Of a DNA stretch of 33,936 bases, positions 1 to 33,936 are shown piece after piece. The position numbers and the translations under genes were made by a program. The notes beneath the pieces are model-generated. The model had not been told where the DNA came from. It saw only the letters and a program-made list of their open reading frames with translations, and searched no databases. Source of the DNA: Clostridia bacterium (GTDB lineage Bacteria; Bacillota; Clostridia; UMGS1840); assembly GCA_017549265.1 (NCBI GenBank), contig JAFYVF010000116.1:1-33936 (forward strand), given 5' to 3'. The stretch's first letter is position 1, and the number at the start of each line of letters is the position of its first letter.

Positions 1-477
1 CAACGAGTAGACGATGCTTTAAAATGTGTGGGAATGTATGAATACCGCTTGTGGTCGCCCCATCATTTGTCGGGCGGACAGAAACAGCGAGTTGCCATTG
101 CAGGAGTGGTTGCAATGCGTCCTTCCGTGATTGTGTTAGATGAACCTACCGCCATGCTGGACCCCAAAGGCAGACGGGAAGTGGTGGAAACCATTCAGCG
201 CTTAAACCGTGATTATGGTATTACCGCTGTTCTGATTACCCATAATATGGACGAAGCGGCGTTGGCTGACCGTATTGTGGTGATGGAAGAAGGAAAAATT
301 CTGTTGGACGGAACCCCAAAAGAAATTTTTTCGGAGTATGAAATTTTAAAACATACAGGATTGGACGTTCCCCAGATTACCGCATTGTCTTACGAACTGC
401 ATAAGGCAGGTGTTCCCATTGACAGTTGTATTTTATCTGTGGATGAATTTGTGGAACAGATTACGAAGGTATTATAG
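1..477 (+). CDS. ecfA1: Energy-coupling factor (ECF) transporter ATPase A1, 5'-truncated by window edge
   Basis: Frame is open from base 1 ([12 protein letters not shown]...). ABC signature LSGGQKQR, Walker B IVLDEPT, H-loop ITH. Directly precedes ecfA2-ecfT-truA, the conserved Firmicute order. Confidence 0.93.
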
Positions 478-494
478 AAAAACGGTGAAAAAAA

Positions 495-1349
495 TTGAAC
501 TTAAAAGTTGAGAATTTATCATATATTTACGCACCCGGTACTCCACACGAAAAGCATGCGATAAAAGATATTTCTTTTTCGGTAGAAAGCGGAGAATTCA
601 TCGGGTTAATCGGACATTCCGGCAGCGGTAAATCCACCTTGGTGCAACAGTTAAACGGTCTGGAAAAACCAACTTCCGGTACCATTACTGTGGGAGACCG
701 TGTGATAACCGGTAAAAATGCAGATACCAAAGGTCTTTGCTTTGAAGTCGGTTTGGTATTCCAGTATCCCGAACAGCAGTTGTTTGCGGAAACTATTTAT
801 CAGGATATTGCATTCGGTCCCTCCAATATGGGCTTGTCTCAGAAGGAAATTGACCTTCGTGTGCGCACAGCGATGGAGCTGGTAGGCTTGCCGTTTTCTA
901 TGGCGGAAAAATCCCCCTTTGCTGTTTCGGGCGGACAGAAACGCCGCGTGGCAATCGCAGGAGTACTTGCAATGGAACCCGGTATTTTAATCTTAGATGA
1001 ACCTACTGCGGGACTGGATCCCAAAGGAAGAGATGAAATTTTAGACAGCATCCGAAAAATTCATAAACAAATGGGAATGACGGTTATTTTGGTATCGCAC
1101 AGTATGGAAGATGTTGCCAAATATTGTGACAGATTATTGGTGTTAAACGAGGGAGAACTTATGCTTTCGGGGACCTTAGCGGAAGTGTTCTCCCACGCAG
1201 ATGAATTAAAAAAAGTGGGACTTTCTGTGCCTCAGGTTACCCAAATGGCGCAAAAGCTCCGTGAAAAGGATATCAATCTCCCCGAGAATATTTTTACCGT
1301 ACAGGATGCATTACAAGAAATTTTGAAATTACGAGGCAAATTATGTTAA
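495..1349 (+). CDS. ecfA2: ECF transporter ATPase A2
   Basis: Walker A GHSGSGKST, Q-loop FQYPEQQLF, signature SGGQKRR, LILDEPTAGLDP. N-terminal Y-x-PGTP typical of EcfA2. TTG start. Confidence 0.93.
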   Translation: MNLKVENLSYIYAPGTPHEKHAIKDISFSVESGEFIGLIGHSGSGKSTLVQQLNGLEKPTSGTITVGDRVITGKNADTKGLCFEVGLVFQYPEQQLFAETIYQDIAFGPSNMGLSQKEIDLRVRTAMELVGLPFSMAEKSPFAVSGGQKRRVAIAGVLAMEPGILILDEPTAGLDPKGRDEILDSIRKIHKQMGMTVILVSHSMEDVAKYCDRLLVLNEGELMLSGTLAEVFSHADELKKVGLSVPQVTQMAQKLREKDINLPENIFTVQDALQEILKLRGKLC

Positions 1350-2152
1350 AAGATATTACCATCGGGCAGTATTATCCGTCGGAATCGGTGGTTCATAAAC
1401 TAGACCCGAGATTAAAAATATTACTGACTTTGGCGTACATTGTTGCCATCTTCTTTATCGGTAATTTTTGGGGTTTTTTGGCACTTGGTGTAAGCTGTAT
1501 GCTACTTTCCAAAATTTCAAAAATCCCAATGAAATATTTACTCAAAAGCTTAAAACCTTTGATTGTGCTAATGGCAATTACCGCACTTCTTAATTTGTTT
1601 ATGACAGACGGGAAAGTACTGTGGCAATGGGGGATTTTTCGGATTACCGAGGAAGGAATCTCCATGGCGGCGTTTATGTTGCTCCGAGTAAGTTTTCTGG
1701 TTTTGGGAACCTCTTTTTTAACCTATACCACCACTCCCATTACCTTAACTGCGGGGATTGAAAGTTTGTTAAAACCGTTAAAGAAAATCAAAGTCCCTGC
1801 TCACGAAATTGCAATGATGATGTCCATTGCACTTCGCTTTATTCCCACTTTAATTGAAGAAACTGACAAGATTATGTCGGCTCAGAAGGCAAGGGGAGCG
1901 GCGTTATCCGAAGGCAACATTTTAAAGCGTGCCAAAGCACTGATTCCTATTCTGATTCCTTTGTTTATTTCCGCATTTCGTCGTGCTGACGAATTGGCTG
2001 TGGCGATGGAATCCCGTTGCTATCACGGTGGCGATAATCGTACGAAAATGAATTTTCTTCGGTATGGGAAAAAAGACACCGTTGCACTGCTTGTTTTTGT
2101 GTTGGTTTTTGCTGGGATTCTTTGTCTTAACCTCTTAGGAGGACTCTTATGA
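1343..2152 (+). CDS. ecfT: ECF transporter transmembrane component T
   Basis: MLKDITIGQYYP..S.VHKLDPR N-terminus, several hydrophobic helices, coupling-helix motifs AQKARG and AMESR. Confidence 0.93.
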   Translation: MLKDITIGQYYPSESVVHKLDPRLKILLTLAYIVAIFFIGNFWGFLALGVSCMLLSKISKIPMKYLLKSLKPLIVLMAITALLNLFMTDGKVLWQWGIFRITEEGISMAAFMLLRVSFLVLGTSFLTYTTTPITLTAGIESLLKPLKKIKVPAHEIAMMMSIALRFIPTLIEETDKIMSAQKARGAALSEGNILKRAKALIPILIPLFISAFRRADELAVAMESRCYHGGDNRTKMNFLRYGKKDTVALLVFVLVFAGILCLNLLGGLL

Positions 2153-2910
2153 GAAATTTATTGTTTCAGATTTCTTATGACGGCACCAATTATCATGGGT
2201 TTCAGTGTCAGGACGGACAGATTACCATTCAAAGTGAATTGGAACGTGTGTTAAATATTCTAACAAATGAAAATCTGCGGATTACAGGATGCGGCAGAAC
2301 CGATGCGGGCGTGCACGCCATTCGTTATTACTTTAATGTAAAAACCGAGTCTCCCATTCCCTGTGACCGGTTTGTGTTGGCAATGAATTCGTTGTTGCCG
2401 GATGATATTACGGTGCGAAGCTGTCGGGAAGTTCCCGAGGATTTTCACGCTCGCTTTTCACCAAAATACAAAACTTATGTATATCGGATTTTAAACAAAC
2501 GAAATCCTGAAGCACTCCGTTATCATCGAAGCTATTTTTATCCAATTATGCTGGATATAAAAAAAATGCAGGATGCTTGCAGTGTCATCATCGGGGAAAA
2601 GGATTTTCGATGCTTTATGGCATCGGGAGGTCAGGTGAAAACGACTGTCAGAAACGTGACGGAATTAAGCGTAACTCCCGTTGATGATGAAATTGAAATC
2701 CGCGTTAGCGCCAATGGATTTTTATATAATATGGTGCGTATCATTGTGGGCACATTGATTCAGATTGGTATCGGCAAAATGACCAAGGAAGAACTGGAGA
2801 AAATCATTTTTGAAAAAAATCGTACTGATGCCGGAATGACAGTGCCCCCCCACGGATTATACTTATACGATGTGTATTACGAATTAGATGAAAGGACCGG
2901 GTCTAAATGA
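2149..2910 (+). CDS. truA: tRNA pseudouridine(38-40) synthase
   Basis: YDGTNYHGFQ, catalytic GRTDAGVHA, FHARF, GFLYNMVRIIVG, PPHGLYL. ATGA overlap with ecfT. Confidence 0.96.
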   Translation: MRNLLFQISYDGTNYHGFQCQDGQITIQSELERVLNILTNENLRITGCGRTDAGVHAIRYYFNVKTESPIPCDRFVLAMNSLLPDDITVRSCREVPEDFHARFSPKYKTYVYRILNKRNPEALRYHRSYFYPIMLDIKKMQDACSVIIGEKDFRCFMASGGQVKTTVRNVTELSVTPVDDEIEIRVSANGFLYNMVRIIVGTLIQIGIGKMTKEELEKIIFEKNRTDAGMTVPPHGLYLYDVYYELDERTGSK

Positions 2911-4064
2911 GAAAGAAGACTACTACCGTTGAAGAACAGCGGGAAGCCAGAAGACTTCGTCTTGCGAAAAAGAAGAAAACAAGGTTTTTAAAATGGCTGT
3001 GGATTCCTGTGGTTATTTTTCTGATACTTTTGGGAATTAACTACTTGTATGAGATCGAAGTGCTTCCCATTTATCCTCCTGCCGAAACCGCATATTACAC
3101 TTCCGGGAATCACTGTAGCGGTATTTATCTGAAGGATCAGTATTATCTGACAACTGCAGACGGTATCAAAACATTGGATATCAGAGGACGGGAAACGAAT
3201 TCTGAATTGACGGCTTCTGTTTCCACTTTTGTGAAAGCAATGAGCGAGCCTGTTTACGAAAAAAGTGATAACACTGTTTTGGTTTATGATGCTCTGGGGA
3301 CTTCAGCTTTATTGTATAATGAATCAGGTATCATTACACCTTTTAGCTTTCGTGGTAAAATATCCATTGCCCGCATGAATCACAAAGGAGATTTTGTGGT
3401 TATCGTCAATGAAGAAGGTTCCAAAGCAGCCGTGAAAGTCTATGATAATTACGGGAATGAACGCTACACCTGGTATTCCGGAACGGGATATGTGGTGGAT
3501 GCTATGATCAATCCGGATAACGATATGATGGCAGTCCTGACCAACGATGTTTCCGAAGGCGGTATTACTTCCAAAGTGTTGTATTTCCGTATGGATTCAG
3601 CGGAACCGATCAAGGGGCAGGTAATCGGTGACCACGTTGCCGGTTCTGTTTCGTATCGTGGCGGAGAAACCTTTGTTTTATGTACCGATGGTTTATACTT
3701 ACTGACCGATGGGGGAAATTTAAGCCGAATTGTGGATGTACAGGGTCGTGAACTAAGATTATTTGATTATTTTACAGACGGCTCTATATTACTTTGTTTC
3801 CAGAGTGATTCGGTGGATTCATATCAATGTGAAATTTATGACCGTAGCGGTAAACAGACAGCACAGTTTGGGTTAAATGCGTTTGTCCGTATTGGTGATA
3901 TTGCTGATGACAAATTTGTAGTTCACACGAAACGTGAATTCTACAATGTGACAAATCGTGGTAAAATTATGAAAAGTGCTGTGATGGATTACGATATTCA
4001 AAACGTAACCTACTTCCAGAACCGGATTGCCGTAATTGGTCAAGACCGCATGATGTTGAAATAA
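2907..4064 (+). CDS. Membrane-anchored, probably beta-propeller-like protein of unknown function (possibly DUF5711-like)
   Basis: 385-aa ORF with a basic N-terminus, one hydrophobic helix (WLWIPVVIFLILLGI) and then repeated short beta-strand/Gly-turn units (VYDNYG, IYDRSG). ATGA coupling to truA. Family assignment is from recollection only. Confidence 0.6.
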   Translation: MRKKTTTVEEQREARRLRLAKKKKTRFLKWLWIPVVIFLILLGINYLYEIEVLPIYPPAETAYYTSGNHCSGIYLKDQYYLTTADGIKTLDIRGRETNSELTASVSTFVKAMSEPVYEKSDNTVLVYDALGTSALLYNESGIITPFSFRGKISIARMNHKGDFVVIVNEEGSKAAVKVYDNYGNERYTWYSGTGYVVDAMINPDNDMMAVLTNDVSEGGITSKVLYFRMDSAEPIKGQVIGDHVAGSVSYRGGETFVLCTDGLYLLTDGGNLSRIVDVQGRELRLFDYFTDGSILLCFQSDSVDSYQCEIYDRSGKQTAQFGLNAFVRIGDIADDKFVVHTKREFYNVTNRGKIMKSAVMDYDIQNVTYFQNRIAVIGQDRMMLK

Positions 4065-4132
4065 TTTTTCCCTATCTTGATATTACTCAAATATTTTGGA
4101 ACATTTTAATATTGTAAAAGGAGAGAATTGCT

Positions 4133-6753
<2,621 letters not shown>

Positions 6754-6776
6754 CGTTTTTGCCCGAAAATTAGGTC

Positions 6777-6805
6777 TTGATTTTTTTTTCACAATGTGTT
6801 ATAAT
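6777..6805 (+). promoter_or_regulatory. Sigma-A promoter (TTGATT-17 bp-TATAAT with extended -10 TG)
   Basis: TTGATT 6777-6782, 17-bp spacer, TG at 6797-6798, TATAAT 6800-6805, 46 nt upstream of the hisB-like start. Confidence 0.8.
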
Positions 6806-6815
6806 ATCACTTACG

Positions 6816-6832
6816 TATATTCTGTGAATATA
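6816..6832. promoter_or_regulatory. Perfect 7-bp inverted repeat TATATTC-TGT-GAATATA, candidate operator or 5' hairpin
   Basis: Seen directly, just downstream of the predicted transcription start and before the RBS (AAAGGA). Confidence 0.4.
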
Positions 6833-6851
6833 TCAGGAAAGGAAAAACCTT

Positions 6852-7478
6852 ATGAAAACTACTGTTACCGTAACACGTACCACCACTGAATCCAATATGA
6901 AGGTAGCTTGTGATTTTCGTGCACTTGCAGCAGATTATCGCAAGAAAATCAACACGCCCTATCCGTTTTTAAATCATATGATTGAACATATTGCATATCG
7001 GGCAGGAATTACCGTGGAAACTAACGTAGAGTTAAATACGTTTGTGTTATCTCATGTAGTTTTTGAGGACCTTGGTATTGCATTCGGGAAAGCGCTGAAA
7101 ACTTATGTTTTGGAAAATGCTTCCCAAGGTGTAACAGGCTTTGGCGACGGTGTTGGAATCATTGATGAAGCCTACGCAGAAGCTGCCATCAGCTTTGAAG
7201 AACGCGCATATTTTAACTTTACCAATGATGCAGGTAAACTTGCGGAAACGACCGAGGGAGTTGCAACCGAGGATTTATTTGTCTTTTTGGAAGGTGTGGC
7301 ACAAGGTGCTCAGGCAACCTTACATATCAATTTAAGAAAAGGCACCAACATGCATCACATTTTTGAAGCCATTTACCGTGCGTTTGGTATTTGCTTAAAA
7401 CGTGCATTATGCTGTGATGAAACCAGAATCGGATTAACCTCCGGCGTTGCAGGAAAAATTGATTTTGTTATTGAGTAA
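6852..7478 (+). CDS. Imidazoleglycerol-phosphate dehydratase (HisB/IGPD)-like protein, divergent
   Basis: RTTTE, PFLNHM, EDLGIAFG, IDEA, TLH and GTNMHHIFEA match the IGPD fold motifs. However the first DxHHxxE motif reads LSHVVFE, and the RYG and PSTKG motifs are altered. Confidence 0.75.
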   Translation: MKTTVTVTRTTTESNMKVACDFRALAADYRKKINTPYPFLNHMIEHIAYRAGITVETNVELNTFVLSHVVFEDLGIAFGKALKTYVLENASQGVTGFGDGVGIIDEAYAEAAISFEERAYFNFTNDAGKLAETTEGVATEDLFVFLEGVAQGAQATLHINLRKGTNMHHIFEAIYRAFGICLKRALCCDETRIGLTSGVAGKIDFVIE

Positions 7479-7519
7479 TTTATCATTTTATAAACAAATA
7501 AGATAGGAGAAACATTATT

Positions 7520-8569
7520 ATGGACGACGGGCATTCCGGGAAGTTTAGTACCGTATTGTTCGATTTAGACGGTGTGATCACCGGCGAACAAGCCTATTGG
7601 AAGGCGGCAGCACTGACTGTGTATGAGTATTTTTATGAGGATTTGGAGTTAAACAGTGAATTCTGTTACGAAGAAGTGGATTCTATTATGAATACTGTTT
7701 TTTCTTATCAGGAAACCGTGGTTACTTTAAAATCTTTAGGTTTAAATTCCAATTGGGATTTGGCATATGCAGTAATTTTATCCACCGATATTTTAAAAAG
7801 TGAGGGCATTGAAGATGAAGAAATCTTTGCGATGGTGCCCGAATTTTTGGCAGACAAAAATATTTTGGCTCCGGAACTATTAGAAGTGTTGGCACAGGAA
7901 TACGAAGAAATATTCAACTACCCTGAAGGATACGCCAGAAAGGGTGGCGAGTTCTATGATGAAATCGTGAAGAAATTTCAGCATTGGTATCTGGGAGACG
8001 AAGGCTATGTAGCCCAGTATCATGAGCCGGTACCGATGGAAAAGGGGAATATCGGATTGGTGGATTCCGAAGAACCTCTTTTGGGATTATCGGAAACACA
8101 AGCCTTATTAAAAGAGCTTCATGATGCAGGCTATATGCTTGGTATCGGTAGTGGACGTCCCCGCCGGGAATTGGAACTTCCTTTGCAGAATTGGGGAGTG
8201 TTTCATTATTTTGACAAAGAAAGAATCGTTAGCTATGATGATGTTCTTTTCTGGCAAAAAGAATACCAAAAACAGCAAAACGTGGATGAAAAATTGGTGA
8301 AACCGCATCCTTTTCAGTTTGTGAAAGGTGCCTGCGGTAGCGATTTTTCTTTGGAAAAACTAAAAAATAAAGAAGACTTCAGCCATGTTTTAGTGGTGGG
8401 AGATGCACTTTGCGATTTGATTGCTGCCCACGATGCGGGATGTAAATTCTGTGCCGTATTAACAGGGGTAGACGGCAAAGATGCGCGTACATTTTTTGAA
8501 AATATGGGAGCAGATTATATTTTGGAAGATGCAACTGAGCTTCCCAAAATTCTGTTGCCGAAAGAATAA
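7520..8569 (+). CDS. HAD-superfamily hydrolase with large cap domain
   Basis: Motif I FDLDGV, motif II IGSGR, motif III KPHP, motif IV VGDALCD. About 190 aa between motifs I and II, including LGLNSNWD. RBS AGGAG. Confidence 0.85.
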   Translation: MDDGHSGKFSTVLFDLDGVITGEQAYWKAAALTVYEYFYEDLELNSEFCYEEVDSIMNTVFSYQETVVTLKSLGLNSNWDLAYAVILSTDILKSEGIEDEEIFAMVPEFLADKNILAPELLEVLAQEYEEIFNYPEGYARKGGEFYDEIVKKFQHWYLGDEGYVAQYHEPVPMEKGNIGLVDSEEPLLGLSETQALLKELHDAGYMLGIGSGRPRRELELPLQNWGVFHYFDKERIVSYDDVLFWQKEYQKQQNVDEKLVKPHPFQFVKGACGSDFSLEKLKNKEDFSHVLVVGDALCDLIAAHDAGCKFCAVLTGVDGKDARTFFENMGADYILEDATELPKILLPKE

Positions 8570-8596
8570 ATGTTTGAGAAAGGGAAGAAGGCCATT

Positions 8597-9124
8597 ATGG
8601 AAATCAAATTACACACTTCTGAAGTAGAAAAAATTAAAAACTTAAAAGCAGGGGATATGGTTCTGCTCTCCGGCGTTATTTATACAGCCCGAGATGCTGC
8701 GCATAAGAGAATGACCGATGCTTTGGCAGCAGGCGAAGAATTGCCCTTGGATATTAAAGATGCAATTATTTATTATGCAGGTCCCACCCCTCCGAAGCCG
8801 GGTGAAGTGATTGGTTCTTGCGGACCCACCACCAGCTACCGTATGGATAAATATGCGCCCACTTTGTTGGATGAAGGTCAGCTTGGTATGATCGGAAAAG
8901 GTCTCAGAAACCAGGATGTTATTGATGCAATCAAACGTAACCAGGGAATTTATTTTGCTGCAATCGGCGGTGCGGGTGCGTTAATTTCCAAATCTATCAA
9001 AAAAGCAGAAGTAATTGCTTATGAAGATTTAGGTGCAGAAGCATTGCGCAGATTAGAAGTGGAAGATTTGTCATTAACCGTTGTAATTGATAAAGACGGC
9101 AACAATCTGTATGACAGAGCTTAA
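8597..9124 (+). CDS. Fe-S type fumarate/tartrate hydro-lyase beta subunit (class I fumarase C-terminal domain)
   Basis: LSGVIYTARDAAHKR, YYAGP, GPTTSYRMD, MIGKG, GGAGAL, EDLGAEA, IDKDGNNLY. Start could be ATG 8570 (directly after the HAD stop) or ATG 8597. Confidence 0.92.
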   Translation: MEIKLHTSEVEKIKNLKAGDMVLLSGVIYTARDAAHKRMTDALAAGEELPLDIKDAIIYYAGPTPPKPGEVIGSCGPTTSYRMDKYAPTLLDEGQLGMIGKGLRNQDVIDAIKRNQGIYFAAIGGAGALISKSIKKAEVIAYEDLGAEALRRLEVEDLSLTVVIDKDGNNLYDRA

Positions 9125-9821
9125 GAAAAAATCTGTATCGACCTCCACTCACGATGGGCACCGACAGAGACTTCGTGCTAAATTATTGTCGTCTCAGTTT
9201 GACTATCTTTGTCAGCATGAGCTGCTGGAACTTTTAACTTTTTATTCTATCCCCAGAAAGGATACGAATGAACTTGCTCATACCATTTTGAATTACTATG
9301 GCAATGATTTTTCTGCCGTTTTTGAGGCGAGTCCGGGAGAGCTTAAAAAGATTCCCGGTGTTGGAGAAAATACGGCAGCGCTGATTGCTTTGGTAAGTTG
9401 TATTATCCGTGAGCTTGAGAAGGAAAAACTGAAGGAAATGCAGGTGCTAAACACCACTGCAGAGATTGGCGAATATGTGATGCGACTGTTTTCGGGTCAC
9501 CGTAAAGAAGTGTTTTACGCAATCTTTTTAAATAACAGTCATAAGGTGCTTGCTTATTCTAAAATTACAGAGGGATCTGTTAACGAAATAACGGTGGAAC
9601 CTCGAAAAATTGTGGAAGAAGCACTGAAGTTTCCAAAAACCAAACAGGTGATTTTGGCCCATAATCATCCTAGCGGCAACCTTTCGCCCAGTGGTGCAGA
9701 TTTGGATACAACACGGCTGATTACACGGGCTTTGAATACTTTGGATATTCGTGTCAGAGACCATATTGTAGTGTCGGGACGGCAGTATTACAGTTTTTCG
9801 GAAAATGAATTACTGTTCTGA
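9111..9821 (+). CDS. radC: RadC (UPF0758) JAB/MPN-domain protein
   Basis: HDGHRQRLR, ELLELL..SIPRKDTNELA, HhH IPGVGE, JAB motif LAHNHPSG...PS.AD and DHIVV. Confidence 0.93.
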   Translation: MTELKKKSVSTSTHDGHRQRLRAKLLSSQFDYLCQHELLELLTFYSIPRKDTNELAHTILNYYGNDFSAVFEASPGELKKIPGVGENTAALIALVSCIIRELEKEKLKEMQVLNTTAEIGEYVMRLFSGHRKEVFYAIFLNNSHKVLAYSKITEGSVNEITVEPRKIVEEALKFPKTKQVILAHNHPSGNLSPSGADLDTTRLITRALNTLDIRVRDHIVVSGRQYYSFSENELLF

Positions 9822-10981
9822 TTTCTTTTGCTTTTTTTGTTTTTTTTTGTTTTTTTTGTAAGAAAAAATAACAGCAAAGGAAGGCCTACCGTAATCGGTA
9901 AGAATATGGTAGAAATGATAGGGTAATAAGCAGATAAATCTGTTGGAATCATACCGGAACTATATAGCAAAAACATAAAAATAACAGCTGAAAATGCTGT
10001 TATTTTTTTTATTGTGAATACAACAAGGTTCCGGGGCACCCGACCGCAATCTTTGATTGCGTTATCGGGTCGGGTTCTTATTTTTTTACGGAAGCATTTT
10101 GCAGATTTCAACAACCTGCAGATTGCTTTTACACCAATCCACAGACAAAGAGCGCCATATAGAATATCGCAGAACGAATATGAAAGCGTGATGAATGACT
10201 CAGCATTTTCCACCAAAATTCCCACTTCTATCAAAGATGCGCAAAAGTATGTGGGGAACCTTGTGTTTTGTAGCACCGTTTCTCCTGCAATATTCAGATT
10301 AAAAAGATATACAAGTGTAAACAAAAAGGTGGTCAAAAGCCCTGCTTTGATAGAAATTTCCCCAATATTTTGTTGATTTTTAAAAGAATCAAAAAGAATC
10401 CATAAAAAAATAATTTCTGAAAAAGGGGAACAGAAAAGCTGCCATCCCTGACGTAAAAACTGTGATGTCATAGTGGGCAATGGTAATGTGATTTCTTTGA
10501 TTTCTCTAATTCCCAAAATCAGTAATAAAATGACGGAACCAATTACAATGGGGAGGATGATTTCTGCAAATCTCCCCATTATTTTTTCTTCTTTCAGACA
10601 AAGATAAACTGTCAGCAGTAAGACCAGTAAAATTCCCGTTGTCAACGGAAAATTGGTAGTAATGGAATACTTGATAAACTCCATATAATTGGCAATGCTC
10701 AGATAACTTGCCGCCAAACTGTAAAGCGCCAGTATAATCAGAAAAATACGATTTCCGATTTTCCCAAAACAGTTTCGGGTTACTGTGAAAAAATCACAGT
10801 TTGGATGATGGTTTACCACTTTTTGAAACAGTAAGGAAAAAACTACAAAAATCGCAAAGCTAAGCCACACGGAAAGGTAGCCGGTTTTAGGGCCTGCGCC
10901 GTTCCCGCCGATTCCGGATAACACATTTCCGAACAAAAATGCAGTCATCAGTGAAAATCCTTGTCGGTCAGTTAATTTCAT
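9788..10981 (-). CDS. Spore germination receptor B subunit (GerAB/GerKB family permease)
   Basis: About 10 hydrophobic helices (G.F.EIILP, GILVENAESFI), third gene of the ger operon. Start set at ATG 10981 behind AGAAGGTG. Carries an apparent 26-aa in-frame insertion. Confidence 0.8.
   Translation of the reverse strand: MKLTDRQGFSLMTAFLFGNVLSGIGGNGAGPKTGYLSVWLSFAIFVVFSLLFQKVVNHHPNCDFFTVTRNCFGKIGNRIFLIILALYSLAASYLSIANYMEFIKYSITTNFPLTTGILLVLLLTVYLCLKEEKIMGRFAEIILPIVIGSVILLLILGIREIKEITLPLPTMTSQFLRQGWQLFCSPFSEIIFLWILFDSFKNQQNIGEISIKAGLLTTFLFTLVYLFNLNIAGETVLQNTRFPTYFCASLIEVGILVENAESFITLSYSFCDILYGALCLWIGVKAICRLLKSAKCFRKKIRTRPDNAIKDCGRVPRNLVVFTIKKITAFSAVIFMFLLYSSGMIPTDLSAYYPIISTIFLPITVGLPLLLFFLTKKTKKNKKSKRNQNSNSFSEKL
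10000..10087. repeat. GC-rich palindromic element in frame within gerB, flanked by 10-bp direct repeats
   Basis: TTATTTTTTT at 10000-10009 and 10078-10087 (78 bp apart). Between them ACCCGACC(10038-45)/GGTCGGGT(10068-75) and CGCAATC(10045-51)/GATTGCG(10055-61) form a bulged hairpin. Confidence 0.65.
10038..10087 (+). terminator. Possible intrinsic terminator for the + strand radC transcript, embedded in gerB
   Basis: The GC-rich hairpin 10038-10075 is followed by TCTTATTTTTTT on the + strand, ~220 nt after the radC stop. Confidence 0.35.
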
Positions 10982-10997
10982 AAAAGGCACCTTCTTT

Positions 10998-11594
10998 TTA
11001 TTTCTTAATATCTTTCACTTTTGTTATCGGAAAAAAGCCGTTTTCTGACAGTGAAACAGTTGGAATATTTTGGAGATTCTCCTGATTTTTGATGATTTGA
11101 TAAAGTTTGCAATTTAAAAAGTATTTTTCTTTGCGAAGCCACTGGGTGAGAGGAATTCCAAAGGATTTGTCCTCTTGCAAAAACAAGTCGTTTTCTGTAA
11201 AGTCTGCTCGCAATACTGAAATATCAGCCGGAATCATCCGCAGATAAAACAGTTCTTCCAACCATTTTCCTTCTGGGTTTTCTTGTAATTCTTTTCCCAC
11301 TAATAATACTTTTGCCCGAAACAAATAAAGGGGCGTTTTGGAATGCTTTTCAAGGCTGAAAAATGCTTCCTCTAAAGAAGGAGCGGACACACGAATTGGC
11401 TGCGTTTTAGTCATTTCTCCGCTCTTTTGCTCCGAAACTTTTGCACAATCAGCAATGAGAATATAATTTTTTTGATGTTTTTCCAAAAACAGACCTGTTA
11501 CAACAGAAATATTCCCCAACTCATCCTGTTGGACGCAGCCGGTTTGCATACTTAAGATACTTCCTGCAAGAACCCAGATCAGAAGCCTTTTCAT
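10998..11594 (-). CDS. Spore germination receptor C subunit (Ger(x)C lipoprotein), short 198-aa form
   Basis: Signal peptide MKRLLIWVLAGSILSMQTGC ending in a lipobox-like Cys, then EL...SVVTGL and SLEEAF...LYLFRAKVLLVGKEL typical of the GerC N-terminal domain. ATGA overlap with the gerA stop fixes the start at 11594. Confidence 0.75.
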   Translation of the reverse strand: MKRLLIWVLAGSILSMQTGCVQQDELGNISVVTGLFLEKHQKNYILIADCAKVSEQKSGEMTKTQPIRVSAPSLEEAFFSLEKHSKTPLYLFRAKVLLVGKELQENPEGKWLEELFYLRMIPADISVLRADFTENDLFLQEDKSFGIPLTQWLRKEKYFLNCKLYQIIKNQENLQNIPTVSLSENGFFPITKVKDIKK

Positions 11595-13024
11595 TTGTAA
11601 TTTTTCACCTTGTTTTTCTTTTTTAAAAATCGGTAGGGACCACGGATATAAATATCCCAAAGATTTCCTTTTTGAGGAATCATTTGAGCCAAATAGCTTT
11701 TCCCTGCAACAGTGATATCTGAAAGGTAAGTGATAAGAGCGATGGCTCCGAAGACCACTCCGTAAATCCCCAAAAAAGATGCAGCAATCAAGATAACCAA
11801 GCGGATTAAAATCAGCGGGCCCCTCATTTGTGGCAGAACGTTGGTACAAAGTCCGCTGATTGCCACAATGATAATGGCAGGTACGGAAATAATATTTGCC
11901 TCCACAGCTGTCTGCCCCAAAATCAAAGCTCCTGCAATACTTAAAGTTTGTCCGATTGCTGAGGGAGTTCGTGTGGATGCTTCTCGTAAAATTTCAAAAA
12001 ACAAAAAGAAAATAAAAAGCTCCAACGTGGCGGAAAAGGGAACATTCATTCTGCTGGAACTGATGCTCTGCAACAATTTTTCCGGCAAAATTTCCAATTG
12101 AAATTTTACAGCTGCCAGGTAAATGGCAGGTAAAAATATTGCAATCATGAATGAAATATATCGCAACAACCGGGAAATGGAACCGTAATAAAAATTTACA
12201 CTGTAATCATCCGTGGAAGAAAAATATTCGTGAAATAAAAAGGGGAGAGTAATCACCTGCGGAGTACCATCTGCCAAAATCGCAATTCTTCCTTCCAAAA
12301 GCTTGTGACAAACCACATCAGGACGTTCAGTAGAACCGGTGGTTTTAAAGGGAGAAAAAGGCTTGTCTTTTAAGAGCTCTGCCAGTTGATTGGTGTCGGT
12401 TAATCCGTCCGTTACAATTTCATGTAAACGGTTACGGATTTTTTTGACTAATTCGGGGTGACAAACGCCGTCAAGATATGCCATAATGACGGTGGTTTTT
12501 GTTTGATTGCCTACGGTGAAATTTTCCAGTTTTAAGTGTTCGTTTTTTAGTCTTCGCATAATGAGGGCGGTGTTAAATAAAATCAGTTCGCAAAAGCCTT
12601 CCCTTGGACCTTTCAGCGTTTTTTCGTTTTCGGGTTCTGAAACGGTTCTTGTGGCAGGGAATCTTGCATTTACGGCTAACGGTGTTTTGAAACCGTCTAA
12701 GAAAAAAATCACGTCTCCGGAGAACAAACGCTGTACCAATTCGTCTATATTTTGTATGAGAACCACGTCATTGGACTGAAATACGCTGTTTTTTAAAAAT
12801 TGAAGTTGGTCTTCTTGTTGGGAAAACAATACATTTCCGATAAAAGGTTTCACCACATAATCGTTAACCAAACTGGAACCAACCAAACCGTCTGAAAATA
12901 TTGCCAGCCCTTTTGTTTCGGGAGATACAGCGTTTTCCATATAACGAAAAACAATCATACAGTTTCCTTGAAACCGTTCTTGTAATTGGGTAATATTTTC
13001 ATCCAAATTTGTACTGAAATCCAT
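11591..13024 (-). CDS. Spore germination receptor A subunit (GerAA/GerKA family)
   Basis: EPENEKTLKGPREGF.E, TERPD, LLEGRIAILADGTP, R..VPF, EILREA..R.P..IG..LSI.G.LILGQ.AVEA. RBS AGGGGG. Confidence 0.93.
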   Translation of the reverse strand: MDFSTNLDENITQLQERFQGNCMIVFRYMENAVSPETKGLAIFSDGLVGSSLVNDYVVKPFIGNVLFSQQEDQLQFLKNSVFQSNDVVLIQNIDELVQRLFSGDVIFFLDGFKTPLAVNARFPATRTVSEPENEKTLKGPREGFCELILFNTALIMRRLKNEHLKLENFTVGNQTKTTVIMAYLDGVCHPELVKKIRNRLHEIVTDGLTDTNQLAELLKDKPFSPFKTTGSTERPDVVCHKLLEGRIAILADGTPQVITLPFLFHEYFSSTDDYSVNFYYGSISRLLRYISFMIAIFLPAIYLAAVKFQLEILPEKLLQSISSSRMNVPFSATLELFIFFLFFEILREASTRTPSAIGQTLSIAGALILGQTAVEANIISVPAIIIVAISGLCTNVLPQMRGPLILIRLVILIAASFLGIYGVVFGAIALITYLSDITVAGKSYLAQMIPQKGNLWDIYIRGPYRFLKKKNKVKNYK

Positions 13025-13046
13025 AAAAAATACCCCCTTTTTTGTT

Positions 13047-13075
13047 TATTTTTAAAAAAATCAAAAAAATTATGC
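13047..13075 (-). promoter_or_regulatory. Candidate forespore sigma-G-type promoter of the ger operon
   Basis: Minus strand GCATA (13075-13071), 17 nt, then AAAAATA (13053-13047), compared with the consensus GHATA-N17/18-CATAHTA. The -10 match is imperfect and the region is very AT-rich. Confidence 0.35.
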
Positions 13076-13124
13076 AAAAATTTAAAAAAATTTGAAAAAA
13101 AGTCTTCCTTTTATGAGTTTATTA

Positions 13125-13133
13125 TGTTATAAT
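13125..13133 (+). promoter_or_regulatory. Extended -10 sigma-A promoter upstream of asnS
   Basis: TGTTATAAT at 13125-13133 with a poor -35 (TTCCTT) and upstream A-tracts resembling an UP element. Confidence 0.55.
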
Positions 13134-13218
13134 AAAATATCAAATTATGGATTGATTATAATTATATACCAATCCCACCAATTTTGTAATGAAAAAAGAA
13201 TAGATATGGAGGAAGACC

Positions 13219-14610
13219 ATGCGTACCACAGAAATCAAAGAACTTTACAAAACTCACACATCCTTGGATAATCAGGAGGTGTATGTAACCGGTTGGGTAA
13301 GAACCATCCGTGATTCCAAAGCATTCGGTTTTATCGAATTAAATGACGGAACATTTTTCAAAAATATTCAGATTGTGTTCAGCCAGGATAAGTTAGACAA
13401 TTATGCTGAAATCGCTGCCTTAAACGTGGGTGCTGCATTAAGAGTAAGAGGGATTCTGTTAGAAACCCCCGAGTCCAAACAGCCTTTTGAAATTCAGGCA
13501 GAAGAAATTATCATTGAAGGTGTTTCCACTCCCGACTATCCTCTGCAGAAAAAACGTCACAGTGTAGAATACCTCCGTCAGATTGCGCATCTTCGTCCTC
13601 GCTCCAATCTGTTCTCTGCGGTATTTCGTATCCGCTCCTTAGTTGCATTTGCAATTCATCAGTTCTTTAATGAACGCGGTTTTGTGTATGTGCACACTCC
13701 CATTATCACCGGAAGTGACTGTGAGGGTGCAGGGGAAATGTTTAGAGTTACCACTTTAGATTTAAACGAACTGCCCATGCAGGATGGTAAAGTTGATTTC
13801 TCCGAAGACTTTTTCGGAAAATCCACTAACTTAACCGTTTCCGGTCAGTTGAATGTGGAAACCTATGCAATGGCGTTCAAAAAGGTTTATACCTTTGGTC
13901 CCACCTTCCGTGCAGAAAATTCCAATACCAGTCGCCATGCTGCAGAGTTCTGGATGATTGAGCCTGAAATTGCCTTTGCAGATTTAAATGACGATATGGA
14001 ATTAGCAGAAGATATGTTAAAATACATTATCCGCTATGTTTTAGAAAATGCTCCTGAAGAAATGGAATTTTTCAATAACTTTGTGGATAAGACACTGCTT
14101 GAAAGATTAAACTTTGTTGCAAATTCCGATTTTGGCAGAGTGACCTATACCGAAGCAGTTGAAATTTTAGAAAAATGCGGCGAAAAATTTGAGTATCCCG
14201 TAAAATGGGGTATTGACCTGCAGACTGAACACGAACGTTATTTAACCGAAACCGTGTTCAAAAAACCCATTTTCGTTACCGACTATCCCAAGGATATCAA
14301 AGCATTCTATATGCGTTTAAACGATGACGGTAAAACCGTTGCTGCAATGGACTGCTTAGTTCCCGGCGTTGGCGAAATCATCGGCGGTAGCCAGAGAGAA
14401 GAAAGAATGGATGTTCTTTTGGAACGTATGAAAGAAATGGGCTTAAACGAAGAAGACTACGGATTCTATCTGGATTTAAGAAAATATGGTTCCAACAAAC
14501 ATGCAGGTTACGGCTTAGGTTTTGAACGTGCAATTATGTATTTAACCGGTATGTCCAATATCCGTGACGTAATTCCGTTCCCCAGAACAGTGGGAACCGC
14601 TGAATTTTAA
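13219..14610 (+). CDS. asnS: Asparagine--tRNA ligase
   Basis: OB-fold [81 protein letters not shown]. Confidence 0.97.
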
Positions 14611-14638
14611 TATTACTGCCATATCTCGTTAGGAAGGA

Positions 14639-15403
14639 TTGAATAAAATGGAAATTCTTGGGTTTATTCTGTTTGTATTCGTGGTATTTTATCTGTTTCA
14701 AAAACGGTCTCTGATTCCGTACCGCAAGGGTGTGAAAGAAGTGTTAGCCGGAGATGCCTCCGTAGGCATGGAGATGCTTCGCAAGGCGTATAGCCAAGGA
14801 CTTACCCCTGCTCAACAGATTCAGGTAGCCTATGCTGAATTGAAATTCGGTGAAGTCCGGGAAGCAAAAAAAATATTGAACCTGCTTTTAATGAATTCTA
14901 AAATTAAGCCTGCCATAAAAGCTCAGGCAAGATGTATGACGGCAATCATTGCTCTGCAAAACAAAGAGCTTTCCGATGCCAAAGAAATCTTGGAAGATAT
15001 TAAAAGTGATGGTCTGGTGAATACCAACTTTTACGCTACCTATGGTTATATGGCAATTCTCACGGAAGATGAGGAATATTATACCAAGGCAAACGAAGAA
15101 GCTTATCGCTACAATCCCGAAAACACAGTAATATGTGATAACTACGGATTGTGTTTCTTCAAAAAAGGCGACCTTGAAAAAGCAAAAGAAATCTATTCTG
15201 AGTTGATGAATCAAAACCCGAATTTCCCCGAAGCATATTACAATTATGCTTGTGTTTTAGAAAAAATGGGCGATATCAAGCAAGCAGTGGAAATGCTTGG
15301 TGAAGCTTTGAATCTTGAATTTACCGGCGTTACCACCATTCAAAGAGGTGCTGTGGAAGCATATCATCAAAGCCTCAAGAATCAGTTGGAAAAAGAACAA
15401 TAG
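14639..15403 (+). CDS. Membrane-anchored tetratricopeptide-repeat protein
   Basis: N-terminal TM helix, then TPR-like units (YGLCFFKKGDLEKAKEIY...NPNFPEAYYNYA...GDIKQA). TTG start after AGGAAGG; ATG 14648 is an alternative. Confidence 0.75.
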   Translation: MNKMEILGFILFVFVVFYLFQKRSLIPYRKGVKEVLAGDASVGMEMLRKAYSQGLTPAQQIQVAYAELKFGEVREAKKILNLLLMNSKIKPAIKAQARCMTAIIALQNKELSDAKEILEDIKSDGLVNTNFYATYGYMAILTEDEEYYTKANEEAYRYNPENTVICDNYGLCFFKKGDLEKAKEIYSELMNQNPNFPEAYYNYACVLEKMGDIKQAVEMLGEALNLEFTGVTTIQRGAVEAYHQSLKNQLEKEQ

Positions 15404-15427
15404 AAAGGATACAGTAGGAGTCAGATT

Positions 15428-18400
15428 ATGGAAATTTTTAGAATTTATGCAGAAAAAAAAGACGGCTTTGACATTGCAGCAAAATCCGTTTGCAAAGACT
15501 TAAGAGACAACTTAAATATCAAGGAACTGGAAAAAGTTCGTGTTTTGGTTCGTTACGATATATACGGCATCACCCAAGAAGAATACGAAAAAGCAAAATA
15601 TGTTATCTTTTCCGAACCGATGCAGGATTTCGTGTACGACGAAACTGTGGACTTAGCAGATGCCAAAACGTTTGTGATGGAATATCTACCCGGTCAGTAT
15701 GACCAGAGAGCAGACTCTGCAGCGCAGTGTGTGCAGGTTATCACCGGGAAAGAACGTCCTATTGTAAAAACCGCTACTGTGTATGCTTTCTTAGGAAATG
15801 TGTCTGATGAAAAATTAGAAGAAATCAAAAAATATCTGATTAACCCTGTAGAAGCAAGAGAAGCAAAAGCCGAAAAACCCACCACGTTGATTGATGTGGT
15901 TACTGAACCTGCAGATGTTGCTGTGATTGACGGTTTTATCACTGCAGACGAAGCAACTTTAAAACAGATGATTTCTGATTATGGATTTGCGATGGACTTT
16001 GATGATATTTGCTTCTGTCAGAAATATTTTAAAGAGGAAGAGGGCAGAAACCCCACTTTAACCGAACTTCGTATGATTGACACCTACTGGTCTGACCATT
16101 GCCGTCATACCACTTTTGCAACTCATTTAACCGACATCAAAGTAGAAGACGAACTGGTAAACGAAGTATATAACGATTATTGCAATGCAAGAATAACTCT
16201 CGGCAGAAGCAAAAAACCCATTTGCTTAATGGATATTGCTACCATTGCGGCAAAAGAACTGAAAAAAATGGGTTATCTTAAAAATTTGGATGAATCCGAA
16301 GAAATCAATGCATGTTCCATTGAGGTAGAAGCAGAAGTAAACGGCAAAAAAGAAGCTTACCTCATTATGTTCAAAAACGAAACCCATAACCATCCCACCG
16401 AAATTGAACCTTTTGGTGGTGCGGCAACTTGTTTGGGTGGAGCAATCCGTGACCCGCTGTCCGGCCGTTCCTATGTATATCAGGCAATGCGTATTACCGG
16501 TAGCGGTGATCCGAGAAAATCCTTAAAAGATACCTTACCCGGTAAACTGCCTCAAAGAAAAATCTCCAAAGTTGCAGCAAAAGGCTACAGCTCCTACGGG
16601 AACCAGATTGGTCTGGCAACCGGTTTGGTAAGAGAAGTATATGACGAAGGCTATGTTGCAAAACGTTTAGAAATCGGTGCCGTTGTTGGTGCTGTTCCCA
16701 AAGCAAGCGTAGTAAGAGAACGTCCCCAGCCCGGCGATAAAATTATTTTGTTAGGCGGTAGAACCGGACGTGACGGTTGCGGCGGTGCAACCGGTTCTTC
16801 CAAAGCGCACACTATGGAATCTTTAGAATCCTGCGGTGCAGAAGTGCAGAAGGGTAATCCTCCTGAAGAACGTAAAATCCAGCGTTTGATGAGAAAGAAA
16901 GAAGTTACCACTTTAATCAAACGTTGTAATGACTTTGGTGCAGGCGGTGTGTCTGTTGCTATCGGTGAACTTTGTGACGGTCTGGTAATTCAGCTGGACA
17001 AAGTTCCGAAAAAATACGAAGGTTTAGATGGAACTGAACTGGCAATTTCCGAGTCTCAAGAACGTATGGCTGTTGTGGTGGCAGCAAGTGATGCAGATAA
17101 ATTCATCGCTTATGCTAATGAAGAAAACTTAGAAGCAACCTTAGTTGCCGATGTTACCGACACCAATCGACTGGAAATGTACTGGAGAGGTAACAAAATT
17201 GTAAATCTGTCCAGAACCTTCTTAAATTCCAACGGTGCTTCCAAACAGGCAAAAGTTACCGTTCCCAAAATTGAACTGAAAAACGCATTATGCGGAGAAT
17301 TCTCTGACCTTAGCGAAATGCTCTCCGACTTGAATATTTGCTCTCAGAAGGGCTTGATTGAAAACTTTGACTCCACCATCGGTGCAGCAACTGTTTTAAT
17401 GCCCTTCGGCGGAAAATATGAACTGACTCCTGAAGATGTTATGGCGGCAAAAATTCCTGTAGAATACGGTGATACCACCACCGCTACCGTAATGAGCTAC
17501 GGATATAATTCCAAGCTGTCTTCTGTATCCACCTTCCACGGTGCATACTATGCGGTAATTGAATCCGTTGCAAGAATTATTGCGGCAGGTGCCAAACTGT
17601 CTGACACCTATTTAACCTTCCAGGAATATTTTGAACGTCTTCGTGATGAATCAACCCGTTGGGGTAAACCTTTTGCAGCGTTACTGGGTGCATACCACGC
17701 GCAGAAACTTTTGAAAATTGCAGCAATCGGCGGAAAAGACTCTATGTCCGGTTCCTTTAATGATATGGATGTTCCGCCCACATTGGTATCCTTTGCAATT
17801 GCACCTGTTTCTACCAAAAATATTATTTCCCGGGAAATGAAACAGAAAAATTCCAAAGTATATCTGCTGGAAACTCCTGTTTTAGAAAACGGACTCCTTG
17901 ATATGGATAAATTCCTGGAAAATATCCATTGGTTAGAAGAAAACCTGGCAAACGGTACTGTGATTTCTGCATCTGCTGTTTCTTACGGCGGTATTGCAGA
18001 AGCAGTCACCAAAATGGTGTTAGGTAACCGCATTGGTTTCACCTTTGAAAAAAATGACGGCTTATTTGATAAAAAATACGGTTCTTTCGTGGTAGAAACT
18101 GAAAAAGATTTAGACGCGACCTTAATCGGTACTACCAATGAATCTGAAACCATTGTGATGGACGGCAAAGAATACAGCTTAGCTCAGCTGTCTGACACAT
18201 TTGAAAAACCCCTGGCAAAAGTATATCCCCCTTATGCAGATGAAATTAGCGGTGAAATGGCAGATTGCGAATACAAAACTGCAAACATCGTGACTTCTTC
18301 CATCAAGGTGGCAAAACCCAAGGTGTTAATTCCTGTATTCCCCGGTTCCAACTGTGAATACGATTCTGCAAGACGCTTTGAAAAAGCAGGTGCAGAACCC

Positions 18401-19111
18401 GAAATTATGGTATTTAAAAACCTGACTGTTTCTATGTTGGAAGAATCCGTGGAAGCAATGGCGAATGCTATCGAAAAATCTCAGATTATGATGATTCCCG
18501 GCGGTTTCTCCGGTGGTGACGAGCCCGACGGTAGCGGTAAATTCATTTCCGCAGTGTTAAGAAACCCCAAAATCAAAGATGCAATCAGCAGACTTCTCTA
18601 TCAGAGAGACGGTTTGATGCTGGGTATCTGTAACGGCTTCCAGGCACTCATTAAATTAGGTCTGGTTCCTTACGGCGATATCTTAGAACCCAACGAAAAC
18701 TGGCCTACCTTAACCTTTAACACCATTCCTCGTCATATTTCGACAATGGTAGACGTAAAAGTAGCATCCAATCTGTCTCCCTGGTTAGCAAATACCAAGG
18801 TTGGCGATGTGTATAAAACTGCAATTTCTCACGGGGAAGGCAGATTCACCGCACCCAAAGCAGTGCTGGATGAACTGATTAAGAACGGTCAGGTGGCTAC
18901 TCAGTACGTTGATCCCAACGGTAAGCCCACCTATGATCCCAGATACAATCCCAACGGTTCTTTATGCTCCATTGAAGGTATCACCTCCAAAGACGGCAGA
19001 ATCTTTGGTAAAATGGGTCACTCTGAACGTATTGCAGATAGCTTGTATAAAAATATCGACGGTTCCTTCGATATGAAACTCTTTGAATCCGGCGTAGCAT
19101 ACTTCAAATAA
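15428..19111 (+). CDS. purL: Phosphoribosylformylglycinamidine synthase, large fused clostridial type
   Basis: DTYWSDHCRH, ETHNHPTEIEPFGGA, NDFGAGG, SESQERM, GGKDSMSG, plus a C-terminal glutaminase domain (FPGSNCE, GICNGFQ, MGHSER); 1227 aa. Confidence 0.97.
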   Translation: MEIFRIYAEKKDGFDIAAKSVCKDLRDNLNIKELEKVRVLVRYDIYGITQEEYEKAKYVIFSEPMQDFVYDETVDLADAKTFVMEYLPGQYDQRADSAAQCVQVITGKERPIVKTATVYAFLGNVSDEKLEEIKKYLINPVEAREAKAEKPTTLIDVVTEPADVAVIDGFITADEATLKQMISDYGFAMDFDDICFCQKYFKEEEGRNPTLTELRMIDTYWSDHCRHTTFATHLTDIKVEDELVNEVYNDYCNARITLGRSKKPICLMDIATIAAKELKKMGYLKNLDESEEINACSIEVEAEVNGKKEAYLIMFKNETHNHPTEIEPFGGAATCLGGAIRDPLSGRSYVYQAMRITGSGDPRKSLKDTLPGKLPQRKISKVAAKGYSSYGNQIGLATGLVREVYDEGYVAKRLEIGAVVGAVPKASVVRERPQPGDKIILLGGRTGRDGCGGATGSSKAHTMESLESCGAEVQKGNPPEERKIQRLMRKKEVTTLIKRCNDFGAGGVSVAIGELCDGLVIQLDKVPKKYEGLDGTELAISESQERMAVVVAASDADKFIAYANEENLEATLVADVTDTNRLEMYWRGNKIVNLSRTFLNSNGASKQAKVTVPKIELKNALCGEFSDLSEMLSDLNICSQKGLIENFDSTIGAATVLMPFGGKYELTPEDVMAAKIPVEYGDTTTATVMSYGYNSKLSSVSTFHGAYYAVIESVARIIAAGAKLSDTYLTFQEYFERLRDESTRWGKPFAALLGAYHAQKLLKIAAIGGKDSMSGSFNDMDVPPTLVSFAIAPVSTKNIISREMKQKNSKVYLLETPVLENGLLDMDKFLENIHWLEENLANGTVISASAVSYGGIAEAVTKMVLGNRIGFTFEKNDGLFDKKYGSFVVETEKDLDATLIGTTNESETIVMDGKEYSLAQLSDTFEKPLAKVYPPYADEISGEMADCEYKTANIVTSSIKVAKPKVLIPVFPGSNCEYDSARRFEKAGAEPEIMVFKNLTVSMLEESVEAMANAIEKSQIMMIPGGFSGGDEPDGSGKFISAVLRNPKIKDAISRLLYQRDGLMLGICNGFQALIKLGLVPYGDILEPNENWPTLTFNTIPRHISTMVDVKVASNLSPWLANTKVGDVYKTAISHGEGRFTAPKAVLDELIKNGQVATQYVDPNGKPTYDPRYNPNGSLCSIEGITSKDGRIFGKMGHSERIADSLYKNIDGSFDMKLFESGVAYFK

Positions 19112-19125
19112 AAGAGGTATTATAA

Positions 19126-19935
19126 ATGTCTAATTATCAGAAAGCAGCAGCTTTCTTACAGGAAAAAATTGACGGAGCCTACGATACCTGCGTGGTATTA
19201 GGCTCCGGCTACGGCAATTTAATCGACAAATTGCCTAATAAATTGACAATATCATACAGTGAAATCCCCGGTTTTCCTGTTTCCACAGTACCGGGGCATC
19301 GAGGAGAAATGGTCTTTGCCGAAATGAACGGAAAAAACGTGATTTTTATGTCAGGTCGTTTTCATTTTTATGAAGGTTATTCTATGAGCGAAGTAACTTT
19401 CTATGTGAGAGTATTAAAGCTCCTCGGTGTTTCCAATCTGATTCTCACCAATGCAACCGGAGGCATCAATCCCGATTTTCGTGCAGGGGATTTGGTTGTG
19501 ATTTCCGACCATATCAAATTAGGGTTACAAAGTCCCTTGTTTGGTCCCAATGACGAAACCTTTGGTCCTCGTTTTCACGATATGTCCTGCGCATATTCTA
19601 TGGAGTTGAGAGAACATTGCAAAACTGCCTTCCAAAAAGTGGGGGTTCCCTATAAAACCGGTGTGTATGTGATGACGGGCGGTCCTCAGTTTGAAACACC
19701 TGCGGAAATTCGTGCCTTTGGCATTTTAGGTGCTGATATGGTGGGAATGTCCACCGTGCCGGAAGTGATTGTTGCAAATCACTGTGGGATGAATGTACTT
19801 GGCATTTCCTTAATTACCAATTTAGCTGCAGGAATTTCCAAAGCGCCCCTTTCTCACGAAGAAGTGATGGAGGAAGGAAGAAAAGCTACCGAACTTTTTT
19901 GGAAGGTATTATCCGAACTGATGTACCTGATCTAA
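19126..19935 (+). CDS. punA: Purine-nucleoside phosphorylase, trimeric (inosine/guanosine) type
   Basis: VLGSG, STVPGH.G, GRFHFYEG, LTNA.GG, GPQFETPAE, VGMSTVPE, TNLAAG, LSHEEV. Confidence 0.93.
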   Translation: MSNYQKAAAFLQEKIDGAYDTCVVLGSGYGNLIDKLPNKLTISYSEIPGFPVSTVPGHRGEMVFAEMNGKNVIFMSGRFHFYEGYSMSEVTFYVRVLKLLGVSNLILTNATGGINPDFRAGDLVVISDHIKLGLQSPLFGPNDETFGPRFHDMSCAYSMELREHCKTAFQKVGVPYKTGVYVMTGGPQFETPAEIRAFGILGADMVGMSTVPEVIVANHCGMNVLGISLITNLAAGISKAPLSHEEVMEEGRKATELFWKVLSELMYLI

Positions 19936-19961
19936 CAATGATAATATAAAGGGAAAAAGAT

Positions 19962-21185
19962 ATGAATGATTTAGTTTTAAGCGGTCAGAAGAAAATCGCC
20001 TGGGCAAAACGTTTTATGCCCGTGTTAACCGAAATTGAAAAAGACTTTGTGGAAAAACAGGTGTTTTCGGGATTAAAAATCACTGTTTGTATTCATTTAG
20101 AAGCCAAAACCGCCTGCTTTGTAAAGATGCTCAAAAACACAGGTGCCATTGTAACTGCAACCGGATGCAATCCCTTATCCACTCAGGATGATGTGTGTGA
20201 AGCACTTCGTGCAGACGGAATCCGTGTATGTGCAAAACATGGCGTTTCTATGGAAGAATACGAACGTCACCTGGAAGAGTCTTTATCCGACGGTCCTGAT
20301 TTGATTTTGGATGACGGCGGTGATTTAACCGATATTATCCACCATAAAATGCCTCATCTTGCAGACAACCTGATTGGTGGCACCGAAGAAACCACCACAG
20401 GAGTAAACCGCTTAAAAAATTTAGCACAAAAAGGTGAAATTAAATATCCCATTATCGCTGCAAACGATGCGATGATGAAATTTTTATTCGATAACCGTTA
20501 CGGAACAGGGCAGTCTGTCTGGGACGGTATCAACCGTACCACCAACTTAGTAGTTGCAGGGAAAACCGTTGTCATCGCAGGTTACGGTTGGTGCGGACGT
20601 GGTGCAGCCCTTCGTGCAAAAGGTCTTGGCGCCAAAGTGATTATTACCGAAATCGATGAAATTAAGGCGATTGAAGCGGTAATGGACGGTCACACCGTTA
20701 TGAAAATGGATGACGCTGCAAAATTAGGTGATATTTTTGTAACCTTAACAGGATGTAAAGATGTTATCACAAAAGAACATTTTAATGTGATGAAAAATGG
20801 TGCAGTGATGGCAAATGCAGGTCATTTTGATGTGGAAATCAATAAGAATGATTTACTATCTTTAAGTGTTTCTCACGAAGAAACCCGTCAGAATATTGAA
20901 ACTTATGCCCTAAAAAACGGCAACGAAATTCATCTGTTGGCTGAAGGCAGATTGGTAAACTTAGCAGCAGGGGACGGACATCCTGCCGAAATTATGGATA
21001 TGAGTTTTTCTGTGCAGGCATTGGCATTACGCTACTTAAAAGAGCATAAAGATGAATTATTGCCGGGTATGCATTATCTGCCCGAAGAAATCAACCGAAA
21101 GATTGCGAAGATTAAACTGCAATCATTGGGAGCCGGGTTGGATGAACTTAGCCCCGAGCAGAAAAGTTATTATTTTTGTGAGTAA
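19962..21185 (+). CDS. ahcY: Adenosylhomocysteinase (SAH/SIH hydrolase), short form
   Basis: HLEAKT, CNPLSTQD, LDDGGD, EETTTG, KFLFDNRYGTGQS, GYGWCGRG, NAGHFDVEI, EGRLVNL, GHPAEIMDMSF. Confidence 0.95.
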   Translation: MNDLVLSGQKKIAWAKRFMPVLTEIEKDFVEKQVFSGLKITVCIHLEAKTACFVKMLKNTGAIVTATGCNPLSTQDDVCEALRADGIRVCAKHGVSMEEYERHLEESLSDGPDLILDDGGDLTDIIHHKMPHLADNLIGGTEETTTGVNRLKNLAQKGEIKYPIIAANDAMMKFLFDNRYGTGQSVWDGINRTTNLVVAGKTVVIAGYGWCGRGAALRAKGLGAKVIITEIDEIKAIEAVMDGHTVMKMDDAAKLGDIFVTLTGCKDVITKEHFNVMKNGAVMANAGHFDVEINKNDLLSLSVSHEETRQNIETYALKNGNEIHLLAEGRLVNLAAGDGHPAEIMDMSFSVQALALRYLKEHKDELLPGMHYLPEEINRKIAKIKLQSLGAGLDELSPEQKSYYFCE

Positions 21186-21216
21186 ATTAAAAATTTGAAA
21201 AAATTTGAGGGATGAA

Positions 21217-23064
21217 GTGATGAAAAGCTTTTGGACTAAAAAAAATAAATTGATTTTTTGGATTTCGCTGTCTGCAATCCTGTTAATTCTTGCGCTTCTT
21301 TTGGTTATTCCGCCACTTTGTGATACCTACAATTCCGGCGTGGTTACCAAAGGAGTTCGCTATCAAGGTGCAGATATTGGCGGAAAAACCGAAGGGGAAA
21401 TTTCTGCTTTATTAGATGAAGAAATCCAGAAACCGAAGGAAATTACCGTTTTGGTTGCTGATACGACTTTGTCTTTAGACCTAAACTCTGCGGGATTTTC
21501 AATCGATAAAGAAAAAACGATGGCAGACATTATGGGTGCAGGGAAAAACGACTTTTTTGCCAATTTTGCAATTCGTTGGGGAAGTCAGGCAATTCCCACT
21601 GCAGTGATTTCCGATGAAGATGTATTTGCCACAGTTGTGGAAGTGTTGTTGGCTCAGGAAGGCTTTATGGAACAACGCTTTGATTACACCGTAAATGGTG
21701 ATGTTGCGGAAATTGTGCTTTCCGGAGATGTAGAAACCTACGATATTGAACGACTGTTTGAAGACATCAAAGGACATTACCCCAATATCCGTCAGGAGTA
21801 CACATTAGATAAAAAACCGGCACAGGCATTGACCGCTGCTGAAATTGCAGAAGGCATCAACATTCCTGTCACGAATGCCAGAATTGATGAAATAGACGGT
21901 AAAAAAGTGGTGATTCCGCATCAGACAGGTCTTTTGATTGATGAAGAAGCATTGGCAGAAATGCTGGAATCCGGCGAACTGGAATTCAGCGTTCCGGTAA
22001 CGGTTTTAAATCCTCAAGTGTATACGGATGATTTGTCTGCAGATGCATTTCCCAACCGTTTGGCAACTTATTCTACCAATTATAAAGAGTGGGAAGTAGA
22101 CCGTTCTTCCAACGTGAAATTAGCGGCACAAAAAGTAAACGGCACCGTGTTAAACAGCGGAGATATTTTCTCCTTTAACGATGTTGTTGGAAAACGAACT
22201 TATGAAAACGGTTTCAAAGATGCGAAAATCTTTTTAGCAGATAAGGTAGTTGATGGTACCGGTGGCGGTATTTGTCAGGTTTCTTCCACCATCTATCCTG
22301 CTGTGTTATACAGTGATTTGAAAATTGTGGAACGAAGAAATCACAACTTTGTGGTAGCGTATGCAAAATCAGGGATTGATGCTACCGTATCTTACGGTTC
22401 CATTGACTTTAAATTCCAGAATTCCCTCAGTAATCCCATCAAAGTGAAAGCATTTGCGGTTGACGGTGTGATGACCGTGGAAATCTGGGGAACCAAAGAA
22501 AATAATAATACCGTAGAAATCACCACCGAACATTTAGGTTCGATTGGTCGCGGTGTGAAATATGAATATAATGAAAATTTAGCTCCCGGAGAAACTGTGG
22601 TTACTCAAGCGGGATATGATGGCTTGAATGTACGTGCATACCGTATTGTAAAAGACGAAAACGGCAATGTGATTCGTACGGACGATTTGGGTGTTTCCAA
22701 CTATATTCCGTTGGTGAAAATCATTCAGACTTCTGATTTGGGATTGGTAGAAACCGGGATTCCCACCGAAATTCCGCCGGAAGAAAATCCGGAAGGAACT
22801 GAAGGTGGCGAAGAAATTTTAGATCCCGATTCCGGAGAAGGCGAAACAACAGAACCTACCACTCCGGAAAATACCGAGGATCCTGTTGTAACGCCGGTTC
22901 CCTCTACACCGGGAGAAGAATCATCTTCCGTGGAACCGAGTACCAATCCCGAAGTAACTCCTGTTCCTGAAATAACCCCGGAACCCACTGTTGTACCTGT
23001 TCCGGAAGTTCCGGAAATTCCGGAACAATCTGCGGAATCTCCTGTGGAGGTGCCTGCAGCATAA
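21217..23064 (+). CDS. VanW-family membrane-anchored protein with G5-like domain and Pro/Glu-rich tail
   Basis: N-terminal TM helix; VanW motifs R..NV.LAA..VNG, FSFN..VG.R, GGGICQVSST, G.DATV, DFKF.N; G5-like segment (L.PGE.VV.Q.G..G); acidic Pro-rich C-terminus. Start GTG 21217 or ATG 21220 after GAGG. Confidence 0.88.
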   Translation: MMKSFWTKKNKLIFWISLSAILLILALLLVIPPLCDTYNSGVVTKGVRYQGADIGGKTEGEISALLDEEIQKPKEITVLVADTTLSLDLNSAGFSIDKEKTMADIMGAGKNDFFANFAIRWGSQAIPTAVISDEDVFATVVEVLLAQEGFMEQRFDYTVNGDVAEIVLSGDVETYDIERLFEDIKGHYPNIRQEYTLDKKPAQALTAAEIAEGINIPVTNARIDEIDGKKVVIPHQTGLLIDEEALAEMLESGELEFSVPVTVLNPQVYTDDLSADAFPNRLATYSTNYKEWEVDRSSNVKLAAQKVNGTVLNSGDIFSFNDVVGKRTYENGFKDAKIFLADKVVDGTGGGICQVSSTIYPAVLYSDLKIVERRNHNFVVAYAKSGIDATVSYGSIDFKFQNSLSNPIKVKAFAVDGVMTVEIWGTKENNNTVEITTEHLGSIGRGVKYEYNENLAPGETVVTQAGYDGLNVRAYRIVKDENGNVIRTDDLGVSNYIPLVKIIQTSDLGLVETGIPTEIPPEENPEGTEGGEEILDPDSGEGETTEPTTPENTEDPVVTPVPSTPGEESSSVEPSTNPEVTPVPEITPEPTVVPVPEVPEIPEQSAESPVEVPAA

Positions 23065-23093
23065 TTGCGTCATCATAAGGAGGATATAGCATT

Positions 23094-24395
23094 ATGACAC
23101 GAACATTCAGAGGAGGATTTCATCCTGCGGAGAAAAAAGAACTTACCGCAGTGAAAGAAATTGTTTCACTTGCAGTACCGAATACCGTAATTATTCCGAT
23201 GGCTCAACATATCGGCGCACCTTGTGAACCTTTGGTAAAAGTTGGAGATGAGGTGAAAATGGGGCAGAAAATCGGGGAACCGAAAGGATTTGTATCGGTT
23301 GCGGTTCATGCCTCTGTTTCCGGTAAAGTTATTGCTGTGGAAGAACGACCGCACACCGGTTTAGGAAAATGTCTGGCTGTTGTCATTGAAAATGATGGTT
23401 TGGATACTCCGGCAGAAAGCATTCTCCCCAAAGACCCCGGAAAAATGACACCGCAAGAGTTATTACATGCTATTAAAGAAGCCGGTATTGTGGGAATGGG
23501 TGGAGCAACTTTCCCCACGCACATTAAACTGTCTCCTCCGGAAGGAAAACAAGCAGATTGCGTCATTTTAAACGGAGCAGAATGTGAACCGTTTTTAACT
23601 GCTGACCATCGTATGATGTTGGAACATCCCGATGATATTATCGACGGGTTAAAAATTATGATGAAAATTCTGAATGTGCATCGTGGCTATATCGCCATAG
23701 AAGATAACAAACGGGATGCTTATCATTTATTAAAAGAAAAATGTAATGAAGAATTCGATATTGAAGTAATCTTGGTAAAAACAAAATATCCCCAGGGCAG
23801 TGAAAAGCAGTTGATTGATTCAGTGTTACGACGGGAAGTGAAATCAGGGCAGTTACCTATTGATGCAGGTGTTGTGGTGCAAAATGTGGCATCTGCTGCA
23901 CAGATATCCACATCAATCCGAACCGGAATGCCACTGATTCAAAGAGTGGTCACCGTGTCTGGTAGCGGTTGTGAAAATCCACAGAATCTGTTGGTTAGAA
24001 TTGGTACGCCGTTATCCTCTTTGGCTGAATATACCGGGACAACAGACGGCATTAAAAAAGTATTGGCAGGCGGTCCTATGATGGGAACTGCCCAGTATAC
24101 TTTGGATGCTCCCGTGATCAAAGGAACTTCCGGTCTTTTATTCTTTACCGAAAAAGAATACCATCATTATGAACCAAAAGATTGCTTAAGATGTGGCAGA
24201 TGCGTAAAGCATTGTCCCATGAGATTGATGCCTTTTATGATTATGGCAAATGCAGAACTTGGTAATTTAGACGGTGCCGTTCGGTACGGATTAAAAGATT
24301 GTATGGAATGCGGAACCTGCAGTTATATTTGTCCTTCCAGAAGACATCTGGTGCAAACCATTAAAATTGCGAAGGCAAATCTTCCGAAAAAGTAG
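23094..24395 (+). CDS. rnfC: Rnf electron transport complex subunit C
   Basis: TFRGGFHP, QHIGAP, GIVGMGGATFPTH, NGAECEP, KYPQGSEKQL, GGPMMG, and two 4Fe-4S motifs (CLRCGRC...CP, CMECGTC...CP). Confidence 0.96.
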   Translation: MTRTFRGGFHPAEKKELTAVKEIVSLAVPNTVIIPMAQHIGAPCEPLVKVGDEVKMGQKIGEPKGFVSVAVHASVSGKVIAVEERPHTGLGKCLAVVIENDGLDTPAESILPKDPGKMTPQELLHAIKEAGIVGMGGATFPTHIKLSPPEGKQADCVILNGAECEPFLTADHRMMLEHPDDIIDGLKIMMKILNVHRGYIAIEDNKRDAYHLLKEKCNEEFDIEVILVKTKYPQGSEKQLIDSVLRREVKSGQLPIDAGVVVQNVASAAQISTSIRTGMPLIQRVVTVSGSGCENPQNLLVRIGTPLSSLAEYTGTTDGIKKVLAGGPMMGTAQYTLDAPVIKGTSGLLFFTEKEYHHYEPKDCLRCGRCVKHCPMRLMPFMIMANAELGNLDGAVRYGLKDCMECGTCSYICPSRRHLVQTIKIAKANLPKK

Positions 24396-24470
24396 GAGAA
24401 TCGTTTATCCGGAATTTCTGCACAGAAAGGATTATAGTAAAGGTGCCTTTTTGGCACATGGGTGATTTGT

Positions 24471-25421
24471 ATGAATGAAAAATTGATTGTGTCTACTTCA
24501 CCGCATATTCAAACGAATGACGGGATTGGAAAAATTATGGGGAATGTGCTGATTGCGCTGATTCCTGCAGTGGCAGCAGCAACATGGATTTTTGGTTTAA
24601 GAGCCTTGATTCTGATTTGCATTTCCATTTGTTCTGCAATGCTGTTTGAACATTTGTGGTGTATGATTTTTAAGAAACCTACCACTATTTTTGACGGAAG
24701 TGCTGCCATCACAGGAGCACTGCTGGCTTTAACCCTGCCTGTTGGAGTGGACTGGTATATTCCTGTGGTTGGTTCTTTCTTTGCAATTATTGTGGCAAAA
24801 TGCTTGTTCGGTGGGCTTGGTAATAACTTTATCAATCCTGCTTTGGCAGGGCGTGCCTTCCTGTTGGCATCCTACTCATTGCCTATGACTACCTGGGTGC
24901 AGCCCTTCTATTATCAGGCAGAAACGGTAGATGCAGTGTCTTATGCCACTCCTTTAAAGTTAGCAAAAGCAGGGGAAGCGGTATCGCTCAGTCATTGGGA
25001 TATGTTCCTCGGTAATATGGGCGGGTGCATGGGTGAAGTTTGTGCACTGGCTCTTATCGTCGGTTTTATTTATCTTTTGGCAAGAAAAATTATTCAACCG
25101 CATGCCACTCTTTCTTATGTTGCAACCGTTGCACTGTTGGGCTGGGTTTTCGGTTATCAGGGATTGATGACAGGGGATCCTGTTGCTTCTGTGTTAACAG
25201 GTGGTGTGTTATTGGGCGGTATTTTTATGCTGACCGATTATACCACGTCTCCCACAACCGGATTGGGCAATGTCATTGCCGGTATTTTAGCAGGGGCTTT
25301 AACCACCTTTATCCGTTTGAAAGGCGGCTATCCTGAGGGTGTGTGTTATTCCATTTTATTTGTGAATATTTTGGCACCTCAGATTGATAAATTGATTCTT
25401 CCCAAAAAATACGGTGCATAA
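24471..25421 (+). CDS. rnfD: Rnf subunit D
   Basis: SPH, FGGLG.NFINPALAGR, FMN attachment SYATPL, G.MGE, FMLTDYTTSP, YPEG. Confidence 0.95.
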   Translation: MNEKLIVSTSPHIQTNDGIGKIMGNVLIALIPAVAAATWIFGLRALILICISICSAMLFEHLWCMIFKKPTTIFDGSAAITGALLALTLPVGVDWYIPVVGSFFAIIVAKCLFGGLGNNFINPALAGRAFLLASYSLPMTTWVQPFYYQAETVDAVSYATPLKLAKAGEAVSLSHWDMFLGNMGGCMGEVCALALIVGFIYLLARKIIQPHATLSYVATVALLGWVFGYQGLMTGDPVASVLTGGVLLGGIFMLTDYTTSPTTGLGNVIAGILAGALTTFIRLKGGYPEGVCYSILFVNILAPQIDKLILPKKYGA

Positions 25422-25437
25422 AGGAGGCATTTTACAG

Positions 25438-25968
25438 ATGAAAAAAGATAATATTCTTGTTTTGGCAATCAAATTATTTGTAATATGTTTCGTTGTTGCG
25501 CTGGGATTATCCGCATTAAATTATGTAACTGCACCGGTGATTGCAGAACTTACCGAAACGAAAAAGGCGGAAGCTATGGCTTCTGTTTTACCCGATTGTG
25601 AATTAGAAAAATTCAGTGATGCGGTTTATATCGGAACTGAAAACGGCGAAATTAAAGGGTACGCCGTGAACGTAATCACCAAAGAAGGGTATGGCGGAAA
25701 CATTGAAATGATTGTTGGTTTTGATGCTGATTTTCATGTGACCGGTGTGCAGTATATTTCTATGTCGGAAACTCCGGGACTGGGAACTCGTGCCAAAGAA
25801 GAACCTTTTGCATCTCAGTTTAACGGGAAACCTGCTCGTGATTTTTCCGAAATTCAAGCTATGACGGGTGCCACTATTACTTCAAAAGCGGTCAATGGCG
25901 CTATCAATCAGGCATCTGATATGGCAAAAGAAGCAGCATCTCAATTTGTAAAGGAGGGAACAAACTAA
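25438..25968 (+). CDS. rnfG: Rnf subunit G
   Basis: N-terminal TM, GYGG.I, ETPGLG, FMN motif TGATITS. Start ATG 25438 after AAGGAGG. Confidence 0.94.
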   Translation: MKKDNILVLAIKLFVICFVVALGLSALNYVTAPVIAELTETKKAEAMASVLPDCELEKFSDAVYIGTENGEIKGYAVNVITKEGYGGNIEMIVGFDADFHVTGVQYISMSETPGLGTRAKEEPFASQFNGKPARDFSEIQAMTGATITSKAVNGAINQASDMAKEAASQFVKEGTN

Positions 25969-26565
25969 ATGAAAGCATTTTTTAAAAAAATGATTCAGGA
26001 AAATCCCGTGTTTGTTCTGCTTCTGGGGATGTGTCCAACCTTAGGAACATCCACCTCGGTGGTGAACGGTTTGGGGATGGGATTATCTGCAACTTTGGTT
26101 TTAATATGTTCCAACTTTTTTATTTCCATTTTGAGAAAATTTATTCCCGACAAAATTAGAATTGCGTCCTATATTGTTATCATTGCCGGTTTTGTGACTG
26201 CAGTGGAAATGGTATTAAAAGCGTATTTACCGGAAATCTCCGAATCTTTAGGTGTGTTTATTCCCTTAATTGTGGTAAACTGTATTATTTTGGCAAGAGC
26301 GGAAAGCTTTGCCTCCAAAAACACGCCCGGCAAATCTGCTGTAGACGGTCTTTGCATGGGACTTGGATTTACGGTTGCATTGGTAATTTTATCTGCGATC
26401 CGTGAACTTCTTGGCAATGGAACGTTGGCAGGAGTTTCCGTGTTAGGAGCAAATTATCCTAAAGCAATTATGATGATTCTTCCCCCGGGAGGCTTTATCG
26501 TGTTGGGTATTGTTTTAGGTGTGATTCAGGCAATGAGAACGAAGGGAGGCACCAAACATGGTTGA
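25969..26565 (+). CDS. rnfE: Rnf subunit E
   Basis: ENPVFVLLLGMCPTL, FIPLIVVNCIIL.RAE, IRELLG.G, LPPGGF. Confidence 0.95.
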   Translation: MKAFFKKMIQENPVFVLLLGMCPTLGTSTSVVNGLGMGLSATLVLICSNFFISILRKFIPDKIRIASYIVIIAGFVTAVEMVLKAYLPEISESLGVFIPLIVVNCIILARAESFASKNTPGKSAVDGLCMGLGFTVALVILSAIRELLGNGTLAGVSVLGANYPKAIMMILPPGGFIVLGIVLGVIQAMRTKGGTKHG

Positions 26566-27145
26566 TGTGGGGAAATTATTTTCTATTTTAATTACCACCA
26601 TTTTGGTGGAAAACTTTGTTTTGGTTAAATTTTTAGGATGTTGCCCGTTCCTTGGGGTATCCAAAAAAACAAGCACCGCGTTGGCAATGGGGATGGCAGT
26701 TACCTTTGTTATGGCATTAGCCAGTGCCATGACCTGGTTGGTAAATACCTACATCCTTGTTCCGTTTGATTTGCAGTATTTGCAGACCATTGCCTTTATT
26801 TTAGTCATTGCGGCACTTGTGCAGATTGTAGAAATGGCAATTATGAAATTAAGTCCTCCGCTCTATGCGTCTTTGGGAATTTATTTGCCTTTGATTACCA
26901 CCAACTGTGCAGTGCTGGGTGTTGCGATTTTAAACGTGCAAAAAGACTACGGTTTTATAGAAAGCGTGGTTTCGGGGATTGCAGCCGCATTAAGTTTTAC
27001 CTTGGCAATCTGGCTGTTTGCAGGCGTGAGAGAGCGTTTGGAAAATTCTAAAATACCTTCCTTTATGAAAGGGATGCCCATTGCATTGGTATCTGCCGGT
27101 TTAATAGCGATGGCATTTTTAGGATTTGCCGGTATGAAACTGTAG
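26558..27145 (+). CDS. rnfA: Rnf subunit A
   Basis: NFVLVKFLG.CPFLGVS, FILVIAALVQ, LGIYLPLITTNCAVLG, RERL. Confidence 0.95.
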   Translation: MVDVGKLFSILITTILVENFVLVKFLGCCPFLGVSKKTSTALAMGMAVTFVMALASAMTWLVNTYILVPFDLQYLQTIAFILVIAALVQIVEMAIMKLSPPLYASLGIYLPLITTNCAVLGVAILNVQKDYGFIESVVSGIAAALSFTLAIWLFAGVRERLENSKIPSFMKGMPIALVSAGLIAMAFLGFAGMKL

Positions 27146-27162
27146 ACGAAAGGAAATAGATT

Positions 27163-27960
27163 ATGACAAATATTTTAAGTGCAACTGTTGCAATTTCGGC
27201 TATGGGACTTATTTTTGGAGCGTTACTCGGATTTGCAGCCAAGATTTTTTATGTGAAGCAAGATGAGAAATTACCGCTGATTACCGAAGCATTACCAGGT
27301 GCTAATTGCGGGGGATGTGGATATGCCGGTTGTTCTCAGTGTGCCGCAGCGATTCTTGCAGGAGAAGCTAAGGCAAATGTTTGTCCTGTAGGCGGTAAAG
27401 AAACTGCTGCTGCTATTTCCAAAATTTTAGGTGTGGAAGCGGAAGCGTTTGAAAAAAAGGCTGCCTTTGTCCGTTGTGAAGGTTGTAGTGATGTTGCCCA
27501 AATAAAATTCCAATATGAAGGTATTTTAGATTGTGAATCTGCTGCCCGTATGATTGGCGGTGGTTATAAAGCCTGCAGTAACGGATGTTTAGGATTTGGT
27601 TCCTGCGTAAAAGTATGTAATTTTGGTGCTATCAGCATCAAAAACGGAATTGCAGTGGTGGATTTCGAGAAATGTACCGCATGCGGACAGTGTGTAAAAG
27701 CATGCCCGAAACAGCTGATCACCATTATTTCTGCAAAAGATAAATATGTGGTAAAATGCCGTAATACCGATAAAGGTGCTTTGGTAAAACAGGAATGTCA
27801 AGCCGGCTGTATCGGTTGTTCGTTATGTCAGAGAAATTGTCCGAATGAGGCAGTAAAAGTGGACCACTATCTGGCAACTATCGACCCTGAAAAATGTGTT
27901 GGTTGCGGTATTTGCTTAGAAAAATGCCCCAAGAAAATTATTAAAAAAATTACTTTATAA
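27163..27960 (+). CDS. rnfB: Rnf subunit B (polyferredoxin)
   Basis: N-terminal TM, LPGANCGGCGYAGC, and several CxxCxxCxxxCP ferredoxin motifs. Confidence 0.95.
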   Translation: MTNILSATVAISAMGLIFGALLGFAAKIFYVKQDEKLPLITEALPGANCGGCGYAGCSQCAAAILAGEAKANVCPVGGKETAAAISKILGVEAEAFEKKAAFVRCEGCSDVAQIKFQYEGILDCESAARMIGGGYKACSNGCLGFGSCVKVCNFGAISIKNGIAVVDFEKCTACGQCVKACPKQLITIISAKDKYVVKCRNTDKGALVKQECQAGCIGCSLCQRNCPNEAVKVDHYLATIDPEKCVGCGICLEKCPKKIIKKITL

Positions 27961-27979
27961 AAAAACAAGGGAAGGAATT

Positions 27980-29032
27980 ATGCGTTCTTCTATGAAACAG
28001 AATATCAAAAACTTACTTTTCTCTGAATTAGAAGAATATTTTTTAAAAAAATACCGCCAGAAGTTTCGCGCTAAACAAGTGTTTAAGTGGCTCTCTCTGG
28101 GGGTTACTTCCTTTGAAGAAATGACGGATATTTCCAAAAAAATGGCTGAGGAACTGTCGGAAGATTTTTATATTTCCAATTTAAAAGTTGTGAAAAAAGA
28201 AGTTTCAAAAGACGGTACCGTGAAGTTTTTATATGAATTGGGAGACGGCAATACGATAGAAAGCGTATTGATGGATTATAAACACGGTTACAGTATTTGT
28301 ATTTCCACTCAAGTGGGGTGCAACATGGGGTGCACCTTTTGTGCATCCACCGTGGGTGGTAAGGTGAGAGATTTAGAAGCAGGCGAAATTTTAGACCAAG
28401 TGCTTTTTACTGCCAAAGGAGAAGGGAAGCGGATTTCCAATATTGTGTTGATGGGAATCGGTGAGCCTTTGGATAACTACGAGAATGTGCTTCGCTTTTT
28501 AAAAAATGTGAATGATGAACATGGTATCAATATCGGGTATCGGCATATTTCGTTATCCACTTGCGGGTTAGTTCCCGGTATTAACCGCCTGGCAGAGGAG
28601 AATATTCCGTTGACTTTGTCGGTTTCTTTACATGCTCCTAATGATACCATTCGTAATCAAACAATGCCTGTTTCCAAAAAGTATCCGTATGGAGAACTTT
28701 TAAAAGCAGTAAAACAGTATGTGAAAAAAACAGGAAGACGTGTTTCCTTTGAATATACGTTGATTAAAGATGTGAATGATAAGCCCGAGCATGCGAAAGA
28801 GCTCATCGGGCATTTAAAAGGGATGCTTTGTCACGTGAATTTAATTCCGGTAAATCCGGCGCGGGGCAGTATGTCTCCCTCTGAAAAAAAACGAATTGCA
28901 GAATTTCAGCAGATGCTGGTGTCCGGTGGCTTAAATGCCACGGTAAGACGAACTTTGGGCACCGATATCAATGCTGCCTGTGGCCAGTTGCGGCGGGCAG
29001 AAACCAAGAGAAAGGAAGGTGAGCTGATATGA
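27980..29032 (+). CDS. rlmN: Dual-specificity RNA methyltransferase RlmN (radical SAM)
   Basis: CISTQVGCNMGCTFC, VLMGIGEPL, SLHA, FEY.LI..VND, NLIP.N, DINAACGQL. Confidence 0.95.
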   Translation: MRSSMKQNIKNLLFSELEEYFLKKYRQKFRAKQVFKWLSLGVTSFEEMTDISKKMAEELSEDFYISNLKVVKKEVSKDGTVKFLYELGDGNTIESVLMDYKHGYSICISTQVGCNMGCTFCASTVGGKVRDLEAGEILDQVLFTAKGEGKRISNIVLMGIGEPLDNYENVLRFLKNVNDEHGINIGYRHISLSTCGLVPGINRLAEENIPLTLSVSLHAPNDTIRNQTMPVSKKYPYGELLKAVKQYVKKTGRRVSFEYTLIKDVNDKPEHAKELIGHLKGMLCHVNLIPVNPARGSMSPSEKKRIAEFQQMLVSGGLNATVRRTLGTDINAACGQLRRAETKRKEGELI

Positions 29033-29733
29033 TACACGGATTAACGGATGTTGGACAAAAACGCACTTTAAATGAAGATAGTTTTTATTTTGAAACTGGA
29101 AAAAAAGGTTTTATGATGATTGTTTCCGATGGTATGGGCGGTCATAATGCCGGTGAAATTGCCAGCACAATGGCAGTAAAAGCGCTGATAGATTATGCCA
29201 AAGAAAATGATATGTTTCGTGACCCGGAGAGTTCTTTAAGAAAAGCAATTTCTTTTGCCAACAAGAAGATTTACAAAGCCGCTTGTCGGAAAGCCTCCTT
29301 GAGCGGCATGGGAACTACACTGGTAGTGGCTGTAGGAAATTCCAAAAAAGTGTGTATCGCCAATGTGGGAGATTCCCGGGCTTACCATATTTCCAAAGAA
29401 AAAATTACTCAAATCACGCAGGATCATTCCTTTGTGTATGAACTGGTAAAAAATGGACTGATTACACCGGAGGAAGCAAAAACACATCCTCGCAGGAATG
29501 AAATTATAAAAGCACTCGGAATTGGGCCCGAAGTGTATCCGGATATTTTCTTTTTAGATACGGAGAAGACAGACAAGCTTCTCCTTTGCTCCGACGGACT
29601 CACATCCCATGTGTCGGATGAAGAAATTTTTACAATTGTTAACCGTTACAGTCGTAAGGCAGCCACCGAAGCTTTGGTGAAGCTTGCCAATGAGTACGGC
29701 GGATCAGATAATATTACAGTAGTTCTTCGGTAA
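29029..29733 (+). CDS. prpC: PP2C-family Ser/Thr phosphatase (Stp1/PrpC)
   Basis: TDVG..R..NED, DGMGGH..GE.AS, MGTT, NVGDSRAY, T.DHS, LLCSDGL, GGSDNIT; immediately upstream of the PASTA kinase. Confidence 0.93.
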   Translation: MIHGLTDVGQKRTLNEDSFYFETGKKGFMMIVSDGMGGHNAGEIASTMAVKALIDYAKENDMFRDPESSLRKAISFANKKIYKAACRKASLSGMGTTLVVAVGNSKKVCIANVGDSRAYHISKEKITQITQDHSFVYELVKNGLITPEEAKTHPRRNEIIKALGIGPEVYPDIFFLDTEKTDKLLLCSDGLTSHVSDEEIFTIVNRYSRKAATEALVKLANEYGGSDNITVVLR

Positions 29734-29767
29734 AGCCGATTTGAATTCAAAATAAGGAGATAAAAAG

Positions 29768-31762
29768 ATGATAGGAAAAATTCTGGGCGATAGATATGAG
29801 CTTTTGGAATTAATCGGCGTAGGAGGAATGTCTCGGGTATATAAGGCGAAATGTAACCTCTTAAACCGTTTTGTTGCTGTGAAAATTTTAAAGGAAGAAT
29901 ATAACGACGATAAGGAATTTATCAAGCGTTTCTATATTGAGTCACAGGCGGCTGCTTCTTTGTCCAGCCCGCACATTGTTTCTATTTATGATGTAGGAAA
30001 TGAAGAAAATCTGCATTACATAGTGCTGGAATATGTGGAAGGCGCAACCTTAAAGGATGTTATCAAGAAAAATGGCGTGTTGGCTTGGAATGTAGCGCTT
30101 AATTTCTCGTTGCAGATTCTTGCTGCATTGGAATGTGCCCATAAAAACGGGATTGTCCATCGTGATATCAAACCTCAAAACATTATTGTTACCGATGACG
30201 GTGTGCTCAAAGTAACAGATTTTGGAATTGCGAGAGCTGTGAATAGCAATGAAACCAAAAAAATTGATACCGATGTAATCGGCTCTGTTCATTATATTTC
30301 TCCTGAGCAGGCCAAAGGTATCATGATTGATGCCAGATGCGATTTATATTCTTTAGGGATTGTGATGTATGAAATGTTGACGGGGAAACTTCCTTACGAT
30401 GGAGATAACCCGGTGTCAGTTGCACTGATGCATTTAAGTTCCGAACCGATTTCCATTAAGGAATTAAATTTGGCTGTTCCCAATGAGTTGGTTCGCATTG
30501 CAACAAAAGCTATGCAGCGAGACGTTTTAAACCGTTACCAGAGTGCCAAAGAAATGTCGGAAGAATTACTGGAATTTAAAAAAGTGGAGAATCTGACCAC
30601 TAAAGAAAACGAAGATGCTTTTATCCAGGAAACCGTGGCAATGGTAAAATTAGCAAAAAAAGATTCTGAAATTGATACGTCGATTCAAGCTCAGACTCAG
30701 GAGCAGCGTAGAATTCAGCGCAAAGGTGTGATTTCTTCAAAAACAAACATACCGGAATCGGCTGACGAAGATAGTGTGGTGCAAGCTTTTGAGATACAAT
30801 CTGTAAAGCAGAAAAAAGAACCCAGTGAAAAAACGGAAAAAATTGCATTTTGGACGGCAATTGGTACTGCCACGCTCATCGTTCTTTTGCTGGTTGTTTT
30901 TGCCCTTAATTTTATCTTCAACAGTGGAACCGGTTCCCCAAAAGGAGAAGAGAAATTTGTTTTCTTAAAAGATATGCAGGGGCAGAACATTGAAGACGTC
31001 CGTGAATATCTTGAGGGAGCTGGATTTGAGTATATTATTACCGATGTGGAAGATTCCGACTATGAAAACGGATTTATCCTCAGACAGGAACCCTATGGTG
31101 ACCAGGAAATTTCAACTTCCACATTGGTGGAACTCGAAGTAGTAAAAAATGAAGACTCCGAGGAACTGATTTGGGTTCCGGATGTTCTTCAGATGCGCTA
31201 TGACCAGGCTATTAAAGAGCTGGAAGATGCCGGCTTTAAAGTCAATATGATTGAGGAAGTATCTGCAACAGACGTGAAGGTAGGTTGTGTGTTCCAGCAA
31301 AGTCCATTAGCATCGGAAAAAGCTGAAAAAGGAAGCACCGTTACCATTCGTGTTTCTGCAGGGCCTGAAATTATTGTTGTGCCGAATTTTGTTGGTATGA
31401 CAGAAGAAGAAGCGATTGCTCAGGCAAGTGAATTAGGGCTCAATCCTCGTGTGCGAGAAAAAGAAGGAACTGAAAATATTGGTGAGGTTATCAAGCAATC
31501 TATTCCGAAAAATACGGAAGTAGAGATTAACAAGAAAGAAGATAAAACAGTAGAAATTGAGTTAACAGTAGTGATTCCTAAGGAAGAAGCTGAGGTAGCT
31601 CCGTCTTCTTCTCCTGAGATTGATACTCCGCCCACAGCGACTCCAAAAGAAGGACCTGATGCACAGCCGATTGTTCCCAATGATTCTTCGGAATCTTCCA
31701 CAGACAGGGGTTCTGAGGAAACTGAGAAAGAGCAAAACTCATCAGAGGATAGTGAATCCTAA
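29768..31762 (+). CDS. pknB: PASTA-domain Ser/Thr kinase (PknB/PrkC/Stk1)
   Basis: IGVGGMSRVY, VAVK, HRDIKPQN, DFGIA, GSVHYISPEQA, one TM helix, about three PASTA repeats, acidic Ser/Pro tail. Confidence 0.94.
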   Translation: MIGKILGDRYELLELIGVGGMSRVYKAKCNLLNRFVAVKILKEEYNDDKEFIKRFYIESQAAASLSSPHIVSIYDVGNEENLHYIVLEYVEGATLKDVIKKNGVLAWNVALNFSLQILAALECAHKNGIVHRDIKPQNIIVTDDGVLKVTDFGIARAVNSNETKKIDTDVIGSVHYISPEQAKGIMIDARCDLYSLGIVMYEMLTGKLPYDGDNPVSVALMHLSSEPISIKELNLAVPNELVRIATKAMQRDVLNRYQSAKEMSEELLEFKKVENLTTKENEDAFIQETVAMVKLAKKDSEIDTSIQAQTQEQRRIQRKGVISSKTNIPESADEDSVVQAFEIQSVKQKKEPSEKTEKIAFWTAIGTATLIVLLLVVFALNFIFNSGTGSPKGEEKFVFLKDMQGQNIEDVREYLEGAGFEYIITDVEDSDYENGFILRQEPYGDQEISTSTLVELEVVKNEDSEELIWVPDVLQMRYDQAIKELEDAGFKVNMIEEVSATDVKVGCVFQQSPLASEKAEKGSTVTIRVSAGPEIIVVPNFVGMTEEEAIAQASELGLNPRVREKEGTENIGEVIKQSIPKNTEVEINKKEDKTVEIELTVVIPKEEAEVAPSSSPEIDTPPTATPKEGPDAQPIVPNDSSESSTDRGSEETEKEQNSSEDSES

Positions 31763-31797
31763 CAGTAATACTAACGAAAAAGAGGTGTAGGTACAGT

Positions 31798-32661
31798 TTG
31801 AACGGTTTACTTACAAAAGGAATCGGCGGTTTTTATTATGTGGAAACCGAAAATGGTTGTTACGAATGTAAGGCAAGAGGAATTTTCAGAAAGAATGAAA
31901 TAACGCCTACAGTTGGTGATAGAGTAGAGATTTCGGTAGTTTCTGAAGCACAGAAAAAGGGGAGCTTAGATGCAATTTTACCCCGTAAGAATTTACTGAT
32001 TCGCCCCAGTATTGCCAATGTGGATCATTTTATCATTGTGGCTCCCGCTAAATCGCCCGATTTCGATACTTTTTTTGTGGATAAACTGTTGGTTTTTTGC
32101 GAATTGTATCAGATTGAACCGTTAATTGTGATCAATAAAACAGATTTGGAAAAGGGAGAAGCATACGGTGAGATTTATCGCCGTATCGGATATCCTGTGA
32201 TTTATACCAGCACTTTAAGCGGTGAGGGAATCGAAGATGTGAAGCAAAGCATCTTTGGCGGTATCAATGTGTTTGCAGGTTTTTCCGGAGCAGGCAAATC
32301 TTCTCTTTTGAATGAACTGATTGAAAATGCAGAATTAAAAACCGGAGAAATCAGCAAAATTACTCGTGGACGGCATACCACCCGTCATTCTGAGTTGTTT
32401 TTGATTGCACCCAACACTTATGTGGCGGATACGCCCGGCTTTTCTTCTTTGGAAATTGATTTTGCCGTTTCCAATTTGGATGAAATGTTTCCGGAATTTG
32501 GGGACACTGTTTGTCAGTTTAAAGGCTGTTCTCATACCAAAGAAAAAGGGTGCGGTGTATTGCAAGCCCTGGAGGAAGGCATGATTGCTCCTTCCAGATA
32601 CCAAAGCTACGTACAGATTTATGAAAAAATCAAAGATATTAAACCTTGGCACAAAAAGTAG
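31798..32661 (+). CDS. rsgA: Ribosome small subunit-dependent GTPase A
   Basis: GGFYYV, C.ARG.FR, NKTDL, GFSGAGKSS, GRHTT, DTPGF, Zn site C.F.GC.H..E.GC. TTG start after AGAGGTG/AGGT. Confidence 0.94.
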   Translation: MNGLLTKGIGGFYYVETENGCYECKARGIFRKNEITPTVGDRVEISVVSEAQKKGSLDAILPRKNLLIRPSIANVDHFIIVAPAKSPDFDTFFVDKLLVFCELYQIEPLIVINKTDLEKGEAYGEIYRRIGYPVIYTSTLSGEGIEDVKQSIFGGINVFAGFSGAGKSSLLNELIENAELKTGEISKITRGRHTTRHSELFLIAPNTYVADTPGFSSLEIDFAVSNLDEMFPEFGDTVCQFKGCSHTKEKGCGVLQALEEGMIAPSRYQSYVQIYEKIKDIKPWHKK

Positions 32662-32676
32662 AAAGGAGAATAAAAT

Positions 32677-33312
32677 ATGGTAAAAGTTTCCCCGTCGTTG
32701 TTGGCATCTGATTTCTCCGATTTACGTGGAGAAATCAAAGCGGTAAGTACTGCAGATTTTTTACATCTGGATGTGATGGATGGTCATTTTGTACCCAACT
32801 TAACCATTGGACCTTGTGTGATTTCGTCCATTCGCCCCCATTCTAATTTGCCCTTTGATACTCACTTGATGATTGATAATCCGTTAAAGTATATTGAACC
32901 TTTTGCGAAAGCAGGTTCTGATTATATCACTGTTCACGTGGAACAGCCCGATGATATTAGGGAATGTATCAGCAAAATTCAGAGCTATGGAAAAAAGGCT
33001 GGACTTGCCATCAGTCCCGATACAGATGCTTCTTTGTTGGAGCCTTATTTAGAGAATATTTCCATGATTACCGTGATGTCTGTATATCCCGGTTTTGGGG
33101 GACAAAAATTTATAGAATCAAGCTATCAGAAAATCCGTGAGATCAAAAAAATGATTGAAGGGAAAGATATTTTATTATCTGTTGACGGTGGCGTTGATTT
33201 TGAAAATGTTCGCAAATTAGAAGAAGCGGGTGTTACAATGGTTGTTGCCGGAAGCACTGTTTTTGGTGCCGAAAACCGTGAAAATGCCATTGAAATTTTG
33301 CGAGGAGAATAA
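32677..33312 (+). CDS. rpe: Ribulose-phosphate 3-epimerase
   Basis: PSLL..DF, HLDVMDGHFVPN, D.HLM, M.V.PGFGGQ, VDGG, VAGS. Confidence 0.96.
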   Translation: MVKVSPSLLASDFSDLRGEIKAVSTADFLHLDVMDGHFVPNLTIGPCVISSIRPHSNLPFDTHLMIDNPLKYIEPFAKAGSDYITVHVEQPDDIRECISKIQSYGKKAGLAISPDTDASLLEPYLENISMITVMSVYPGFGGQKFIESSYQKIREIKKMIEGKDILLSVDGGVDFENVRKLEEAGVTMVVAGSTVFGAENRENAIEILRGE

Positions 33313-33316
33313 TATT

Positions 33317-33934
33317 TTGAATATTTTAATCATAGCGGCAGGTGACAGTAAAAATCCAACCAAGCTATTAGAATATGCGAATGCAGCAGACTATATTATT
33401 TGCGCTGACGGAGGCTATGACCATGCCCGAGCTGTGGGAATTACGCCCGATATTTTAGTGGGTGATTTTGATTCCTTATCAGAGGAACCTGCCGATTTTT
33501 TAAGAAAAGTGAAATTGCCCGTGGAAAAAGATGAAACGGATACGCTGTATGCGTTGCGGTTTGCTTTTTCAAAAGGTGCTACGACTATTGTTGTATATGG
33601 CGGAATCGGTTCCCGTTTTGACCATAGTTATGCCAATATTTGTCTACTCCATCACGCTATGGTCCGAGATATTCCTATGGTGATAACAGATGGAAGTACA
33701 GAACTTTATCTCACGGATTCTGAGTTGCTTTTAAAAGGAAAAAAAGGAAATACCGTTTCCGTTTATGCATTTTCTGATGTTTGTGAAGGAGTTACCTTAA
33801 AAGGCTTTTACTATCCTTTGGAAAACGCTTCTTTAGAAAAATATGATATTATCGGAACCAGCAATATTGTGACGAATGATGTTGCAGAAATTTCAGTTTT
33901 GGAAGGAAATCTTCTGATTGTTTGTAACCAATAA
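33317..33934 (+). CDS. thiN: Thiamine pyrophosphokinase
   Basis: CADGG, PD..VGDFDS, EKDETD, GG.GSRFDH, GF.YPL, GTSN. Start moved to TTG 33317 behind RBS GAGGAG; follows rsgA-rpe as usual in Firmicutes. Confidence 0.93.
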   Translation: MNILIIAAGDSKNPTKLLEYANAADYIICADGGYDHARAVGITPDILVGDFDSLSEEPADFLRKVKLPVEKDETDTLYALRFAFSKGATTIVVYGGIGSRFDHSYANICLLHHAMVRDIPMVITDGSTELYLTDSELLLKGKKGNTVSVYAFSDVCEGVTLKGFYYPLENASLEKYDIIGTSNIVTNDVAEISVLEGNLLIVCNQ

Positions 33935-33936
33935 AA

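Follow-up and report, generated by a model that had tools for sequence, protein, structure and literature searches.

A gene for a spore germination permease (gerB), located in the 33,936-nt stretch of clostridial DNA analysed here (the window), carries in frame one copy of a small dispersed hairpin repeat. The repeat family has defined boundaries and a covarying fold, the corresponding site is empty in related genomes, copies are placed next to terminators and the gerB frame remains open across the insert. We hold the identity of the element and the insertion history described below with high confidence, and the explanation as a whole, in which a mobile hairpin repeat landed behind a terminator-like site lying within gerB, is likely to be correct. 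The features on which this view is based are listed in Table 1.

Table 1. Coordinates of the gerB insertion and its surroundings in the window
Feature	Positions	Strand	Evidence or description
radC-like gene converging on gerB	9087..9821	+	Pfam RadC PF04002, E 7.1e-37
gerB-type spore germination permease (GerAB family), ORF of 400 aa, likely start M4 (MKLT...)	9788..10990	-	PF03845 Spore_permease, E 8.6e-21
Terminator-like hairpin AAAAATAACAGC-TGAAAAT-GCTGTTATTTTT running into T8 (10003-10010), antisense within gerB	9977..10010	+	12 pairs
Left copy of the 10-mer, previously read as a target-site duplication	10000..10009	+	3' stem end (TTA) and T-tract of the pre-existing target hairpin
Repeat element, ATTGTGAATAC...GGGTTCTTATT	10011..10082	+	72 nt conserved in every copy; 9 genomic copies align over exactly the same span
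Invariant 5' arm ATTGTGAATACAACAAGGTTC	10011..10031	+	Little or no variation among copies from many genera
Long bulged hairpin, three helices, 22 pairs in the family consensus	10025..10079	+	Pairing and covariation test
Invariant 3' end GGTTCTTATT	10073..10082	+	Comparison of copies
Right copy of the 10-mer, previously read as a target-site duplication	10078..10087	+	TTATT of the element (10078-10082) and 5 flanking T (10083-10087)

Boundaries of the repeat unit

Insertion added a net 69 nt, flanked by ATT on each side, as given by both the period of tandem arrays and the gap in GerB orthologues; with this 3-nt ATT ambiguity, the unit occupies either 10011-10079 or 10014-10082. Tandem arrays of the element, which were found in named MAGs, in the sister species (G006) and, as joints between copies, in metagenome contigs, have a period of 69 with the ATT shared between neighbours. 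The insert is missing from all nine GerB orthologues that were aligned. The empty site anticipated by the preliminary description was thus found, although the gap spans 23 columns, i.e. 23 codons, and not the 26 residues that had been proposed. In one relative, G003, the empty site T8-ATT-T6 equals that of the source genome (G000) minus 69 nt, save for one extra T. Loose ends of metagenome contigs from four animal-gut runs cluster at 10004-10011 and 10081-10085. A right end was found for 100 of 118 left ends, 85 of these 100 at a distance of 71-72 nt, while the remaining 18 left ends represent truncated, degenerate or interrupted copies. Forms of the element from which the hairpin has been deleted also exist.

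The preliminary description had envisaged a 78-nt insert of 26 codons bounded by a 10-bp target-site duplication. The 10-mer in question, TTATTTTTTT, is indeed present at both of the positions given in Table 1; it occurs four times in the window against an expectation of 1.45, a number reached by 5 of 100 shuffles. The TTATT of the right copy, however, belongs to the repeat in 9/9 copies, and the other eight copies in the source genome have no flanking duplication. The net gain is actually 23 codons (69 nt), which becomes 24 codons (72 nt) if ATT is counted at both ends, and removal of 78 nt would leave the loop three residues shorter than that of the orthologues rather than restore the original junction. 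No duplication longer than ATT flanks the element. A 3-bp ATT duplication and an insertion 3' of ...TTATT are indistinguishable by sequence.

These ends also bear on the earlier proposal that the element is a classical MITE, derived from a DDE insertion sequence and moving by cut-and-paste, with a 10-bp or a 3-bp ATT target-site duplication. Absence of the 10-bp repeat from the other copies refutes the longer version. A strictly ATT-specific 3-bp duplication would look like what is observed, as ATT flanks nearly every copy, and one DDE_Tnp_1 ORF (on C59) is present in the source genome. Against this, terminal inverted repeats are absent (5' GTGAATAC... compared with the reverse-complemented 3' end AAGAACCC...), no long element with the same ends was found in the sister species, and among five genomes of the genus rve was found in none and DDE_Tnp_1 only in the source genome, neither profile having a match in the sister species with its 37 copies. 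We therefore regard a MITE as very unlikely.

A covarying hairpin

The GC-rich core pointed out in the preliminary description (31 of 51 nt G+C at 10027-10077, a figure upheld on recounting) corresponds to the middle and inner part of the long bulged hairpin. The stretch does fold well, the gerB copy having a minimum free energy of -25.4 kcal/mol (z -4.9) that was equalled in 0 of 200 shuffles. Across the family, 88.5% of the cells of the consensus hairpin are paired, compared with 36-58% when the partners are slid, compensatory changes are seen at 12 of the 22 pairs, and none of 500 shuffles matched the covariation score. Fold z values lie below -2 in 95 of 106 distinct copies. The first 14 nt of the 5' arm are unpaired; per-sequence folds allow a small TTGT-GAAT-ACAA hairpin here, which is weak (4 bp), and it is the single large hairpin that covaries. 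Wobble asymmetry did not single out the folding strand: G.T at two fixed pairs speaks for the ATTGTG strand, but the other pairs comprise 60 GT and 47 AC.

Insertion behind terminator-shaped sites

The terminator-like hairpin that precedes the element in gerB is found at the empty site of 9/9 aligned orthologues with an invariant stem. It is located 129-159 nt past the radC stop codon in 10/10 genomes of the genus, all of which keep the convergent radC/gerB arrangement, and a radC transcript would reach the embedded hairpin and T8, and then the element. A hairpin lies directly upstream of the element in all eight evaluable copies of the source genome and at 72-75% of 110 flanks from other genomes, compared with 17-24% of 889 TTTTATT control sites, a set that includes coding DNA. 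In the sister species folding energies of -6 kcal/mol or lower were obtained for 32 of 37 upstream flanks, T occupies position -2 in all 37, and ATT is found to the left of 34 copies and to the right of 36; TTATT-like microhomology is present at both junctions. The hairpins found upstream vary in sequence from copy to copy and hence do not belong to the element. Insertion occurs in a single orientation immediately 3' of a hairpin and T-run, the shape of an intrinsic terminator, and the preference could partly reflect the survival of harmless insertions.

Group IIC introns, which are roughly 0.7-2 kb long, insert just after the stem-loops of intrinsic terminators. The element similarly inserts just downstream of terminator stem-loops and in the same orientation as the terminated gene, and its core begins GTG after the T-run, both of which would suit a remnant or parasite of such an intron moved by reverse splicing and reverse transcription. 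The element, however, has neither ribozyme nor reverse transcriptase, and 69 nt is too short for the ribozyme domains. Furthermore, eight copy-bearing loci gave no Rfam match to the element at E <= 1, group II intron models included, RVT_1 was found in none of five element-rich genomes, and no long form shares its ends. An origin from group IIC introns is scarcely credible on this evidence.

Coding insertions are exceptional. The frame is open through the element and 120 nt on either side in 4 of 130 copies, of which one is a credible coding case: the gerB copy, which sits behind the embedded terminator-like site. The element occupies this spot because a hairpin and T-run of terminator shape are embedded there. 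Like Rickettsia palindromic elements (RPEs), the gerB copy is a palindromic repeat in frame in a coding gene that stays open. Unlike RPEs, the family has a single credible coding copy, which is explained by the terminator-like site within the gene. The RPE-like habit of adding peptides to proteins that had been suggested for the family is also at odds with a protein word search for the insert, whose four matches comprise one real protein family (GerB) and three short ORFs without Pfam domains.

A tolerated insert in a germinant receptor subunit

Matches to PF03845, PF03323 and PF25198 on three adjacent minus-strand ORFs identify a gerB operon with GerA and GerAC. Residues 304-327 of GerB are encoded by the element, across which the minus-strand frame reads ...KKIRTRPDNAIKDCGRVPRNLVVFTIKKI..., and the frame is open for a further 74 codons past the insert. 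The alignment of orthologues bears out the earlier view that the insertion is in frame and in a loop of a GerAB-type permease. In the AF2 model the insert is a low-confidence loop between helices 254-293 and 317-341 (numbered from MKLT), with pLDDT below 50 at 299-316, and its last ~8 residues extend the next helix. A 394-aa Spore_permease from a second lineage, 95% identical to GerB, carries the identical 24 residues. The insert is tolerated, since the frame is open and the allele persists in the second lineage. Contigs from the four runs over 9700-10400 displayed neither an empty gerB allele nor an excision junction, although such contigs cannot prove that an empty allele is absent; none spans the whole stretch, and the right junction is present in X3 (0 differences) and X6 (4 differences).

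The insert could instead be a native, lineage-specific loop of GerB in which the A-rich repeat simply reflects Lys-Lys-Ile codons, as KKI is encoded on both sides. This reading is refuted by the nine orthologues that lack the insert and by the presence of the same 72 nt at eight other loci in the source genome, none of them credibly coding, and in many genomes; we give it practically no credence.

Distribution of the family

The small, dispersed, non-autonomous palindromic family postulated in the preliminary description was borne out, as were its many scattered copies with compensatory stem changes. The 1.4-Mb source genome contains nine copies that are 94-100% identical. In the sister species, left and right ends number 38 each, and 37 pairs have the canonical 72-nt spacing; 17 of the 37 copies examined are identical in sequence, and the two orientations are equally common on its unordered contigs, with 19 copies each. 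Matches to the element were found in 18 of 61 related genomes, the source genome included, with copy number ranging from 0 to 38 within one genus, and an exact 23-mer occurs at >= 115 loci in named MAGs. The MAGs bearing the element are labelled Clostridia and other Bacillota of different classes, among which the 21-nt and 10-nt ends are invariant. Summed contig depth in the four animal-gut runs reaches hundreds over the element compared with 2-5 on its flanks. Two or three copies of the source genome occupy the same sites in the sister species, so part of the near-identity between the two species reflects shared ancestry and close kinship and not recent movement.

No match was found in a phage collection, while a plasmid collection yielded one record, a 2.6-Mb Acetoanaerobium sequence with the query locus and ~5 weaker matches of 71-82% identity, the match being unannotated. 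Left-arm 15-16-mers of either strand were absent from the literature searched, and the papers found on terminator-targeted elements, clostridial MITEs and Firmicutes REPIN/RAYT systems contained nothing on the family; a published catalogue of candidate human-microbiome structured RNAs (PMC8040213) might include it. Two sets of loci with longer conserved sequence were rejected as extended forms. The tail after the left end at L117 and L136, a candidate for a long autonomous form, is actually a different repeat of ~125 nt with >= 45 copies, which interrupts the element at these loci, nested within it. The near-identical loci L087 and L121-L123 represent a segmental duplication of ~1.1-1.5 kb with an AraC-like gene and no transposase.

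Candidate mobilising enzymes

No autonomous partner of the element was found, and the sister species, in which 37 of 38 ends have their partner 72 nt away, had no longer element with the same ends. Both this species and the source genome encode RAYT-like Y1_Tnp ORFs with an HIH motif, and in the sister species Y1 gave the only matches among profile searches with RVT_1, IS110, Y2, rve, DDE_Tnp_1 and Y1. Across the relatives, any PF01797 match was present in 15 of 17 element-bearing genomes compared with 27 of 43 without the element, these genomes being kin and not independent. For a 174-aa RAYT-like protein, encoded in the source genome at C119:10663-11187, 60 kin genomes comprised 7 with both protein and element, 10 with the element only, 11 with the protein only and 32 with neither. 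This protein was not found in four of five other element-bearing genomes (G061, G062, G063 and G042), of which G061-G063 are possibly incomplete, and PF01797 was not found in G062 and G063, both possibly incomplete. The IS110 profile scored above the cut-off in 1 of 7 genomes, and Y2/IS91 in 0 of 7, a result that carries no weight since the control genomes were equally silent.

A transposase flanked by the motif, for which the preliminary description had recommended searching, is not the rule, as a copy lies within 1.5 kb at just 1 of 30 RAYT-like loci, that of the source genome. The RAYT-like gene at this locus, 540 nt from the C119 copy, was rejected as a linked partner, since the adjacency is not conserved: the ancestral order is polA-RAYT-rarA (G004, G005 and G008) and the copy lies at the polA terminator.

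The repeat might alternatively be mainly a functional module and not selfish, i.e. a DNA or RNA structure located close to terminators, such as a small RNA, a site bound by a protein or an element that stabilises the 3'-UTR. It would then spread without a dedicated transposase, for example through template switching at TTATT beside stalled hairpins, and be kept by selection. In keeping with this, no consistent transposase was found, the ends do not vary between MAGs with different class labels, some copies share sites between the two species and the junctions have TTATT-like microhomology. Moreover, the minus-strand AATAAG in the 3' end is able to provide converging genes with a stop codon, as it does at the C127, C45 and C119 copies of the source genome. 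Conversely, a module maintained for its function is hard to reconcile with 17 identical copies in one genome alongside tandem arrays, the interruption of copies by another repeat family, the hairpin-less deletion forms, a copy within coding sequence, the lack of any Rfam match and a copy number that varies from 0 to 38 in one genus. Both the functional role and this mode of spread are improbable as the main explanation.

Proposed mechanism and relationship to known systems

In the preferred explanation, a mobile hairpin repeat, the family would integrate in one orientation straight after a hairpin and T-run, and the terminator-like hairpin embedded in gerB would have been used as target in the lineage of this genome. 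A length of 69 nt, together with one open frame out of three in that orientation, lets gerB gain 23 codons and stay open, the additional codons being predicted to fall in a basic loop that connects two transmembrane helices. The element may move as folded single-stranded DNA, on which a Y1 HUH (RAYT / IS200-like) enzyme could act in trans. The internal AACAAG of the element is complementary to TTTATT in the flank and CTTATT at the 3' end, and might pair with these T-rich sites during cleavage in the manner of the guide and cleavage sequences of IS608. Mobilisation by Y1 enzymes in trans is a tentative proposal that may well be wrong.

The element shares several features with REP/REPIN sequences, being short, imperfectly palindromic, high-copy, non-autonomous and mostly extragenic, placed after genes and between converging genes, and free of inverted terminal repeats and long duplications; the RAYT-like Y1 genes of the source genome and the sister species are, as in REP/RAYT systems, single-copy. 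It differs in that a single long hairpin carries a 5' tail of 14 invariant nt, in contrast to a GTAG-headed 35-nt REP, in occurring as single units or direct tandem arrays (period 69) rather than inverted REP doublets, and in having a Y1 gene that is not bordered by copies. Unlike REPs, it has a defined structural target, a hairpin and T-run, and its hosts are Bacillota; two published studies place REP-associated RAYT groups mainly in Proteobacteria (PMC5581495, PMC6006769).

The element also resembles the IS200/IS605 family and PATEs in lacking inverted repeats and target duplication and in its fixed orientation, provided that ATT is read as a target word. As in IS200/IS605, the ends are hairpin-based and insertion takes place on the 3' side of a short T-rich word. 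A comparable word stands at the 3' end of the element, an arrangement that allows head-to-tail arrays to form. In IS608 guide sequences pair with cleavage sequences, and the complementarity of AACAAG to both putative cleavage words is similar. Where IS200/IS605 elements have two subterminal hairpins, this one has a large hairpin and the weak 4-bp hairpin in its 5' arm, and a full-length relative with the same ends was not found. To our knowledge, preference for a target hairpin is not a trait of IS200/IS605. The element may belong to an undescribed class of single-strand hairpin mini-transposons that recognise intrinsic terminators by their structure, like group IIC introns but with neither ribozyme nor reverse transcriptase, and whose movement depends on Y1 (RAYT-like) enzymes acting in trans, these enzymes being single-copy and inherited vertically; this suggestion is speculative and, in our view, unlikely. 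The same doubt applies to the extension of this reading, in which such mini-transposons would be widespread in Clostridia and other Bacillota as a Firmicute counterpart of REP/RAYT with a defined integration site.

Significance

REPs and other small hairpin repeats are abundant, and the choice of site and the mover are settled for few of them, mostly in Proteobacteria. The family described here is a clean case, with exact boundaries, a covarying structure and a definable target. It occurs in many gut Clostridia, and is so repeated that it should break assemblies and give rise to spurious small ORFs. Should the structural targeting prove mechanistic, it would represent convergence with group IIC introns and a minimal form of DNA homing to terminators. 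The gerB locus is a natural experiment in which a gene-embedded terminator attracted a copy. It illustrates that the terminator of a converging gene can lie within coding sequence, which is then under dual constraint, and that a germinant-receptor loop tolerates 23 extra residues.

A dispersed repeat within gerB

The sequence TTATTTTTTT stands on either side of the insert, at window 10000-10009 and 10078-10087, and the core between these two copies is 51 nt long with 31 G+C by hand count. The insert stretch is far more stable than shuffled sequences (minimum free energy −25.4 kcal/mol, z −4.9). GerAC-like and GerA ORFs lie upstream of gerB, while a radC-like gene converges on it from the opposite side. 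The preliminary description was correct in the repeat pair, GC-rich core, fold and gerB setting. The only domain family matched by the GerAC-like ORF is the N-terminal PF25198. Read as 283 aa, this ORF overlaps gerA by ∼260 nt; given a lipoprotein-like signal, MKRLLIWVLAGSILSMQTGC, beginning at residue 86, the true protein is probably ∼198 aa. Public-run contigs tend to end within the T-rich run encoding the GerB tail, which has a three-residue indel relative to a 95%-identical homologue.

Coordinates of the features discussed
Feature	Position	Strand	Description
gerB-type ORF	window 9788-10990	minus	400 aa, contains the insert; matches Spore_permease (PF03845)
T-rich low-complexity run	window 9820-9870	plus	Lys-rich GerB C-terminal tail KKTKKNKKSKRNQ
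Hairpin AATAACAGC-loop-GCTGTTATT + T8	window 9975-10010		inside gerB frame; same site in loci L043-L052
Left TTATTTTTTT copy	window 10000-10009		stem end and T-tract of target hairpin
Element	window 10011-10082		72 nt
Right TTATTTTTTT copy	window 10078-10087		element's TTATT and leftover T's
GerAC-like ORF	window 10998-11849	minus
CTTCGGGCT.GTCAAGGCGTTGCCTTG repeat sites	source genome C21:1159-1308; C2:9612-9761		matches on C88, C56, C75, C22, C28 and others
Two-gene block and RAYT-like gene	source genome C119:10120-11190		block of ∼520 nt lying between rarA and the right end of the element; RAYT-like gene follows the block
Duplicated segment	L238 6309-7806 and L239 (G065 C1)		∼1.1-1.5 kb, in one contig of a Dethiobacteria-labelled MAG

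The proposal that the insert belongs to a dispersed family was borne out. Searches with a 68-nt core found nine near-full copies (94-100% identity) on nine contigs of the source genome (1.4 Mb, 78% complete assembly), and alignment of their flanks showed that similarity begins at ATTGTG and ends at TTCTTATT in all copies. In the sister species G006, left and right ends number 38 each and form 37 pairs with canonical spacing; 17 of the 37 copies fetched are identical in sequence. Matches occur in 18 of 61 related genomes (source genome counted), including seven of the ten other species of the genus. An exact 23-mer of the left arm is present at no fewer than 115 loci in named MAGs which, among the matches listed, are labelled Clostridia, Oscillospiraceae, Acutalibacteraceae, Ruminococcus, Sedimentibacter, Dethiobacteria, Syntrophomonadaceae and, in one case, Bacteroidales. 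In four runs from animal guts, contig depth summed over the element ran into the hundreds, compared with 2-5 for the gerB flanks.

The source genome and G006 share the sites of two, possibly three, copies: one follows polA and another a gene for a 722-aa protein (C119/L247 and C75/L240). Behind polA, the two species have wholly different terminator hairpins between gene and element, although both flanks are 92-95% identical. The segment duplicated in the Dethiobacteria-labelled MAG carries an AraC-like gene, its terminator, an element copy and a 179-aa ORF; ∼420 nt of it is nearly unchanged in two Syntrophomonadaceae-labelled MAGs.

Anatomy and unit size of the element

Among the loci listed, the right end GGTTCTTAT(T) lies downstream of 100 of 118 left ends, at 71-72 nt in 85 of the 100; the remaining 18 belong to copies that are truncated, degenerate or interrupted. 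The left arm (21 nt) and the right end (10 nt) are near-invariant and, although the search pattern fixed the left arm, copies found by BLAST are equally conserved. The centre varies between lineages with complementarity kept. Across 22 pairs in three helices of 106 distinct copies, pairing was retained in 88.5% of cells, compared with 36-58% when partners were slid, and both sides had changed in 203 cells, compared with 14-49. Compensatory change affected 12 of the 22 pairs, none of 500 shuffles equalled the observed values, and 95 of the 106 copies folded with z < −2. The ends have no inverted repeat relation. Forms of ∼26 nt lacking the hairpin resemble deletions between two GGTTC words.

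Other repeats adjoin the family. A different ∼125-nt repeat in G061, another Clostridiales MAG (157 candidates, at least 45 matches listed), sits inside two element copies (L117, L136) and is tandem at one locus. One or more additional families of short repeats, containing CTTCGGGCT.GTCAAGGCGTTGCCTTG, are dispersed through the source genome and directly adjoin two copies of the element.

Tandem copies share a single ATT (…GGTTCTT ATT GTGAATAC…) with a period of 69. All nine aligned GerB orthologues of the genus lack the segment, leaving a gap of 23 columns, rather than the 26 codons first described; G001 GerB was omitted as a contig end cuts the gene. The empty sites have the antisense-strand form hairpin-T8-[G/A]T[T/G/C]-T(n), and that of G003 (T8-ATT-T6) equals the source genome minus 69 nt, save one extra T. 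Tandem period, alignment gap and G003 site together indicate a net insertion of 69 nt with ATT on either side. The flanking ATT may stem from duplication of 3 bp at targets where ATT is obligatory, or from an element that ends in …TTATT and inserts 3′ of …TTATT, readings that are indistinguishable by sequence. The supposed 10-bp target-site duplication, absent from the other eight copies in the source genome, is a chance product of its parts.

Consequences for GerB

The 69-nt unit preserves the gerB frame, and in this orientation one of the element's three frames is stop-free. It encodes 24 residues, IRTRPDNAIKDCGRVPRNLVVFTI (ORF residues 304-327). An AlphaFold model from a ten-sequence alignment (mean pLDDT 69.9, pTM 0.70) places the insert between two long helices, its first ∼16 residues predicted as low-confidence coil and its last ∼8 as an extension of the next helix. 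A protein word search identified a 394-aa Spore_permease, 95% identical overall, with the same 24 residues, indicating that the insert allele persisted, frame intact, through some divergence. The other three matches are 83-131-aa ORFs without Pfam domains, which does not bear out peptide addition as a habit of the family.

Insertion behind terminator-like hairpins

radC converges on gerB in all ten genus genomes. In each, the hairpin within gerB lies 129-159 nt past the radC stop and encodes KKITAFSAVI, its stems invariant in DNA although identity among the GerB proteins is no more than 41-70%. We infer that this hairpin terminates radC and that the site is under dual constraint, being gerB coding sequence as well. 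The element integrated behind it within the lineage of the source genome.

A hairpin directly precedes every evaluable copy in the source genome (ATTGTG orientation), comprising six hairpins with a T-run and two belonging to another repeat family. Of 110 left flanks from other genomes, 72-75% carry a strong hairpin whose end is ≤10 nt from the junction, compared with 17-24% of control TTTTATT sites in the source genome (n=889). Of the 37 G006 flanks upstream of a copy, 32 reach a folding energy of −6 kcal/mol or lower, and T occupies position −2 in all 37. As the upstream hairpins all differ in sequence, they are part of the sites and not of the element. The element's own hairpin with TTCTT resembles such a site, which would account for the tandem arrays.

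Copies usually lie after the terminator of one gene and next to the end of another that converges on it; at three loci in the source genome the converging ORF takes its stop codon from the element's AATAAG end. The survival of insertions that do no harm may contribute to this pattern. The sole credible coding copy among 130, that in gerB, also lies directly behind a terminator-like site (12 pairs, then a T-rich tail), which argues that the preference is mechanistic.

Candidate mobilizing enzymes

No long element with the same ends was found among the listed MAG loci or in G006, and no reverse transcriptase in five element-rich genomes. IS110 exceeded the cut-off in one of seven genomes; in five genus genomes rve gave no match and DDE_Tnp_1 one. 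The Y2 search gave no signal even in control genomes. Single orientation, lack of inverted repeats and a conserved sequence beside a structure-conserved hairpin fit handling as a folded single strand, as does the internal AACAAG, which can pair with both T-rich junction words.

RAYT-like Y1 ORFs (PF01797) are candidate movers in trans. The source genome has one, of 174 aa and with an HIH motif, and the C119 copy lies 540 nt away from it; G006 has two, with no match to five other families tried. An element copy is nearby at only 1 of 30 RAYT-like loci, polA-RAYT-rarA being the ancestral gene order. Across 60 relatives, element and protein occur together about as often as chance would give (7 have both, 10 the element alone, 11 the protein alone and 32 neither). 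Searches of five other genomes that bear the element gave no match to the 174-aa protein in four. Given this weak association, mobilization by a Y1 enzyme is a tentative and rather doubtful proposal. The C119 block holds two ORFs, one of 70 aa and one, XRE-like HTH, of 92 aa, and is absent from every relative's locus with which it was compared. In G006 the element directly adjoins rarA and the RAYT-like gene (∼83% nucleotide identity) is elsewhere, as in G003.

Relationship to known elements

The element behaves like REP/REPIN and IS200/IS605-derived miniature elements, and picks sites like group IIC introns, but departs from each in defining traits. Rfam holds no family for it, and its signature words did not occur in the literature searched. 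It may already be catalogued under another name, possibly among the structured motifs compiled for human microbiomes (PMC8040213). We rate the element as a hairpin repeat of the REP type, set apart by terminator-adjacent integration and wide spread among gut Clostridia.
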